50,076 bases of DNA from an uncultured Gammaproteobacteria bacterium. Its GTDB lineage: Bacteria; Patescibacteriota; Patescibacteriia; UBA9934; GWF2-40-263. Shown here piece by piece: positions 1 through 50,076 of the stretch. Positions within the stretch are counted from its first letter, which is position 1. Every line of letters begins with the position of its first letter. The translations under genes were made by a program, and so were the position numbers. The stretch is taken from assembly GCA_964402425.1 (NCBI GenBank), contig CAYOCD010000007.1:1081-51156 (forward strand), in the 5' to 3' direction. The notes below the pieces were generated by a model that ran no database searches, was not told where the DNA came from, and saw only the letters and a program-made list of their open reading frames with translations.

Positions 1-2793
<2,793 letters not shown>

Positions 2794-3210
2794 ACAACCA
2801 CTCTTATTTAAGAGTGGTTCACTTCTTTGTGGTTTCTCTTATTCTGTTGATCTTCAATTGTAATGTTCGTGCGACCCTTGAAGGGTTTGCCGAAATCTGA
2901 ATGATTCAAGGATCTGTTCTGGCCTTGAGGCCAGAGATGAGCTGCTACGCGAGACGTAGAAACTCATCTCTAGGTTCAAGTTGTGTGTAGACAAGATAAA
3001 ACCGCCTTATGGGCGGTCTTCAAGCAACAAAATTGTTACGATGAAGATCGTCCTTTCTATTTGGTTTGCGTTACATGACGAACATATCCCCTTGTTCTCC
3101 GTAAGCTCCTTCTCCTCTCCATCCCATCAGCGGACCCATCTTCATGTGGGTCGATCAGCCAGACATTCTTGGGACAAAGAAGAAGAAACGTATTCGATTT
3201 AAGTGGTGGA

Positions 3211-3239
3211 AGTTTAACCGAACTCGTAAACCCTGTCAA
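3211..3239 (-). promoter_or_regulatory. sigma70 promoter for the stand-alone 23S rRNA
   Basis: TTGACA (3239-3234), 17 bp spacer, TAAACT (3216-3211) on the minus strand, pointing at the 23S. Confidence 0.75.
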
Positions 3240-3298
3240 GGGCTGTTATCCAAAAATAATCCACAGGGAAACCACGATCAGAATATTCCTTTTTTTAG

Positions 3299-3910
3299 CT
3301 AAAATACTATTTGATCAAAAGAAGAAATCCTCTTCCATGCCACATCATCTCTCTCATGTGGATAATCATGTTTCGCTCCTGATCTCACAATTCGATACAG
3401 CTTAATAGGAAGTCCTGCATCCACAACGGGATTTAATTCATTTGGACTGTCATCAACAAAAATAACGCGTGTTTCCATCTTTAAAACGTCCTTCAAATGT
3501 TCAACTTTATGCTTATCTGGCCCAGCAATACGAACCGGAGAAAAAAAGGATGCAATTCCGCTTTCTGCCACACGCCACAGCTGATTCCCTTCATCTCCAT
3601 ACGTAAGAAGTGAAAAGGAATGCGATTTATGGTGTTGAGATAAAAACATTGGAACATCAGGAAAGACATAGTCTTTCCCAAGCTCTTTTACATGTCCCAT
3701 CATTTCATTCATCAACTGTTGTGCAATCGAATCTGAGACCCCAAGAAGTTCCATGTGTCGCTGTAAAGTAAAACCTTTAACAAATAGACGCGCCCCAACA
3801 TCAATCGCTTTATTTCGATCAATTCCAATACCCACAAGTTTTTCTAACCAAAAATTCCAATATTTTGTTGTATTAGTAAGAGTATCATCAAAATCTGAAA
3901 CTAGATGCAT
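3299..3910 (-). CDS. HAD-superfamily hydrolase
   Basis: Motif I DFDDT, motif II T, motif III K, motif IV FVDDSPNE. Confidence 0.85.
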   Translation of the reverse strand: MHLVSDFDDTLTNTTKYWNFWLEKLVGIGIDRNKAIDVGARLFVKGFTLQRHMELLGVSDSIAQQLMNEMMGHVKELGKDYVFPDVPMFLSQHHKSHSFSLLTYGDEGNQLWRVAESGIASFFSPVRIAGPDKHKVEHLKDVLKMETRVIFVDDSPNELNPVVDAGLPIKLYRIVRSGAKHDYPHERDDVAWKRISSFDQIVF

Positions 3911-3914
3911 AGGA

Positions 3915-4553
3915 CTATTTCATGTTTTTGTATTGATCCTCAAGGTTCTGCCCGGGAGCATAATCAAAAGGTGTTTGTGCGATTTGCAAAATCGTTTCTT
4001 TTAAAACTGGATACTGTGCCCCCATATAATGATCATCTGTGGCGGTCTCGATCATTCTTGCTCGCAATTGATCTGCGAGTTTTCTCCCATGCTCGATCGG
4101 AACCAATTTATCATCAAGCGAATGAATAACGACGTATTCTCGCGCTTTCCACATGAGCACATCCGCATCTAAATCATCAACAAACAGTCGGCGTAACTCT
4201 GGACGAGATACTTTCCAAGGTGCAGCAACCAAAATGACCGCGCGAGGTGTTTCCGTCATTTCAACCATTTCTAGGTATTGCAAAATAGCAAGCGCTCCGA
4301 GCGAATGTCCAAGCAAAATATCTTCATTTTTTAAAAATCCAATCTCTTTTTTCATGACTTCCATGAGTGCTGGCATGTTGATTCCTTCCACAATTTCTGA
4401 ATCTGTGGGTGTTTCCGGATCTTTAGGAGGCATTTTTAATGGAAGTTCTGGTGCAATAACCTCAAAACCTGCCGCGTGAAGTTCGTCACGAAGCCAGGGG
4501 TGAAAATTCATGTTTGGATTGGCATTAAAGCCATGAACAAGGATGACGCGCAT
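3915..4553 (-). CDS. RBBP9/YdeN-family alpha/beta hydrolase
   Basis: ILVHG, GHSLG nucleophile elbow, HSLDD..VP, DHY; start moved to ATG MRVILVHG. Confidence 0.85.
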   Translation of the reverse strand: MRVILVHGFNANPNMNFHPWLRDELHAAGFEVIAPELPLKMPPKDPETPTDSEIVEGINMPALMEVMKKEIGFLKNEDILLGHSLGALAILQYLEMVEMTETPRAVILVAAPWKVSRPELRRLFVDDLDADVLMWKAREYVVIHSLDDKLVPIEHGRKLADQLRARMIETATDDHYMGAQYPVLKETILQIAQTPFDYAPGQNLEDQYKNMK

Positions 4554-4605
4554 AGGTATTTTTGTGGTCGAGCATACCAATCTTGAGGCTTTGTGTCGAG
4601 AACAG

Positions 4606-4634
4606 TTGACAAAAGATGAGTTTTATCGTTAACT
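4606..4634 (+). promoter_or_regulatory. putative sigma70 promoter
   Basis: TTGACA-17 bp-TTAACT, with GGAGGAGG RBS at 4669-4676. Confidence 0.5.
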
Positions 4635-4681
4635 AGCGGGCACCCTCATTTTTGAGTATGCCCATTTCGGAGGAGGTTTCC

Positions 4682-5539
4682 GTGGCAAAACGTCGTTGCA
4701 AAGGCGCGTACGTCCGGATTGTACTCCCGGACGAATTACGCGCTCTTCCGAACAATATTTACGAACTCATCTCTGAAGCATCTGAATTTGCTACTCTGAG
4801 AGCACATTCCATTTGGAGAATGTCAGAACAGCTTAGTGAAGAAACATTCAGAGAAGATCATGAACGATTCGCGGAAATCGCTGAAAAAAATAAAGGGCTA
4901 CACCACCTTCTCCTGGCGGTCTTTTACACAAAGATCCATCAAGAGCTAGAACCGAGAGTTCCTGTTCACAAAATGCGTATTCGTAATAAATTTCTTGTTG
5001 CCGCAATGGCACAACGAGAACTTTCACGCGCATGTCTTTCTCTGCAAGAAACAGATGCAAAGAATATTCAAAATATTGATATGACACATGTCGGCATCAG
5101 TGCCGTCACGTGGAAAACAAATTTTGTTGGTGCCCGATCTGTCGCGCGCGTCATTTGTGCGTTCATTCAAAAAGGCGCAGAGATTTTTTTCCCGATTGCC
5201 TATATAGATATCCAGCTACGTATTGATCTATTAGTTCGGTTATCACCCTCTGGGATCGGACTTTGTGTCCAAATTAAAACCGAACAACATTTAGACAACA
5301 TTCAACACCGCCTCATTCAAGAAGTTTCGTATAGTGAAGTAGAAAAACTTGCAACCAGCGACAAATATTTTTTGAACGGAGTGTCTGAATTCCGAAATAA
5401 CAACACAGGAACATGGCTTCCACTTGAAATCAAGATTGGAAGCATTCCGTACACCCAGACAACCGTTCATCCACCCGAAGTAATTCTGAGCGCCTTCGAT
5501 GTGATGATCCAAAATCTCATTACCCAAACAATCGCCTAA
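4682..5539 (+). CDS. hypothetical protein with a possible C-terminal PD-(D/E)xK nuclease-like domain
   Basis: Long ORF; GTG start after GGAGGAGG; motif RIDLLV...LCVQIK. Confidence 0.6.
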   Translation: MAKRRCKGAYVRIVLPDELRALPNNIYELISEASEFATLRAHSIWRMSEQLSEETFREDHERFAEIAEKNKGLHHLLLAVFYTKIHQELEPRVPVHKMRIRNKFLVAAMAQRELSRACLSLQETDAKNIQNIDMTHVGISAVTWKTNFVGARSVARVICAFIQKGAEIFFPIAYIDIQLRIDLLVRLSPSGIGLCVQIKTEQHLDNIQHRLIQEVSYSEVEKLATSDKYFLNGVSEFRNNNTGTWLPLEIKIGSIPYTQTTVHPPEVILSAFDVMIQNLITQTIA

Positions 5540-5565
5540 AACGCTTCCACCAGAAGCGTTTTTTT
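5538..5565 (+). terminator. intrinsic terminator
   Basis: aaaacgcttc-cacca-gaagcgttttttt. Confidence 0.7.
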
Positions 5566-5574
5566 CTTACCCAA

Positions 5575-5603
5575 TTGAAAAAAACATGTACGTCGAGTAC
5601 ACT
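5575..5603 (+). promoter_or_regulatory. putative promoter for tRNA-Leu(TAG) and its hairpin leader
   Basis: TTGAAA-17 bp-TACACT. Confidence 0.55.
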
Positions 5604-5618
5604 CCAAACAAGAAACGT

Positions 5619-5746
5619 CATAAAACTTTCAAAATTGGATGGATTGCGAAGTTCTGGAGCCAAAAATATTGTGAAAGGTATCATAAAATACCTTGAACAA
5701 TTTTTTGGCGAAAGACAAGCAAGCCGCCAATTTTGGAAGTTTTATG
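5619..5746 (+). repeat. 128-nt hairpin element with 20-bp terminal inverted repeats abutting the tRNA-Leu 5' end
   Basis: cataaaactttcaaaattgg (5619-5638) pairs with ccaattttggaagttttatg (5727-5746), 19/20 plus one G-U; inner stems gccaaaaa/tttttggc and aaggtat/atacctt. Confidence 0.8.
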
Positions 5747-5830
5747 CGAGCGTGGCGGAATTGGTATACGCACTAGCCTTAGGAGCTAGCGGAGTAATCC
5801 ATGAGAGTTCGAGTCTCTCCGCTCGCACCA
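5746..5830 (+). tRNA. tRNA-Leu(TAG)
   Basis: Acceptor gcgagcg/cgctcgc, anticodon arm ctagc-ctTAGga-gctag, variable arm, GTTCGAG, encoded CCA. Confidence 0.97.
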
Positions 5831-5881
5831 ATACAAAAACAGATCAACCTTGCGTTGATCTGTTTTTGTATGATTAATCCA

Positions 5882-5910
5882 TTGACACAAACGGTGTTTT
5901 GACATACATT
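5882..5910 (+). promoter_or_regulatory. putative sigma70 promoter of the RHH gene pair
   Basis: TTGACA-17 bp-TACATT; second TTGACA at 5899-5904. Confidence 0.55.
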
Positions 5911-5945
5911 CCTTTCTCGCATTTGTCGCGAGTAATTAGGACATC

Positions 5946-6170
5946 ATGAGTACTGAAAAAATATTACACCGAGTACAATTTGATGCACCCCCATCAACCA
6001 TGACAATGCTCCTTGATCTAAAAACCAAAATGACAGCCTCCTCTTACAACGAGGTGCTAAGAGCGTCGCTTCGAGTTTTGAAAGAAATTCACGAGCTCGT
6101 TTCAAAAGGAAACAAGTTGTATGTAAAATCTCTTGATGGGGAGATGATTGAAATCAAATTCATTTTCTGA
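5946..6170 (+). CDS. ribbon-helix-helix (CopG-like) protein
   Basis: Strand RVQFDAP, helix, then SYNEVLRASL. Confidence 0.65.
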   Translation: MSTEKILHRVQFDAPPSTMTMLLDLKTKMTASSYNEVLRASLRVLKEIHELVSKGNKLYVKSLDGEMIEIKFIF

Positions 6171-6173
6171 ACA

Positions 6174-6419
6174 ATGGAAGAGGAGATCTTTGTGACAAGA
6201 ACAACAAAAACAAAAGATCGCACGCGTCTCAATTTAGAGCTTCCAAACACAACAATACAACGCATGGAAGATCTTTGTGTGCGTACAGAAGCAGAATCAA
6301 AGACAGAAGTTATCCGCCGCGCGTTACAGACTTACGAAGCTCTCTTGATCATGTCTGCCAAAGGCTCCATCATCCTTCGTCATGAAGATGGAACCGAAGA
6401 AAAAATTCTCTTCACCTGA
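6174..6419 (+). CDS. ribbon-helix-helix (CopG-like) protein
   Basis: RLNLELP...SKTEVIRRAL RHH pattern. Confidence 0.7.
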   Translation: MEEEIFVTRTTKTKDRTRLNLELPNTTIQRMEDLCVRTEAESKTEVIRRALQTYEALLIMSAKGSIILRHEDGTEEKILFT

Positions 6420-6473
6420 TTCGCGCAATGCGAATCTTTTTTTATTCATCTATTTCCATTACACTTCCTTCAT

Positions 6474-6689
6474 ATGATCAAGCTCGGAATCTATCGCCAT
6501 TACAAAGGGAATCTTTATGAAGTTCTTGGCGAAGCCAAACATTCTGAAACACTCGAACCCATGATTGTCTATCGTGCACAATATGGCGATCAAGAACTTT
6601 GGGTTCGCCCATTCGAAATGTTTGTTGAAGAAGTTCTGTTCGAAGGAACAATGCAACCACGTTTTCAATTTTTAGAACAACAAAAATAA
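6474..6689 (+). CDS. DUF1653-domain protein
   Basis: GIYRHYKGNLYEV...HSETLEPMIVYRAQYG..LWVRP signature. Confidence 0.9.
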   Translation: MIKLGIYRHYKGNLYEVLGEAKHSETLEPMIVYRAQYGDQELWVRPFEMFVEEVLFEGTMQPRFQFLEQQK

Positions 6690-6699
6690 TTATCAATCT

Positions 6700-6933
6700 A
6701 TGAATTTCCTCATTCAGGTGATTGGCTGGTCGGGAACAATCTTAGTTGTTATGGCCTACGTATTGGTTTCTAATAAAAAAGTCAGTAGCACAAGTACAAC
6801 TTATCAATGGTTAAATTTGCTTGGTGCCACAGGGATTGGTATCAATACATTTTTTTTGCACGCATGGCCATCATTTGCTCTTCAGCTCATATGGGGTGGC
6901 GTAGCCATTGCTGCGCTCATCAAGAAAAAATAA
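6700..6933 (+). CDS. small 3-TM membrane protein (CBU_0592-like)
   Basis: IGWSG, YQWLNLLGA, AWPSFALQLIW; three hydrophobic segments. Confidence 0.75.
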   Translation: MNFLIQVIGWSGTILVVMAYVLVSNKKVSSTSTTYQWLNLLGATGIGINTFFLHAWPSFALQLIWGGVAIAALIKKK

Positions 6934-6997
6934 TTTTATCCACAAACATACCATTGACAAACACAAAATTTTTTGATGAAATGTTTATACGAGAATT

Positions 6998-7038
6998 AAG
7001 AACTCCTGAATGATTAAATCATTTGGGAGTTCTTTTTT
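6998..7038 (+). terminator. intrinsic terminator-like hairpin
   Basis: aagaactcc...ggagttctttttt long stem. Confidence 0.6.
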
Positions 7039-7116
7039 GTTTTCGAGAAATCGGAAGCACGATCTGATCCGTCGTCTTCATTTGCGCAAGTGTTCATTCA
7101 CATTTTCATTGACCCT

Positions 7117-9696
7117 ATGAAACAAAATCGCACGTTGATTGTTATTTTCTCCCTCTGCGCGCTTGTGTTTGGATTTGTTCCAAATACCATACAGGCAACC
7201 ATGGCACCGGACGTCATCATTTCTGAAGTGATGTGGGCAGGTTCATCTGTATCTGCAGCAGACGAATGGATTGAACTTACAAACATGAGTAACCAACCCG
7301 TCGATGTTTCCGGATGGAGTCTTACGGGTGCATCAAGTGCCCCCATCATTTTTCCCGATAACAGCTTCATGGAACCACATACACCTTTTCTCATTTCAAA
7401 CTATGCGCACACAAACACCAACTCAACACTCAACACACAGTCGCAAATCGTCACGACCATGGTCTCACTCCCAAATGACAAACTCGCCCTTACGCTCACG
7501 GCACCGAATCGAGGCATGGTCGATTCCGCCGGCAACGGAGGAGCTCCTTTCGCAGGAACATCTGGCGGAACTGGAGATGCACTTCATGGACAATACCGAT
7601 CCATGGAACGAAGAGATTTCTTAATGGACGGTACGACAAAAGACGCGTGGACAGATGCAGATTCATCAAATGGATTTAAAGAATCCGCACTCGATCAAGG
7701 AACTCCCGGAAGTTTAAACGCTGATTTGCAATCTCTCCTCATTAACACGTCTACACCAACCACACCAATTGCTGTTGCGCCTGCAACTCCTATCGAACAA
7801 GAACAAATTTGTGAAGATGTCGCGATTGATCTTATCGCAACTGTCGCGCTCGAAGCGGACGTTATCCCTCAAGCAGAGCCAACATCTGACGAAATTCAAA
7901 CACTCACTCCAGCAGAACAACCCGCTTTGAATTCAATGGAACAAAATCCGCCACCACAAGGCACATTACGCATAAGCGAAATTTATTCGCATCCAGCAAC
8001 AGGAGAATCTGAATGGATCGAATTTGAAAACACATCTTCTTATCCAGTGACAACAAACGGATGGAATATGCTTGACGCAAGTGGCGCTTCTACTCTTCTT
8101 CCGGACGTCATTGTAAGTCCAGGAACATATCTCACAATCGAAAATCCAAAAGGTAAACTTAATAACGACAGTGACTCAGTCACCCTTAAAGATGCAAACG
8201 GATCTGTGATCGAATCCGTTCTCTATCATACAGATCTTGGAAATGTGCCGGATGTAAATGAATCTCTTGTTCGAATCAATGAGCAGACATTTGCTCTTAC
8301 GACAACACCAACAAAAAACACATCCAACACATTAACACCTCGCCCGCCAAAAACATCTTCTGTCTCAAATACAACAACGCAAGCAACCACAACTTCTGTT
8401 ACAGAAACGATTGCGACAAACACAGAAATCGTTTCATCGGTCCCTCACGAAACAGAACAACCAACAAAACCAGAAATCGTTACTGAACCTGAACCTTCAA
8501 AACCAATTCTTAAGACTCTTCGCCTTTCAGCATTCTATCCAAACACGGGCGGAAACGATCTAACAGATGAATACATTGAAATCGAAAATACAGGCGATCA
8601 ACCTGTTGTCCTTGATGGATGGAAGATCGTTGATGCGGGTGGAACCAAATTTACTTTTACAAAAGACACTCAAATTGCCGCATATACATTCCATCGTCTC
8701 CTTCGTCCTGAAACAAAAATCAGTCTAAATAATGACGGTGACACTGTTACGCTCATCGCCCCTGACGGATCGATCATTGATACACAAACATATGAACAAG
8801 CAAAAAGTCAGTTCGCATTCGCACGCTCAAACAACGTTTGGTCTTGGACGACAACAATTACGCCGAATGAACCAAGTGTGGTTTCGGAAAACAGCTCTGC
8901 GGTTTCAACAACATCTGAAACAAGAACACCTTCAACTCCAAACACTTCTCCAACCACACAATCCAGTGGGTCCATCTCTCCTTCTCTCGTAACCATCGAA
9001 GACGCAAAACTGCATGCGGATGGAACACGCATGAAAGTTCGAGGAGTCGTAACCGCTCTCCCAAACACGTTCAACTCACAAACCATGTACATCCAAGATG
9101 ACACAGGCGGAATTCAAATTTTCAAAAGTGATTGTCGCTTCCCAACACTCGCTCTTGGTCAATCGATTACCGTCACAGGTGTTCTCTCACACATCAACGG
9201 TGAGGCGCGTCTAAAAGTCATGAATCAAACATCTCTCACTGTTGGCTCAATCACAAATACCGTTTCACCGACTTCTGGAAATGTTTCTTCCATTGGTTCC
9301 CTCATGACCATTGCTGGAACCATTACATCAAAATCCGGAACACGACTTGCTCTTGATGTTGATGGAGAAACATGGAACGTAGATCTCCCAAAAACGAACA
9401 CAGCAACATATAAAAAAGGAGAATCTATCACAGTAAGTGGCATTCTTGCGAACGCAAAAAATGGTCCTGTCCTCAAAGCACGCTCAGAACAGGATGTAAC
9501 ACCGTTACCAAAAGCAGACACCAAACAATCCGTACCAAACATAACCGCCACAGAATCAACAGAACCAAAACAAACTCTCGCGATCGTTTTGATTCTTCTC
9601 TCATCACTCGCGTTCATTGGTCTTAAACTCCGACCACGCTTTTATGCATTCACACAATCCTATGGACGAAAGCCCTCTTTCCCTCCTCGAGCTTAA
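7117..9696 (+). CDS. secreted, membrane-anchored protein with three lamin-tail domains and OB-fold domains
   Basis: Signal peptide; three repeats of the type I(S)E..../E(W/Y)IE..N/GW...D/LNN..D; Thr/Pro/Ser linkers; VRGVVT..YIQDDTGGI OB-fold motif; C-terminal TM helix. Confidence 0.85.
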   Translation: MKQNRTLIVIFSLCALVFGFVPNTIQATMAPDVIISEVMWAGSSVSAADEWIELTNMSNQPVDVSGWSLTGASSAPIIFPDNSFMEPHTPFLISNYAHTNTNSTLNTQSQIVTTMVSLPNDKLALTLTAPNRGMVDSAGNGGAPFAGTSGGTGDALHGQYRSMERRDFLMDGTTKDAWTDADSSNGFKESALDQGTPGSLNADLQSLLINTSTPTTPIAVAPATPIEQEQICEDVAIDLIATVALEADVIPQAEPTSDEIQTLTPAEQPALNSMEQNPPPQGTLRISEIYSHPATGESEWIEFENTSSYPVTTNGWNMLDASGASTLLPDVIVSPGTYLTIENPKGKLNNDSDSVTLKDANGSVIESVLYHTDLGNVPDVNESLVRINEQTFALTTTPTKNTSNTLTPRPPKTSSVSNTTTQATTTSVTETIATNTEIVSSVPHETEQPTKPEIVTEPEPSKPILKTLRLSAFYPNTGGNDLTDEYIEIENTGDQPVVLDGWKIVDAGGTKFTFTKDTQIAAYTFHRLLRPETKISLNNDGDTVTLIAPDGSIIDTQTYEQAKSQFAFARSNNVWSWTTTITPNEPSVVSENSSAVSTTSETRTPSTPNTSPTTQSSGSISPSLVTIEDAKLHADGTRMKVRGVVTALPNTFNSQTMYIQDDTGGIQIFKSDCRFPTLALGQSITVTGVLSHINGEARLKVMNQTSLTVGSITNTVSPTSGNVSSIGSLMTIAGTITSKSGTRLALDVDGETWNVDLPKTNTATYKKGESITVSGILANAKNGPVLKARSEQDVTPLPKADTKQSVPNITATESTEPKQTLAIVLILLSSLAFIGLKLRPRFYAFTQSYGRKPSFPPRA

Positions 9697-9794
9697 AAAA
9701 CGACTTGAAGCACGCGCCTTTACGTACGGCGTTTCCTCGGCCGTTTCAACCCTCCTTGGAGAATACGTTTTAGAACTCTTAACCAAACCCTATT

Positions 9795-10016
9795 ATGTCC
9801 GACACACAAACAAAACCATGGTTTAACCAACTCAGACAAAAACTCACGGACATGGCAGAACAATTTGATCTCGATCCAATTCAATCCGAACAATTCCGCG
9901 AAACAATGTTTGGACTTTGCAAACAAGAATACATGCTCGGAAACAAATCCGGTATCGCCTGGGCATTCAAAAAAGCCGCAGAAAAACGCGGCAATTCACA
10001 AGCGGTCGCAGCGTGA
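9795..10016 (+). CDS. small hypothetical protein
   Basis: 73-aa ORF, co-oriented with its neighbours and filling the gap. Confidence 0.6.
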   Translation: MSDTQTKPWFNQLRQKLTDMAEQFDLDPIQSEQFRETMFGLCKQEYMLGNKSGIAWAFKKAAEKRGNSQAVAA

Positions 10017-10030
10017 TATAATCCATTTCT

Positions 10031-10414
10031 ATGGATAGAAATACACCCCTCACATTTGGACTCTTCGAAACCTACATGGATAAATTCCAAAGGTATCTTG
10101 AAGATCGATTCGAAAAAATTGGTGACCGATTTGATTCAATGGAACATCATTTGTCAGAGCAAATTGAAAATCTTGCGTTTGCCACAAAAACAGGATTCAA
10201 TGATATGGATAGGCAATTCCATGAAGTTCGTCAGGATGTTTCAGACATCAAACAAGACGTGACAATTTTGAAACAAGACGTTACTGTCATGAAGCAAGAT
10301 ATCTCGGTACTCAAAATCGATATGAAGGATTGCAAGCAATATATCCAAACATCTAGTATCGAATCAAGTTCAAATCGTGTGCGACTCCAAAATCTGGAAG
10401 CACACATTGCATAA
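10031..10414 (+). CDS. coiled-coil protein with heptad repeats
   Basis: Repeated KQDVxx(I/L/M) heptads; terminator follows. Confidence 0.75.
   Translation: MDRNTPLTFGLFETYMDKFQRYLEDRFEKIGDRFDSMEHHLSEQIENLAFATKTGFNDMDRQFHEVRQDVSDIKQDVTILKQDVTVMKQDISVLKIDMKDCKQYIQTSSIESSSNRVRLQNLEAHIA
10232..10315 (+). repeat. degenerate 21-nt tandem repeat x4, in frame
   Basis: caggatgtttcagacatcaaa / caagacgtgacaattttgaaa / caagacgttactgtcatgaag / caagatatctcggtactcaaa. Confidence 0.7.
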
Positions 10415-10416
10415 AC

Positions 10417-10449
10417 AAAAAGACTCGCCATTGCGGCGAGTCTTTTTTT
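10417..10449. terminator. bidirectional terminator
   Basis: aaaaagactcgcc-attgc-ggcgagtcttttttt between convergent genes. Confidence 0.8.
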
Positions 10450-11080
10450 ATTCAAGGGGTGGGAGATTAAAATCAACTTCAAGTTGTTTTCTTCGTGCAA
10501 CAACCGATGCAGAAGTTTTCTTTGCCAAAATATCTCTGCACACAAGCGCAGCCTGACGCATTTCATCAGAGCGTAAAAACGCGTCGTCAATTTTACAACG
10601 TTTTACAAGTTGTACTGCTCCAGAAGAATCTCCTCGCGTCATGGCAGCAAGTGAGACATCTTTCATTTTTCCTTGCATCTCTTCTGTTGCAAGTAACGCG
10701 TCCGGAATCTGAAAACGATCTATGATTCCAAATGCAGAAGATAATCGGTTTGCGGAAATCTCGGCAAGCGCCATATTCATGGCACTCGATTGCGTTTCTG
10801 GATTTGTATTAAATTCAGCCGTCTTCTCAGCACTCCAATCCCCCATCACAAGCGCAACATCTTCTGGATCATGTGCAATTTCTCCTGTCATCATTTTTTG
10901 CACAAACGCCTCTTCCGAGAGATTTAACCGCTTTGCTTTTTCAAGCAAAATTCCTCTTTGCCTACGCTCTTCTGCGTAAATTTCTTCTTCTGGAGACAAT
11001 TCTACTACTTCTACCTTTGTCTCTGGTACTGAAGCTGTCATTGCTTCGTCGGGCCGAAACCCAGATTCAGGATTATTCAT
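10448..11080 (-). CDS. hypothetical alpha-helical protein
   Basis: Start moved to ATG MNNPES because the longer ORF overlaps the tRNA; two similar units (RFQIPDALLATEEMQ / RCKIDDAFLRSDEMR). Confidence 0.7.
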   Translation of the reverse strand: MNNPESGFRPDEAMTASVPETKVEVVELSPEEEIYAEERRQRGILLEKAKRLNLSEEAFVQKMMTGEIAHDPEDVALVMGDWSAEKTAEFNTNPETQSSAMNMALAEISANRLSSAFGIIDRFQIPDALLATEEMQGKMKDVSLAAMTRGDSSGAVQLVKRCKIDDAFLRSDEMRQAALVCRDILAKKTSASVVARRKQLEVDFNLPPLE

Positions 11081-11106
11081 ATGAGAAAAATTATACAGGA
11101 ACAAAC

Positions 11107-11136
11107 AAAAACACCCAACCAAGGTTGAGTGTTTTT
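11107..11136 (-). terminator. terminator after tRNA-Gly
   Basis: aaaaacacccaacc-aa-ggttgagtgttttt. Confidence 0.65.
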
Positions 11137-11137
11137 G

Positions 11138-11212
11138 TGGAGCAGGAAACGGGATTCGAACCCGCGGCCTTCTCCTTGGCAAGGAGAAGCTCTACCCCTG
11201 AGCTATTCCTGC
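11138..11212 (-). tRNA. tRNA-Gly(GCC)
   Basis: gcaggaa/ttcctgc acceptor, tctcc-ttGCCaa-ggaga anticodon arm, GTTCGAATC, encoded CCA. Confidence 0.97.
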
Positions 11213-11337
11213 TAAAATCCTCAAAATTTGCGCCCAGCCAGCATGGCCCTGCGCTCCGCGTTCGAAGGACAAGTCGTCCATCTCACTTGCGGTGCTCGGT
11301 CTACACTGACTGTGCATCAAATTTTGAGAATTTTAGC
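11211..11337 (-). repeat. 127-nt hairpin element with 20-bp terminal inverted repeats abutting the tRNA-Gly 5' end
   Basis: gctaaaatcctcaaaatttg (11211-11230) vs caaattttgagaattttagc (11318-11337), 19/20 plus one G-U on the transcribed strand. Confidence 0.8.
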
Positions 11338-11367
11338 ACGCACACGTGCTAGCTCTTAAGTGGTCGT

Positions 11368-11396
11368 ATTCTAGTAAAAAGTCGCTGATACGTCAA
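11368..11396 (-). promoter_or_regulatory. putative promoter for tRNA-Gly and its hairpin leader
   Basis: TTGACG-17 bp-TAGAAT on the minus strand. Confidence 0.65.
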
Positions 11397-11416
11397 CGGA
11401 TCAAGAAAACCACAAA

Positions 11417-11503
11417 TTATCGATATTGTTCATGAAGTGCAATCGCCGTTGCGGTCGCCACGTTTAGGCTTTCTAATTTTGAGTTGTGTTCGATCATCAC
11501 AGA
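11417..11503 (-). pseudogene. orphan 3' fragment of the TrmH-family methyltransferase gene (diverged direct repeat of 14027-14113)
   Basis: Encodes SVMIEHNSKLESLNVATATAIALHEQYR* vs SVVIDHEVKLESLNVATATAIALHERYR* in the intact gene; 70/87 nt identical by manual alignment. Confidence 0.9.
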
Positions 11504-11524
11504 TATTCTGCCACGCATGATGGA

Positions 11525-11553
11525 TTGACTCAAATCCATTTATTTGTTATGTT
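11525..11553 (+). promoter_or_regulatory. promoter of the E2-E1-Ubl operon
   Basis: TTGACT-17 bp-TATGTT with extended TG; hairpin cttgct-ttcg-agcaag (11559-11574) at the predicted +1. Confidence 0.6.
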
Positions 11554-11610
11554 CCCTCCTTGCTTTCGAGCAAGAATGCCCTTTTACATGACACAAACAG
11601 GAGATGCATC

Positions 11611-13005
11611 ATGACGGACAACCAGAAAAATGTGCAAGTACACGCTTTTGCCGTACCCGCTCTGCTTATGCGCTCACTTGGTCTCAAGATACCATCCGGC
11701 GCCAACATGACACGGATGAGTGCAGAGACCGAAGGCTTCAACATCGCAGTCGACCTGTTCTCATTTCGCTCTGCACGCGCTCGCAACAAAGCCGCAAGTG
11801 CATTTGTTGCAACGGCCAAGCAGACGGGAAAGACTCTCGAAAAGGTTGCGTGTCTCGCAGACAACACGGCCACGGATCTCTATGTCACCATAACGAGTGC
11901 GGAACTTTCTTCGCCAGACGAACAAAATGATCGGAACTTCTATCTTTCCTTTAAAGAATTCATTGATCCGGACTTTGAACATCTCAAGGCCGTCTCACGG
12001 TTCTTCGGACTTCCCATCGTATTGTGCCACGGACACGACATTATTCAACCGCCGTTTCCTCAAACAAAAGATGGGCGCATCTATTTCTTCTACTGTTCAA
12101 GACCTCCAGGTGCGAAACCTGAAATAGACATGCCGGTTGAAGAACTCTTTGGCCTCAAGCTCTGGAAGCATGGTGAGAAACGATTCATTCATCCACAAAC
12201 CCCCGGACGAGGTCGTGTCATTGAGCAGAATGGTGTGTGCGTATTCCAAGTCCTTGGACGCAACTACTACCAGATCTGTTTGGTTCCGTTCGATGAACAC
12301 CATCCGGTGAATCGAGACACCATCTTCGTGAAACTCCTCGAGGTGCTCTATCACGATCTACTCGAACACAACGGAACTGATCTAGAAGTCGCTGAAGCAA
12401 CCAGTGAGGAGCTTGTAACATTTGGCGAAAAACAAGCCGACAAACTTCTCCGCGACGAACGGGATGATCTGAAAAAAACGGAATATGCGATTAGTAAAAA
12501 GGAACAAGAACTCTTTGAACTACTAGCAAAACGTGATCAGTCGATGAGGGTAATCCGTGCAATCTCTGCGGACCCATTCACTTCTGAACTGCATGATCGT
12601 CTTCCAAAAGAATGTTCCGAGATCAAAAACGTTGCTCATGTCTCCTCTGTTCATATTGTCGACGAAGCCATCCAAATCAAAACCACACCAATCGTGATCA
12701 CTCACGAAAATGTGAATTATGATCTTGGACCATTCATTATTCGACTCGATAATAAAGGTAAGCCATCTGTGTGGAGCGACAACCCCAAACACCCGAAAGG
12801 ACATCATCATCCGCACATCGGACGGATTCAACTCGCATGCTTCGGCAATATCACCCTCGCGGTTGCAAAACACATAGCAGCATTCCGCTATGCAGATGCA
12901 ACACGCCTCGTGATTCGATGGCTTCACTCGTACAATCCAGACAACACACTCACACTCATTGAAGAATGGGCCCCTGAAAAGAACTTGGAGGTTCCCCATG
13001 ACTAA
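11611..13005 (+). CDS. multidomain protein: unknown N-terminal region, coiled coil, C-terminal prokaryotic E2/UBC-like domain
   Basis: AGGAG RBS at 11599-11603; heptad region LRDERDDLKKTEYAISKKEQELFELL; HHPHIGRIQLACFGN resembles the E2 HPN...C active site; directly upstream of an E1 and a Ubl. Confidence 0.7.
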   Translation: MTDNQKNVQVHAFAVPALLMRSLGLKIPSGANMTRMSAETEGFNIAVDLFSFRSARARNKAASAFVATAKQTGKTLEKVACLADNTATDLYVTITSAELSSPDEQNDRNFYLSFKEFIDPDFEHLKAVSRFFGLPIVLCHGHDIIQPPFPQTKDGRIYFFYCSRPPGAKPEIDMPVEELFGLKLWKHGEKRFIHPQTPGRGRVIEQNGVCVFQVLGRNYYQICLVPFDEHHPVNRDTIFVKLLEVLYHDLLEHNGTDLEVAEATSEELVTFGEKQADKLLRDERDDLKKTEYAISKKEQELFELLAKRDQSMRVIRAISADPFTSELHDRLPKECSEIKNVAHVSSVHIVDEAIQIKTTPIVITHENVNYDLGPFIIRLDNKGKPSVWSDNPKHPKGHHHPHIGRIQLACFGNITLAVAKHIAAFRYADATRLVIRWLHSYNPDNTLTLIEEWAPEKNLEVPHD

Positions 13006-13654
13006 TCTGAATCTGTCGCAGCAAGACAAGTTGTTCGATGCAGAAACAGCAACGCCCATCACTGTCATTGGCGCAGGGTCTGTTGGGAGTTACGTTGTTC
13101 ACGGTCTTGCAAAAATGGGCGTCACAAACATCACCGTCTTTGATCCGGACTTCGTTGAATCACACAACATCCCCATGTCGCTTTACCGTCTGCGTGATCT
13201 TGCGCGACCAAAAGTTGAGGCGCTCAAGGAAATCATTGAGGACGCAACGGGTGTCGTTATTACCGGTCACAACACAGCTTATAATGGCCAGCCACTCAAA
13301 GGGGTGATCATTGCCTGTGTCGATACCATGGAAGCACGGCAAATGATCTGGAAAGCAATTGAGAACTCAGTGACGATCGATGTGCCCATTCTCTTTGATA
13401 CACGTGTGTCTGCAGAACTCGTTTGGGTCTTTGCGATCAGCCCAGAAGATCCAGATGACAAAGAGCTCTATCAACACCATCTGAACTACTCGACAAAAGA
13501 AACCGCACCGCCTATCTGTGGCCTTCATGGCATCGATTACGTGTCAAAACGTGCAGCCGGAATCGTCTGCATTGGATTGACATCATGGTGGCAACGCGGT
13601 ACAAAGAAGCGCCTCCACAAGGAGTTGGTAGGCGCACTCGAAGTGATCCAGTAA
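12998..13654 (+). CDS. ThiF/MoeB-family E1-like adenylyltransferase
   Basis: GGAGG RBS; VIGAGSVG nucleotide loop, FDPDFVESHN, PKVEAL, ACVDTMEAR, late Cys in PPICG; overlaps the upstream gene end by 8 nt. Confidence 0.92.
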   Translation: MTNLNLSQQDKLFDAETATPITVIGAGSVGSYVVHGLAKMGVTNITVFDPDFVESHNIPMSLYRLRDLARPKVEALKEIIEDATGVVITGHNTAYNGQPLKGVIIACVDTMEARQMIWKAIENSVTIDVPILFDTRVSAELVWVFAISPEDPDDKELYQHHLNYSTKETAPPICGLHGIDYVSKRAAGIVCIGLTSWWQRGTKKRLHKELVGALEVIQ

Positions 13655-13677
13655 GGATCCAACCAAGGAGCAACATC

Positions 13678-13929
13678 ATGCTGAGGATTTCCGTTTCAGT
13701 CGTACCCACGCACGGCAACCCTGTCGATCAAACCGTAGAAGTCGCTCCGAGTGGTGCTTCCGTGCAGGAGATCTGCAAAGCAGCCGGTATCGACACTGAG
13801 AACAAGGATCTGACCGTGAACGGTCAGCCCGCAGGTCTCAGGACTCATGTCGGCCAGAACGATGTGCTCGCAGCAAAAGAACGCGGCAAGCCCGTCGTCA
13901 CCACATCGGAACGTCCGCGCGGCTCCTAA
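13678..13929 (+). CDS. ubiquitin-like (beta-grasp, ThiS/MoaD-like) protein, 83 aa, C-terminus RPRGS
   Basis: AAGGAG RBS; pattern RISVSVV..QTVEV..GASVQEI..LTVNGQ..VGQND typical of beta-grasp Ubls; follows the E1. Confidence 0.75.
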   Translation: MLRISVSVVPTHGNPVDQTVEVAPSGASVQEICKAAGIDTENKDLTVNGQPAGLRTHVGQNDVLAAKERGKPVVTTSERPRGS

Positions 13930-13965
13930 ACCAACAACAACTTCACTGAATCACCTCTTCCCATT

Positions 13966-14025
13966 GTCGCTTCTTCAAGCGACTTTTTTTTAAACAAAAA
14001 ACTCGAGTTCTCCTCGAGTTTTTTT
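13966..14025. terminator. tandem terminators between the Ubl operon and the trmH-like gene
   Basis: gtcgctt..aagcgac followed by T8, then aaaaaactcgag-ttctc-ctcgagttttttt. Confidence 0.75.
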
Positions 14026-14026
14026 C

Positions 14027-14701
14027 TTATCGATACCGTTCATGAAGCGCAATCGCGGTTGCGGTCGCTACGTTCAAGCTCTCGAGTTTTACCTCGTGGT
14101 CGATCACAACAGACGTGCCATCTTTGGTCAGTGTAATTCCTGATCCCTCGTTTCCGATGATGAGCACGATTGGTTGATCTGTTACGAGCACACTTTCTGA
14201 TTTCGCGCCTGGGCGTTTTTCCAGTTTATAAATTGGTCGTGCGAGTTCTTTGAGTGCATCGCGCGCACGAGAAGGATCAAGATCGATCCAAGGAACAAGA
14301 AACAATCCTCCGGCCGACGAACGAATCACTTTTGTGGAACTTGGGTCGGCCGACTCCACCAAAATCATGGTGGCATCAAATCCAAGACAAAGACGCATGA
14401 TCGCACCAACATTTCCTGGATCTTGTACACGATCAAGCATCACAATTGTGTTTGATCGTTTAATGTCGTCGAGCGTCCACACAGGAATCTTTGCAATTCC
14501 AATCACTTCTTGTGGTGTATCTGTTGTTGCAATCTTTCCAAACGATCGCGCGCCCATGTCATTAATGTGCAAAACTTCTTGCACCGCACGCCCCGCCGTC
14601 TCAATCATCTTTTGACCTTCAACCAAACACAGACCCGTTTTATCACGGCCTTTTTTGGTCTCAAGTTGCGTAAGAAGTTTACGTTGGTTGTTTGTGAGCA
14701 T
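14027..14701 (-). CDS. TrmH/SpoU-family RNA 2'-O-methyltransferase
   Basis: VQDPGNVGAIMR, IIGNEGSG and ESLNVA SPOUT motifs. Confidence 0.93.
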   Translation of the reverse strand: MLTNNQRKLLTQLETKKGRDKTGLCLVEGQKMIETAGRAVQEVLHINDMGARSFGKIATTDTPQEVIGIAKIPVWTLDDIKRSNTIVMLDRVQDPGNVGAIMRLCLGFDATMILVESADPSSTKVIRSSAGGLFLVPWIDLDPSRARDALKELARPIYKLEKRPGAKSESVLVTDQPIVLIIGNEGSGITLTKDGTSVVIDHEVKLESLNVATATAIALHERYR

Positions 14702-14704
14702 AGG

Positions 14705-16390
14705 TTATGCAAGTGCTTGTAACATTCTTTCTTTTGCTTCGTCAATCGTTGTCGAACCTGCAAGGAGTGCTAAAACATCCTCATGCGTCATATTTTTTTC
14801 ATCGCGTAACTGTTCTGATAAATCAATCGGTTTCGAAAATTCTCTCCCTGCTTTGAATCCGAGTTTGAGTAAATCACGACCAAACAAAATCGGCTTTGGT
14901 ATTTCTTTTTCCACACCAAGTCTGCGAGCTTCTTCTCGAACCCACCTCCCTGCTTCATAAGGTTCTGGCAAAACAAATTGATCTGGATTCTTTGAATCAG
15001 GAAATGGTCCACGTCCTCGATTATCCGATTCAGCCACATAGGTTAATTCCGCAATTGTCGCGGGCCATATGCGCTTCGCGAGTCTACGAAACACTCCCGG
15101 CGCTACTTCCTCACCCGCAAGATGTTTTCGATACATGGTACCAGGCCACAAATGTTCTTTTACAAGTGGCACAATTTTTTGTTCAAGCTCTTTTGAAGCA
15201 CCAATTTTTCGAAGAAATACTTTTGTGGGTTCTGCTCCGGCCGGCTCATGTCCTTGTGATTTGATGCGCCCATCTTTGAATTCTGTTGTCGTGGGTTTTC
15301 CTAAATCATGACAAAGCGCAGCCATCATCACAACTTGTGATTCGTCTTTTCCTAAACGCTCGATCCGACACACGTCCTTTGCAGAATCAACAACCATGAG
15401 TGTGTGCGTCCAAACATCTCCTTCTGGATGCCAATCAAATTCCTGCGGAGTTCCGCTTAACGCAACAAGCTCTGGATAAAGGGATTCGATAACTCCCATA
15501 TCAAAAAGTGCCTGCAAAGCAAGAGATGGTCGCTCAGATTTTAAAAGAAGTTTATTCCACTCCTCACACATGCGCTCTTTTGGAAGCTCATGAAGAGATG
15601 GAACTATTTCTTGAAACAACTTCATTGACCTTTGATCAGGACGCAAACCAAAGCGTCCAATAAATTGCGCACCACGCATCACGCGCAACGGATCATCCTT
15701 AAACAATTCTGGATCTGTCACACGAAGCGTGCGGGTGCGCAAATCCTCAACACCATTAAATGGGTCGAATATCTCTGCCGTCAAAGGATCTTTCGAAAGT
15801 GCATTAAAGGTAAAATCACGTCGTCTCCCCGCTTCTTTGATTGACATGTTTGGATCCGTATCGACCAAAAATCCCTTGTGACCTTCACGAACCTTCGAAT
15901 CACGGCGCGGAATGGAAACATCAATATCCATTCCTCCATCCGTAATTTTCAAAATACCAAACGCTTTCCCAACAGAATCCACTTTCCCAAATGTATGAAC
16001 GAGTTTTTCAAGAGTATCTGGTTGTATTCCATAAATCTCTAAATCAAAATCTTTACTTTCTTTTCCGAGAACCTCATCACGCACAGATCCACCAACAAGA
16101 AGTGCACGGCCACCAGCCGCTTTTACAGCTTCTGCAATTTTACACACACGCTCAAACATCTCTCTTGCATCCTTCCCATCACGTTTTTCTACACGCCCTC
16201 CATATTCTTCACGCGACAATCCATGAAAGACACGAAATTTTTCTTTTCCTTCCACAAAAGGATCTGACATCCCAAAAAATTGCTCTTCTGCATTTTTTTC
16301 TTTTTTTGGTAATTGTTTTTCGGGAAGACGGGAAAAAGATTGACGATGTCGTTCTTCGTGAATTGATTGAAAGGGAGATTTTTCTGACAT
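14705..16390 (-). CDS. cca: CCA tRNA nucleotidyltransferase with HD domain
   Basis: VGGSVRD, DFDLE, RRDFTFNA, DDPLRVMR, HPEGDVWTH, CHDLGK. Confidence 0.93.
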   Translation of the reverse strand: MSEKSPFQSIHEERHRQSFSRLPEKQLPKKEKNAEEQFFGMSDPFVEGKEKFRVFHGLSREEYGGRVEKRDGKDAREMFERVCKIAEAVKAAGGRALLVGGSVRDEVLGKESKDFDLEIYGIQPDTLEKLVHTFGKVDSVGKAFGILKITDGGMDIDVSIPRRDSKVREGHKGFLVDTDPNMSIKEAGRRRDFTFNALSKDPLTAEIFDPFNGVEDLRTRTLRVTDPELFKDDPLRVMRGAQFIGRFGLRPDQRSMKLFQEIVPSLHELPKERMCEEWNKLLLKSERPSLALQALFDMGVIESLYPELVALSGTPQEFDWHPEGDVWTHTLMVVDSAKDVCRIERLGKDESQVVMMAALCHDLGKPTTTEFKDGRIKSQGHEPAGAEPTKVFLRKIGASKELEQKIVPLVKEHLWPGTMYRKHLAGEEVAPGVFRRLAKRIWPATIAELTYVAESDNRGRGPFPDSKNPDQFVLPEPYEAGRWVREEARRLGVEKEIPKPILFGRDLLKLGFKAGREFSKPIDLSEQLRDEKNMTHEDVLALLAGSTTIDEAKERMLQALA

Positions 16391-16679
16391 AGTATCGTCA
16401 TCTTATCAAAAAAATAACCAAATAAAAAACAACCGATACAAATCGGTTGTGAGGTTATGAACAGATCACTTATATGAAGCGCTTTTTTGCGAAGCACGGA
16501 AGAACAACAACTCTGTCTTCAAAAGAAGTATATTCGAGTCTCATACACCTACCTGGCATTGTTGCAATAGATCCATCGAATATCAGGTCTTTGATGACCT
16601 TGTATAAAATTTCGTAATTCGTGACATTTTAAATGGATTTCAAAAAAATCGCGGTTGTCCATCGATCGCGCTATAATTT

Positions 16680-17411
16680 ATGCATATGCTATCCCCTCTT
16701 CGAAAAATTGAATTAGCTCTGTGTCAACTCACGGTTGATGACCCGGAATATAAAGCCTTCCGGAACAAAACCACTAAGTTGCGTGTGCTTGGCATTCGAT
16801 TACCCGTTCTCCAAAAAACGGTCTGTGATGGATTTGCGTTTTATCAAAAAACGCAAAAAGATATTTTATCAATTTGGGATCATATATGGAAAACGAGTCG
16901 TTGGCATGAGGTAATGTATCTTCCTCTCTTTTATTATCGAAATCACAAACACGTACTTGGTCGATATGAATGGGAAGTCATCAAACACTGGATCGATCGC
17001 GTAGAAAACTGGGAGCATGCGGACTCACTTTCTTATTTGTATTCAATTCTCCTTGAACGCTATCCAAAACTTGTTTTGCCAACACTTAAAAAATGGAACC
17101 GATCAACCAATCCCTGGAAACAGCGCGTATCGATTGTCTCACTTATTTATTATGCTTCCCCAAAACGCAAAGCTCCACCCGTAAAACTCGTTTTAGAAAT
17201 GGTTGAACCTCTCATTGGATCAAAAGATGCCTATGTGCGCAAAGCCGTTGGCTGGACACTTCGCGAAAGTTATAAACTCTACCCAAAAGAAACGTACACA
17301 TTTCTCAAAAAACACATTCGTACACTATCCGCGATCAGTTTTTCGTACGCGACAGAGAAGGTGACCAAGGAACAGAAGACGGAGTTAAAGAAATTGCGAT
17401 CTAAACGGTAA
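16680..17411 (+). CDS. DNA alkylation repair protein (AlkD-like HEAT-repeat glycosylase)
   Basis: GIRLP, ENWEHAD, NPWKQR, YVRKAVGWTLRE. Confidence 0.85.
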   Translation: MHMLSPLRKIELALCQLTVDDPEYKAFRNKTTKLRVLGIRLPVLQKTVCDGFAFYQKTQKDILSIWDHIWKTSRWHEVMYLPLFYYRNHKHVLGRYEWEVIKHWIDRVENWEHADSLSYLYSILLERYPKLVLPTLKKWNRSTNPWKQRVSIVSLIYYASPKRKAPPVKLVLEMVEPLIGSKDAYVRKAVGWTLRESYKLYPKETYTFLKKHIRTLSAISFSYATEKVTKEQKTELKKLRSKR

Positions 17412-17426
17412 ACACGAAATCTATTT

Positions 17427-17455
17427 TTGACAACTCGCCTACCATTTTATAAAAT
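17427..17455 (+). promoter_or_regulatory. sigma70 promoter of the HNH-tRNA-Leu unit
   Basis: TTGACA-17 bp-TAAAAT; ATG begins 9 nt after the -10 box. Confidence 0.7.
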
Positions 17456-17463
17456 CGGTCTCT

Positions 17464-17937
17464 ATGAGACCTAAAAAATGGAATAACGAACAACTGAAAG
17501 CTGCTGTTGCCGAATCTCGAAGCGTGAGGCAAGTTCTTGGCAAGTTGGGATTAAAACAAGCTGGAGGAAATTATGCACAGATCAAGAAATATTTAACGGA
17601 ATTCAAAATCGAAAGCAAACATTTTACAGGTCGGGGATGGTCAAAAGGATTACGCATAACAACAAATCCTGGTGCACCGATTGAAGAATTACTCGTCAAC
17701 AATAGTGGTTATCAAAGTTTCAAACTGAAGCGACGATTATTTGATGCAAACTTAAAGCCAAAACACTGTGAAGAATGTGGCTGGTCAAAAATCTCAAAAG
17801 ATGGCAGACTACCTCTCGAGTTGGATCATATCAATGGGAATCCTCGAGATCATCGATTGGAAAACCTGCGAGTACTCTGTCCAAATTGCCACAGTTTAAA
17901 ACCAACTCATCGGGGGAGAAATAAGAAACATGCTTAA
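17464..17937 (+). CDS. HNH endonuclease (free-standing, homing-type)
   Basis: CEECG...LELDHINGNPRDHRLENLRVLCPNCH; N-terminal helical DNA-binding-like region. Confidence 0.92.
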   Translation: MRPKKWNNEQLKAAVAESRSVRQVLGKLGLKQAGGNYAQIKKYLTEFKIESKHFTGRGWSKGLRITTNPGAPIEELLVNNSGYQSFKLKRRLFDANLKPKHCEECGWSKISKDGRLPLELDHINGNPRDHRLENLRVLCPNCHSLKPTHRGRNKKHA

Positions 17938-17939
17938 AT

Positions 17940-18025
17940 GGGACGATGGCGGAATGGTATACGCTCGACACTTAAAATGTCGTCTGGGAAACCGGGTGCG
18001 GGTTCGAGTCCCGCTCGTCCCACCA
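17940..18025 (+). tRNA. tRNA-Leu(TAA)
   Basis: gggacga/tcgtccc acceptor, cgaca-ctTAAaa-tgtcg, variable arm, GTTCGAG, encoded CCA. Confidence 0.97.
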
Positions 18026-18128
18026 AAAAAGAATCACACACGTGATTCTTTTTTGTTTTCACTCATTCGTTGACACTCAACCACAAATTGATTAAGTTCA
18101 TCTAAAGAACCTTTGTCGGGAGACTGTC

Positions 18129-18338
18129 ATGCCACAAGAAAAACTCCTGCCGTTTCATAAAAGCATTCTTATCCTCATCGCAAATGCAAACGCACAAGAG
18201 ATGAGTATCTATGCTCACATGATTCACATCACCCTCATTCCAGAAAGCAGTCGTGCGGAAATCCTCCGCGCCTGGAAACGCAGATGCCAAGAAATTAGTT
18301 GTCCAAATCATGGAGTCACAGCTCATCTTTCTGGGTAA
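18129..18338 (+). CDS. small hypothetical protein
   Basis: Own promoter TTGACA(18070)-17-TAAGTT, GGGAG RBS, 69-aa ORF. Confidence 0.5.
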   Translation: MPQEKLLPFHKSILILIANANAQEMSIYAHMIHITLIPESSRAEILRAWKRRCQEISCPNHGVTAHLSG

Positions 18339-18512
18339 TCTCAGTCTTCTCAACGATTCTCCGGGGTCGTTTTTCTTTTACCCCCACACCTCAACACATT
18401 GACAAAATGATGATTTTGAAGTAATCTCTCAGGTCTATTTCCTGAGAAATACTTGGAAATAAGACACGTGTTCCGCGGACAGTCCGCACAAACAACATCC
18501 ATGGGAGGCAAC

Positions 18513-19166
18513 ATGAAACGTTATCAAAAAACACCTTTGATCCCAGTTTCTGTCGGTGATGTGATTGAAGTTTGTTTCAATCACGAAGATCATTCAAAAA
18601 AATATCAGGCCAAGGTCCTCAAAGTCACGAAGCGTTTCGGCCGTTATAACGACGGCAAGGATCCGACTTCCCCGCTGCTGAAGGTACACTGGATCAACGA
18701 ACCCAAACAAAATCATCCAACATTCGATCAGAGATTTGTCACACGAGTGATTGAACGATCGAAAGTTTGTGCTCTGCCCTACAACATGTACCGCGAGATA
18801 TGCCAAGGCGGCAATGGATCGATCAGGGTTACGAAAGCAACATGGGAAGGAAATCTCGAAGAACTTGTCATGTTTGCGCTTAGCAAGCTTCCACCAAGCA
18901 TCGCCATCGAACAACCAATCGATGAACTCAAAATCACATGGTTGTTTATCAACAACCCTCTTGGTCTGATCAAAAATAACCTTTTTTATTGTACGGTGAA
19001 TCGCAAGCGGTTCATGAACTGGGTAAAAAAGAATTACCGCCGACTCCTCAAGACAACCAAAGAGATGGACCGAGAACAAACGGCCATGAACCGCATGTGT
19101 GAAAAGATCAACAAGGAAGATTGTCGTGCCGAACAAGACGATTGGCAAGACAGTTCTTACTACTAG
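18513..19166 (+). CDS. hypothetical protein (possible SH3/Tudor-like N-terminus)
   Basis: Promoter TTGACA(18399)-17-TAATCT, GGAGG RBS before MKRYQK; VSVGDVIEV..YQAKVLKV. Confidence 0.65.
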   Translation: MKRYQKTPLIPVSVGDVIEVCFNHEDHSKKYQAKVLKVTKRFGRYNDGKDPTSPLLKVHWINEPKQNHPTFDQRFVTRVIERSKVCALPYNMYREICQGGNGSIRVTKATWEGNLEELVMFALSKLPPSIAIEQPIDELKITWLFINNPLGLIKNNLFYCTVNRKRFMNWVKKNYRRLLKTTKEMDREQTAMNRMCEKINKEDCRAEQDDWQDSSYY

Positions 19167-19329
19167 TCTTCACTGAAACGACCACAAACACCTCGACCAT
19201 TCATCGCGAAAGCCCTGGATGGTTTTTTCTTTTCCACACATTCCTTGCGCTTCCCTCTCGAGTCGAACATAATACGGGTATCTTTCGGCCTTTAAGGCAT
19301 TTATCGCCTTTATAGCCTTTCCTTTTTTT

Positions 19330-20364
19330 ATGATCGAACGCGAGGAATTTGAAGCAACAGAACCTGTCGCCACCTCTGCCTCCCCAGAAGAGCGTGATTT
19401 TGAGTTTTCCCTCAGACCAAAAACCCTCGCAGACTTCGTTGGGCAAGAAGGACTCAAAGAAAATCTCACTGTTTTCATGGGCGCAGCAAAAAAACGCGAG
19501 GAACCAATCGAACACGTCCTACTGTACGGAAACCCAGGACTCGGAAAAACAACACTTGCACATATTATTGCAAATGAAATGGGTTCGCAGATTCGTGTCA
19601 CCTCGGGACCAGCACTTGAAAAAGTTGGCGATCTTGCAGCGATCCTCTCAAACTTACAAAAAGGCGATATTTTGTTTATCGATGAAATTCATCGCATCAA
19701 CAAAACGATTGAAGAAGTTTTGTATCCAGCCATGGAAGACTACGCGCTCGACATCATCGTCGGAAAAGGTCCAACTGCACGCACCCTTCGCATCAACCTT
19801 GAACATTTCACCATCATCGGCGCAACCACACGTCTCTCGCTTCTCTCTGCCCCACTGCGTGACCGCTTTGGTATGGTGCATCATTTAGATTTCTATGAGC
19901 GCACGGATCTCGCAACCATTTTGAGGCGCAATGCGGGACTTCTTAAAACCCCCATTCATGAAGACGCGGTCGAACTCCTCGCCATGCGTTCACGCCTCAC
20001 ACCTCGCATTGCAAATCGCATGCTTCGCCGCGCACGTGACTTTGCACAAGTAAAAGGTGACGGATCCATTACCCCAGATCTGTGTCGCAGTGCCCTCAAA
20101 ATGATGCGTGTAGACGAAGAAGGCCTTGATGCTGTTGATCGTCACATCCTCACAACCATCATGGAAAAATTTCAGGGGGGTCCCGTGGGTCTTTCCACCA
20201 TCGCTGCTGCAACACAAGAAGAAATGGAAACCATTGAAGACGTTCATGAACCGTATTTGCTCCAGCTTGGCTTTCTTGCGCGCACACCACGCGGTCGTAT
20301 TGCAACAGATCGCGCCTATAAACATCTTGGATTTGATATTCCAGAACAGAATCGTTTGCTATAA
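19330..20364 (+). CDS. ruvB: Holliday junction branch-migration helicase RuvB
   Basis: [44 protein letters not shown]. Confidence 0.98.
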
Positions 20365-20388
20365 TGAAGTCACGTAAAAAAACGTGTT

Positions 20389-20682
20389 ATGGATTTTTCT
20401 CTTTCGGCTATCAATATCCCTGTTTTTGTTGTCTTGATTGCATATGCAATTTATCTCATCTTTTATGTTCTTTATAGTTTTTTTAACCTCTTTCACTTAA
20501 TAAAATACGGTGTTGAAGGTGCTCCCCTCTTTCTTATTGTGACAATTTTTGCTGCCGGAACCATCTTCCTTGTTGCAGGATCGATTCTTTGGCTCGCTAT
20601 GTTTGATTGGACGTTTGCAATCCCTATTGATCAATTCCTCGGATTATTCAAGAATGATGTTTTGCCTGTTTTGGAATTTTAA
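20389..20682 (+). CDS. small membrane protein
   Basis: Two hydrophobic helices; co-oriented with ruvB. Confidence 0.7.
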   Translation: MDFSLSAINIPVFVVLIAYAIYLIFYVLYSFFNLFHLIKYGVEGAPLFLIVTIFAAGTIFLVAGSILWLAMFDWTFAIPIDQFLGLFKNDVLPVLEF

Positions 20683-20687
20683 TTTGT

Positions 20688-21254
20688 ATGTTGAACCTTC
20701 ATCATCTCCCAAACCAACGCCCGGACGAAAAACTCATCACTATTTTGCGTCGTCATTGGTTTGCCCTCTTAACGATTGTTGGATCGTTCGTTCTTTTAAC
20801 GGTGGTTCCACTTCTTCTTGGAACTTATTTTTGGGAAACACTTTCCCTGTGGACCCAGCAACCGTTTTTGGGACCCGTTCTTGTTATCATGATCAGCATC
20901 TATTTTCTTTCCATTTGGCTCTTTGCCTTTTTGGAATTCACCAATTATTACCTTGATATGTGGGTGATCACAAACGAACGCATCATCAACATTGAACAAG
21001 AAGGATTATTTAAACGAACAACTTCTGAACTTGATCTTGCCTCTGTCCAAGACGCCACATCAGAAGTACGAGGTTTTTTACAAACGATGTTTTCTTACGG
21101 AAATGTCTTTGTACAAACAGCCGGTGAAAAAGGACGTTTCCATTTTAAAAACATTCCATATCCAGAGCGCATCCAAGAAGTTGTTATGCGACTCGTTCAG
21201 GAAGATAAACAACGCGTTGTAAAACAACCCGCAACAGAAAAACCCACCGCATAA
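20688..21254 (+). CDS. membrane protein with bacterial PH domain
   Basis: RRHW, two TM segments, WVITNERII..QEGLF..VQD..YGNVFVQTAG. Confidence 0.85.
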   Translation: MLNLHHLPNQRPDEKLITILRRHWFALLTIVGSFVLLTVVPLLLGTYFWETLSLWTQQPFLGPVLVIMISIYFLSIWLFAFLEFTNYYLDMWVITNERIINIEQEGLFKRTTSELDLASVQDATSEVRGFLQTMFSYGNVFVQTAGEKGRFHFKNIPYPERIQEVVMRLVQEDKQRVVKQPATEKPTA

Positions 21255-21268
21255 GCGATGGGTTTTTT
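21238..21268. terminator. bidirectional terminator
   Basis: aaaaacccaccgc-ataa-gcgatgggtttttt. Confidence 0.7.
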
Positions 21269-21269
21269 C

Positions 21270-22325
21270 TTATTTCCACTCATATACATTCCACGCCCAA
21301 TTCACAAGTGTTTGTGTGTCGGCAAACGATTGTGCGCGCGAATCTGCTCCAAAAAGCACAACAAGGAGTTCACGTGTTTTATCTGTTGCACTTGGTCTAA
21401 TCGTAGATGCAAGGTTCCATTTTGATTCTTCTAAGTAACCTGTCTTTCCTCCTGTCACATACAACGCATCATATTCAGGATAGGTAAGCATCCAGTTTGT
21501 ACTTTTAATTTTTTTGGTTTCACCTGTATTTGCCACACGAACCACTTTAAGCGATGTTCCAAGATAACGAGCTGCTTTTGGATTTTCAAATACGACTTTT
21601 ACGAGTTGGGCAAGTTCCAAAGGAGTTGAAACATTTCCGAGTTCCATTCCGCTTGGATCCGCAAAATGTGTTTTTGTAAGACCAAGCTCAACAGCACGTG
21701 CATTCATTTTTTCAACAAACGCATCCCGTGAAAGTCCTGTTGTTCGTGAAAGGGCATTAGCTGCGTTATTCGCAGAACCAACCAACATAGCATAGAACAA
21801 ATCATCTACAGATAACGTATCTCCATTTTTTACAGCAAGCTTTGCTCCACCAACATTATCTTCTGTCAGAACGGGAAATAATTGTTTAAGCGAAGGATTT
21901 TTTGAAAGAACAATATCTGTGGTCATGAGTTTTGTAAGAGACGCAATCGGCCACACAAGCTGTTCGTTTTTCATGCTAAGAATAGTTCCTGTCTTTTTGT
22001 CCATCACCACATACGCTGTTGCCCGAACTTTTGATTCAATCTCTGATGGATCCACGCGCGTAATACGGGTTTTAGATGCGTTTGGTGCATAGGATGCAAG
22101 AATGAACGGATATTCTTTCCATCCATATGCACGAGCCCATTCCTCCAAATTTTTGATCGATCCCGTCTGTGCATTTGGCATGAGCGAACCTGTCACCGGC
22201 GCAAACACACGCTGTAAATCAGAACGTGAATGATAGACACCCCAAAGCGCGTCTGATGATGCAAAAACAGCGGATGGAAAAGCCGTAGTAAGAAAAATAC
22301 ACAGCGAAATAAATTTTTTGTTCAT
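21270..22325 (-). CDS. D-alanyl-D-alanine carboxypeptidase/endopeptidase (peptidase S11)
   Basis: ASLTK (SxxK), SAN (SxN) and KTG motifs; signal peptide. Confidence 0.92.
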   Translation of the reverse strand: MNKKFISLCIFLTTAFPSAVFASSDALWGVYHSRSDLQRVFAPVTGSLMPNAQTGSIKNLEEWARAYGWKEYPFILASYAPNASKTRITRVDPSEIESKVRATAYVVMDKKTGTILSMKNEQLVWPIASLTKLMTTDIVLSKNPSLKQLFPVLTEDNVGGAKLAVKNGDTLSVDDLFYAMLVGSANNAANALSRTTGLSRDAFVEKMNARAVELGLTKTHFADPSGMELGNVSTPLELAQLVKVVFENPKAARYLGTSLKVVRVANTGETKKIKSTNWMLTYPEYDALYVTGGKTGYLEESKWNLASTIRPSATDKTRELLVVLFGADSRAQSFADTQTLVNWAWNVYEWK

Positions 22326-22370
22326 ATGCTTTATTTTATCTCTTCCTTTCCGCCCCTTCCGCCTTTCCCC

Positions 22371-24584
22371 CTAATTCCATCGTTTTAACAAATCAACATC
22401 TTGATAAAAATAATGCAAAATTTCATCCCATTTCTTTCCATTTTTTGCCATACAAAGCGCTTCGCTTGCGGACAATCCAATGCCATGACCCCATAGTTTT
22501 AATCCTTTTGAAGCATCACACGGAGTTGGCACAGATTTAATCCAAGCAACGGTTCCGTGCCAAACCTCTCCCCAATCACGTGTGCGTCCGTCTGATCGGG
22601 AAAAATAAGGAGTGATTGCTGTCTTTCCTGCATACGTTACCGTGACACCGCGTGTTGCTTGTGCAGAAGTGCGAATAGAAGGATTGTTCACTTCATATTC
22701 ATACCCTCGATAAACCTGATCATCGGCAGATGAATTCATGTGAAAAAATTCCTTGGCATGCTTTGTTGCGCGCTCCCAGTGATACAGCGCATAGGTACGC
22801 GCAATGGTGATCAATGTTTTTTTGAATTCAAAATCAGAATATTCAGATGTTTCTCCAAGACCTGCAAGATAATCTTCGATCTTTACCTCATTAATAACCC
22901 ACGTACGATCTTTTGAGCTGTTATATCTCAGTTCCAAGATGTTGCGAAACGTATTTTCTGCATAACCTGCCCGGCGCGTAACACGCTTATCAAAATTTTC
23001 AATCTTACACACGGATGTGTCTGAATTTGGAACAAATCGTAAATAGAATGAAGACTGTTCTAATCCTTGTCCGCGATTAAAATAATAGCGATTGTTTTTA
23101 TAAAACGCTGTGATGGATTGGTTTGCGAGTTGTTCTGCAAGCAGAGCTCCATTTCCATCTATCAACTTCCAATCTTGATTACAACTTATTTTAACTTGAT
23201 TATCTGTTTCTTCATCAACAATCAAAACACCGATACGTAAAAGAGGTTCTTGAATTTGATTGAATAATTCTGATTCATGAATAACGGGTGCATTCAACAC
23301 ATCAGCCGCATCAGACGTCACTTCAACAGGAATCACGATTTCCGCATCCGGCAATACAACATCATTGGCGGCAAAGGCATATTTCAGGGTGTAAACCCCT
23401 TTCGTTGGAGGGGTCACAAATTCAAACGAAAGAAAATCGATTGCCCCTGGCTCTGTACTGCCCGTTGCATTAAGGGCGAGTCGAATAGGGTTTGCATCTG
23501 AAACAGCAGCTGTTGCAAACGTGTCTTGTGAACGAATTTCTCGCTTTGTCCATGCAATACTACCTGTATTTTTCATTCCAACTTTAAACTGAATACGCTC
23601 CCCACCATCTGCAGTAACGGTTTTTTGTGAGCGTAATAAAACCATGGCGGATAACCCATTTACCAACGTATGTGAAACAGATTGTGCATTTGTGGAAGAC
23701 GAAACGGTTTCAGCAGGTTTTTCTACATTCACATGAAGAGTAACAACACTTCCTGGAATCCAAGTTGTTTTTTCTGACGCAAGTTCAAACACCTCTGTAT
23801 AGGCCCCTATTTTATTTGGCGCCGTAAGAGGAAGCAAAAACGTTCCTGTCTTACCTGGTGCAACAGATACCTCCTTAAGTTTTACGGATTGTGTGGTACT
23901 CAACCATGTTTTATCAGCAAAAACACTTTTTCTTTCTCTTTTTTCAGATGTATAAAGGGATATAAATGAAGTACCAGAATTCTTCCATGTGGTTTTTCCG
24001 ATATTTTTAAATGTCAGCTCAACCGTTTTTGTCTCACCCGGAGTAAGGTGAATTGATTCTGGAGAAGTTTGTAATAATGCCTCAAAGCCTTTACGCGCAG
24101 CACTTTTTACTTCAATTGATAACGCGATTTCTCCTCCTGGAATCCAAGTAACATCTTCTGAGACAAGCGCAAATGATTCTTTGTATTTGCCAACTTTTTC
24201 TGGCGCACGCAATGTTAACGAAAAATAACCGATCTTATTTTGAATAACGGATGCTTCTTTTAATTTTACTGGATGCGTTGGGTCAATCCAATTTGGATGT
24301 GCAAAAATACTTTTGCGATATTTTTCTGCTGTTGTGTAAAGAGAAACATAGCCAGTCCCTGACTGATTCCAAGTTTCTTTTCCAATATTTTTATAAGCAA
24401 CATCTATTGTTTTTATTTCACCTGGCGCCATTACGATCGTTGATGTTGTTTTTTGTAATTGTGCTTCAAATCCCTTACGTGGAGCAGCGGAAACAATAGA
24501 TGTAGAAAAAAGGCCCAAGAAAAAAACAAGACCGAGCGTGACGATCTTTTTTGCGCGGGCATTTTGGAAAAAAACATGCTTCAT
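22371..24584 (-). CDS. SpoIID/LytB-domain protein with N-terminal NBR1-like Ig repeats
   Basis: Repeats of KNIG..TW...L.AP...G.Y.E.F; C-terminal INEVKIEDYLAG, ARTYA, DQVYRG, GHGIGLS, ILHYFY. Confidence 0.88.
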   Translation of the reverse strand: MKHVFFQNARAKKIVTLGLVFFLGLFSTSIVSAAPRKGFEAQLQKTTSTIVMAPGEIKTIDVAYKNIGKETWNQSGTGYVSLYTTAEKYRKSIFAHPNWIDPTHPVKLKEASVIQNKIGYFSLTLRAPEKVGKYKESFALVSEDVTWIPGGEIALSIEVKSAARKGFEALLQTSPESIHLTPGETKTVELTFKNIGKTTWKNSGTSFISLYTSEKRERKSVFADKTWLSTTQSVKLKEVSVAPGKTGTFLLPLTAPNKIGAYTEVFELASEKTTWIPGSVVTLHVNVEKPAETVSSSTNAQSVSHTLVNGLSAMVLLRSQKTVTADGGERIQFKVGMKNTGSIAWTKREIRSQDTFATAAVSDANPIRLALNATGSTEPGAIDFLSFEFVTPPTKGVYTLKYAFAANDVVLPDAEIVIPVEVTSDAADVLNAPVIHESELFNQIQEPLLRIGVLIVDEETDNQVKISCNQDWKLIDGNGALLAEQLANQSITAFYKNNRYYFNRGQGLEQSSFYLRFVPNSDTSVCKIENFDKRVTRRAGYAENTFRNILELRYNSSKDRTWVINEVKIEDYLAGLGETSEYSDFEFKKTLITIARTYALYHWERATKHAKEFFHMNSSADDQVYRGYEYEVNNPSIRTSAQATRGVTVTYAGKTAITPYFSRSDGRTRDWGEVWHGTVAWIKSVPTPCDASKGLKLWGHGIGLSASEALCMAKNGKKWDEILHYFYQDVDLLKRWN

Positions 24585-24672
24585 AGTCTAAGCAGTTTAC
24601 CCAAAAAAAACACATGGGTCAAAAACCTTATCGCTTTTCCAGCCCTCTTCACCCTGCTACAATGACGACATT

Positions 24673-26106
24673 ATGATCAGTGCTCAATCTCTTGCAAAAA
24701 ATTTCACCATTCAGACCATTGGAAAGGTTCTTTCGATCCTTCTTGGTCTTGTCACCATCGCTATTATTACACGCGCTCTTGGTACAGAACAATTTGGTGA
24801 ATACACCACCATTGCCACCTATTTGCAGTTTTTTGGCATTTTGGTGGATTTTGGTTTAACCCTCACTCTTCTTGTCATGATTTCGGAAAACGGGGCGAAT
24901 GAGGAAAAAATTGTTGGAAACTTTCTGGGACTTCGGCTTGTTTCTGGTTTTTTTCTGTTTGCCCTTGCTCCTATCATCATTCTTGCATTCCCCTACTCGT
25001 CAACCATCAAACAAGCCGTCCTTTTTGGTGCGTTCGCTTATTTTCTGATGGGTGGGGCATCCCTCCTCGTCGGTGTTTTTCAAAAACATGAAGCTATGTG
25101 GCGCGCAGCCTTAGGAGAGCTCATCAACCGACTGGTTCTTCTTATCACAATTGCGATTCTCGCATGGTTTCAGTTTGGTGTTGTCGCTTTTGTTGCAGCA
25201 GCAATCCTTGCAAACGCTGTTTGGTTTTGGCTCATGATTCGTTTTGCAAAACCATTCATTCTTATTCGTCCAAAATTTGAACTTCCTGTATGGAAAGATA
25301 TTATCGGACGCAGTTGGCCGATTGCGGTTTCCATTATTTTTAACCTGATGTATTTGAAAGGGGATATTTTGATCCTTTCTTTGTTTCGATCGCAAACCGA
25401 AGTTGGATTGTATGGAGTCGCATATCGCATCATCGATATTCTGACAGTCCTTCCTATGATGTTCATGGGGCTTTTACTCCCCTCACTCACACACGCTTGG
25501 ACAAACGGTCATCATGACCAATTCCGCTCACGCCTTTCGCACACGTTTGATATCTTCATGATTGCGGTCATACCCATCATTGCTGGTGCACAAATTCTTG
25601 GCACAGAACTCATTACCTTTATTGCGGGACCTGGATATGAACAAGGTGGAGATATTTTGAAAGTGTTGATTCTCGCGGTTTTTGGCGTTTTTATTGGAAC
25701 ATTATTTGGTCACCTTGTTGTTGCTCTCAATAAACAACGAACAATGATTTTTGGATACGCAACAGCCGCCACACTCTCTCTCGTAGGATATTTTTATTTG
25801 ATTCCGAAGTATGGAATGTACGGTGCTGCCTGGATGACTGTCTTTTCGGAAGTATTCATTGCAATCGTCACATTTGTTGTTGTCTATAAAACCTCAAAAG
25901 CCCTTCCGCATCTTGGTGTATTTCTTAAATCTGTCTTTGCGGCACTTCTCATGTCAGGATTTATTCTTGTTCTTCCCTCAATGCATGTGGCACTCGATAT
26001 TTTATTCGGTGCACTCATTTATTTTGTGGCTATGGTGGCAATCGGTGGTATTAAGTGGGAAGATCTTAAGCTTATGGTTCCTGGACGCTTCAAAAAATCC
26101 GTATGA
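24673..26106 (+). CDS. wzx: Wzx-type polysaccharide flippase
   Basis: Many TM segments; RALGTEQFGEY, DFGL, VGLYGVAYR, LIPKYGMYGAAW. Confidence 0.88.
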   Translation: MISAQSLAKNFTIQTIGKVLSILLGLVTIAIITRALGTEQFGEYTTIATYLQFFGILVDFGLTLTLLVMISENGANEEKIVGNFLGLRLVSGFFLFALAPIIILAFPYSSTIKQAVLFGAFAYFLMGGASLLVGVFQKHEAMWRAALGELINRLVLLITIAILAWFQFGVVAFVAAAILANAVWFWLMIRFAKPFILIRPKFELPVWKDIIGRSWPIAVSIIFNLMYLKGDILILSLFRSQTEVGLYGVAYRIIDILTVLPMMFMGLLLPSLTHAWTNGHHDQFRSRLSHTFDIFMIAVIPIIAGAQILGTELITFIAGPGYEQGGDILKVLILAVFGVFIGTLFGHLVVALNKQRTMIFGYATAATLSLVGYFYLIPKYGMYGAAWMTVFSEVFIAIVTFVVVYKTSKALPHLGVFLKSVFAALLMSGFILVLPSMHVALDILFGALIYFVAMVAIGGIKWEDLKLMVPGRFKKSV

Positions 26107-27350
26107 TGTTTGTTATCATCGCTCTCCTCGCTCTCTTTGCCTTTCTCACCTGGCGCAATCTTGAAACAGGCGTGCTCTTGTTGTGTGCCCTTTTACCAAG
26201 TTATCTCATTCGATTTTCAATCGGAGGCGTACCAACAACTTTTCTTGAAGCAATGACATTCATCGTCGTTGGTATCTGGTCAATCAAGACAAATTGGAAG
26301 ACAGAAATACAAGTGTTTAAAAAAAATCCACTCATGATTGCGATTGATCTTTTATTACTCGCAGCAACGATCGGCATATTCATTTCACCTGACAAACAAG
26401 CAGCAATCGGCGTTTGGAAAGCCTTTTACATCGAACCGGTCCTGGTGTTTTTTGTCATCCTTCGTTTGTTTGCAAAATCTTCCTCGCAACAAAATAGAAT
26501 CAAGAGAACGCAAGAAAAAATATTTCAGGCATTTGGGGCAAGTGCTCTTCTTATTTCCCTTTTCGGTCTCATCCAATATGTTTTTTTGATCGGTATTCCA
26601 GCCCCATGGGATCTTGAGCGTCGTATCACAAGCCTCTTTGAATATCCAAATGCCCTTGCTCTCTTTCTTGAGCCGATCATTGTGATTTCATGGTTCATGA
26701 TTCCAACATATGTAAAAACAAAACCAAAAGAATTTTGGTTTTGGCTTTTTGTAAGTATCCTTTCAACCATCAATGTGTTTCTTGCGCAATCAGAAGCAGG
26801 AATCGCCGCACTTATTGTCACAGCTGTTTGTATTCTCCTATTTTCGAAAACAACACGCCGACAAACACTCGCTTCGATCATGATCATAAGCGCACTCGTC
26901 TTCACAATTCCAACCTCTCGTGAATACCTTATAAAAAAACTCATATTTCAGGACACATCCGAACAAGTTCGTCTCAGTCAGTGGAAAGAAACAGGGGTAC
27001 TTCTCAAAGATCACCCAATCATGGGGGTTGGACTTTCTGGATACCCGATCGCTCTCAAACCGTATCACCACGATGTACCATACGAAATTTTCCAATATCC
27101 TCACAACATTTTTCTCAACATCTGGGTCGAACTCGGAATACTTGGACTTGCAGCATTTTCCCTTCTTGCCTTCCAACTTTTCTTTCGCCCCTTCCGACCT
27201 GTCAGCATTTTCTTTTTTCTCTTCCTTGAGATCTTCCTTCACAGCCTTGTCGATGTTCCCTATTTCAAAAATGATCTTGCGATGATGACGTGGATCTTCA
27301 TTGCATGTGCAATCGCATTACGAACAAACAAACCATATGTCACTCTTTAA
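26103..27350 (+). CDS. O-antigen ligase/polymerase family protein
   Basis: RITSLFEYPNALA, QSEAG, RLSQW, HPIMGVG, YPHNIFL..ELGILG. Confidence 0.88.
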   Translation: MMFVIIALLALFAFLTWRNLETGVLLLCALLPSYLIRFSIGGVPTTFLEAMTFIVVGIWSIKTNWKTEIQVFKKNPLMIAIDLLLLAATIGIFISPDKQAAIGVWKAFYIEPVLVFFVILRLFAKSSSQQNRIKRTQEKIFQAFGASALLISLFGLIQYVFLIGIPAPWDLERRITSLFEYPNALALFLEPIIVISWFMIPTYVKTKPKEFWFWLFVSILSTINVFLAQSEAGIAALIVTAVCILLFSKTTRRQTLASIMIISALVFTIPTSREYLIKKLIFQDTSEQVRLSQWKETGVLLKDHPIMGVGLSGYPIALKPYHHDVPYEIFQYPHNIFLNIWVELGILGLAAFSLLAFQLFFRPFRPVSIFFFLFLEIFLHSLVDVPYFKNDLAMMTWIFIACAIALRTNKPYVTL

Positions 27351-27951
27351 TCGCACCATCAACACAGGAAAAACTTCTATTGGACTTTTTCCAATTCTCC
27401 TTGGACTGATTCTTCTTGGAACCGTTGGACTACAAATTTATAATCGCATTCCAACCCCCCTAAGCACTCCACTCCTCGCCAAAACACCAGACATGATCGA
27501 ACTCACTCGATTCGAAGATGTTGGAACACGCACACAAACCCCCATCTCTCTGCCAGAAAAATTATTCGGCAGTTCACTTCACCTCATCGGCCTCTACCCA
27601 AGCGGAACAAAAACTTGGCCTCAACAAAGCGTCGCGATGGTATTCATCAAAGACAACGCCCGTTTTGTTGAAATGGATGTTCTTCCAAACAAAAAACTCG
27701 CGGAAGTATCCCCACAATACACAGCTTATCCACAGGAAACCATTGTTGTCGGACAAGAACAAACAGGACTTCTTGTTCATTTACGCAGTGGTTTTACCTG
27801 CACAACTCCAAAACCAAACACCGTTCCCTCCATGTGTCTCATTACAAACATGTTACTGTTCGAAAAGAACGGAACCCTCATTCAACTCTCCATGGATGGA
27901 GATCATATTTCGGAAGGAGAACTCATTGAGATGGCGCGATCCATCAAGTAA
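27337..27951 (+). CDS. hypothetical membrane-anchored protein
   Basis: N-terminal TM helix; ends ELIEMARSIK; start overlaps the upstream gene end. Confidence 0.7.
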   Translation: MSLFNRTINTGKTSIGLFPILLGLILLGTVGLQIYNRIPTPLSTPLLAKTPDMIELTRFEDVGTRTQTPISLPEKLFGSSLHLIGLYPSGTKTWPQQSVAMVFIKDNARFVEMDVLPNKKLAEVSPQYTAYPQETIVVGQEQTGLLVHLRSGFTCTTPKPNTVPSMCLITNMLLFEKNGTLIQLSMDGDHISEGELIEMARSIK

Positions 27952-27953
27952 AC

Positions 27954-27986
27954 AAAAACCTCGCTCTTGGTTGGCGAGGTTTTTTT
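27954..27986. terminator. bidirectional terminator
   Basis: aaaaacctcgc...gcgaggttttttt. Confidence 0.7.
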
Positions 27987-27990
27987 ATTC

Positions 27991-29289
27991 TCATGTACCC
28001 TGTTTCCTTTTTGTAGCCGCGTCTATCGCACGATTTAATGCATTCAAGCGTTGAAACTCTCGTTCCAAAAATCGTATTTCTTCCACAACAGATTGATCCC
28101 CTCTCTTTCTTAGTTGAACCAATTTCCAATACCGATCATTCAATTCTTTACGTGTTGGAACATGTTTCTTCACTTCAGGCTCATCTTTTATTTCTGTCTG
28201 AACTCTTTCTGCCTTCACAGGCTGAACTTCTTGCTTTGTGGAACGCTGCGACATGAATTTGTTTCGTCGCTGCACCTGAAGTATTTGAAGTTTTTGTTCC
28301 AAATCATACGTTGGTAATCCTTTTTTTCGTTTCTTTGCGATCTGCAATTCTAGCTCCTGTTCCTCAATGCGATCCGCATTCTCCGGTGCAAAAATATGTT
28401 TTGTTGAGTATCCGATCGTTTCTGCTCCACGATCTACAAACTGCGTTCCGGACACATCTTGCGAATCAGCAATCTTTTTCATTGCCTCAAGTTGTCCCGA
28501 CAAAGCATCAATCAACTTTGAAGCTTTTGCATTTCCACGCTGTTCTAAGGCGCGTGCATATCCCAATTGACCCGCAAGCTGATCAACAATCTCTTGCACA
28601 ATGATCTGCCTTATTGGATGTTCCGCAAGAGCTTTTTGTTCGCCACGAACCCACAATCGCGCAATATCAATGACATGTTGCTTTTCCAAAGCTAAAACGA
28701 TCTTTGGAATGAGTCGTTTTCGACCTTGAATGCTTTTATCGATCGTCTGAAAATAAAATACTTCACCTAATTCTCCACGATTCAGTTGGCTGCGGATTTT
28801 TTCGAGCTTCCATTGAATGGTTTGCTGTTTTCCATGTGTTGCATCAATCGCAAATCCGACATGTCTGAGGGCACCTTCTTGATTAAACTCTGTAACAAAA
28901 TCAATTCCATTACAGAAATCGTCGTACTCGCATGTTTGTTGTGTATTCACGTTCGGACCGAGCCATTCGTTCAACTCGATTTGCTCAATCACAATCGCTT
29001 CTAAAATTTTCCCAAGTTTATGCACTTCTGCCGTTTCTGGATGTTCTTTTTGTTGATCAAAAATTCCACGCAAATAAGAAACTTCTTGTGCGTGCGCACG
29101 CATCACATTTGGATCAACAATTTCTTCAAAGTCTCTTGGATCAATCACATCCGTCTCAGTCTTGAGCGCTTTTTGATATGCCGCCTCAAGAATAATTTGA
29201 TCACTCTCAAGTTCCTTCCCTTCTTTTCCTTTTTGCATCGCCATCTCTTTTGCAACTCGAAAATGTTGGTCTGAACGAAAACGCTCCAT
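27991..29289 (-). CDS. hypothetical protein with a PD-(D/E)xK-like core and charged helical tail
   Basis: 432-aa ORF; GKILEA...EYDDFCNGIDFV...FAIDAT. Confidence 0.7.
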   Translation of the reverse strand: MERFRSDQHFRVAKEMAMQKGKEGKELESDQIILEAAYQKALKTETDVIDPRDFEEIVDPNVMRAHAQEVSYLRGIFDQQKEHPETAEVHKLGKILEAIVIEQIELNEWLGPNVNTQQTCEYDDFCNGIDFVTEFNQEGALRHVGFAIDATHGKQQTIQWKLEKIRSQLNRGELGEVFYFQTIDKSIQGRKRLIPKIVLALEKQHVIDIARLWVRGEQKALAEHPIRQIIVQEIVDQLAGQLGYARALEQRGNAKASKLIDALSGQLEAMKKIADSQDVSGTQFVDRGAETIGYSTKHIFAPENADRIEEQELELQIAKKRKKGLPTYDLEQKLQILQVQRRNKFMSQRSTKQEVQPVKAERVQTEIKDEPEVKKHVPTRKELNDRYWKLVQLRKRGDQSVVEEIRFLEREFQRLNALNRAIDAATKRKQGT

Positions 29290-29319
29290 AAAAATAGTTT
29301 ATTTCACGAACATCATACC

Positions 29320-29347
29320 AAAAACCACCGCACGAAGCGATGGTTTT
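29320..29347 (-). terminator. terminator hairpin
   Basis: aaaaaccaccgc-acgaa-gcgatggtttt. Confidence 0.55.
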
Positions 29348-29350
29348 AAC

Positions 29351-29560
29351 TTATTTTTTCTTTTTCCACTCCATCTTACTGAACACAAAGATGTACAAAA
29401 TCTCTAAAATTCCGATGGTATTTATGAGGAGGAGAGCTATAAACCAATAGACATCTTTCTTTTGTGCCGCCTTCCAAAGGGCAACGCCTTTCCAAGGAAT
29501 AGTCCAAAGAGCAGCGAGTATGATGGCCCAAACAGGTACGCTGTTTATGAATTGATTCAT
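29351..29560 (-). CDS. DUF5652-family small membrane protein
   Basis: WKGVALWKAA...WFIALLLINTIGILEILY. Confidence 0.88.
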   Translation of the reverse strand: MNQFINSVPVWAIILAALWTIPWKGVALWKAAQKKDVYWFIALLLINTIGILEILYIFVFSKMEWKKKK

Positions 29561-29572
29561 AGTGTATTTTTC

Positions 29573-30829
29573 CTAAAAAATAAATAATGAAAGTCCCGCG
29601 GCTGTCATGGCAAGCGTAATAAAAACACCAAGAATGTTTGAGAGAATTCCATTTGTGTGTTTTCCCATGATTTTTTTATTATTCGAAATATTTAAAATCA
29701 ATACAAGCAAAATAGGTGCAGCGAGTCCGTTCAACACGGCTGTATGATAAAGCATCTGAAACGGTGGAATCCCTAAAAAGTTCACGAGAAATCCAATTAA
29801 CATCGCCGCAATCATGACTCCGTAAAATCCGCGCGCATCTTGAAATTTCTTTTCGAGCCCTCCACTCCACCCAAACGCTTCTGAAACCGCAAACGAAGCA
29901 GAACCCGCAAGAATTGGGACCGCGAGAAGCCCGGTTCCGATAATACCGGCTGCAAACAGAAGGTAAGCAAAATCGCCAACGAGCGGTCTGAGTGCTTGCG
30001 CTGCTTGTGTGGCTGTATCAATGGTCACAGGTCCATTTGCTCCAATGGTTGAAGCAACCGTTACCATAATAAAGAACATGACGAGGTTTGAAAAAAGCAT
30101 GCCAATACCAGTATCAATCCATAAATCTTTAAAATCTTGCTTGGAAAGTTTTGGTTTCCCCATACCGAATCCCAAAATTTTATGATGTGCAATTTGTTCT
30201 TCTACTTCTTCATCTGCTTGCCAGAAAAAAAGATATGGGGAAATTGTTGTTCCAAGAATCGCGACGATGTTTGTGATGGATGTCTTATCAAACGTAAATG
30301 ACGGTGTGAATGTTGTCTGAAGAATCAATGACCAATCTTGTTTAATCACAAACGCCGCAAGCACGTACGCAAACAATGAAAGCGTCAGATATTTCAAAAA
30401 TTTTGCATAGGTAGAGTACGAAACCAAAATCTGTAAAAGCAATGAACTCATTGTGATCATGACAAGCCAAAGAGCAAACGGGAGCCCAAACACCATATTC
30501 ATGGCGGACGCCATCGCACCAAGATCTGCTCCAATATTAATAGTATTCGCACCAAGCAATAAAACAAGGGCGATCGCTAACACTTTTTTGGAATAGAACT
30601 TACGAATCACTCCAGACAATCCTTCTCCTGTAACAGTACCAATGCGTCCACACATTTCTTGAACGATAAGCATGAGCGGAAACGTAAAAAGAGCAACCCA
30701 CAAATGTGAAAACCCAAACATGGCACCGGTTTGAGAATAGGTTGCAATTCCGGATGGGTCATCATCCGCAGCCCCTGTAATAAATCCAGGACCGAGGCGC
30801 TGCCAAAATGATTTTTTCTTTTCTTTCAT
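29573..30829 (-). CDS. NRAMP-family divalent metal transporter
   Basis: LGPGFITGAADDDPSGIATY, VQEMCGRIG, LGTTISPY; about 11 TM segments. Confidence 0.9.
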   Translation of the reverse strand: MKEKKKSFWQRLGPGFITGAADDDPSGIATYSQTGAMFGFSHLWVALFTFPLMLIVQEMCGRIGTVTGEGLSGVIRKFYSKKVLAIALVLLLGANTINIGADLGAMASAMNMVFGLPFALWLVMITMSSLLLQILVSYSTYAKFLKYLTLSLFAYVLAAFVIKQDWSLILQTTFTPSFTFDKTSITNIVAILGTTISPYLFFWQADEEVEEQIAHHKILGFGMGKPKLSKQDFKDLWIDTGIGMLFSNLVMFFIMVTVASTIGANGPVTIDTATQAAQALRPLVGDFAYLLFAAGIIGTGLLAVPILAGSASFAVSEAFGWSGGLEKKFQDARGFYGVMIAAMLIGFLVNFLGIPPFQMLYHTAVLNGLAAPILLVLILNISNNKKIMGKHTNGILSNILGVFITLAMTAAGLSLFIF

Positions 30830-30879
30830 AACGCACTTAGTATAACAAAAATATCCCCACATGTGTGAGGATCTCTTTT

Positions 30880-32379
30880 CTAAAATCCAGGAAAGTAATC
30901 TGTCTTAATCTGTTTTTGTGAAACCCCCATAGATTTCACAAGCTTTACATAATTTTCCACCATCATCGGCGGTCCGGAAAAATAAAAGACCCTCGAGAAA
31001 AAATCTGGCACTTCTTTTTCAATCATTTCACGTGTTATGTATCCACCCACCCCTTTCCAAGCAGGTGTTGGTTTCGCAGCAATATAACGCATAGACACAC
31101 CAACCTGATCCCCCCACTGCGTGAATTCATTTGTATAAGCAAAATCATTTTCTGTGTTTGCACAGTAAAAAAGATGTGCATCGATTTTTTGTTTCGTGTT
31201 TGCAAGCTCACGAATCATGCTGCGAAACGGTGTAACACCGATACCACCCGCAATCCAGACCATTTTTTGAGTGAGATCTTTTGGAAGCGTAAATGCTCCC
31301 GCAAGATGCGAGACAACAAGCGAATCTCCCGGCTTCATTTCAAATAAATGTTGTTTAAACGCACTTGCATGTGCACGATCAAGACGTACACCGAGATGGA
31401 TTTCTTCATCGGAAGGGGCGGATGCGATCGTAAAGTAACGGCGGTTTCCTCGACGATCTGGTTTTTTGAGTGGAAGGGTCCATTCAAGATATTGGCCAGC
31501 GCGAAAATGCAACTTGCGGTCAGGGGTAAAGGTGAAGTTACAAATCTGTTCAGTTTCACACGTCATGGATTTGAATTTTAATCGAACAACATCACGCGAA
31601 CTCACATAAAACGCAAAGATATTTCCAAAACAAAGAGCAAGCTCGGGTGTCATTGAAAGAAATCCGATCGAGAGCATGGAGGAAAACAACGCGCCAACCC
31701 CAGCCCCAAATACTATTTGATCACGTTTCATGGCAGGAGCTGTTCGTGGCTCTGTAAGCATGAGCGTTCCAAAAAAGGCAAGCGGCCAAGAAAGAAACAA
31801 AGACGAAATTGAAACTCCATGAAAAAGAGCAACAAGGATGGCTCCAACCATAAACGCACCAACTTCTTCGAACCGACGAATTTTGCGCACAACCATAAGC
31901 CCGAGCACAAAAACGAATGGAAATAATGACGGAGTCGCAATCCACCAAAGAACGCTTGTTGCACCAAAGAGACTCACAACAACAGCACTGATCGCAACGG
32001 GATTAAACACATGACGACGACCAATCGCAAAAACGTATTTGGATGCTTGAGCGATGACAGCGGCAAGAGCGAGCATGCCCATGTTGTACAAACTCGAGGC
32101 GTTTGGATCTAAGATAAAAAACAGGAGGAGAGCCGTGATGTATACAGATTCCAAATTCACGGCCGCTCGCGTCAGCTTTCCAAAAAACATGTTTGAAAAG
32201 TGCGATGAAATCATCAAAATAAAAAACGATGCGATCATCTGAAGAGGCGAATAAGCAATCCATCCAAACGCAGCAAATAAAACAGCAACACCTGCGAGGG
32301 TAAATAATCCATTCAGCATGAGGCTATACATGGTAATGCTGTTCAAAAAAACATCGAGACGTTTGAGAGGAAAGGCCAT
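30880..32379 (-). CDS. NqrB/RnfD-like membrane domain fused to an FNR-type FAD/NAD-binding oxidoreductase
   Basis: N-terminal TM region with HVFNP and MLTEPRTAP; C-terminal FRAGQY, RYFTIAS, IAGGIGVTPF, SGPPMMV. Confidence 0.85.
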   Translation of the reverse strand: MAFPLKRLDVFLNSITMYSLMLNGLFTLAGVAVLFAAFGWIAYSPLQMIASFFILMISSHFSNMFFGKLTRAAVNLESVYITALLLFFILDPNASSLYNMGMLALAAVIAQASKYVFAIGRRHVFNPVAISAVVVSLFGATSVLWWIATPSLFPFVFVLGLMVVRKIRRFEEVGAFMVGAILVALFHGVSISSLFLSWPLAFFGTLMLTEPRTAPAMKRDQIVFGAGVGALFSSMLSIGFLSMTPELALCFGNIFAFYVSSRDVVRLKFKSMTCETEQICNFTFTPDRKLHFRAGQYLEWTLPLKKPDRRGNRRYFTIASAPSDEEIHLGVRLDRAHASAFKQHLFEMKPGDSLVVSHLAGAFTLPKDLTQKMVWIAGGIGVTPFRSMIRELANTKQKIDAHLFYCANTENDFAYTNEFTQWGDQVGVSMRYIAAKPTPAWKGVGGYITREMIEKEVPDFFSRVFYFSGPPMMVENYVKLVKSMGVSQKQIKTDYFPGF

Positions 32380-32384
32380 AACGG

Positions 32385-33251
32385 TTAAGAGAATATTTCC
32401 GCATTAAATCCAGGTGATTTACGCATGGTCAAATCTGCATACACAATGAGATACTCGAAGGAAAACGATGTTTCAAGCATCTCTGGTTCGACGAAGAACA
32501 AACAGGTCGTGAGGGCGTCGGCGAGAAGCCCCGTTTTTGCGATCACCCACACGGCAGCGATATGTTTTGGAGATACGAGTTTGTATGGATCAAGAATGTG
32601 ATGAAACTGATTCCACGTGCGACGGTTCCCTGCTGATCCACAAATACTTTCATTTCCAATCTGTGCGACACCGATCGCTGAGGTAGAATCATTTGGGTGT
32701 TCAAGACCAACACGAATCTTTTTTTCTTCCGCATCTCTCTGCACAATATCACCGCCCGCATTGATCGTAAACGAAAGAATTCCTTGATCGAGCAACAGGT
32801 TGCCTACGATATCCACAAGATATCCTTTCCCTGCCGCGCCAACGTCGAGTAGAACAGGTTGCTTCATCGTAAGTCGAGGAAACATGTATTCAATCGCATC
32901 TTCCCACATTGGCGGCGCTTGTAATGTTTTTGTTTCAAGTGAATAGGTTGCATCGTATCCTGCGTCCGATAACAGGTTTCCGATCAGTGGCGTCACGGAT
33001 CCGTTCGTTAATTTATAGATTTTTTCGTACAGATCAAACATGGGCTTTGCGTCATCTGGTAAAACATACTCGCCCGCACACCTCGACATCTCCGCCACAA
33101 GAGAGTCGTTTCGAAAACGCGAATAATGTTTATCGTAAACCGCAATTCGATCCATGATCAATTTAAAAATATCCGATGTTAAACAATCGGATATTTTATC
33201 TTGAAGGGTGATGTTCCAGTGCGTTCCGATGGCTTCAAACTCCATAAACAT
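32385..33251 (-). CDS. apbE: FAD:protein FMN transferase
   Basis: FEAIGT, YSRFRNDS, DVGAAGKGY, NAGGD, HHILDP, ADALTT. Confidence 0.93.
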   Translation of the reverse strand: MFMEFEAIGTHWNITLQDKISDCLTSDIFKLIMDRIAVYDKHYSRFRNDSLVAEMSRCAGEYVLPDDAKPMFDLYEKIYKLTNGSVTPLIGNLLSDAGYDATYSLETKTLQAPPMWEDAIEYMFPRLTMKQPVLLDVGAAGKGYLVDIVGNLLLDQGILSFTINAGGDIVQRDAEEKKIRVGLEHPNDSTSAIGVAQIGNESICGSAGNRRTWNQFHHILDPYKLVSPKHIAAVWVIAKTGLLADALTTCLFFVEPEMLETSFSFEYLIVYADLTMRKSPGFNAEIFS

Positions 33252-33694
33252 TACGCCCCAGCTTCCAATTTAATCTTTTCAAGAGCGTTCATGAATCCGA
33301 TGGGAGTAAGAGACGAACCTGAAACTTCATTAAGATTGATTTCGCTGATCTTTTTTCCAACAACAACGTTCTCTACTCCAGAAATAAATCGTGTCTGCCA
33401 ATTTTTTGATGCAGGGTTTTCTGCTTTTGGTGTCACAACAACGCTTGTGATCAGATTTTCTTTCAAGGTAAGCGTGACATCAATAGATTCACTTCCTCCT
33501 GGAGAAGCATAATCTCCCAATGCACGGTATGTACCATCTTTAAACACTACCGCTGTTGTTTTTACCAACGATTGATCCTGGATTACGGCATGTTCTTCAC
33601 GCTCTGACATCATGAATGCAACGAGTCCACCAAGAAGAAGAATGATAATGATCAAGGTAACCCATTTTTGTGTTGGATTTTTCTGTTGCGACAT
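33251..33694 (-). CDS. membrane-anchored FMN-binding (flavinylated) protein
   Basis: N-terminal TM, KDGTY, VSGSSLT resembling the [S/T]GA[S/T] flavinylation motif; adjacent to apbE. Confidence 0.82.
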   Translation of the reverse strand: MSQQKNPTQKWVTLIIIILLLGGLVAFMMSEREEHAVIQDQSLVKTTAVVFKDGTYRALGDYASPGGSESIDVTLTLKENLITSVVVTPKAENPASKNWQTRFISGVENVVVGKKISEINLNEVSGSSLTPIGFMNALEKIKLEAGA

Positions 33695-33767
33695 AAAAAA
33701 TGAAAATAAGAGTAAAAACAGTATAACGATGAAAGAACTCTCTCGCAAGAGTTCCTATTTCTTTCCA

Positions 33768-36284
33768 TCAAAATCCAAACTTGCGATAAAAAATGCGTTT
33801 CCCTATTTCAACAACACACAAATAGACCACAACAATCCCTACAATCGACAACAACATCACAGGCGGAAGCGGAGAAAAATTGAGCCATGTTCCGATTGGA
33901 GTGTATGGAATAAGCCAACCGACAATCACACAGGCAAACGTACTCACAAACAGCCAGGTGCTTGGGCGGCTTTGCAAAAATGGAATCTTGCGCGTACGAA
34001 TGACATGCACGACAAGAGCTTGTGTTGCGAGTGACTCCATAAACCATGCGGTTTGAAACAAGGATTCATTTGCATGAAAGACATAAAAGAAAAGAAAAAA
34101 CGTTGCGAAATCAAACAGGGAACTCGTAAATCCAAATGTAAACATGAAATGTTTTAATCGCCCAAAATCCCATTTACGAGGCGTTTTAAGCCAATCATCA
34201 TCCACGCGATCAGAAGAAATGGTGAGTTGAGAAACATCGTAAATAAAATTATTCAACAAAATTTGGACAGGGAGCATGGGAAGAAACGGCAAGAAAAAAA
34301 CCGCCCCTAGAACTGAAAACATATTTCCAAAGTTCGAAGACAATCCCATCATGATGTACTTCATGGTGTTTCCAAATGATCGGCGCCCCTCCACAACTCC
34401 ACACACAATCGATTTCAATCCTTTTTGTGTGAGAATAATATCCGCAGATTCTTTTGCAACATCCACAGCCGTATTCACAGAGATTCCGACATCGGCTGTT
34501 TTAAGTGATGGCGCATCATTAATTCCATCCCCCATATATCCAACCACATGCCCGCCAGATCGAAGGGCGGTGATCACGCGATTTTTTTCATCCGGAGAAA
34601 AACGAGCAAAGATCGTTGTGTGTTCTGCACGCACACGAAGGGCATCATCCGTCATGGTTGAAATCTCAGACCCAAGCATCACTCCTTTTACATGAAGTCC
34701 GATATCTTCACATATTTTCTTTGTCACAAACTCATTGTCTCCTGTAATAATTTTAATTTCGATTCCATAGCACTCCAACTCAATCAAAACGGGTCGAACG
34801 TCTTTTTTTGCCGGATCAAAAAAGGAAACAAATCCAAGAAACATCAAATCGGATTCGTCTTCACTCGTATAGCGCTCCGCGTTTTTTATCTGTTGTTTGA
34901 TCGCAACGGCAAGCACACGAAATCCTTTTGCACTTTCTGTTTCATAATAGGTGTGCATCTGTGTGCGTACTTCTTCTGTAAGAAGACGCAAATCCTCTCC
35001 GTGTTGATATGTTGTACAGCGCGCCATGACTTCTTCTGGTGCCCCTTTTGTAATAAGCGTTCTTCCCTCTTCTCCAAGGACAACCACGCTCATGATTTTT
35101 CGTACAAAATCAAACGGAATTTCTTCTGCTTTTTGATAGGACGTCATCACAACATGATCAAACGCAAGAACCGCTTTATCGAGTGGATTTTTGACACCTG
35201 TTTGATAAAAACTGTTTAAATAGGTGTAAAGCAAAACTTGATCATTTTGTTTTCCAAACACATCTGTAAAATGAACGAGTTGGATTTCATCCTCTGTAAG
35301 CGTTCCGGTTTTGTCTGTGCAGAGAATATCCATGCTTCCAAAATTCGGCATGGCAGACAAACGTTTTACGATCACCCCATCTTTAGCCATACGCTCCGAT
35401 CCGCGTGCCATGGTGACAGACAAAATGATCGGAAGCAATTCAGGAGTCACTCCAACCGCGATTGCGACCGCAAACATGAACGACTGCAAAAGATCTCCGT
35501 GCACCAATGTCTGAAAAAAGAAAATGATCATCACCAGCACCAAAATAATTTTGGAAATAAAAAAACCGAAATGATCAATTCCGATTTCAAAATCACTTTT
35601 TTCTTGTTTACGCAAAAGGGTTTCGGCAATTTTTCCAAACTCTGTTTGACTTCCAATCGCAAACACAATCGCACGTGCGGTTCCACTCACAACAGACGAA
35701 CCCAAAAACAAAACTCGACTTGCAGAATCGTTTGAACCACCACACGGAAACTTTTCTTTTGGAAATGATTCTCCTGTAAGCGCAGACTGATTCACAAAAA
35801 AATCATCTGCTTCAATCACAATCGCGTCAGCGGGAATCAAATCGCCAGAACTTAAAAAGAGGATATCTCCCACACACACTTTTTCCATTGTAAGTTCTTT
35901 TTTTTCTCCGGAACGAATAACAGTTGCTGTTGCACGTACGTTTTCTTTTAATTTTTTTGCCGCATTTCCCGCACTGTGTTCCTCAAAAAAATCCAAACAC
36001 ACACTCGCAAGAATCATGACAAAAACAATGAGCGAATTGATGACTTGTCCAAAATAAAATGACACCGCAGCTGCAGCTGCCAGAATCAAGATGAGTGGAT
36101 TTTTGAATTGTGAAAGAAATTCCAAAATGATTCCAACTTCTTTCTTGTCCGAAATAGCGTTTGGTCCGTCAACCATGTGTCGGCGTGCAGCCTCCTTATC
36201 TGTGAGTCCATTTTCCGACGAACGTAAATCAGAAAACAATTGTTCTTTTGAACAATTGGAAAACCATTCTGAGTGCTGTGACAT
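33768..36284 (-). CDS. mgtA: Mg2+-translocating P-type ATPase
   Basis: TGES, PELLP, DKTGT, KGAPEE, GDGIND, SSNFGN, WFMESL. Confidence 0.92.
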   Translation of the reverse strand: MSQHSEWFSNCSKEQLFSDLRSSENGLTDKEAARRHMVDGPNAISDKKEVGIILEFLSQFKNPLILILAAAAAVSFYFGQVINSLIVFVMILASVCLDFFEEHSAGNAAKKLKENVRATATVIRSGEKKELTMEKVCVGDILFLSSGDLIPADAIVIEADDFFVNQSALTGESFPKEKFPCGGSNDSASRVLFLGSSVVSGTARAIVFAIGSQTEFGKIAETLLRKQEKSDFEIGIDHFGFFISKIILVLVMIIFFFQTLVHGDLLQSFMFAVAIAVGVTPELLPIILSVTMARGSERMAKDGVIVKRLSAMPNFGSMDILCTDKTGTLTEDEIQLVHFTDVFGKQNDQVLLYTYLNSFYQTGVKNPLDKAVLAFDHVVMTSYQKAEEIPFDFVRKIMSVVVLGEEGRTLITKGAPEEVMARCTTYQHGEDLRLLTEEVRTQMHTYYETESAKGFRVLAVAIKQQIKNAERYTSEDESDLMFLGFVSFFDPAKKDVRPVLIELECYGIEIKIITGDNEFVTKKICEDIGLHVKGVMLGSEISTMTDDALRVRAEHTTIFARFSPDEKNRVITALRSGGHVVGYMGDGINDAPSLKTADVGISVNTAVDVAKESADIILTQKGLKSIVCGVVEGRRSFGNTMKYIMMGLSSNFGNMFSVLGAVFFLPFLPMLPVQILLNNFIYDVSQLTISSDRVDDDWLKTPRKWDFGRLKHFMFTFGFTSSLFDFATFFLFFYVFHANESLFQTAWFMESLATQALVVHVIRTRKIPFLQSRPSTWLFVSTFACVIVGWLIPYTPIGTWLNFSPLPPVMLLSIVGIVVVYLCVVEIGKRIFYRKFGF

Positions 36285-36287
36285 AGA

Positions 36288-37535
36288 TTAACAATTCTCC
36301 CCGGCAAGAAATCCTGTTGTCCAGCAAAGCTGAAGGGAAAATCCTCCGGATGGGCGGCGGATGTGTAAAAGATCGCCCGTTACATACAGATTATCATATT
36401 TCTTGGTTCTCATGGACTTTGCATCGATCTCTGACACAGACAATCCCCCGTCTGACACAATCGCCATGTCATTTCCCATGAGGCCTTCGACCGTGATCGT
36501 GAGCGACTTCATTATTTGGATGAGCGTTTTACGATCTTCTTTTTTTAAGCTGTGTACTTTCACCATCGGATCGATCGATTTCACCTGTGCCAAGATGGCG
36601 TCCGACATTCCATCTGGCGCAAATGCTTTAAACACATTTTTGAGCGATTTATTTTTGTTCGCATCAAAAAACTCAATAAGTTGTGTATCGAGTGCACCAT
36701 GATCCGTATCGGGAAATGCATCAACAAGTGCCGTCACTTCTCCTTCATGCAACGCGTCTGCAATTTTTGATGATGCGTTTAAGATCGTCGGACCAGAAAG
36801 TCCAAAGTGTGTGAACAGAATGCGACCTTTCAGAACAAACGATCGCATACCATCCACAAAAAACGTGACGCGCGCAGGATCGAGCGAGATTCCGGACAAT
36901 TTCTTCACCCATTTTTCTGTTACCGCAATCGGCACAAGCGTTGGTGTTGGATTTTGCACCTCAAATCCAAGATCTTTAAGCCATTTAAATCCGTCGCCCG
37001 TCGATCCTGTCTCTGGATGAGAGACGCCGCCCGTTGCGAGGATGAACGAATCGGCTGTGTATGCGGTTTTTCCAACAAAGACTTTTTCGATACGGCCGTC
37101 TGTTCCGACAATCTTTGATACGGGAGAATTTGTTTTTATTTCAACATTCCCATCTGCCAAATATTTCTCAAGCACCAAAAAAACATCAAACGCTTTTTGC
37201 GTTTTTGGGAATGCGCGTTTGTGCGCTTCAACAACGAGCGGGAGGCCACGAGACGTAAAAAATTCAAACGTTTGCTTCACGCCAAAAATAGAAAAAGGTG
37301 AATACAAAAATTTCTCAGCCGCACCGTAATGTGGAAGTAAGACGTGAGAATCTTCTTCTGCATTTGTAATGTTGCATCGGCCGCCGCCCGAGATTTTAAG
37401 CTTTTCGCCGAGTTTTTTGTTCTTTTCGAGCAACAGAACCTTTTTACCTCGAGATGCTGCGCGGCCGGCCGCCATCATTCCGGAAGCGCCACCACCGATG
37501 ACGATCACGTCGTATGTGTATTTTGTTGTAGACAT
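36288..37535 (-). CDS. HI0933/YhiN (BaiN-like) flavoprotein
   Basis: GGGASG, SGGGRCNITN, ATGG..GSTGDG, FTHFGLSGP, GGFSLQ. Confidence 0.92.
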   Translation of the reverse strand: MSTTKYTYDVIVIGGGASGMMAAGRAASRGKKVLLLEKNKKLGEKLKISGGGRCNITNAEEDSHVLLPHYGAAEKFLYSPFSIFGVKQTFEFFTSRGLPLVVEAHKRAFPKTQKAFDVFLVLEKYLADGNVEIKTNSPVSKIVGTDGRIEKVFVGKTAYTADSFILATGGVSHPETGSTGDGFKWLKDLGFEVQNPTPTLVPIAVTEKWVKKLSGISLDPARVTFFVDGMRSFVLKGRILFTHFGLSGPTILNASSKIADALHEGEVTALVDAFPDTDHGALDTQLIEFFDANKNKSLKNVFKAFAPDGMSDAILAQVKSIDPMVKVHSLKKEDRKTLIQIMKSLTITVEGLMGNDMAIVSDGGLSVSEIDAKSMRTKKYDNLYVTGDLLHIRRPSGGFSLQLCWTTGFLAGENC

Positions 37536-37588
37536 AAAGTGTTCACACATATGATCAGGCAAAACGGCTTAGGGCGCAAGCGGATCGG

Positions 37589-37617
37589 TTGACAAATAGT
37601 ACAAAATCACCTATACT
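37589..37617 (+). promoter_or_regulatory. sigma70 promoter
   Basis: TTGACA-17 bp-TATACT, then hairpins and an AAGGAG RBS. Confidence 0.7.
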
Positions 37618-37664
37618 CTCGGGTCGTTTGACTGCCCGATTGACTGGGCAAAGGAGAATGACAC

Positions 37665-38207
37665 ATGAAGCGATCGTTTCTGTTTGCTTGTCTCATCGCA
37701 TGCCTGTTCTCGTCCCTTGCATTTGCGGGAACGAACAAGCCCATGCGGCCCGCACGCAACATCACCAATGCGAATCTGTACAAGATCGTCTGGCGCTGCA
37801 CCTTCACGGTGACGTCGGAACCGAAGACGAACATGTCTTGTCTCCCCGGGAAGTTCAACAACACCCGGACGTTTATTCGCATTCCGATCAAAGCGGAACA
37901 TCGAACAATCACAAACAAGGCAACGCAATTCGTGACCGGCATATACGGAAACGAAACGTATCCGTATACAAACACCAAATCGAAAAAGCCTGTTTCACGA
38001 CCAGATCGCTGTGAATTCGAACTCACCCATGGCGAAACAGCAGATCCTGGCGACACGGCCGTCATCCGCGCCCATTCCGGTATCTGTCCACTCCTCAGTC
38101 CGTCCGAACAATTTCTGTTTCAAGATCGACTTCTTGGTGGACTTGATCTCATCATCTATGAAGGCGGCGACATCCCCGGCAATCTTACAGAAAACAACAG
38201 CAACTAA
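37665..38207 (+). CDS. secreted hypothetical protein
   Basis: Signal peptide ending LAFA, AAGGAG RBS, four Cys in the mature part. Confidence 0.7.
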   Translation: MKRSFLFACLIACLFSSLAFAGTNKPMRPARNITNANLYKIVWRCTFTVTSEPKTNMSCLPGKFNNTRTFIRIPIKAEHRTITNKATQFVTGIYGNETYPYTNTKSKKPVSRPDRCEFELTHGETADPGDTAVIRAHSGICPLLSPSEQFLFQDRLLGGLDLIIYEGGDIPGNLTENNSN

Positions 38208-38360
38208 ACACATACCCTTCAGACACTCTGGGGTATTTTTTTATAGCCATACAGCTTAAACATGCGCAAATGAAGGTTTTTTTGAGTATAGGAAAGAAAA
38301 ACATCCTTTGTGTTGTATTAGAAGGAGGAAAGGTCGAAATAATACATTTATCATATCAAT

Positions 38361-38741
38361 ATGAACAAACTATTTTTAGGTGCAGGAGTTTTTGCCTTGT
38401 TATTAGGAACGATTGGTGTTACTACCAACACAGCATTTGCTTACAAAGGCGACCCTTCCGTAAAAGGGCCAAATTATTCCGTTGAACGACACGAGGCAAT
38501 AGAAAAAGCATTTGAAAACAAAGACTACGCTTCTTGGAAGCAACTCATGAAAGACAAAGGAAGGGTTACACAACTCATTACAGAAGAAAATTTTGATGCA
38601 TTCATCAAATCACACGAACTCGCAGAACAAGGAAAATTAGAGGAAGCACAAAAAATTCGTCAGGAACTTGGTCTACATATGCAAAACGGCAGAGGACAAA
38701 AACAAGGAAAAAATTCCATGAACAGAAACTGTAATCACTAG
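38361..38741 (+). CDS. secreted helical hypothetical protein
   Basis: Signal peptide ending AFA; DYASWK...ITEENF...RQELGL. Confidence 0.75.
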   Translation: MNKLFLGAGVFALLLGTIGVTTNTAFAYKGDPSVKGPNYSVERHEAIEKAFENKDYASWKQLMKDKGRVTQLITEENFDAFIKSHELAEQGKLEEAQKIRQELGLHMQNGRGQKQGKNSMNRNCNH

Positions 38742-38817
38742 GGAGTTTACAGGAAACACACAAGAGACTAAAAAAATATTTTGTGTGTTTCCTGTTGTTT
38801 TTTGCTAGAATTATTCT

Positions 38818-39360
38818 ATGCACGATATTGAATCGAGTACAGATGAAGAGCTTATTCAAGAAATCCGATCGAAAGATCAGGAGCTTTATGTTGTCATCGT
38901 CGAACGATATCAAAAAAAACTATTACGATACGCTTACCAATTCGTGAAAAATGAACACAAAGCAATGGATATCGTACAAGAATCTTTCATTAAAGCGTTT
39001 ATTCAACTTCATCGCTTTGATACGAAAAAAAAATTCTCAAGCTGGATCTATCGCATCGTACACAACCAAGCGATGAATTGCTTGAAACAATACCGAAAAG
39101 AAATTCCCATTCCCCCCGGTGTTGATTTTCAAAGCCATGAAGAAATTGAACATGATTTTGAACAAAAAAAACAAAAAGAGATGCTCGAAACGTGCTTGGG
39201 GGAGATCCCCATCCTCTATGCCGAACCTCTTGCTTTGCGATATTTAGAGGAAAAATCCTATACAGAAATAAGCGACATCCTTAGAATACCCATGGGGACG
39301 GTCGCAACACGCATAAAACGAGCACACATTCTACTGAAACATGTATGCCAAAAGAAATAA
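38818..39360 (+). CDS. ECF RNA polymerase sigma factor
   Basis: DIVQESFIKAF, FSSWIYRI, SYTEISDIL..PMGTVATRIKRA. Confidence 0.93.
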   Translation: MHDIESSTDEELIQEIRSKDQELYVVIVERYQKKLLRYAYQFVKNEHKAMDIVQESFIKAFIQLHRFDTKKKFSSWIYRIVHNQAMNCLKQYRKEIPIPPGVDFQSHEEIEHDFEQKKQKEMLETCLGEIPILYAEPLALRYLEEKSYTEISDILRIPMGTVATRIKRAHILLKHVCQKK

Positions 39361-39836
39361 GCACCATAGCAAATACCGTGATGGACAGAATCCATCATGA
39401 AAAAATAAAAATGCGTCCAAAGATATTTTATCTTTTTGGATCCTTCTTATTGTTTATCGGATTTGTGGCTTCCATCCTTACATCTATTTTTCTTTTTGGT
39501 TTAATACGATTTTCTCTGCGCATGCACGGACCAATGGGTGAATACCGATTTGCAAACATGATTTCGTCTTTTCCTTGGTGGGCTGTTTTTACAGCGCTCA
39601 TTGGACTCATTGTTGGAATCTGGTTACTTCGTAAATTTGATTTTTCCTATCGACTCAACAAACATGTTGTGATTATAGGATTTGTTACAGCCATCATTCT
39701 TGCTGGGTGGCTCGTTGATCTTTTGGGATTTAATACGATTCTTTTTCGCAGGAAACATTTTCAAAGAATGCTGCCCCCAACACTTCAAGAAGGACCTCCA
39801 CCCTATTTATTTCATCAGACCCGTTTTAATAAATAG
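39345..39836 (+). CDS. membrane protein, putative anti-sigma factor
   Basis: Overlaps the sigma gene end; three TM segments. Confidence 0.65.
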   Translation: MPKEISTIANTVMDRIHHEKIKMRPKIFYLFGSFLLFIGFVASILTSIFLFGLIRFSLRMHGPMGEYRFANMISSFPWWAVFTALIGLIVGIWLLRKFDFSYRLNKHVVIIGFVTAIILAGWLVDLLGFNTILFRRKHFQRMLPPTLQEGPPPYLFHQTRFNK

Positions 39837-39876
39837 AAATAAAAAACATGCAAAATTCTTTGCATGTTTTTTATTT

Positions 39877-40881
39877 CTACACATGAAACTCATTGTCCTT
39901 ATAAACAACCTCGTTATCAATCATCATCTTTTCTAAATCAACGAACACATCCACGTGATATCTTCCTTTCTTTCTATGTAATCCAGGCTTTGCGTAAATG
40001 GTATGTTTTGCGCCAAGTGATAAGTGCATGCCATGTTGTCGTTCAAACGCCGTAATATCGTAAACAATAACATCTTTTCCCATAGCACGATTGAGTCCGA
40101 GTCCAAGTTCTCGCACAACCACATCTTCATCTTCACGAATACGATCAAGAATATCTTTAAAGTCTTGTGGGGCGTCCGGTGCGGTAAGGATTCCGTTTTT
40201 AACAATCGCTTTAAATGGCTCAACAATCTGAATGTAATGATCTTGGTTTGCGTAACCAAAAATCATCACTTCTCCATTTACGTTCGTCAAATCTTGTGCC
40301 TCTGTAAACACTTCTCCGATTGGAAAGGTTCCTCCCACATTTTTCATTCCTGTGTAATCTCCAATATTCAACTTTGTTGGTTCCATGCCTGTGTCATACG
40401 TGAGGATGGTGCCAGGACACTCCACAACAACTTTCGAGCACGTATCGAGACGTTTTTTTAAGCCGTGTCCTGTTGTGTGAAAAAACGCTTTTTCATACGC
40501 GAGAGCTTCAATATACACCGGGAACTGAGGTTCTTGAATGCGCGCAAGATGCACATGCTCAATTGTCTTAAGTCCGCGTGCGAACAATTCAATACGAATA
40601 CGAAATTCGTTCAAACGAAAATTCATGGATTGAACAAGCACAACCAAATCACCCGGCTTAAGTGATCGCATTTTTAGGATTACTTCCTCTGGAGTCACAG
40701 ACTCAAAATCCAAAAACTCCCCATCCGGAAGTGCTTCACGATATCCATCTGTAACAATCTTTGTAAGTGGAGCAATCGTGTCATAAATCACAAGCGCATG
40801 TTCACTTGGTTTACGCTGAATCGCATCATTTACGATGTCTGTGAGATGTTTTGCTGCTTGATTTTGGAGATGCATTGACAT
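39877..40881 (-). CDS. M29/aminopeptidase T-like metallopeptidase
   Basis: FPIGEVFT, RELGLGLN, FERQHGMHLSLG, YHVDVF. Confidence 0.7.
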   Translation of the reverse strand: MSMHLQNQAAKHLTDIVNDAIQRKPSEHALVIYDTIAPLTKIVTDGYREALPDGEFLDFESVTPEEVILKMRSLKPGDLVVLVQSMNFRLNEFRIRIELFARGLKTIEHVHLARIQEPQFPVYIEALAYEKAFFHTTGHGLKKRLDTCSKVVVECPGTILTYDTGMEPTKLNIGDYTGMKNVGGTFPIGEVFTEAQDLTNVNGEVMIFGYANQDHYIQIVEPFKAIVKNGILTAPDAPQDFKDILDRIREDEDVVVRELGLGLNRAMGKDVIVYDITAFERQHGMHLSLGAKHTIYAKPGLHRKKGRYHVDVFVDLEKMMIDNEVVYKDNEFHV

Positions 40882-40908
40882 ACAGATCGCATTCTATCTT
40901 TTTATAAA

Positions 40909-40937
40909 AAAAAGTCCAAGACAACCTTGGACTTTTT
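40909..40937 (-). terminator. terminator hairpin
   Basis: aaaaagtccaag-acaac-cttggacttttt. Confidence 0.7.
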
Positions 40938-40951
40938 GAAAAAATCTCTTG

Positions 40952-41386
40952 TTACAGTTCGCTCGATGCATTGCTTGCGTCTGCAACATTCGCAACGTCT
41001 TTGCATGCTTTTACTTCTGCTTTAAATACTTTCCATGCATCAATTTTTGCTTTTCTCCAATCTTTCGTTGCGTCTTTTGTCGAAGCATGAAACGCGGACC
41101 AAATATTTTTCACTTCTTTTTTCAAACTTTTTGGATCCACTTCAGAAGAACTTCCGTAAAGTTCCACCAAACCGGTTTGTCGTGCTCCATATGCGTCCAC
41201 AACCGCCTGTGTATACGTTGTCACTGCTTGCGAGAGTTCAGCTTCTCTATTACGTACCGCTCCTGAAATACACTCAACCGAAGCCGCCTGATCTCTACTT
41301 GAAACGTTTGTGGATTTTGCAGCAAATGCCGGTGTCGAAAGAAAAAAGACACTCACAAGTCCGAGAAAAATGATGGATTTGGTCAT
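40952..41386 (-). CDS. secreted helical protein with a Cys pair
   Basis: Signal peptide ending PAFA; ECI...AWKVFKAEVKAC. Confidence 0.75.
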   Translation of the reverse strand: MTKSIIFLGLVSVFFLSTPAFAAKSTNVSSRDQAASVECISGAVRNREAELSQAVTTYTQAVVDAYGARQTGLVELYGSSSEVDPKSLKKEVKNIWSAFHASTKDATKDWRKAKIDAWKVFKAEVKACKDVANVADASNASSEL

Positions 41387-41512
41387 ACAATAAATGATGT
41401 TTAAAATCTCCTCATAAGAAATAATGCATCTATCGTAACATAAACACGCCGCAATCTGCCAACCTTTCACATAAATCTACAACACCCAAGTTTAAGTGAG
41501 AGTATGTTCATT

Positions 41513-41677
41513 TCACATCACTGGGAATATATATCTTATTTCCATCACATCATAACCCGGCTTGCCAGATAAATAGGTAAATTTATACATCCCAGCAAGT
41601 ACCATCACAACAAGAATAGCAGCGAGCGTGCTGACAGATATCAGCAAACCTGTTTTTATGTTTTTTGAAAAATTCAT
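41513..41677 (-). CDS. small single-TM protein (54 aa, below the ORF-track cutoff), possibly frameshifted near its C-terminus
   Basis: Manual translation MNFSKNIKTGLLISVSTLAAILVVMVLAGMYKFTYLSGKPGYDVMEIRYIFPVM*. Confidence 0.5.
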   Translation of the reverse strand: MNFSKNIKTGLLISVSTLAAILVVMVLAGMYKFTYLSGKPGYDVMEIRYIFPVM

Positions 41678-41784
41678 ATAATGACATCACGACTTATACC
41701 TTGAAAATATGAATGAATAGATGGATCATTTAGAAAATGAGTCCATCATCATGTTAGAAACTAGTAAAAACCAACATCAGTTCT

Positions 41785-42219
41785 ATGAGATTCACTTCAG
41801 AAATCGAAATCAATTGTCCTGTCGAAAAAGTCATTGAACTCGTTGATAACCCAAAGAATATGAACAAATGGATGAAGGGACTCCAAAGTTTTGAACCAAT
41901 CAGCGGGACGCCGGGGCACGTTGGGGCAAAATCACGACTCACCTTTAAAATGGGCGGCCGTAAAATTGAAATGATTGAAACAATTACCGCTAAAAATTTA
42001 CCTCATGAGTTTAGTGGAACATATGAAGCGGATGGTTTTTTTCAACGAGTAAAAAATTCGTTTGTCTCACTTCCAAACAACAGGACAAAATATATTTCAG
42101 AACAAGAATTTCAATTCAAAGGATTCATGCAAGTCGCAGAGCTCCTGATGTCTGGTTTATTTAAAAAACAATCCATGCAATATTTAGAGAACTTTAAAAA
42201 CTTTGTGGAAAACACATGA
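41785..42219 (+). CDS. SRPBCC/START-family protein
   Basis: IEINCPVEKV..DNPKNMNKWMKGL...LENFKNFVE. Confidence 0.88.
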   Translation: MRFTSEIEINCPVEKVIELVDNPKNMNKWMKGLQSFEPISGTPGHVGAKSRLTFKMGGRKIEMIETITAKNLPHEFSGTYEADGFFQRVKNSFVSLPNNRTKYISEQEFQFKGFMQVAELLMSGLFKKQSMQYLENFKNFVENT

Positions 42220-42283
42220 TCAATAGACACACCAAGAATCACTTCTCATTTATTGCTTTGTTTTTAACAGCACTTATCCTAAA

Positions 42284-42589
42284 TCATTCGACTATCTGAA
42301 GAACAACAGAGACTTTATCTCCAACACTTAAGTTCTCCTTCTTGCGCACATCAGCTTTAATAGGAAGAATATAGGTTCCTCGTTTCTTGTCTGGAAAAAT
42401 GGATGTTTTCCATGTAGTTTTTCCGATTCTTGCCTCAACACGCAAAGAACCCCATCCACGAGATATTTTTTTAAAAGATCCTTTGATGCTTTCACCATCT
42501 GTTTTTGGAACAGAAATAAAATGCCACTGAGTCGTTTCCCCAGGAAAAAGCCACATACCTGAAGTAAATTCAAAGATGTTCATATACAC
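42284..42589 (-). CDS. DUF1905-domain protein
   Basis: WHFISVP, GWGSLRV, WKTSIFPD, YILPIKADVRK. Confidence 0.9.
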   Translation of the reverse strand: MYMNIFEFTSGMWLFPGETTQWHFISVPKTDGESIKGSFKKISRGWGSLRVEARIGKTTWKTSIFPDKKRGTYILPIKADVRKKENLSVGDKVSVVLQIVE

Positions 42590-42725
42590 CTGCTAAGCGT
42601 TAGATAAAATGTTTTTCCGTCATTATGTTTATTTAATCCCGCAAACTCTCCTTATACAAGGAGAGCATAGCATGGATTTTCTCATCTCCGAACAACCATT
42701 TCCACGTCCCATCACCGCTCTATCC

Positions 42726-42763
42726 AAACAAAAATACCGAACGCAACATTCGGTATTTTTGTT
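42726..42763 (-). terminator. terminator after tRNA-Ser
   Basis: aaacaaaaataccgaa...ttcggtatttttgttt. Confidence 0.7.
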
Positions 42764-42855
42764 TGGCGGAGGGGGAGGGATTCGAACCCTCGGTACCTTT
42801 TAAGGGGCACACCTGATTTCGAGTCAGGCCCAATCGACCACTCTAGCACCCCTCC
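42764..42855 (-). tRNA. tRNA-Ser(CGA)
   Basis: ggagggg/cccctcc acceptor, cctga-ctCGAaa-tcagg, long variable arm, G discriminator, encoded CCA. Confidence 0.96.
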
Positions 42856-42921
42856 TCACCCCGAGAAGATAGCATGTGAAAGTGATCACATCAAGGATTC
42901 CTCTGTTATAATCTATTTACT

Positions 42922-43176
42922 ATGTCCAACATCAAACGTGATTGGGATCCGCTTTCAAAAGAGCGTCGTGCGGGATTGCTTCGCGAAATCATTACTTATT
43001 TTAAAGCAACACACGACCAAGAGATTGGTATGCTTGTGGCAGAAGATGTTTTAGATTTCTTTTTGCAAAATTTAGGCGACGACTTGTATAAAAAAGCTAT
43101 TGGCGACACAAAGACACTAATCCGACAAAATGCGGAGAATCTTGAAGTCGATCTGGATCTGTTGGTAAACAAATAA
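42922..43176 (+). CDS. DUF2164-domain protein
   Basis: LSKE..IITYF....EIG..AE..LDFF...LG..LY. Confidence 0.8.
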   Translation: MSNIKRDWDPLSKERRAGLLREIITYFKATHDQEIGMLVAEDVLDFFLQNLGDDLYKKAIGDTKTLIRQNAENLEVDLDLLVNK

Positions 43177-43183
43177 TTGAACC

Positions 43184-44716
43184 TTATAATGACTCCCGTT
43201 TGTAATAATCCACCGGTGCGTAGTCATCCGTGAGAATTGGAAGGTCGTTCTTTACCTCTTTCTGCCATCGATGCTTTAAATATTCCGCGAGTTCAGAATC
43301 TTTACTCTCAAACAAGGGTGACACATCCGACTTGATCGCAACCAATAAAATATTTTGCACACGCGCGCCGTTTTCTGGAAAGGCGACGGGGAAAAGATAG
43401 ACTTGCGGAAAGATCGATCGATATGTTGCATATTCTGCCCGTAAAAACTTTCCGGATGTTCCGTCGATCGATGAAATAAGGTTTGCGAGAACAACTCCCC
43501 CATCATTTAATAAATCATACTCACGCTGAATGGCCTCTTTTGTGGTGAGTTGAAACGGCACGGATGAAAACGAGTTGAAGGCATCACCATAAATCACATC
43601 ATACGTTTTGTCTGATCGATTCAAAAATCGGCGCGCGTCTTCATGATACGTTGTGAGTCGCGCATCTTCTTTCAAGCGAAAATATTTTTTGGCGAGTTCT
43701 GTCATGACAGGGTCGATCTCCACAACATCCATGTGTGCGTTCGGAAAACGTTTCAAAAAATCTTTTGGATAGGAATACGCGCACCCACCGAGCATCAACG
43801 TGTTTTTCAAATCTGATTTAAAGTGCGCGTCTAGTCGATAAAATTTTGTGTAATCGAACACCAACTCATCACTTTCAACAAACATGGCACACTCTGTTCC
43901 AAATGGATCCGTGGACACATTCAACACTTCTTTTCCCGTCAGATGATCTGTGCTTGGATACACTTTTATCCGACTATATTTTGAATCAATGTCTAAAATG
44001 CGATGCTGTGTGAAAAGGAAAGTCCTTGTTTCCACATGAAACGCGTACAACGAACAGATAAAGATGAATACGCCAAGCACGGCTGCTTGCATGGTTCTTG
44101 TACGTAAAAAGAGAAGAGATGTTAAAAGAAGGATAAACGCAAACAATAAAATGTTTTCCGATGTCCCAAGTGTTGGAATCAAAATAAATCCCGCAAAAAA
44201 CGTCCCAAAAATACTTCCGGCCGTTGAAACGGCATACAAATTTCCAACCGTAGATGCGGAATGTTCCATATGCACCATTTTTAATCGGACGGCGTAGGGA
44301 GAAACGATTCCAAGCAAAAATCCGGTTGGAGCAAATAAAATCATAGCGGAAAGTGTTGCACTTAATTCAAGCCATGGAATTGTTTTTTGAAAAAAAGACA
44401 ACACGTTTGTGTGAACACAAAAAACAAAAAGAATACTGACGGCCGCTGCAAAAATGATGCGCGCGTATTGTTCAAAACTTGTTTTTTGGTCCGCAATTTT
44501 TCCTCCGTACCAATACCCAAGACTCAAAAACCCTAAAATAACCCCGATCAAGCTCGTCCAAACGAACGTAGACGTCCCAAGATACGGCGCAAACATGCGA
44601 GATCCCACAAGCTCAAACATCATAAGTGTTGCCCCACACAAAAACACACTTAAGAATAACGCACCCGCCTGATAATGACGCATGATTTTTTCGTGTGCAG
44701 AAAAGAAAAATTTCAT
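43184..44716 (-). CDS. fused MFS-like membrane domain / spermidine synthase-like SAM-binding domain
   Basis: ELVGSRMFAPYLGTS, STAGSIFGTF; VVEIDP, EDARRFL, YDVIYGDAF, LTDDYAP; exact start uncertain. Confidence 0.88.
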   Translation of the reverse strand: MKFFFSAHEKIMRHYQAGALFLSVFLCGATLMMFELVGSRMFAPYLGTSTFVWTSLIGVILGFLSLGYWYGGKIADQKTSFEQYARIIFAAAVSILFVFCVHTNVLSFFQKTIPWLELSATLSAMILFAPTGFLLGIVSPYAVRLKMVHMEHSASTVGNLYAVSTAGSIFGTFFAGFILIPTLGTSENILLFAFILLLTSLLFLRTRTMQAAVLGVFIFICSLYAFHVETRTFLFTQHRILDIDSKYSRIKVYPSTDHLTGKEVLNVSTDPFGTECAMFVESDELVFDYTKFYRLDAHFKSDLKNTLMLGGCAYSYPKDFLKRFPNAHMDVVEIDPVMTELAKKYFRLKEDARLTTYHEDARRFLNRSDKTYDVIYGDAFNSFSSVPFQLTTKEAIQREYDLLNDGGVVLANLISSIDGTSGKFLRAEYATYRSIFPQVYLFPVAFPENGARVQNILLVAIKSDVSPLFESKDSELAEYLKHRWQKEVKNDLPILTDDYAPVDYYKRESL

Positions 44717-44796
44717 AGTAACCGTATCATAACACGCAGTCTCTCTTTTATTCTCTCCTTCTTTCCTTCTTCTCTTCTTGTTATACTGTGATTACT

Positions 44797-45663
44797 ATGA
44801 AAATCCGAAAAGCGATTATTCCGGTTGCCGGAATGGGGACACGTTTCCTCCCCGCTGCAAAAGCACAGCCAAAAGAAATGCTCTCTGTTGTGGATAAGCC
44901 TGTTATTCAATATATCGTTGAAGAAGCCGTTGCAAGTGGTATTGAAGAAATCATCTTTGTAACAGCTATTGGTAAGCGCGCTATTGAAGATCACTTTGAT
45001 CGCAATTTTGAACTTGAGTATCGGTTGGAACAAAAGAAAAAGATCGAAGCATTGAAAGAAATTCAAAAAATTGGAAAGTTGGCAAAGTTTGCCTTTGTTC
45101 GTCAAAATAAGCCCCTTGGGGATGGTCACGCCATTCTTTCTGCCCTCCCATTTGTTGAAAAACATGAACCAGTTGCTGTCTTATTTGGTGATGACATTAT
45201 TGACGGCAAACTTCCTGCCCTCAAACAACTGATCGAGGTTTACGATGAATATGATTCCCCTGTTATCGCTCTGCAAAAAGTCCCAAAAAAGGATGTTTCA
45301 AGTTACGGAGTCATTGGTGGAAAAAAAGTCGGTAACGGATCTTGGCAGATCGATCGCTTTGTAGAAAAACCATCTGTCGCGGAAGCTCCTTCAGATCTGA
45401 TCGTTATTGGTCGTTACATTATCACTCCAGAAATCATGGCAATGTTACCAAAAGTCTCCGCTGGAAAAGACGGAGAGATCAGACTCGCAGACGCTTTTGC
45501 AAAATATCTCTCTGAAGGAAAATCTCTTTACGGATGTCAGTTTGACGGAACACGCTATGATTGCGGCTCCAAACTTGGCTTTGTTAAAGCACAGATTGAA
45601 CTCGGACTCAAACACAAAGACATTGGAGCAGATTTGAAGAAATACTTAAAATCGAGGAAGTAA
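44797..45663 (+). CDS. galU: UTP--glucose-1-phosphate uridylyltransferase
   Basis: KAIIPVAGMGTRFLPA, PKEML, LGDGHA, VEKP, GRY, RYDCG. Confidence 0.95.
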   Translation: MKIRKAIIPVAGMGTRFLPAAKAQPKEMLSVVDKPVIQYIVEEAVASGIEEIIFVTAIGKRAIEDHFDRNFELEYRLEQKKKIEALKEIQKIGKLAKFAFVRQNKPLGDGHAILSALPFVEKHEPVAVLFGDDIIDGKLPALKQLIEVYDEYDSPVIALQKVPKKDVSSYGVIGGKKVGNGSWQIDRFVEKPSVAEAPSDLIVIGRYIITPEIMAMLPKVSAGKDGEIRLADAFAKYLSEGKSLYGCQFDGTRYDCGSKLGFVKAQIELGLKHKDIGADLKKYLKSRK

Positions 45664-45665
45664 GT

Positions 45666-47036
45666 ATGAAATACACAAAACTCATTGCGGCTCTTTCGAT
45701 CGTTTCACTCCTTGGTGCAGGGTGTGGCGGACCATCTGCGGCGCAAATAGCCGCTTCAAAACCCGTTTCCCTTGTTGTTTGGCGCGTTTTTGATTCAGAT
45801 GACACATTACAACCCGTCATGTCCGCATATCAAAAACTGCACCCAAACGTCTCCTTTGAATACCGAGAGTTACGTCCGGAAGATTTCAAAAATGAGCTTT
45901 TGCGCGCCCTTGCGGAAGGCAATGGTCCAGATATTTTTTCTTTAAACAATGCATGGATTGGAGAATATCAATCTCTTATTTCACCCCTTCCCGCTTCCCT
46001 CAAAATCCCCTACTCGGAAGTTCGCGGAACCATCAAAAAAGAAACAGTCTATACGATCAAGGAACAACCAAGTCTTTCGCAAAGATCCCTAAAAACAGAA
46101 TTTGTCGATGTTGTTGCCACAGATGTTTTGCGCCCATATCAAGAAAACGCAAAAGCACCTGTTACCGACCGCATCTTTGGACTTCCACTTGCTGTTGATA
46201 CCCTCGCCCTTTATTTCAATAAAGATTTACTGAATGCAGCTGGATTTCCAGAACCACCAAAAACATGGACACAATTCCAAGAACAAGCAACAAAACTTAC
46301 ACGTATCGGTGCAAACAATGAAGTCCTTCAGTCTGGAGCTGGAATAGGAACCGGAAAAAATGTTGAGCGAGCATCAGACATCCTTGCACTCCTCATGATG
46401 CAAAACGGAACACAAATGACAGACGAGCGCGGAGTCGCCACGTTTGCAAACGCAGATCAAAGCAAACGAGTCCTTGGATTAGACGCAGTCAATTTTTACA
46501 CCGATTTTGCAAACCCAACCAAACAAGTTTATGGTTGGAACAAAACACAACCAAAGTCGTTTGATGCGTTCACTTCTGGAAAAACAGCCTTCTTCTTTGG
46601 CTATTCTTATCACGCCCCCCTTATTCGCGCAGCCGCTCCAAAACTTCCATTCGGCATTTCACCCATTCCACAAATAGAGGGTGGAAAAACAGTGAACCAT
46701 GCAAACTATTGGATTGAAACTGTTTCAAAAGCATCACCAAACATTGATTTTGCCTGGGACTTCATCCAGTTTGCCACAAGCGCAGAACAAGTTCCTCCTT
46801 ATTTAACAGCAGCGCGCAAACCAACCGCACGTCGTTCACTCATCAATTCACAAATACAAGACGAAGATTTATCAATCTTTGCCTCACAAGTTCTCACGGC
46901 AAAAAGTTGGTATAAAGGAAAAAATGCGATCGTGGCAGAAAACACCCTCATTGATTTAATTGAAGCGATTCTTGCCGGAAATGACGCACAGAAATCGATT
47001 CAAGAAGCACAAAACAAAGTGAATCAAACGTTATGA
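45666..47036 (+). CDS. extracellular solute-binding lipoprotein (sugar-binding family 1-like)
   Basis: Lipobox LGAGC; GPDIF, GLPLAVDTLALYFNKDL, PPKTW, AWDFIQF. Confidence 0.88.
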   Translation: MKYTKLIAALSIVSLLGAGCGGPSAAQIAASKPVSLVVWRVFDSDDTLQPVMSAYQKLHPNVSFEYRELRPEDFKNELLRALAEGNGPDIFSLNNAWIGEYQSLISPLPASLKIPYSEVRGTIKKETVYTIKEQPSLSQRSLKTEFVDVVATDVLRPYQENAKAPVTDRIFGLPLAVDTLALYFNKDLLNAAGFPEPPKTWTQFQEQATKLTRIGANNEVLQSGAGIGTGKNVERASDILALLMMQNGTQMTDERGVATFANADQSKRVLGLDAVNFYTDFANPTKQVYGWNKTQPKSFDAFTSGKTAFFFGYSYHAPLIRAAAPKLPFGISPIPQIEGGKTVNHANYWIETVSKASPNIDFAWDFIQFATSAEQVPPYLTAARKPTARRSLINSQIQDEDLSIFASQVLTAKSWYKGKNAIVAENTLIDLIEAILAGNDAQKSIQEAQNKVNQTL

Positions 47037-47692
47037 AAAAACTCGCGTTCGCCATTCTCACGCTCATCCTCCTGATGTCTCCGTCCATAAGTTCTGCTGC
47101 GTATGTGAGTGATATTTGTCCGGGTGATCCTTACTCCACAACCATTCTTTGTCCGAAAGAGAGTGTTGGATGGTTTTTACAAGGCGTCACAAACGCCTGT
47201 GGAAATGTGGGAAATTGCACCCTTACAGATATGATGGTTGTTGTAGCAAATGTAGGGAACTTTGTTCTCAGAATCATTGCAGCTGTTACCTTGTTTATGT
47301 ACGTTCTTGGAGGATTCTGGATTCTTGCGTCACACGGAAATTCTGAATGGGTAAGTAAAGGAAAAAAAACGATAACCATTGCAACAACAGGTTTAATAAT
47401 TGTTATGACGGCCTATCTCGGCGTAACAACCATTAAAAAATATTTAACAAATCAAGCAAGCTCAGGACCAGGTGGAGCTTCTTATGCTGTTTCTTGTGAT
47501 GCGGGTTCGGAAGGACAAGCTTGTGCTCTCAATAAAAAATGTATGGGTGGTACGTGTGTTGAGCTCTGTACAGCAGATTACAGTGGAACGTATAGTTGTA
47601 TAGAAAAAAATGTGGTCAACCCAGGAAAATTAAGTTCCTGTGTTCCAAACAAATGTTCATCCTCCGTTGACACCATGTGTTGTCCTCCTTAA
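47033..47692 (+). CDS. VirB2/TrbC-like pilin with Cys-rich extensions
   Basis: YVLGGFWILASHGN..VSKGKKTI..ATTGLIIV core; Cys-rich tail. Confidence 0.8.
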   Translation: MKKLAFAILTLILLMSPSISSAAYVSDICPGDPYSTTILCPKESVGWFLQGVTNACGNVGNCTLTDMMVVVANVGNFVLRIIAAVTLFMYVLGGFWILASHGNSEWVSKGKKTITIATTGLIIVMTAYLGVTTIKKYLTNQASSGPGGASYAVSCDAGSEGQACALNKKCMGGTCVELCTADYSGTYSCIEKNVVNPGKLSSCVPNKCSSSVDTMCCPP

Positions 47693-47700
47693 AAAAACCT

Positions 47701-48039
47701 ATGAAAACGTCTTTGAAAAAATTTGCTCTGTTCTCCCTTGTGTTATTCATTCTTCCGCTTGTCACACATGCAGAACTTATCAATCCGCTTGGAACCACAA
47801 GTATTGAAGGCTTTATTGGCCGACTCATTAAAGCCATTCTTGGTCTTTCTGGTTCTGTCGCTCTTCTCATGTTTGTTTGGGGAGGATTCCAATACCTCTG
47901 GTCTGCTGGCGATCCAAAAAAAGTAGATAAAGGAAAAGAAACACTTAAAAACGCCGTGCTCGGAATCGTGATTATCTTCTTTGCATACACATTCGTAAAT
48001 ACATTGATAAAAATTCTCGCTTCAGGATCATTGACGTAG
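47701..48039 (+). CDS. VirB2/TrbC-like pilin
   Basis: NPLG, WGGFQYLWSAGDPKKVDKGK..LKNAVLG. Confidence 0.85.
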   Translation: MKTSLKKFALFSLVLFILPLVTHAELINPLGTTSIEGFIGRLIKAILGLSGSVALLMFVWGGFQYLWSAGDPKKVDKGKETLKNAVLGIVIIFFAYTFVNTLIKILASGSLT

Positions 48040-48166
48040 CGCATGTGGATATCTTCCATATCAAAAATTGCAAAAAAACGATAAAATAACTTTATCGTTT
48101 TTTTCTATTCAAATTTTTAACCCCGTATTGTACGGGAGGCTTGCGCGCTTCCCTTACCATTTTCTT

Positions 48167-48607
48167 ATGAACACGCTTTCAAAGAAACACATCGGATACA
48201 TTCTCGGAGCTGTTTTTGCCTTTTTACTTATGCTTCCTGCTGTATTAAACCTGACTCCTCACGCTCAAGCAGCAACAGGAGCCCTTACAGCTGAAGAGCT
48301 CTTTGGTGGAACAGAACAAGGAGATGGCTCTGACTTTGCTGGAGCAGCAGGTCTCAGCTCAGGAAACCTTGTTGATGCGATCTCTTCCATTATCCGTGTT
48401 GCTATTGGATTCCTTGGAATCATTGCTGTATTAATCATCCTTATTGGAGGTTTTAAATGGATGACTTCCGGTGGAAACGAAGATAAAGTAAAAAAGGCGA
48501 AGGCTCTCATCTTCCAAGGAATTATCGGACTTGTCATTGTCCTTTCTTCCTACGCCATTGCTTCTTTCGTTATTACCTCTATCACAACCGCAACCGCTAC
48601 AAACTAA
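48167..48607 (+). CDS. VirB2/TrbC-like pilin
   Basis: GGFKWMTSGGNEDKVKKAK..IFQGIIG. Confidence 0.85.
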   Translation: MNTLSKKHIGYILGAVFAFLLMLPAVLNLTPHAQAATGALTAEELFGGTEQGDGSDFAGAAGLSSGNLVDAISSIIRVAIGFLGIIAVLIILIGGFKWMTSGGNEDKVKKAKALIFQGIIGLVIVLSSYAIASFVITSITTATATN

Positions 48608-48701
48608 ACAAACAAATTCCCCATTCCTGAAATGGGGATTTGCATGAGCGGATCAAATTGATCCCTTCATGCGAATTCGTCTTCTCTTTATTCTTCAGCA
48701 T

Positions 48702-49085
48702 ATGAAACGTTTCGCGATTTCACTTGGTGTTTTCCTTCAGGTGTTTCTATTCTCACATTTGCCGGCATTCGCTGCAGACACCCCTACAAGTCTTTTGACA
48801 GGTGGTCTCAATGACGCCGCAGCAGGTGTAGGTTACAACCAAAACTTGAGTTTGCCTGACATTATTGGTCGACTCATCGCTGCTATCCTTGGAGCTGTTG
48901 GGCTTGTTTTCATCATCATCATCATTACAGCTGGAATCACTTATATGACAGCAGGTGGTGATCCAGGAAAAGTAGACAAGGCAAAACAATCAATTACGCG
49001 GGCGATTATCGGTATTATCATCATCGTTGGTGCGTATGCTCTTACAAGCTTTGTCATCGAACAATTAAAAAACGCAGTGGCATAA
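48702..49085 (+). CDS. VirB2/TrbC-like pilin
   Basis: AGITYMTAGGDPGKVDKAK..ITRAIIG. Confidence 0.85.
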   Translation: MKRFAISLGVFLQVFLFSHLPAFAADTPTSLLTGGLNDAAAGVGYNQNLSLPDIIGRLIAAILGAVGLVFIIIIITAGITYMTAGGDPGKVDKAKQSITRAIIGIIIIVGAYALTSFVIEQLKNAVA

Positions 49086-49116
49086 AAAAATAATTATAAG
49101 TCTTCATTCAATCCAT

Positions 49117-49512
49117 ATGTTAAAAAACAGTTTTCTCAAATTCGGTGCAATGGTCGGTTCACTTCCCGCTCTCTTTCTTCCAGCAACAACTTTTGCGGCA
49201 AATAATCCTTTATTAAACTCGGAAACTAATCTAGGTAAAGTAAAAACGGAATCTGGACTCACTGCAGGAGCAACAAATTTACCAGAACTTATCGGAAGAT
49301 TCGTTGGGGTAATTATCGGTGTTTTAGGAATCATCTTGGTTATACGTATTATTCAAGCAGGTATTATGTATATGACAGCTGGAGGTGATCCAGGAAAAGT
49401 TGATAAAGCAAAAAAGATGATTACGGAAGGTATTGTCGGAATTGTTATTATCATCGCCGCCTACTCCATCTCCAGCTTCGTTATTGATGCCCTCAAAGGA
49501 GCAACAGCCTAA
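49117..49512 (+). CDS. VirB2/TrbC-like pilin
   Basis: AGIMYMTAGGDPGKVDKAK..ITEGIVG. Confidence 0.85.
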   Translation: MLKNSFLKFGAMVGSLPALFLPATTFAANNPLLNSETNLGKVKTESGLTAGATNLPELIGRFVGVIIGVLGIILVIRIIQAGIMYMTAGGDPGKVDKAKKMITEGIVGIVIIIAAYSISSFVIDALKGATA

Positions 49513-49618
49513 ATTAGAAAAAAACAAGATGAATATCATCTTGTTTTTTTGTTCTAAAAAAAAGAACCCCGGTACTCTTTCAGCAACTTGCTGTTGAGTA
49601 TCGGGGTAAGATTGCGGT

Positions 49619-50074
49619 TCAGTGAATTGGATCTCCCGTTCTTCCGCTAATACGCGGACGTCCTGTGTGGAGACTAACCGAATTCTCGTGGAACACGAGC
49701 CGCTTCGGATTTCCCCAGACGATCTGAGGAGGAATTCCCGAAACAGCAACGGTGGTGACAGGAACAAGGTAGACGAGTTCGATGGTGTCGCCGGGTTGGT
49801 AACCGACGTAGATGGTGTCGATTCCGTTAGGATCAAACCCCCTCACCGGAACAGTGTCCGCCTTCTTGTCTCCATTCATGTCCGCGTAGAACTCCTCAAA
49901 CCGGACACCGGTCGGAGGAGGCCCTTTGTGGGCAACAGCGATAGTCTGGCCGTTTTTCTTGACGATCACGCGTTGCATTCCACCAGATCGGATAAACCAC
50001 TTTTGTGCTCCATCACTGATCGAATGAACCTCCACATAGAAGGGAGACCCACCGAACATGTTCCAGGTCGCTGC
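49619..50074 (-). CDS. hypothetical protein, probably 5'-truncated by the window edge
   Basis: Frame stays open to the window end; visibly more GC-rich than the pilin genes; contains DMNGDKKAD. Confidence 0.6.
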   Translation of the reverse strand, partial: AATWNMFGGSPFYVEVHSISDGAQKWFIRSGGMQRVIVKKNGQTIAVAHKGPPPTGVRFEEFYADMNGDKKADTVPVRGFDPNGIDTIYVGYQPGDTIELVYLVPVTTVAVSGIPPQIVWGNPKRLVFHENSVSLHTGRPRISGRTGDPIH

Positions 50075-50076
50075 GG

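Follow-up and report, generated by a model that had tools for sequence, protein, structure and literature searches.

The hairpin in the leader of tRNA-Leu(TAG), at positions 5619 to 5746 of the window (the whole 50,076-nt stretch of DNA analysed here), is a copy of a hitherto uncatalogued dispersed family of ~130-bp non-coding palindromic repeats of the Patescibacteria (Uhrbacteria and relatives), which belong to the ultra-small bacteria of the candidate phyla radiation (CPR). The fold of these repeats is under constraint, and they have a fixed polarity, in that hairpin-forming DNA follows directly after one end (the 3' or R end), as read along the strand of the element. The family is probably a non-autonomous, structure-constrained mobile repeat, which would be transcribed in the leaders and trailers of pre-tRNAs and removed by processing.

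Copies in the window

Two copies of the element are present in the window (Table 1). The sequence-only reading had placed the first of them between a promoter and a tRNA, with the last base of the hairpin serving as tRNA position +1; ARAGORN and the Rfam tRNA model agree on this, base 5746 being the first of tRNA-Leu(TAG). In the second copy the overlap is longer by one base, the final two bases of the element being +1 and +2 of tRNA-Gly(GCC). The resemblance between the two that had been described also stands: on recounting, the 5' arms are identical at 15 of 20 positions, the coordinates bear out lengths of 128 nt (Leu) and 127 nt (Gly), and the apical GTGA(A/G)A...TT(C)GAAC motif is seen in both. 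The promoter of tRNA-Leu(TAG) is kept in four congeners. The place of the HNH endonuclease ORF upstream of tRNA-Leu(TAA) is taken in congeners G002 and G006 by a promoter and a hairpin element.

Table 1. Positions of the hairpin elements and of neighbouring or related features in the window.
Feature	Position	Strand	Basis or remark
Terminator-like hairpin and T-run, end of upstream ORF 4652-5539	5538..5562	+	Sequence and ORF list
Sigma-70-like promoter TTGAAA-17-TACACT, tRNA-Leu(TAG) unit	5575..5603	+	Ends 15 nt before element
Hairpin element copy 1, forward orientation, 3' (R) end abuts tRNA +1	5619..5746	+	Covariance-model match 5618-5747
tRNA-Leu(TAG), CCA encoded	5746..5830	+	ARAGORN, Rfam tRNA
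tRNA-Gly(GCC)	11138..11212	-	ARAGORN, Rfam tRNA
Hairpin element copy 2, 127 nt, GC-richer interior subtype	11211..11337	-	Model match 11210-11338
Sigma-70-like promoter TTGACG-17-TAGAAT, tRNA-Gly unit	11396..11368	-	Ends ~30 nt before element
HNH endonuclease ORF, just upstream of tRNA-Leu(TAA) 17940-18025	17464..17937	+	Congener comparison
Empty site: tRNA-Ser(CGA) promoter and 8-nt leader, no element	42856..42900	-	Comparison with congener G006

Copy 1 folds into a single long hairpin with a minimum free energy (MFE) of -57.5 kcal/mol (z -10.5); 200 shuffles of it gave -21.3 +/- 3.5 kcal/mol, and none reached the native value. Copy 2, folded as the 128-nt stretch 11211-11338, gave -64.2 kcal/mol (z -7.9).

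Family size and distribution

Further copies, as the sequence-only reading had predicted, were found with covariance models. Two models gave 14 copies in this 0.97-Mb genome (G000), the second (R2) contributing no additional copy and leaving a hairpin in the tRNA-Arg(CCT) leader unmatched. The family was detected in 24 of 41 genomes of relatives (E<=0.001), all 7 congeners searched being positive, and more than 100 homologous copies were found in these relatives. Copy number runs from 0 to ~28 across related genomes, and covariance-model searches of families f4 (0/4 genomes) and f7 (0/3 genomes) were negative. At E<=1e-5, 18 of 151 genomes sampled across the class gave a match. Of 80 loci taken from a pattern scan of wider genome contigs, 26 were confirmed by covariance model and carry titles naming Uhrbacteria, Lloydbacteria, Patescibacteria and Parcubacteria groups; the remaining 54 are chance matches in unrelated phyla, the pattern being too loose. 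Within G000, 10 copies occupy tRNA leaders or trailers, and these belong to 9 of the 34 detected tRNA genes.

No family of Rfam 15 matches the element. At the Rfam gathering score the window yielded tRNA and LSU rRNA only, and at E<=0.1 no match other than tRNA fell on the element at 7 copy-bearing loci. Relaxing the threshold to E<=10 brought in generic hairpin matches only, such as MIR8562, which scored 18.5 bits where its gathering score is 211. Full-text searches of the open literature listed no description of the element.

Fold and covariation

The forward strand of each copy folds into a long hairpin. Its outer stem of ~20 bp varies in sequence by lineage with pairing kept; this sequence is common to the copies within one genome and different between genera. 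Inside the outer stem both a bulged A and a U.G wobble are conserved (GAUG...UCGC), the wobble being present in 86 of 95 distinct alignment rows, and beyond it come conserved internal loops followed by a variable apical stem-loop. The unpaired bases of the core are conserved across class-level divergence.

That structure is conserved while sequence diverges had been surmised from the two window copies, and the alignment of the family bears this out: 30 of 31 pairs covary in an alignment that was fitted to the model's own structure. Paired cells amount to 89.5% in the alignment of copies, as against 36-45% once the 3' partners are slid, and cells with a double change number 792 as against 231 +/- 15 in shuffles. 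There is in addition an asymmetry between the strands. On the forward strand G.U outnumbers A.C by 140 to 62, in the same direction in every context class, and the bias is strongest (22 to 3) in the trailer copies, where it is the opposite strand that forms part of the tRNA transcript.

Placement and polarity

Placement was examined in 108 copies, namely the 14 of G000 and 94 from 17 genomes of relatives, the latter being the best-scoring listed matches and so a non-random sample in which kin are not independent. Of these copies, 56 have their R end against a tRNA gene: in 43 it is at the 5' end on the same strand, with the base of the hairpin most often at tRNA position -1, and in 13 it is at the 3' CCA end with the element inverted. 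The opposite (L) end never comes within 12 nt of a tRNA among the same 108. Two copies abut the 3' end of 23S rRNA with their R end (judged by eye), and intrinsic terminators and other palindromes are abutted in the same manner. For the 47 copies away from tRNA and rRNA genes, the 40 nt after R have a mean folding energy of -8.1 kcal/mol, compared with -4.2 kcal/mol for the 40 nt before L (Wilcoxon p 1.7e-4).

The idea that the family is targeted to tRNA 5' ends, drawn from the window copies, thus survives in part. It describes the 43 leader copies, but since the same end is also found at CCA ends, terminators and palindromes, and since 52 of the 108 copies are without an adjoining ARAGORN-called tRNA, the rule is better stated as one end next to hairpin-forming DNA. 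A fixed ruler from the core of the element to tRNA +1 was considered and rejected, the distance ranging over 17-27 nt and most often being 20-21.

Relative to the flanking ORFs the clear pairs were >E> 11, <E> 9, <E< 7 and >E< 2, many calls being ambiguous. Replication-strand bias was not found in G000, where by GC skew 9 copies are on the C-rich and 5 on the G-rich strand; this speaks against lagging-strand transposition of single-stranded DNA of the IS200/IS605 kind.

Filled and empty sites

The tRNAs which carry a copy differ between congeners, and at some of them filled and empty sites can be compared directly. At tRNA-Ser(CGA), an element of ~135 nt separates the -10 box from the tRNA in G006; the site is empty in G000, the promoters of the two being alignable. 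On the 3' side of tRNA-His an element is present in G002, G003 and G004, and G000 has none there. Neither comparison revealed a clear target-site duplication; TA stands at the start and end of many copies, though not of others. One contig of DNA run X21, which joins 5579 to 5740 without the element, was discounted as evidence, because its shorter side is only 20 letters long at 88% likeness.

Some genomes contain bursts of near-identical copies, including copies at non-tRNA sites. In G034 copies at unrelated sites are 85-93% identical to one another, and "3'-type" copies at tRNA-His, tRNA-Arg(GCG) and tRNA-Glu(TTC) are 85-91% alike across loci.

Other copies have been held for long. Those at tRNA-Leu(TAG) and tRNA-Met(CAT) are kept at the same tRNA throughout the genus and have undergone compensatory evolution in situ. 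Five orthologous tRNA-Leu(TAG) leaders have promoter, element and tRNA in common and differ by compensatory changes; the spacer beside the element is free to vary; three orthologous tRNA-His trailers likewise differ by compensatory changes. Such histories, together with the conserved unpaired bases, are signs of function and not of a decaying insertion.

Search for partner genes

An autonomous copy was not found in G000, where the model matches only copies of ~130 nt. In G034 the arm motif occurs only in pairs of ~105-130 nt and as four single arms, with no full-length insertion sequence (IS). Clustering the ORFs within 300 nt of the 108 copies (600 nt in G000) returned orthologous neighbours only and no recurrent gene.

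Candidate enzymes were also followed across the same 41 genomes, and none was found to go with the element. The Y1 transposase domain (PF01797) had no match in G000, G006 and G037, which have 14-26 element matches each, and is present in the element-free G008, G014 and G017. Small GIY-YIG ORFs (PF01541) occur in 41 of 41 genomes in numbers unrelated to the element: G020 and G022 combine the element with one GIY-YIG match, and G017, G018 and G023 have 4-6 such matches and no element. Four neighbourhoods of the order element-tRNA-GIY-YIG were noticed. Nor does the occurrence of the window's HNH protein follow that of the element.

Transcription and processing

Release of the leader element from the pre-tRNA by RNase P, as put forward in the sequence-only reading, is plausible. 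Both window copies stand between a promoter-like site and tRNA +1, and genes for RnpA and RNase III (rnc) are present. The RNA subunit of RNase P (RF00010) was not found anywhere in G000 and was found in 19 of 20 relatives; the region after the copy at C8:6396-6525 was considered for this role and rejected, having no Rfam match. Contigs of one metatranscriptome run (X24) compared with window positions 4600-12000 cover only the 151 nt from 4667 to 4817 and tRNA-Gly look-alikes, and neither element.

Interpretation

The two-copy comparison had left the choice between an undescribed ncRNA and a MITE-like family. That there is an uncatalogued, multi-copy and covarying family is now plain; as to the choice, the evidence leans towards a mobile repeat with a constrained fold. 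Variable copy number, filled and empty orthologous sites and bursts suggest that the family behaves in the manner of MITE, ERIC and Correia repeats, and from these we infer mobility at the level of DNA. What tells against this reading is that neither an autonomous copy (G000, G034) nor a cognate transposase was found, that the neighbouring genes do not recur, that filled and empty sites show no clear target-site duplication, and that the long-held copies bear the signs of function described above. The most frequent neighbour of the R end is a tRNA gene, met either in sense, with the element in the leader, or in antisense, with the element in the trailer after CCA; in the remaining cases the R end adjoins an intrinsic terminator from behind, or some other palindrome. 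Both window copies would presumably be transcribed as the 5' leader of a pre-tRNA, which RNase P would remove at tRNA +1; RNase III may cut the perfect 20-bp stem first. One might assume that tRNA borders are where copies persist because processing makes an insertion there harmless.

Of the other explanations the one that fares best is that the element is a dedicated functional RNA module, either a conserved pre-tRNA leader or a small RNA cut from it by RNase P, acting as a protein-binding site or as a signal for processing, stability or regulation, with the remaining copies secondary. The strong covariation, the conservation of unpaired nucleotides over class-level divergence, the strand-specific U.G wobble and G.U bias, the position of the leader copies exactly before the tRNA, and the vertical retention at the same tRNA with a conserved promoter beside a freely varying spacer all speak for it. 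We nevertheless hold it to be the less likely reading. The 13 inverted trailer copies, and the many copies behind terminators, have a forward strand that is probably untranscribed, yet the G.U bias is kept; presence is patchy, none of the f4 and f7 genomes searched having the element; and neither the turnover of copy-bearing tRNAs between congeners nor the bursts at non-tRNA sites would be looked for in such a module. The G.U bias of the trailers is hard to read, being explained neither by a purely RNA-level account nor by a simple "safe haven" one.

A bolder form of the mobile-repeat reading, which we offer tentatively and consider unlikely as a whole, is that of a structure-homing element. 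A host or CPR-specific enzyme that reads the conserved bulged-A/U.G core on one strand would place copies of a gene-less 130-nt hairpin, always the same way round, at the 5' base of stable DNA or RNA folds of whatever kind, whether tRNA cloverleaves facing either way, terminators or other palindromes. At long-held tRNA sites the copy would since have become a domesticated leader, set free by RNase P as a small RNA that is stable and double-stranded-like. Either half, if true, would have no described precedent among the mechanisms of bacterial repeats.

It is improbable that the element is instead a site which a host enzyme recognises in single-stranded DNA, as with attC or Ssn/NTS repeats, and which is kept, neither as a parasite nor as an RNA, for genome maintenance, control of transformation or recombination. 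Its build does recall attC, with a stem of ~20 bp in which one strand has a mismatch and an extrahelical base, a variable terminal structure and conservation of structure above that of sequence; the ends read in the two window copies (TAAAAC...GTTTTA), however, do not fit the attC core sites, which are RYYYAAC/GTTRRRY. The forward-strand features are kept whatever the local direction of transcription, and an outer stem that is common within a genome and differs between genera is as expected under co-evolution with a trans factor. The order is rich in small GIY-YIG genes. Ssn nucleases recognise oriented hairpin repeats, according to PMC11893778. Against this stand a GIY-YIG copy number that does not track the element, the absence from the element of the NTS motif as given in PMC11893778, and the lack of replication-strand bias.

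Lastly, the view that the hairpin arose by chance, or that it simply terminates or attenuates transcription of the adjoining genes, would suit the intergenic position just after a terminator, but is refuted by a fold far beyond that of shuffles, by the 14 copies in G000, the 24 positive relatives and more than 100 covarying homologs, and by a stem that has no U-run after it, the tRNA starting there.

The genomes of CPR bacteria are small (~1 Mb) and densely packed, and their non-coding elements are almost uncharted. The covariation signal seen here is among the clearer ones obtainable from genome data alone, and the element recurs across a bacterial class. Should the family be a mobile repeat, as we favour, its strict placement with one end against a hairpin points to a structure-guided mechanism of insertion; should it be an RNA module, the pre-tRNA leaders would form a class of their own that is new, and the small RNA generated from them by RNase P would be a candidate for study. 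Libraries of RNAs and repeats should include a covariance model for the element, which annotation now passes over as anonymous intergenic sequence.

Comparison with known systems

Like attC and the Ssn-related NTS/SRM repeats (PMC11893778), the elements are strand-specific hairpins in which structure, extrahelical bases and orientation count for more than sequence. They differ from attC in that the ends read in the window copies do not show the core-site motifs and in being dispersed and not arranged in cassette arrays, and from the Ssn/NTS system in that GIY-YIG genes do not track them.

A likeness of another sort is to the rRNA intervening sequences, extended hairpins inside 23S and 16S genes which are removed by RNase III. 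Both are extended hairpins of ~100-200 nt in the transcript of a stable RNA, rendered harmless by processing (in our case presumably so) and sporadic among relatives; whereas the intervening sequences lie inside rRNA helices, the elements border the mature RNA on its 5' or 3' side and are no part of it.

In placement there are parallels with group IIC introns, whose insertion sites follow terminator stem-loops, and with insertion sequences of the IS1111/IS110 type, which target REP or attC hairpins. These share with the element one defined end beside a stem-loop, a fixed orientation and terminators among the targets. At 130 nt, the element has no ribozyme domains, ORF, or bridge or guide RNA, and its main neighbour is a tRNA gene.

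REP/BIME repeats with their RAYT (Y1) proteins are also extragenic palindromes of lineage-specific sequence, oriented and often found after genes; REP units, however, measure 20-40 nt, and the element-bearing G000, G006 and G037 are without Y1_Tnp.

The structured repeats of MITE type in bacteria include ERIC (~127 bp), the Correia/NEMIS repeats of Neisseria (~100-155 bp) and the Rickettsia palindromic elements. Such repeats are co-transcribed with adjoining genes, and Correia transcripts are cut by RNase III. Unlike these repeats, the element has a strict polarity against tRNA genes and other hairpins, its arms covary by lineage round a conserved core in place of a fixed transposase-binding sequence, no cognate IS was found (G000, G034), and the filled and empty sites compared give no clean TA duplication. 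It resembles the ERIC, Correia and Rickettsia elements in being ~100-155 bp long, non-coding and intergenic, in having long inverted arms that form one hairpin, and in varying in copy number. With MITEs in general it has in common complementary arms of ~20 bp, many dispersed copies (14 in G000 and up to ~28 in relatives) and presence or absence at orthologous sites.

Copies of the element in the window and in its genome

The element upstream of tRNA-Leu(TAG) folds as one long hairpin with a minimum free energy of −57.5 kcal/mol (dinucleotide shuffles: −21.3 ± 3.5, z −10.5, 0/200 as good). ARAGORN and the Rfam tRNA model agree in placing the +1 of the tRNA at its last base, as a sequence-only reading of this DNA had proposed. 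The element ahead of tRNA-Gly(GCC) has the same style of fold (11211–11338: −64.2 kcal/mol, z −7.9). The resemblances which that reading had described between the two were confirmed: their 5' arms are alike at 15/20 positions and both carry an apical GTGA(A/G)A...TT(C)GAAC motif. At both window copies the sigma-70-like promoter, the element and the tRNA adjoin in that order. A run of five small ORFs (68–81 aa) follows shortly after tRNA-Leu(TAG); of the four compared with Pfam one matched DUF1653 (E 3.5e-29) and three had no match.

The genome holding the window (G000; 970,933 bases, 19 contigs, 96.7% complete) has 34 tRNAs by ARAGORN, and folding of the 160 nt upstream of each revealed the same hairpin ahead of several further tRNAs. 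R1, a covariance model made from ten copies, found 14 copies, each counted on its better strand; R2, a second one made from 106 matches, found the identical 14. Seven lie directly 5' of a tRNA on the same strand (Leu-TAG, Gly-GCC, Met-CAT, Lys-TTT, Lys-CTT, Leu-CAG and Ile-GAT, the last a 71-nt short form), while three are inverted and directly 3' of the encoded CCA (Ile-GAT, Tyr and Met-CAT); tRNA-Met(CAT) has the element on both sides. Of the other four, one precedes a protein gene, one separates two genes, one is found shortly ahead of uvrB, and one comes before a stretch that is GC-rich and folded.

Neither R1 nor R2 matched two divergent kinds of leader hairpin of ~125 nt in this genome, those of tRNA-Arg(CCT) and of tRNA-Gln(CTG). 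The former, of 127 nt, ends in tRNA +1 to +3 and has a GATAG/TTGC core resembling that of the element family; the complex hairpins ahead of both tRNA-Gln(CTG) copies are near-identical. The stretch of ~90 nt ahead of tRNA-Thr(CGT), and likewise of tRNA-Thr(TGT), reads like a tRNA acceptor plus D-arm (..GTAGCTCAG ... TTGGTAGAGC) broken up by a pair of GC-rich hairpins; an incomplete copy of a tRNA or a different type of leader insert may account for it.

The suggestion that the family was undescribed agrees with the Rfam scans, which gave no family for the element at the gathering score, nor at E ≤ 0.1 for seven copy-bearing loci; at E ≤ 10 the window copy drew merely generic miRNA-precursor-like hairpins, far under threshold. 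No description was found by full-text searches of the openly accessible literature.

Coordinates of the element copies and of features near them (G-numbers, genomes; C-numbers, contigs; L-numbers, fetched loci)
Feature	Location	Strand	Detail
Sigma-70-like site, tRNA-Leu(TAG)	window 5575–5603		TTGAAA-17-TACACT
Element, tRNA-Leu(TAG)	window 5619–5746	+	tRNA +1 = 5746
Five small ORFs	window 5946–7013	+	
Element, tRNA-Gly(GCC)	window 11211–11337	−	
Sigma-70-like site, tRNA-Gly(GCC)	window 11396–11368		TTGACG-17-TAGAAT
HNH endonuclease ORF	window 17464–17937	+	157 aa; Pfam HNH E 3e-6
tRNA-Leu(TAA)	window 17940–18025		
tRNA-Gln(CTG) leader hairpin	G000 C1 ~12720–12870		
tRNA-Gln(CTG) leader hairpin	G000 C3 ~24839–24990		
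tRNA-Thr(CGT)	G000 C3 27261–27336		
tRNA-Thr(TGT)	G000 C3 89408–89483		
tRNA-Arg(CCT) leader hairpin	G000 C5 ~51525–51656		L010
Element copy	G000 C8:6396–6525		
GC-rich fold	G000 C8:6526–6700		L012 427–600
Y1_Tnp ORF	G002 C5:291695–292018		
Small GIY-YIG ORF	G015 C39:21228–21428		
Small GIY-YIG ORF	G015 C7:24704–24916		
Small GIY-YIG ORF	G001 C55:3773–3973		
Small GIY-YIG ORF	G003 C13:19249–19452		

Anatomy and covariation

The element consists of an outer stem of ~20 bp, a bulged A, a U.G wobble, conserved internal loops and a variable apical stem-loop. In the bulged-A/wobble core 5' ...GG-A-UG... is paired with ...CG-CC... 3', and the consensus of the internal loops is GAUGAgAUgCG..G..CugGag ... 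GAG.cGUA-loop-UACg.UGA ... cGaagc.C.AgcAg.UCGC.

A conserved structure with divergent sequence, as surmised from the two window copies, is borne out by covariation at 30/31 pairs in 95 distinct rows, the sequences being related and the alignment fitted to, hence biased towards, the structure of the model. Standard pairs occupy 89.5% of cells, versus 36–45% with the 3' partners slid by 1–3 columns; both sides have changed in 792 cells, versus 231 ± 15 in shuffles; and the U.G pair is present in 86/95 rows. The outer arm reads ...AAAACTTTCAAAATTGG in the genus of the window and ...TAGGACTTACGCATTTGG and ...GTGGATTTCTGAAAATGG in the relatives G034 and G037, each perfectly complementary to its partner arm. 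The slid controls and this raw listing of arms bear out the pairing constraint independently. The outer-stem sequence is common to the copies of one genome and is swapped as a pair between genera; the arms differ by lineage and stay complementary, so that no fixed sequence for protein binding resides in the outer stem. With the invariant wobble left out, the forward strand, that on which the element folds, has 140 G.U/U.G pairs against 62 A.C/C.A, and it is therefore the fold of this strand that is kept.

Distribution among relatives

The search of other genomes which had been advised gave R1 matches in 24/41 relatives (E ≤ 0.001), including 7/7 congeners searched and 18/24 genomes within the family. 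Elsewhere in the order the occurrence by family is uneven (3/3, 1/2 and 1/3 versus 0/4, 0/3 and 0/1). Matches per genome range from 0 to 28, part of them being the weaker strand of one site. An even sample of the class gave matches in 18/151 genomes (E ≤ 1e-5, stricter filters). A degenerate core pattern run over genome_contigs gave at least 120 stretches; among the 80 loci listed the covariance model upheld 26 (E ≤ 1e-6) and rejected 54, chance matches in unrelated phyla. The record titles of the upheld loci include Candidatus Uhrbacteria (7), Patescibacteria group (6), Candidatus Lloydbacteria (2) and Parcubacteria group (1); a further 8 are MAGs labelled Gammaproteobacteria.

Polarity and neighbouring sequences

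Eighty R1 hits from relatives, chosen from among the best-scoring rows, were taken with 300-nt flanks, together with nine further loci from the search; the polarity set comprised 94 distinct copies from 17 relatives and the 14 of G000. The 3' end of the forward strand (R) lies −3 to +7 nt from the +1 of a tRNA on the same strand in 43 of the 108 copies (36 in relatives, 7 in G000) and against the reverse complement of a tRNA CCA end in 13 (10 and 3); in 52 (48 and 4) it does not adjoin an ARAGORN-called tRNA. The proposed tie to tRNA 5' ends stands for the first group and needs widening to take in the other two. The 5' end (L) is more than 12 nt from any tRNA in all 108 copies; the smallest distances, 13–26 nt, occur in Leu(CAA)-Met clusters. 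The base of the hairpin is most often at tRNA −1 (12/43) and is within −5 to +3 in 34/43. The distance from the conserved CGC to +1 varies from 17 to 27 nt, and therefore there is no exact ruler.

By eye, three more R ends (L056, L106 and L110) point toward tRNA-like or tmRNA-like sequence, and those of L069 and L031 adjoin the reverse complement of what we take to be the 3' end of 23S rRNA. Many of the remainder face an A-run and hairpin, that is, an intrinsic terminator from behind; by a strict rule 9 R ends do so, versus 3 L ends that lie behind a hairpin and T-run. Other R ends point toward GA-rich palindromes. Among the 47 copies off tRNA or rRNA, mean folding energies over 40 nt are −8.1 kcal/mol for the flank following R and −4.2 for the flank preceding L (Wilcoxon p 1.7e-4, overstated because kin are not independent), and 18 flanks after R versus 5 before L reach −9 or below. 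In this set of copies the general rule is that the forward-strand element stands immediately 5' of hairpin-forming sequence. A putative selection filter would explain why terminators are met from behind, coding sequence occupying the other side, and why tRNAs are met from both sides, leader and trailer both being dispensable.

GA-rich palindromes after the R end were seen in G028 (L048) and G034 (L100). Directly after one copy on contig C8 of G000 comes a closed GC-rich fold of ~170 nt, without Rfam match.

Indications of mobility and of retention

Orthologous sites differ in the presence of the element. The tRNA-Ser(CGA) promoters of G000 and its relative G006 align; what separates the −10 box from the tRNA is ~135 nt of element in G006 and an 8-nt leader in G000. 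An inverted copy directly follows the CCA of tRNA-His in G002, G003 and G004; in G000 an ordinary terminator is found there, and the same terminator sequence lies beyond the element in G004. Promoter and element precede tRNA-Leu(TAA) in G002 and G006, their place being taken in G000 by an HNH endonuclease gene. The copies fetched from G034 lie at unrelated non-tRNA sites and share 85–93% identity. In the genus of the window, trailer copies from different loci and genomes (at His, Arg(GCG), Glu(TTC) and a single tRNA-like 3' end) have 85–91% likeness.

Five congeners have the same order of parts at tRNA-Leu(TAG): promoter, a spacer varying from 10 to 16 nt, element and tRNA. These five elements have 77–91% identity to the nearest orthologue and differ by paired substitutions in the outer, core-side and apical stems, while the adjoining spacer varies freely. 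Three tRNA-His trailers display a like compensatory pattern, and identity between the Met-CAT leaders of G000 and G006 is 92%. Such paired substitutions at orthologous sites argue that the copies are more than insertions in decay; repair templated by the hairpin could, in principle, imitate selection.

The retained pairing would suit an element which is primarily a functional RNA module. The forward-strand G.U bias, however, is strongest in trailers (22 to 3), ahead of "other" copies (67 to 28) and leaders (51 to 31), and at trailers the tRNA transcript carries the opposite strand, so that RNA-level selection on that transcript cannot account for everything. We consider a primarily functional RNA module the less likely reading. 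The L side of trailer copies is often closed by a terminator.

Strand bias and candidate partners

The forward-strand features reflect either an enzyme which reads this strand as single-stranded DNA or inheritance from a master copy. Copies in G000 have no replication-strand bias (9 versus 5 relative to a clear GC skew), which speaks against lagging-strand transposition in the style of IS200/IS605, and a role as a single-stranded DNA recognition site, for all that the strand bias would fit it, strikes us as improbable.

No recurrent gene was found beside the copies, nor a long element with the same arms in G000 or G034. A Y1 transposase was rejected as partner, its genes being absent from G000, G006 and G037; Y1_Tnp ORFs of ~290 aa are widespread in the order (30/41 genomes; five copies in G015), without relation to the distribution of the element. 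Small GIY-YIG genes were likewise rejected, being present in 41/41 genomes without relation to the element. Four such ORFs lie 85–365 nt from a copy, separated from it in both G015 cases by a tRNA or tRNA-like stretch; their closeness may only mean that tRNA borders gather mobile genes. The HNH gene of the window was discarded since just 3/41 genomes hold it, and for the same reason it has the look of a gene of homing type with a link to the tRNA-Leu(TAA) border. It ends 2 nt ahead of that tRNA, where congeners have promoter and element, and a gene 62% identical to it stands just upstream of tRNA-Leu(TAA) in G022, of another genus.

Proposed mode of action

The window copies would be transcribed as the 5' leaders of pre-tRNA-Leu and pre-tRNA-Gly. 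RNase P would cut at tRNA +1, freeing a hairpin RNA of ~135–160 nt, and RNase III may first cleave the 20-bp stem. Because processing would take the element off exactly, tRNA borders could tolerate its insertion. The family itself would spread by a DNA-level process which places the R end at the base of a stable fold. This composite, a processed pre-tRNA leader belonging to a family that spreads at the DNA level to the bases of stable folds, is the account we hold to be probable, with some reserve.

Both rnpA and rnc are present in G000. Type-A RNase P RNA (RF00010) was found in 19/20 relatives (G001–G032 range), with match lengths of 315–559 nt that suggest insertions in some of these genes; it was not found in the 19 contigs of G000, despite rnpA.

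Relationship to known systems

The element could be assigned to none of the following: group IIC introns, IS1111-type elements, rRNA intervening sequences, attC and Ssn/NTS repeats. Like attC and the Ssn/NTS repeats (PMC11893778), it is a one-strand hairpin with an extrahelical base. With group IIC introns and IS1111-type elements it shares placement adjoining stem-loops, and with rRNA intervening sequences the proposed fate of its RNA. In size, shape and behaviour it comes closest to the structured MITEs of bacteria (ERIC, Correia/NEMIS and RPE). Unlike these, the element is without provable target duplication or a cognate IS (none was found in G000 or G034), its polarity against tRNAs and hairpins is strict, and its arms covary about an inner core that is conserved.

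Follow-up and report, generated by a model that had tools for sequence, protein, structure and literature searches.

Architecture of the locus

The analysed window, a stretch of 50,076 nucleotides of contig CAYOCD010000007.1 (assembly GCA_964402425.1), contains a 2.47 kb cassette (11525-13991) that is bounded on one side by an intact gene for a SpoU/TrmH-family RNA 2'-O-methyltransferase and on the other by a decaying remnant of the 3' end of such a gene, beyond which lies a tRNA-Gly gene. The methyltransferase gene (trmH; 14027-14701, minus strand) is 675 nt long, as in three congeners, and encodes an RlmB-like protein of 224 aa that matches Pfam SpoU_methylase (PF00588) with an E value of 1.2e-23 and 84.2 bits (cut-off 29.7); RlmB was its best NCBIfam match, at a score below the cut-off. 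Its hairpin terminator (13996-14026, also detected as an inverted repeat) lies outside the insert and is homologous to the terminator after trmH in the congener G006, and the BLAST alignment to G006 begins at 13996.

The cassette is self-contained, with its own promoter, a gene for an E2-like protein, a gene for a small E1, a gene for a ubiquitin-like protein (Ubl) and its own terminator, all on the plus strand. The promoter-like site (TTGACT, 17 nt, TATGTT; 11525-11553; 9/12 in the promoter scan) begins at the first base after the remnant, which ends at 11524, leaving no spare base between the two. At the other end, the terminator scan identified a 7-bp stem followed by a T run (13966-13991), separated from the trmH terminator by about 4 nt. 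The preliminary description had set the limits of the island at 11504-14026; we correct these to about 11525-13995, the right limit because 13996-14026 is the terminator of trmH itself.

The first gene of the cassette, ORF1 (11611-13005), encodes a protein of 464 aa whose N-terminal part resembles the GGCT/ChaC fold and whose C-terminal part is a putative UBC/RWD-like (E2-like) domain. Residues ~320-456 aligned to many E2, UEV and RWD chains (Z 5.0-6.8, rmsd 2.9-4.5, 79-118 residues), with Foldseek E values all above 0.07. No Pfam family was matched, the ESM Atlas gave no usable match and a PDB profile search gave none below E 0.079; the family nevertheless comprises 2134 cluster representatives at E <= 0.001 without having a Pfam model. 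H400, P401, H402 and C410 were invariant in 14/14 sequences, and the Cys, located 8 residues after the H-P-H motif at a spacing that we take to be that of UbcH5, is a candidate catalytic residue. The second gene (12998-13654) encodes a small E1-like adenylyltransferase of the ThiF family (218 aa), recognized by Pfam ThiF (1.6e-15), by NCBIfam and by a PDB sequence search, while the PADLOC E1-E2 models match it by their E1 part only. The third gene (13678-13929) encodes a protein of 83 aa with a predicted beta-grasp fold of the ubiquitin type, as indicated by alignment and by a structural model (pLDDT 85.5) with SUMO, ubiquitin and NEDD8 among its Foldseek matches (best E 1.4e-4). All 48 of the Foldseek matches listed were of the ubiquitin type (SUMO, ubiquitin, NEDD8, ISG15 and Ubl domains), 16 of them at E <= 0.001, and the C-terminus R-P-x-G-S of the protein was invariant in 12/12 aligned relatives.

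Pfam yielded ThiF, a weak TGS match and no family for ORF1 across the three island ORFs, in agreement with the earlier observation that no integrase or transposase is nearby. The whole assembly contained a single tyrosine-recombinase match, on another contig, and no match to a serine recombinase. A ComEC-family gene (PF03772, 168.8 bits, over the cut-off), with a predicted role in DNA uptake, is present in the genome.

A stranded end of trmH

The repeat search reported one family of direct repeats, 11417-11503 and 14027-14113, of 87 nt at 80% identity and a spacing of 2610 nt. Recounting gave 70/87 identical positions, i.e., the 17 mismatches originally claimed, and translation of both copies likewise reproduced the 23 of 28 identical residues before the stop. 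That the differences are mostly synonymous held only barely, as a hand count on the codon display placed 9 of the 17 differing bases in residue-keeping codons and found synonymous changes in 7 of the 12 codons that differ. The repeat is far beyond chance, since a DNA search with 11417-11539 found only two places in the 970,933-base assembly, the second copy with an E value of 3.5e-17, and the longest exact run between the two copies is 11 nt.

The in-frame homology of the left copy to trmH extends seven codons past 11503 and reaches 11524, so the fragment is about 108 nt long (11417-11524, minus strand). The distal part (11504-11524) is less conserved, with 14/21 identical positions to G002, 12/21 to G004, 11/21 to G006 (by hand count) and 6/21 to the genome's own trmH. 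The 40-aa ORF of the fragment scored below the cut-off of 29.7 against Pfam SpoU_methylase (E 0.0015, 19.1 bits) and covered profile positions 119-142 only. Its closest relative is the intact trmH end of G004, with 79/87 identical positions, which sustains the view that the left copy was once a functional gene end in a different lineage. Four of the eight differences to G004 change a residue, and three of these replacements (V199M, D201E, and R222Q) strike residues that are invariant in all four working genes, indicating that the fragment is decaying. Judged by these features, 11417-11524 appears to be non-functional, a stranded duplicate of the final ~36 codons of a gene encoding a SpoU/TrmH-family RNA methyltransferase.

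The working copy has a different affinity. The TrmH protein is closest to that of G006 (208/224), and in its end T190 and L191 are common to G006 only and E203 to G006 and G002, positions at which the fragment carries S, I, and N, as in G004. The working gene end and its terminator appear, by these residues and by homology to G006, to fit the gene body and the genome's own lineage. At the protein level, this polarity argument depends on three residues. A phylogenetic breakpoint along trmH, expected from the preliminary description, was not detected by sliding identity or by four-taxon site patterns in DNA and protein; the four-taxon signal was star-like (DNA ~80%), with saturated synonymous sites and only nine informative protein sites.

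The tRNA-Gly flank and the empty site

Next to the fragment lies the promoter of the tRNA-Gly gene (TTGACG, 17 nt, TAGAAT; 11368-11396, minus strand; 10/12 in the promoter scan), with the same hexamers in G006 and G002. A 128-nt palindromic repeat element (11213-11340; hairpin -69 kcal/mol, z -8.3) separates it from tRNA-Gly(GCC) (11138-11212, minus strand; ARAGORN; Rfam tRNA, 70.8 bits), which is followed by a terminator hairpin (11105-11138, minus strand) found in the terminator scan and conserved in G004 and G006. The palindrome has four copies in this genome, three besides the one at 11213-11340, and no other copy in G004. A search of 11213-11416 against Rfam gave no match besides tRNA.

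The relative with an empty site that had been predicted exists: in G004 an intact trmH leads directly into the same tRNA-Gly promoter, palindrome and tRNA-Gly gene, and its gene end is, as anticipated, nearer to 11417-11503 than is the genome's own neighbouring copy (79/87 vs. 70/87). No congener without the operon carries an extra fragment, and within the genus G000 alone has a second match. Since G004 is an 81%-complete MAG and the contig is only 2958 nt long, a chimeric G004 contig is conceivable. The two genomes are identical at 75/75 positions of the tRNA-Gly gene, at 76/76 positions of the promoter and spacer (11341-11416) and at 123/128 positions of the palindrome, so that the fragment and the adjoining 204 nt together reach 278/291 (95%), against a background identity to G004 of 65-81% over 40 kb with RNA genes left out. 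By its sequence, this 291-nt mosaic patch would have been exchanged recently between the two species, and the tRNA-Gly gene is likely to have been the homologous anchor for exchange between lineages. The identity falls at 11503/11504 (Fisher p 0.0007, at a point chosen post hoc), a drop compatible with a crossover point, with a hybrid attachment site and with local mutation.

At the same locus, G006 carries a different island of 2.6 kb, located between a 26-nt remnant of the tRNA-Gly 3' end and the full tRNA gene and without an integrase. The content of the locus was different in each congener compared.

Distribution of the cassette

None of the seven congeners carries a detectable copy of the cassette. 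Elsewhere in the order it was found in 5/161 genomes, with matches that covered most of the protein at no more than 30% identity, and in the class in 5/400 genomes; one further match in the order, at 43% identity, spans 49 residues only. With a GC content of 0.49 against a genome mean of 0.433 (top 3.4% of windows), the cassette looks foreign in origin. The order of the three genes is kept in other phyla, E1 following ORF1 in 17 and Ubl following in 14 of 18 loci, and five loci have cassette relatives ~200 nt downstream of a tRNA gene. Scans of genome and metagenome contigs placed the closest relative, 81% identical, on a 1565-nt contig without flanks. No donor or intermediate with the cassette beside trmH was found, a TrmH match being absent from all 18 related loci; nor did repeats bracket the cassette in the nine related loci with enough flank, and ORF1 had no match in phage and plasmid collections. 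A literature search, which covered few subscription journals, found no report on this cassette in candidate-phyla-radiation bacteria.

Origin of the arrangement

The genome was assembled in metagenome style, in 19 contigs, and one possibility is a chimera in which sequences of two strains or species were fused at their common trmH end. This is contradicted by Logan contigs of 4/4 independent runs (different studies; lake metagenomes), which bridge the left junction without differences (X6 10400-11723, X4 11368-11723, X8 11400-11873, and X9 11482-11781) as well as the right junction (X4 and X6 11776-15200, X8 13565-15200, and X9 13157-14716); at least half of the stretch is present in 24 runs from 21 studies. 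Mis-assembly, a concern raised in the preliminary description, is dismissed because of these contigs: the contig is real, and we give the artefact practically no credence. The contigs of the four runs contained no empty-site or excision joint across the island, which says little because contigs drop rare variants; the one joint found, from 11212 to 11368 in a single contig of X4 (side 30, depth 3.6), deletes the palindrome and leaves the island untouched. Direct orientation and in-frame register would also suit a local event in which the end of the genome's own trmH was duplicated, perhaps in the course of repair, and the copies then diverged, with the cassette inserted between them. However, the fragment is nearer to G004 than to its own neighbour, and its distal 21 nt match the genome's own gene at only six positions; self-duplication was rejected on these two grounds and is very improbable.

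We favour, with modest confidence, that the insert entered via trmH homology, duplicating the trmH end without an integrase, and that lineages exchanged DNA at least once more, with tRNA-Gly as the anchor. A short truncated copy is followed by the insert and then by the full gene, all in direct orientation, and a truncated copy abutting the insert with a full copy running into the gene is what insertion-duplication would be expected to yield. The incoming DNA may have consisted of ~108 nt of a congener's trmH end, the terminator and the cassette, recombining through the homology that it carried, either as a small circle, through a single crossover of the Campbell type, or as an 'ends-in' linear piece; as the insert brought no recombinase, host homologous recombination after DNA uptake would have been the catalyst. 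A one-sided homologous anchor combined with an illegitimate far join is less likely, and a linear fragment with an illegitimate far end is unneeded, since insertion-duplication via carried homology explains the anatomy more simply. Because the stranded copy and the 204 nt beside it are G004-like while the working end fits the genome's own lineage, the duplication may have originated in a lineage resembling G004 and reached this genome by homologous exchange, with the invariant tRNA-Gly gene as anchor, or the flank may later have been overwritten from, or exported to, such a lineage. For the same reason, the fragment is probably not the genome's own old end in any simple sense, so that of the earlier claim that the recipient's old 3' end was stranded, the stranded gene end stands while its polarity is doubtful. 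We infer the recombination mechanism, as well as the number, order and direction of events, from comparison of these sequences, and points against the favoured reading include the failure to find a donor genome, the lack of a visible breakpoint and the 80% identity with a longest run of 11 nt, which makes a poor RecA substrate.

The anatomy also fits the model of the preliminary description, here taken as a linear donor piece carrying a trmH end and the operon, with a crossover in the resident trmH and an illegitimate join ~108 nt before the resident stop, so that the fragment would be the genome's own old end and the working end that of the donor. Such homology-facilitated illegitimate recombination is documented in transformable bacteria (PMC6382021), a ComEC gene is present, and the empty site of G004 has a fragment-type end leading directly into the tRNA-Gly promoter; the additional copies of the palindrome in this genome but not in G004 are a weak sign that the patch belongs to this genome and passed from it to G004. 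Nevertheless, we consider both the route and this assignment of the two ends unlikely, as the fragment and flank are far more G004-like than the rest of the genome, the fragment has G004-type residues and the working end has the residues and terminator expected of its own lineage, and as the crossover required between trmH sequences ~80% identical left no visible breakpoint. Similarly improbable is a remnant of a site-specific element of the e14/icd type, with the replacement trmH end as attachment site and an integrase that was lost or acted from elsewhere. A direct repeat of the 3' end (87-108 nt) does lie at both borders with the target gene rebuilt in frame, a hybrid fragment switching at -87 is the expected leftover of a crossover inside an attachment site, and both the integrase-free, tRNA-Gly remnant-flanked island of G006 and the five cassette relatives downstream of tRNA genes point the same way. 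Yet the island contains no integrase, its borders (0 and ~4 nt) leave no room for a relic of one, and only one tyrosine recombinase, with no serine recombinase, was detected in the whole genome; in addition, cassette relatives elsewhere lack trmH pieces and bracketing repeats, and ORF1 was unmatched among phages and plasmids.

Relation to known systems

Where genomic islands occupy tRNA genes, the 3' end of the tRNA is repeated at their borders. The locus described here follows the same logic of a duplicated gene end, of which the G006 island is an example at the same site, but its target is protein-coding and its repeat, at 87-108 nt, is long, with copies that share only 80% identity. The e14 prophage in icd of E. 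coli K-12 leaves the icdC pseudogene (Hill et al., 1989, described in PMC13626634), and there, too, the insert supplies a substitute 3' end, the gene stays intact and the displaced end is a short pseudogene on the far side, in direct orientation and with partly synonymous changes. According to the same text, e14 is a 15 kb prophage that has its own integrase and excises on SOS induction, whereas the insert here is 2.5 kb with three cargo genes, no recombinase and no excision product in the contigs of four runs. In contrast to e14, the displaced end here appears to come from another lineage than the gene body. Insertion-duplication (Campbell-type) and homology-facilitated illegitimate recombination have been described in natural transformation (de Vries and Wackernagel, 2002, and others, cited in PMC6382021), and the products share with our locus the entry through short homology without a dedicated recombinase and the presence of this homology, duplicated, to either side of the inserted DNA. 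These processes were observed in the laboratory, in Acinetobacter, Pseudomonas and Streptococcus, whereas here the mechanism is proposed from anatomy alone in an uncultured bacterium.

The cargo resembles the bacterial ubiquitination-like operons Bil, Bub and type II CBASS (10.1101/2024.11.21.623953), with which it has in common an E1-like adenylyltransferase and a beta-grasp Ubl, alongside a protein of putative E2 fold that contains a candidate catalytic Cys. Compared with these systems as outlined there, the cassette has no match to the JAB/JAMM peptidase of Bil and its E1 of 218 aa has one ThiF domain instead of tandem adenylation and Cys domains; the three ORFs have no match to the DUF6527 serine protease of Bub, which also has E1/E2 fusions; and there is no CD-NTase as in CBASS. 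Unlike in all three, going by the same text, the E2-like domain ends a Pfam-less protein of 464 aa and the Ubl ends in G-S instead of G. A bolder proposal, which we offer tentatively and hold to be doubtful, is that the cassette is an undescribed minimal three-gene ubiquitination-like system, made up of the 464-aa protein with its terminal E2-fold domain and possibly GGCT-like N-terminal domain, the 218-aa E1 and the Ubl ending in R-P-x-G-S. Such a system would move between ultra-small bacteria, and into other phyla, as a naked module running from promoter to terminator, integrase-free and via short pieces of housekeeping and tRNA genes taken along from one host to the next, the trmH fragment being an 'address label' from its previous host.

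As a scar of transfer between related lineages, the locus is clear but fairly ordinary. To our knowledge, ultra-small bacteria of the candidate phyla radiation have few recognizable mobile-element genes, and the gain of accessory genes in such bacteria is therefore poorly documented. The locus provides a clean, assembly-independent case in which an entire accessory operon, without a recombinase, separates a gene from its stranded end. A tRNA gene next door that is identical across species ~20% apart, together with the 291-nt patch beside the cassette, points to homologous recombination, through RNA genes that are conserved and through short pieces of genes carried along, as a route of island gain in these organisms, and the cargo may constitute a novel type of ubiquitin-like conjugation system in bacteria.

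The trmH repeat and the extent of the insert

The repeat search recovered a single long direct repeat in the region, 11417-11503 and 14027-14113 (87 nt, 2610 nt from start to start), and these two sites alone were returned (the second at E 3.5e-17) when the complete assembly of 970,933 bases was searched at the DNA level, which confirms the repeat claimed in the preliminary description. The copies are identical at 70 of 87 positions, and 9 of the 17 mismatches, counted by hand from the codon display, fall in codons whose residue is unchanged. The right copy forms the 3' end of a working trmH gene (14027-14701, minus strand) encoding an intact SpoU/TrmH-family RNA methyltransferase of 224 aa (Pfam SpoU_methylase, 1.2e-23), the best NCBIfam match being RlmB, under the cut-off of that model. 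The left copy is the end of a 40-codon ORF, the final 28 residues of which match trmH at 23 positions. Since trmH homology extends in frame for 7 codons beyond the repeat, up to 11524, this stranded fragment (11417-11524, minus strand) is about 108 nt long.

Immediately after the fragment, a promoter scan placed a promoter-like site (11525-11553), followed on the same plus strand by ORF1 (11611-13005, 464 aa), which could be placed in no family of Pfam, PADLOC or NCBIfam, an E1 of the ThiF family (12998-13654, 218 aa; Pfam 1.6e-15), a Ubl (13678-13929, 83 aa) modelled as a beta-grasp protein, and a terminator (13966-13991; terminator scan). A second hairpin (13996-14026) has its homologue in the terminator that follows trmH in the congener genome G006; it therefore belongs to trmH and lies outside the insert, which thus spans about 11525-13995, a trimming of the limits proposed earlier (about 11504-14026).

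Origin of the fragment

Close TrmH orthologues were found in three congeners, G006, G002 and G004 (93, 90 and 86% protein identity, respectively), none of which was found to carry the cassette, and the spacer between trmH and tRNA-Gly differs in each of the four congeners compared. In G006, trmH is followed by the terminator, the tRNA-Gly promoter and tRNA-Gly, beyond which lies a different island of 2.6 kb (locus L033, about 7160-9910) encoding a GNAT acetyltransferase, a RimK-like ATP-grasp protein and a hydrolase-like protein; this island has no integrase ORF, and at its borders lie a tRNA-Gly 3' remnant of 26 nt and a full tRNA-Gly, the latter with a different terminator. In G002, tRNA-Gly is inverted relative to trmH (locus L034, 9958-10032), with two other hairpins after it. 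G006 also conserves a 127-aa coiled-coil-like protein of the window (ORF 10031-10414), in which a tandem 21-nt repeat (10250-10291) gives a heptad K-Q-D-V-x-x-x repeat.

The empty-site relative predicted in the preliminary description was found in G004, in which trmH has no terminator and is followed directly by the tRNA-Gly promoter, the 128-nt palindrome and the tRNA-Gly that the window also contains. The final 87 nt of its trmH match the fragment at 79 positions, whereas the window's own working copy does so at only 70. Four of the 8 differences between the fragment and G004 change a residue, and three changes in the fragment (V199M, D201E and R222Q) affect residues invariant across all four working genes; between the G004 end and the working end of the window, by comparison, 16 of 87 bases differ with only 2 residue changes. 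Judged from these substitutions, the fragment is decaying.

The earlier proposal that the fragment is the old trmH end of this genome is doubtful, few as the characters behind the argument are. The working end shares T190 and L191 with G006 only, E203 with G006 and G002, and its terminator with G006, whereas the fragment has S, I and N at those three positions, as does G004. In most of the coding stretches compared, G006 and G002 also lie a little closer to this genome than G004 does, and no breakpoint was visible along the working trmH. Since the working end fits the affinities of the gene body and the genome and the fragment is G004-like, the fragment is the discordant piece, and not the working end.

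The likeness to G004 extends beyond the fragment. Between 11213 and 11503, 278 of 291 positions are identical, comprising 123/128 in the palindrome, 76/76 in the promoter and spacer and 79/87 in the fragment, against a background over 40 kb of the window of 65-81% in protein-coding DNA, with RNA genes as the only other stretches at or above 89%. An identity of 91% in a pseudogene is incompatible with a divergence that saturates synonymous sites, and the two lineages therefore exchanged this patch not long ago. At 11504-11524 the match to G004 drops sharply, to 12/21 (for a boundary picked post hoc, Fisher p 0.0007); over these 7 extra codons the matching bases are 14/21 for G002, 11/21 for G006 (hand count) and 6/21 for the trmH of this genome. 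On the other side, the tRNA-Gly (75/75) and its terminator (35/41) constitute the only long near-identical stretch at the locus between species about 20% apart, and this stretch is the natural anchor for the exchange. The near-perfect palindrome (11213-11340) directly adjoins the tRNA-Gly promoter/leader on one side and the first base of tRNA-Gly on the other, so that transcription would include it in the pre-tRNA leader; its predicted RNA hairpin has -69 kcal/mol (z -8.3). Four copies are present in this genome, and others in the genomes G002, G006 and G007.

Support for the junctions in metagenomes

Across 21 studies, 24 metagenome runs of freshwater or lake origin contained at least half of 10900-14600, and Logan contigs from four of these runs, each from a different study (X4, X6, X8 and X9), were aligned to 10400-15200. 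The left junction was bridged in all four, each time without differences (X6, 10400-11723; X4, 11368-11723; X8, 11400-11873; X9, 11482-11781), and the right junction was likewise bridged in all four (X4 and X6, 11776-15200; X8, 13565-15200; X9, 13157-14716). Contigs of four independent runs thus support both junctions, and mis-assembly is ruled out. No single contig among those listed for the four runs covers all of 10400-15200; the breaks at 11694-11805 coincide with a two-allele bubble in which two ORF1 alleles coexist. A joint deleting the island was not seen in the Logan contigs of these runs.

All 21 variant positions listed among the contigs of these four lake metagenomes fall inside ORF1 (11724-12849), 15 of them at third codon positions, and none was listed in the other 3.7 kb compared, including trmH, the tRNA, E1 and Ubl. 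In one X4 contig the palindrome is missing and 11212 connects directly to 11368.

Possible routes of insertion

In kind, the locus is a recombination scar, as the preliminary description had it; its history comprises more than one event. A truncated copy touches the insert, a full copy continues into the gene, both are in direct orientation, and the unit of 2610 nt equals the insert plus one copy plus the terminator; since this is the product expected of insertion-duplication, a circle or an 'ends-in' linear piece carrying a piece of trmH homology could have produced it, and an illegitimate join would be unnecessary. A one-sided homologous anchor combined with such a join is a possible alternative; it is documented in transformable bacteria, as outlined in PMC6382021. 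An e14/icd-type site-specific element, as outlined in PMC13626634, would yield the same repeat and also account for a hybrid fragment, but the island has neither a recombinase nor room for the relic of one, and the whole genome encodes one tyrosine recombinase and no serine recombinase. It does contain a gene of the ComEC family.

Hence, we favour an insertion-duplication that would have arisen in a G004-like lineage, or have later been patched from or to one, followed by one or more homologous exchanges for which tRNA-Gly would have served as the anchor; on one genome per species, these steps may have come in more than one order and direction.

The cassette and its relatives

ORF1 was not found in any of the 7 congeners. 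Elsewhere in the order, 5 of 161 genomes gave a match, at no more than 30% identity across most of the protein (one further match in the order, of 43% identity, covers 49 residues only), and in the rest of the class 5 of 400 genomes did so at E <= 1e-20. The sequence cluster to which ORF1 belongs has 12 members. A word-indexed protein search returned 14 relatives, and an exhaustive profile search 2134, 734 and 132 cluster representatives at E <= 0.001, 1e-10 and 1e-30, respectively; none of 10 diverse family members had a Pfam match. Across 18 related loci, drawn from both genomes and metagenomes and belonging to Parcubacteria and Gammaproteobacteria according to record titles, E1 follows ORF1 in 17 and Ubl does so in 14. 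No TrmH match occurs in any of the 18, and no repeats bracket the cassette in the 9 loci with enough flank. In five loci (L043, L045, L046 and L054 at tRNA-Leu caa, L050 at tRNA-Trp), the cassette relative begins some 200 nt downstream of the tRNA gene, a hint that insertion beside tRNA genes has happened repeatedly. In L050, a 155-nt direct repeat of 84% identity (4104-4258 and 5038-5192) surrounds one ORF (195 aa) that belongs to no known family, just downstream of a cassette relative 43% identical. The phage and plasmid collections gave no match to ORF1, and the GC content of the cassette (0.49) lies in the top 3.4% of windows of the genome (mean 0.433, sd 0.029). The cassette is foreign and modular.

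As outlined in 10.1101/2024.11.21.623953, Bil combines a JAB peptidase with a multi-domain E1, Bub has a DUF6527 protease and type II CBASS a CD-NTase; in contrast to the systems as described there, the cassette has none of these components.

In PADLOC, the E1 matched the 'E1-E2' models over their E1 portion alone. The Ubl model (pLDDT 85.5) has a beta-grasp fold, and all 48 of the Foldseek matches listed are of ubiquitin type (SUMO, ubiquitin, NEDD8, ISG15 and Ubl domains), 16 of them at E <= 0.001. Known Ubls end in Gly or Gly-Gly, whereas this family carries Ser after Gly at the very C-terminus, R-P-x-G-S being invariant in all 12 aligned relatives. In the ORF1 model (pLDDT 82.1), many E2, UEV and RWD chains can be aligned with residues 320-456 (Z 5.0-6.8; no Foldseek match under E 0.07), and all 14 of 14 sequences keep H400-P401-H402 and C410, at a spacing that we take to equal that from H-P-N to Cys in canonical E2s. 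With a ThiF-family E1, a beta-grasp Ubl and a candidate E2-like part in ORF1, the designation 'Ubl operon' is upheld.

The N-terminal 90 residues of ORF1 (4-94; 11611-11890) resemble gamma-glutamyl cyclotransferase/ChaC folds in the model (Z 5.8-6.4), a lead to a possible ChaC-like domain. Part of the interest of the locus lies in this uncharacterised cassette. If the likeness of the N-terminal residues is real, a module that cleaves or forms amide bonds may be fused to the E2-like domain.

Follow-up and report, generated by a model that had tools for sequence, protein, structure and literature searches.

Layout of the cassette and its expression signals

Can a cassette of 2.5 kb encode a complete ubiquitin-like conjugation system, with its conjugating enzyme (E2), activating enzyme (E1), and ubiquitin-like protein (Ubl)? 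The question is raised by three genes (g1, g2, and g3) located in a Patescibacteria-sized genome, within the 50,076-nucleotide stretch of DNA that we analysed (hereafter, the window). The initial annotation had described a self-contained E2-E1-Ubl operon without a JAB peptidase in a CPR-like genome. Coherently with the latter claim, the genome is 0.97 Mb at 96.7% completeness. To our knowledge, protein modification and defence are almost uncharted in Patescibacteria-sized genomes.

The three genes, all on the forward strand, are as first described and form one tight unit: g1 (11611-13005, 464 aa), g2 (12998-13654, 218 aa), and g3 (13678-13929, 83 aa). Each of them presents an AGGAG/GGAGG-type site about 7 nt upstream of its ATG, and g1 and g2 share 8 nt (ATGACTAA), an overlap suggestive of coupled translation. 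A promoter-like site (11525-11553, +; TTGACT, 17 nt, TG-TATGTT, 9/12), which is a sigma-70-like consensus match only, falls a short way within the left boundary of the insertion described below. At the end of the unit, a sequence scan placed a terminator-like site, made of a 7-bp hairpin followed by T8 (13966-13991, +). The consensus scans found five promoter-like sites versus 2.6 ± 1.4 in shuffles and five terminator-like sites versus 3.2 ± 2.2, and are weak alone. Among the expression signals first reported, the strong ribosome-binding sites stand, and the promoter and the terminator are retained as candidate sites.

The cassette is a horizontally acquired insertion

The cassette is a GC-rich insertion of 2.6 kb, acquired horizontally. 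It is flanked by two direct copies of an 87-nt repeat, 80% identical and with a spacing of 2610 nt. The left copy (11417-11503, -) duplicates the 3' end of a SpoU/TrmH-type methyltransferase gene, is orphaned, and represents the left insertion edge; the right copy (14027-14113, -), at the right edge, is the 3' end now in frame with the SpoU/TrmH-type gene (14027-14701). In three relatives (G002, G006, and G004), the left-repeat sequence is the true 3' end of the SpoU/TrmH-type gene and directly adjoins tRNA-Gly, and the window is 94% identical to G004 at positions 11077-11508. The insertion, with the duplicated gene end at its flanks, had been overlooked in the initial annotation.

The cassette was not found in any of the seven genomes of the same genus, and the system is sporadic in the phylum, being present in 3/400 other genomes. 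Contigs spanning the cassette and both junctions were found in four lake metagenome runs, from four studies. In the lake populations, the SNPs of g1 are 14 synonymous and 8 non-synonymous, and purifying selection acts on this gene. The neighbours of this locus are tRNA-Gly, the SpoU-type gene, ParAB, RelA/SpoT, RuvB, and similar, and housekeeping genes flank the cassette in other genomes.

Gene linkage and related operons

The g1-E1-Ubl order is identical in five of the six genome loci, and the sixth harbours a g1-like gene, an extra gene, an E1, and a ThiS-like gene. In the metagenome loci, g1 and g2 are found together in 15/15 and g3 in 14/15, the fifteenth contig stopping within g2. In three of four loci from the relatives and phylum searches (L010, L035, L036, and L037), an E1 lies beside the g1-like gene; the one without an adjoining E1 is L010, whose contig begins 467 nt upstream of the g1-like gene. 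Since the same genes recur in the same order across genome and metagenome loci, the three-gene unit is more than chance.

As first claimed, the cassette contains no JAB peptidase, and searches of this genome and of five other carrier genomes gave no Prok-JAB (PF14464) match. In two distant operons (G249 and L006), a JAB-like gene, not mentioned in the initial annotation, separates the g1-like gene from the E1. The JAB-like protein of G249 presents E...HxHx7Sx2D and has weak PADLOC JAB matches (E 0.018 and 0.033); that of L006 is its homologue (BLASTP E 0.003). Row 6d of Iyer et al. 2006 (PMC1779556) gives a four-part layout of E2, JAB, E1, and Ubl; with their JAB-like gene, the distant operons show this classical layout, the g1 family occupying the E2 slot. 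These JAB-bearing operons offer a natural comparison series for the gain or loss of the deconjugase.

A minimal E1 and a probable beta-grasp protein

The g2 protein belongs to the ThiF family (PF00899, 57.4 bits versus a cut-off of 28.1) and is a minimal single-domain ThiF-type E1, in agreement with the original assignment. Across 17 sequences, GxGxxG (G25-G30), D49, K72, D109, R114, and Cys174 (codon 13517-13519, +) are invariant, the last being the Cys of the PPICG motif already located in g2. In the PDB, g2 matched E. coli ThiF (E 1.8e-11), UBA5 (3.3e-11), MccB (2.9e-10), and PaaA (1.2e-9), followed by BubCD (2.6e-8) and Cap2 (3.2e-8), with alignments covering the Rossmann half only. The best PADLOC matches are the E1 parts of CBASS Cap2 (E 3.4e-13), at residues ~11-133 only. 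Every ThiF/MoeB/UbaA equivalog cut-off is missed by g2: TIGR02356 (ThiF) gave 54.3 bits versus 275.25 (E 1.1e-14) and MoeB 22.6 versus 376.55. Two arginines of MoeB/ThiF contact ATP, and these are not conserved in g2, which presents NIPMS opposite ThiF NLQRQ.

The top four PDB matches of the g3 profile are SAMP2/PF1061 (E 0.0099-0.05). The g3 protein itself is under the Pfam cut-offs; among its relatives, that of L010 reaches 25.0 bits with ThiS (PF02597, cut-off 22.5) and that of G249 22.4 bits. Judging from these profile matches, g3 is probably a ThiS/SAMP2-like beta-grasp protein, as the initial annotation had anticipated in calling it beta-grasp-like. It ends in ERPxGS, with R79, P80, G82, and S83 invariant in 14/14 sequences (Gly82 and Ser83 codons at 13921-13923 and 13924-13926, +). 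Ubls of conjugation systems end in Gly (Gly-Gly) or come with a peptidase that exposes it; here, the end is Gly-Ser in all 14 sequences, and PF14464 had no match in the six carrier genomes. This Gly-Ser terminus had gone without comment in the initial annotation. Distant g3 relatives finish in Gly or Gly-Asn.

g1 and the nature of its C-terminal domain

The g1 protein matched no curated family, being absent from Pfam, NCBIfam, PADLOC, and PHROGs, and belongs to a large, unnamed family of at least 596 representative clusters at 50% identity. The family alignment outlines a variable N-terminal region (~aa 1-120), a conserved middle domain with PPG, GRG, and Q..G.N.Y motifs (~aa 125-260), a coiled coil (~aa 262-345), and a C-terminal domain with HPH-x7-C-x-G (~aa 346-464). 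The coiled coil, also proposed at the outset, fits the PDB search, in which residues ~228-344 gave only weak matches to vimentin, keratin, and myosin (E 0.37-7).

Conservation in g1 is concentrated in the C-terminal domain. Indeed, H400, H402, C410, G412, and Y441 never vary across 93 aligned sequences, and HPH...C-x-G is present in 159/159 g1-family proteins read, with an HPH-to-Cys spacing of x7 in 150 of them and of x6 or x8 in the other 9. Cys410 (codon 12838-12840, +), the Cys of HPHIGRIQLACFGN and the proposed Ubl-accepting residue, lies where it had been placed and is kept throughout the family: it is invariant in alignments A1 (14 sequences), A2 (93), A4 (30), and A8 (21), the last of which takes in the most distant members.

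A possible E2 relationship emerged from two C-terminal-domain profiles built from different sequence sets, for both of which human UBE2L3 ranks first in the PDB. It accounts for 9 of the 10 matches of one profile (E ~0.8) and for the top 9 of 14 matches of the other (E 0.27-0.39), a similarity that is below significance (E 0.27-0.8) and involves one E2 sequence plus engineered variants. In the alignment, which is in register, Y-D-x-G-x-F lies opposite the E2 beta-3 strand, HPH opposite HPN, and the family Cys opposite a UBE2L3 Cys that we take to be the catalytic Cys86. A Cys about 8 residues past an HPN-type motif is an E2-like feature present in g1, with Asn replaced by His, and the motif and the four-strand pattern fit the UBC fold. 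Pfam UQ_con had no match at E ≤ 10 in any of six carrier genomes, this one included, and Prok-E2, PADLOC, and NCBIfam had none to g1, to 93 full-length relatives, or to 30 isolated C-terminal domains. No E2 cluster was found among the ESM Atlas neighbours of a homologue's C-terminal-domain model, which are members of the same family at TM 0.83-0.86, the next best being at TM 0.39; the whole model of this homologue is poor (mean pLDDT 0.52). On sequence grounds, it is plausible that g1 is a conjugating enzyme (E2).

Proposed mechanism and alternative explanations

We propose, with a probability of about 0.5, that the horizontally acquired cassette works as a three-component module for ubiquitin-like conjugation, complete in itself. 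The minimal ThiF-type E1 g2 would bind the ThiS/SAMP2-like Ubl g3 and adenylate its C-terminus, either at Gly82 once Ser83 is lost or at Ser83. The Ubl would probably be carried on the invariant Cys174 of g2 and then handed to Cys410, likewise invariant, in g1, whose C-terminal domain may be a divergent E2-like module composed of a four-strand meander, HPH-x7-Cys, and helices. Target choice, dimerisation, or scaffolding could be provided by the coiled coil, the middle domain, and the variable N-terminus; having these regions in addition to the E2-like domain, g1 would be E2 and E3 in one protein. Because the cassette is short and self-contained, with clear catalytic candidates (Cys174, Cys410, and Gly82/Ser83), the mechanism lends itself to direct tests in E. 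coli or in vitro.

The conserved motif of g1 could also belong to a metal-dependent hydrolase replacing JAB, with HxH and Cys as zinc ligands, which would trim Ser83, thereby exposing Gly82, and/or remove the tag. Tagging would then be E2-independent as in archaeal SAMP/UbaA, with the E1 alone activating g3 and driving its transfer. Coherently, H400-x-H402-x7-C410-x2-N413 shares the spacing of JAMM HxHx7Sx2D, seen in register in the G249 JAB-like protein, an extra His (H394) hardly varies among the 93 aligned sequences, and the nearest solved relatives of the g3 profile are SAMP2. Furthermore, the cassette has no other peptidase and the six carrier genomes have no PF14464, yet the Ubl has a residue after Gly. 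However, the JAMM signature is E...HxHx7Sx2D, with Asp as a metal ligand, whereas the g1 family has N, T, or S in place of this Asp and Cys in place of the Ser, and no conserved upstream Glu was seen. The MPN fold is alpha/beta, and the 60 residues before HPH instead read as a beta-meander without helices; no JAB model or structure was matched by either profile at E ≤ 10. In addition, the distant operons have a separate JAB-like protein beside the g1-like gene, and among the distant members of A8, H394, H400, and H402 are each lost at least once, the Cys never. On this balance, we consider a hydrolase role of g1 unlikely.

The invariant Cys in both g1 and g2 would fit persulfide chemistry too, as in a sulfur-carrier pathway where g2 adenylates g3, a persulfide on Cys410 of g1 gives rise to a thiocarboxylate, and the middle domain of g1 uses it for the thiolation of tRNA or of a small molecule. 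The scores of g2, highest with ThiF models (TIGR02356 and E. coli ThiF), and the matches of g3 relatives to the ThiS family go in this direction; moreover, the maturation of sulfur carriers such as CysO and QbsE also involves JAB peptidases. Against this pathway, the ThiF/MoeB equivalog cut-offs are far missed (54.3 vs 275 bits), and Gly-Ser stands in place of the Gly-Gly of sulfur carriers. As the initial annotation had stated for thi and moa, no sulfur-transfer gene was seen: thi, moa, rhodanese, cysteine desulfurase, and PP-loop genes were all missing from the cassette and from the 20 neighbouring proteins scanned. The system is also sporadic in its distribution and horizontally inserted, the fast-varying N-terminus and coiled coil of g1 are unlike a core biosynthetic enzyme, and we judge the pathway to be quite unlikely.

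Another role for g1 would be that of cargo or effector: the E1 would attach g3 to g1, or g1 via g3 to something else, switching g1 on or off as Cap2 primes CD-NTase in type II CBASS. The E1 parts of Cap2 are indeed the best PADLOC matches of g2, g1 is large with an uncharacterised conserved middle domain, and an enzyme and its substrate would also strictly co-occur. The 93-sequence alignment, however, contains no invariant or nearly invariant lysine, the sole invariant residues of g1 cluster in the active-site-like HPH...C motif, and no nucleotidyltransferase or other effector domain was detected in g1-g3, which makes a cargo role improbable. Finally, MccB/PaaA-type peptide natural-product chemistry, with the E1 adenylating the C-terminal Ser of g3 and the side chain reacting on with the help of g1, would be in line with MccB and PaaA being among the best solved relatives of g2 and with the invariant, nucleophilic last Ser of g3, but it is highly improbable, as g3 is an 83-aa protein with a probable beta-grasp fold and not a short peptide, g2 (218 aa in total) is too small to include the N-terminal peptide-clamp domain that MccB has, distant g3 relatives finish in Gly or Gly-Asn, and no export or immunity gene is present.

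Returning to the conjugation module, a more ambitious version of it can be put forward tentatively. The g1 family might be an unrecognised bacterial E2 class, fused to its own scaffold/target-recognition regions, which with a 218-aa E1 and an 83-aa Ubl would form the smallest complete protein-tagging system known. The Gly-Ser end might reflect activation at the C-terminal serine, for which we know of no precedent among Ubls, or maturation by an unknown mechanism, and the system might act on phage or host-cell proteins in these ultra-small episymbiotic bacteria. In this clade, the system would be peptidase-free with a Gly-Ser terminus and, with no deconjugating peptidase, the tag would be irreversible.

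Comparison with known systems

Bacterial ubiquitin-like conjugation (CBASS Cap2, Bil, and Bub) was established as real only recently, and every family studied so far has yielded new chemistry. Outside these families, the eukaryotic UFM1-UBA5-UFC1 cascade resembles the cassette in its E1: UBA5, a minimal homodimeric E1 with its Cys within the adenylation domain, ranks second among the solved relatives of g2 (E 3.3e-11). The UFM1 precursor extends a little past its Gly (Gly-Ser-Cys) and has to be trimmed, and UFC1 has no HPN-type motif. The PDB search with g3 gave no UFM1 match, and apart from membership of the E1 superfamily nothing points to common descent.

SAMP/UbaA, ThiS-ThiF, and MoaD-MoeB share with the cassette a single-domain ThiF-type E1 and, probably, a small ThiS-type beta-grasp protein, SAMP2 being the nearest solved relative of g3 and E. 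coli ThiF that of g2. Unlike the cassette, these systems have no g1-like partner and present Gly-Gly ends; the equivalog E1, the Gly-Gly end, and the thi/moa context that define ThiS-ThiF and MoaD-MoeB were not found in the cassette.

With type II CBASS, the cassette has in common the Rossmann half of g2, which matches Cap2 E1 models, and the presence of E1 and (putatively, in the cassette) E2 functions in one operon, combined in Cap2. However, in CBASS the E2-E1 fusion Cap2 conjugates CD-NTase and a JAB is supplied by Cap3, whereas the cassette has no CD-NTase, effector, or JAB. The g1 C-terminal-domain profiles, which are thin, showed no similarity to two Cap2 and two Cap3 sequences.

Type II Bub (6E.2/DUF6527) is described as encoding Ubl, E2, and E1, as a rule with no JAB peptidase (Ye et al. 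2024 preprint). The cassette is likewise JAB-free, with an E1, a probable Ubl, and a putative E2, and the solved structures related to g2 include BubCD (E 2.6e-8). In the account of the same preprint, E2 and E1 of type II Bub are fused and accompanied by a DUF6527 serine protease, and Bub E1 and E2 have no catalytic cysteines and act via oxyesters (Ye et al. 2024 preprint). In contrast, g1 and g2 are separate proteins that keep an invariant Cys (Cys410 and Cys174, respectively), and DUF6527 had no match in g1-g3 at E ≤ 1.

In Bil (BilABCD), Ubl, E2, and E1 are encoded together, as the Ubl, the putative E2, and the E1 are in the cassette, and the distant G249 operon is alike also in its four-part layout, its JAB-like gene, and its longer Ubl protein. 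In Bil, the E2 is proposed to select its targets with no need for an E3, the E1 (BilD) is multidomain (IAD-AAD-CYS), and BilC is a JAB peptidase (Ye et al. 2024 preprint). Conversely, g2 is one domain of 218 aa, no JAB peptidase was found in the cassette or the genome, only the last ~120 of the 464 aa of g1 are E2-like, with no known E2 model matched, and the Ubl ends in Gly-Ser. The cassette probably adds a new form of bacterial Ubl conjugation system; if the conjugation module is real, its architecture, which combines a minimal E1 and a single-domain Ubl with a large E2-like protein, would set it apart.

Organization and integrity of the cassette

The three genes of the cassette lie on the forward strand, at positions that agree with the initial annotation: g1, coding for the putative E2-like protein (11611-13005, 464 aa), g2, for the ThiF-type E1 (12998-13654, 218 aa), and g3, for the ubiquitin-like protein or Ubl (13678-13929, 83 aa). 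g1 and g2 share an 8-nt overlap (ATGACTAA), and an AGGAG/GGAGG-type site is present about 7 nt 5' of each gene, in line with the strong ribosome binding sites initially described. Likewise, the codon of Cys410, the proposed Ubl-accepting residue of g1, was found at 12838-12840, as annotated. A sigma-70-like site (11525-11553) and a terminator-like 7-bp hairpin with T8 (13966-13983), both on the forward strand, match their consensus barely above shuffled expectation.

Contigs of four lake-water metagenome runs, from four different studies, span the cassette and both of its junctions, which excludes an assembly artefact. No cassette-skipping contig was found among the metagenome contigs, which cannot demonstrate the absence of such an allele. 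Among the 22 variable sites of g1 in the lake metagenomes, 14 are synonymous and 8 non-synonymous, the pattern expected for a working gene. The description of the host as CPR-like is fair: its genome measures 0.97 Mb, with a completeness of 96.7%. The label "uncultured Gammaproteobacteria" is probably wrong for three carrier MAGs of 1.0-1.2 Mb (L001, L003, and L005), two of which (L001 and L003) show synteny, in the region of the cassette, with L002, a "Candidatus Paceibacter" MAG.

The window also contains a 23S rRNA gene on the reverse strand, cut by the window start (1-2793; Rfam LSU_rRNA_bacteria, model positions 1-2610 of 2925). From its sequence, an 868-aa ORF (7090-9696, forward strand) looks like a surface protein: it has a hydrophobic segment at its N-terminus, a hydrophobic anchor at its C-terminus, and three segments similar to one another (...SE..W(I/V)E(L/F).N.S...V...GW...), with Thr/Ser/Pro-rich linkers between them. 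Upstream of a tRNA-Gly, a 127-aa ORF (10031-10414, forward strand) encodes a short coiled-coil-like protein, in which tandem 21-nt units (10250-10291) correspond to KQDV(T/S)xL heptads; the region is conserved in relatives.

Insertion and probable horizontal acquisition

The cassette is bracketed by an 87-nt direct repeat (11417-11503 and 14027-14113, 80% identical). The right copy forms the 3' end, in frame, of a SpoU/TrmH-type gene (14027-14701), and the left one is orphaned. Three same-genus genomes lack the cassette at this site, and the 3' end of the gene directly adjoins the tRNA-Gly there. The cassette also differs in composition, with a GC content of 48.8% vs 42.1% for the rest of the window, the maximum of all 2.5-kb windows (mean 42.4%, sd 2.1%), and a GC3 of 0.48-0.62 in its genes vs 0.30-0.42 in the neighbours. 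Its distribution is sparse: g1 was not found in any of the seven same-genus genomes, and was detected weakly in one of 36 genomes of the family and in three of another 400 from the phylum.

The left flank (11077-11508), which takes in the orphan copy, shares 94% identity with G004, a genome of the same genus, whereas the genes on either side reach 70-81%. This contrast suggests a recent recombination patch between lineages that ends at the cassette edge. The patch, 435 nt long, comprises the tRNA-Gly, a spacer, and the orphan gene end, and terminates at the left edge of the cassette. Just downstream of the tRNA-Gly, two 21-nt inverted arms (11210-11230 and 11318-11338) are 95% complementary, and in one contig of run X4 the 155 nt at 11213-11367 are replaced by 17 other letters; the stretch 11210-11368 thus holds a small indel polymorphism, possibly a miniature mobile element.

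At 12 other cassette loci no flanking direct repeats were found, apart from one 15-nt inverted match; thus, the duplicated gene end is peculiar to the host genome, and a recombinase role for g1 is not likely. Since the cassette also contains no integrase, the duplication seems to have been left by a single integration or recombination event rather than to be a property of the module.

Conservation of the operon in other genomes

The g1-E1-Ubl order is maintained wherever the sequence suffices to show it. It was found at five of the six genome loci, and among 15 metagenome loci, which include several near-duplicates, g1 and g2 are present in all and g3 in 14, the missing one coinciding with a contig end. 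In the phylum survey, one locus (L035) carries the full triad and another (L037) a short g1-like gene, an E1, and a 78-aa ORF ending in ...VNG. At L010, where the contig has 467 nt of sequence ahead of the g1-like gene, no E1 is visible; a ThiS-family ORF (25.0 bits) lies there.

Two distant relatives contain an additional gene. The sixth genome locus, L006, presents a g1-like gene, an extra 350-aa gene, an E1, and a 70-aa ThiS-like gene. The G249 operon (L036 and L038, G249:C4), from the phylum survey, encodes a g1-like protein of 508 aa, a 280-aa protein, a ThiF E1 of 261 aa, and a 203-aa protein in which a ThiS-like domain is followed, after ...KPNG, by a 22-aa tail containing CHNCG. The 280-aa protein has a canonical JAMM motif (E...HxHx7Sx2D) and weak matches to two PADLOC JAB models (E 0.018 and 0.033), and the 350-aa protein of L006 is its homologue (BLASTP E 0.003); neither has a Pfam match. 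A four-part layout of E2, JAB, E1, and Ubl is among those catalogued by Iyer et al. 2006 (PMC1779556). Given the JAB-like genes of G249 and L006, part of the wider g1 family occurs in this layout, with g1 in the E2 position.

The neighbours outside the module vary by lineage and are housekeeping genes, namely ParA/ParB, RelA/SpoT, sigma-70, RuvB, a DHH protein, an RNase H-like protein, and a glycosyl hydrolase. Genes for sulfur transfer, thiamine, or molybdopterin were not seen among the module neighbours, and the initial annotation had reported no thi/moa genes in the window; no defence island is evident around the module in the loci compared.

The E1 and the Ubl

The assignment of g2 as a ThiF-type E1 was corroborated by Pfam (PF00899, 57.4 bits vs a cut-off of 28.1), and g2 is the only ThiF of the host genome. 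It falls far below every curated equivalog cut-off for ThiF, MoeB, and UbaA. The closest solved relatives are ThiF (E 1.8e-11), UBA5 (3.3e-11), and MccB (2.9e-10), followed by BubCD (2.6e-8) and Cap2 (3.2e-8), and the matches to solved E1s and to the PADLOC "E1-E2" (Cap2) models are confined to the Rossmann half. Across 17 orthologues, GxGxxG, D49, K72, D109, R114, and Cys174 are invariant; g2 contains neither CxxC zinc motifs nor extra domains. The search for fused forms returned one longer protein only, the 456-aa P0160, with two ThiF stretches in tandem. This single-chain pseudo-dimer E1 resembles the inactive/active domain pairs of canonical E1s.

Alone, g3 remains under the Pfam cut-offs. 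The beta-grasp-like nature proposed for it is supported at the profile level: SAMP2/PF1061 entries take the top four PDB positions for a 14-sequence g3 profile (E 0.0099-0.05), and two distant relatives score 25.0 (L010) and 22.4 bits (G249) against the ThiS cut-off of 22.5. All 14 complete g3 sequences end in an invariant ERPxGS. No JAB peptidase accompanies it, as initially stated, the Prok-JAB model having no match in the host genome, nor in five other carrier genomes (1.0-1.3 Mb). In this JAB-less clade the Ubl Gly always bears exactly one Ser after it; the distant Ubls end in Gly (L006 and L037), in Gly-Asn (L010), or, in G249, where the JAB-like gene adjoins, in Gly plus 22 residues. That the clade and its distant relatives have this Gly in common suggests Gly as the reactive end, with Ser removed. 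Against this, an invariant single residue is not expected of a propeptide. Ser83 may be either trimmed off or itself activated.

The g1 family and the E2 question

g1 has no match in Pfam, NCBIfam, PADLOC, or PHROGs, and the same holds for 93 relatives and 30 isolated C-terminal domains. At the source, the relatives of g1, g2, and g3 are all named "hypothetical protein" or have empty names. The family is nevertheless large: g1 has 14 close matches in 5.8 billion proteins, and 596 representative clusters reach E <= 0.001 in a 1.84 billion-protein library, including 191 at E <= 1e-10. By tblastn no member was found in cultured phages and plasmids. IMG/VR gave nothing when scanned with two peptide patterns and with one degenerate DNA pattern, so the "Uroviricota" labels of Atlas clusters are unconfirmed. 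In the literature, covered in part, we found no description of the family or of a Patescibacteria E1/E2/Ubl operon.

The part common to the whole family spans about residues 125 to 455. The middle domain matched nothing in the PDB (best, CurK, E 1.1), eight longer or displaced members contain no additional Pfam domain, and the search for a stand-alone C-terminal domain returned only fragments of the family. In the 93-sequence alignment, only H400, H402, C410, G412, and Y441 are invariant. HPH followed by C-x-G occurs in all 159 proteins read, with a spacing from HPH to C of seven residues in 150 and of six or eight in the other nine.

Read from the sequence, the C-terminal domain consists of four short strands (V..V..V; G.HV.T.PIV; RY.LG.F.IR; V.VW), then HP.G.PHPHI...G.PC.G, then helices. 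UBC domains have the same order of strands, motif, and helices. Two profiles, A4 (30 sequences) and A8 (21 other sequences, including the most distant members), both gave UBE2L3, with its engineered variants, the top rank among 177,635 PDB sequences. Each alignment begins at the Y-D-x-G-x-F strand, passes HPN, and reaches a UBE2L3 Cys that we take to be the catalytic Cys86. With E-values of 0.8 and 0.27, neither search is significant, and the lists contained no other E2s and no JAB structures. Pfam UQ_con had no match at E <= 10 in six carrier genomes, and HMM and hhalign comparisons of the domain with Cap2 and Cap3 (two sequences each), based on thin profiles, gave no signal. In the Atlas, the model of a homologue (P0012), used in place of g1, retrieved its own family for the C-terminal domain (TM 0.83-0.86) and no E2 cluster, the model being poor overall (mean pLDDT 0.52). 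The complex prediction of g2, g3, and g1 residues 330-464 gave no answer (ipSAE 0.02 and 0.00).

The domain could instead be of JAMM type, as its HxH-x7 spacing also fits the JAMM signature. This is less likely, because the JAMM Asp position is N, T, or S in the g1 family, neither a conserved Glu nor a helix is present upstream of HPH, and the distant operons contain a separate JAB-like gene. Overall, we put the probability that the C-terminal domain is E2-like, judged from its sequence, at about one half. The observations of the initial annotation hold, and its interpretation as an E2-E1-Ubl conjugation operon is borne out in part. On the best reading, the cassette is a minimal E1/Ubl module that was acquired horizontally, and its third component, g1, the largest, represents a new family without annotation; g1 would most likely supply an E2-like cysteine relay and target selection. 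The fold of g1, the chemistry of the Gly-Ser end, and the biological role are all addressable with a 2.5-kb construct.

Comparison with known systems

As described in the Ye et al. 2024 preprint, Bil requires a multidomain E1 and a JAB, and Bub has a DUF6527 protease together with an E1 and an E2 that both lack Cys and use oxyesters (544 Bub operons in Table S1 of the preprint). Type II CBASS combines an E2-E1 fusion, a CD-NTase, and a JAB, according to the Ye et al. 2024 and Chambers et al. 2023 preprints. The four-part layout of the G249 operon, based on the g1 family, resembles that of Bil. In sulfur-carrier systems the carrier ends in Gly-Gly and has no g1-like partner, whereas the cassette Ubl ends in Gly-Ser. 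The module would function like bacterial Ubl conjugation operons and is a member of no named family.
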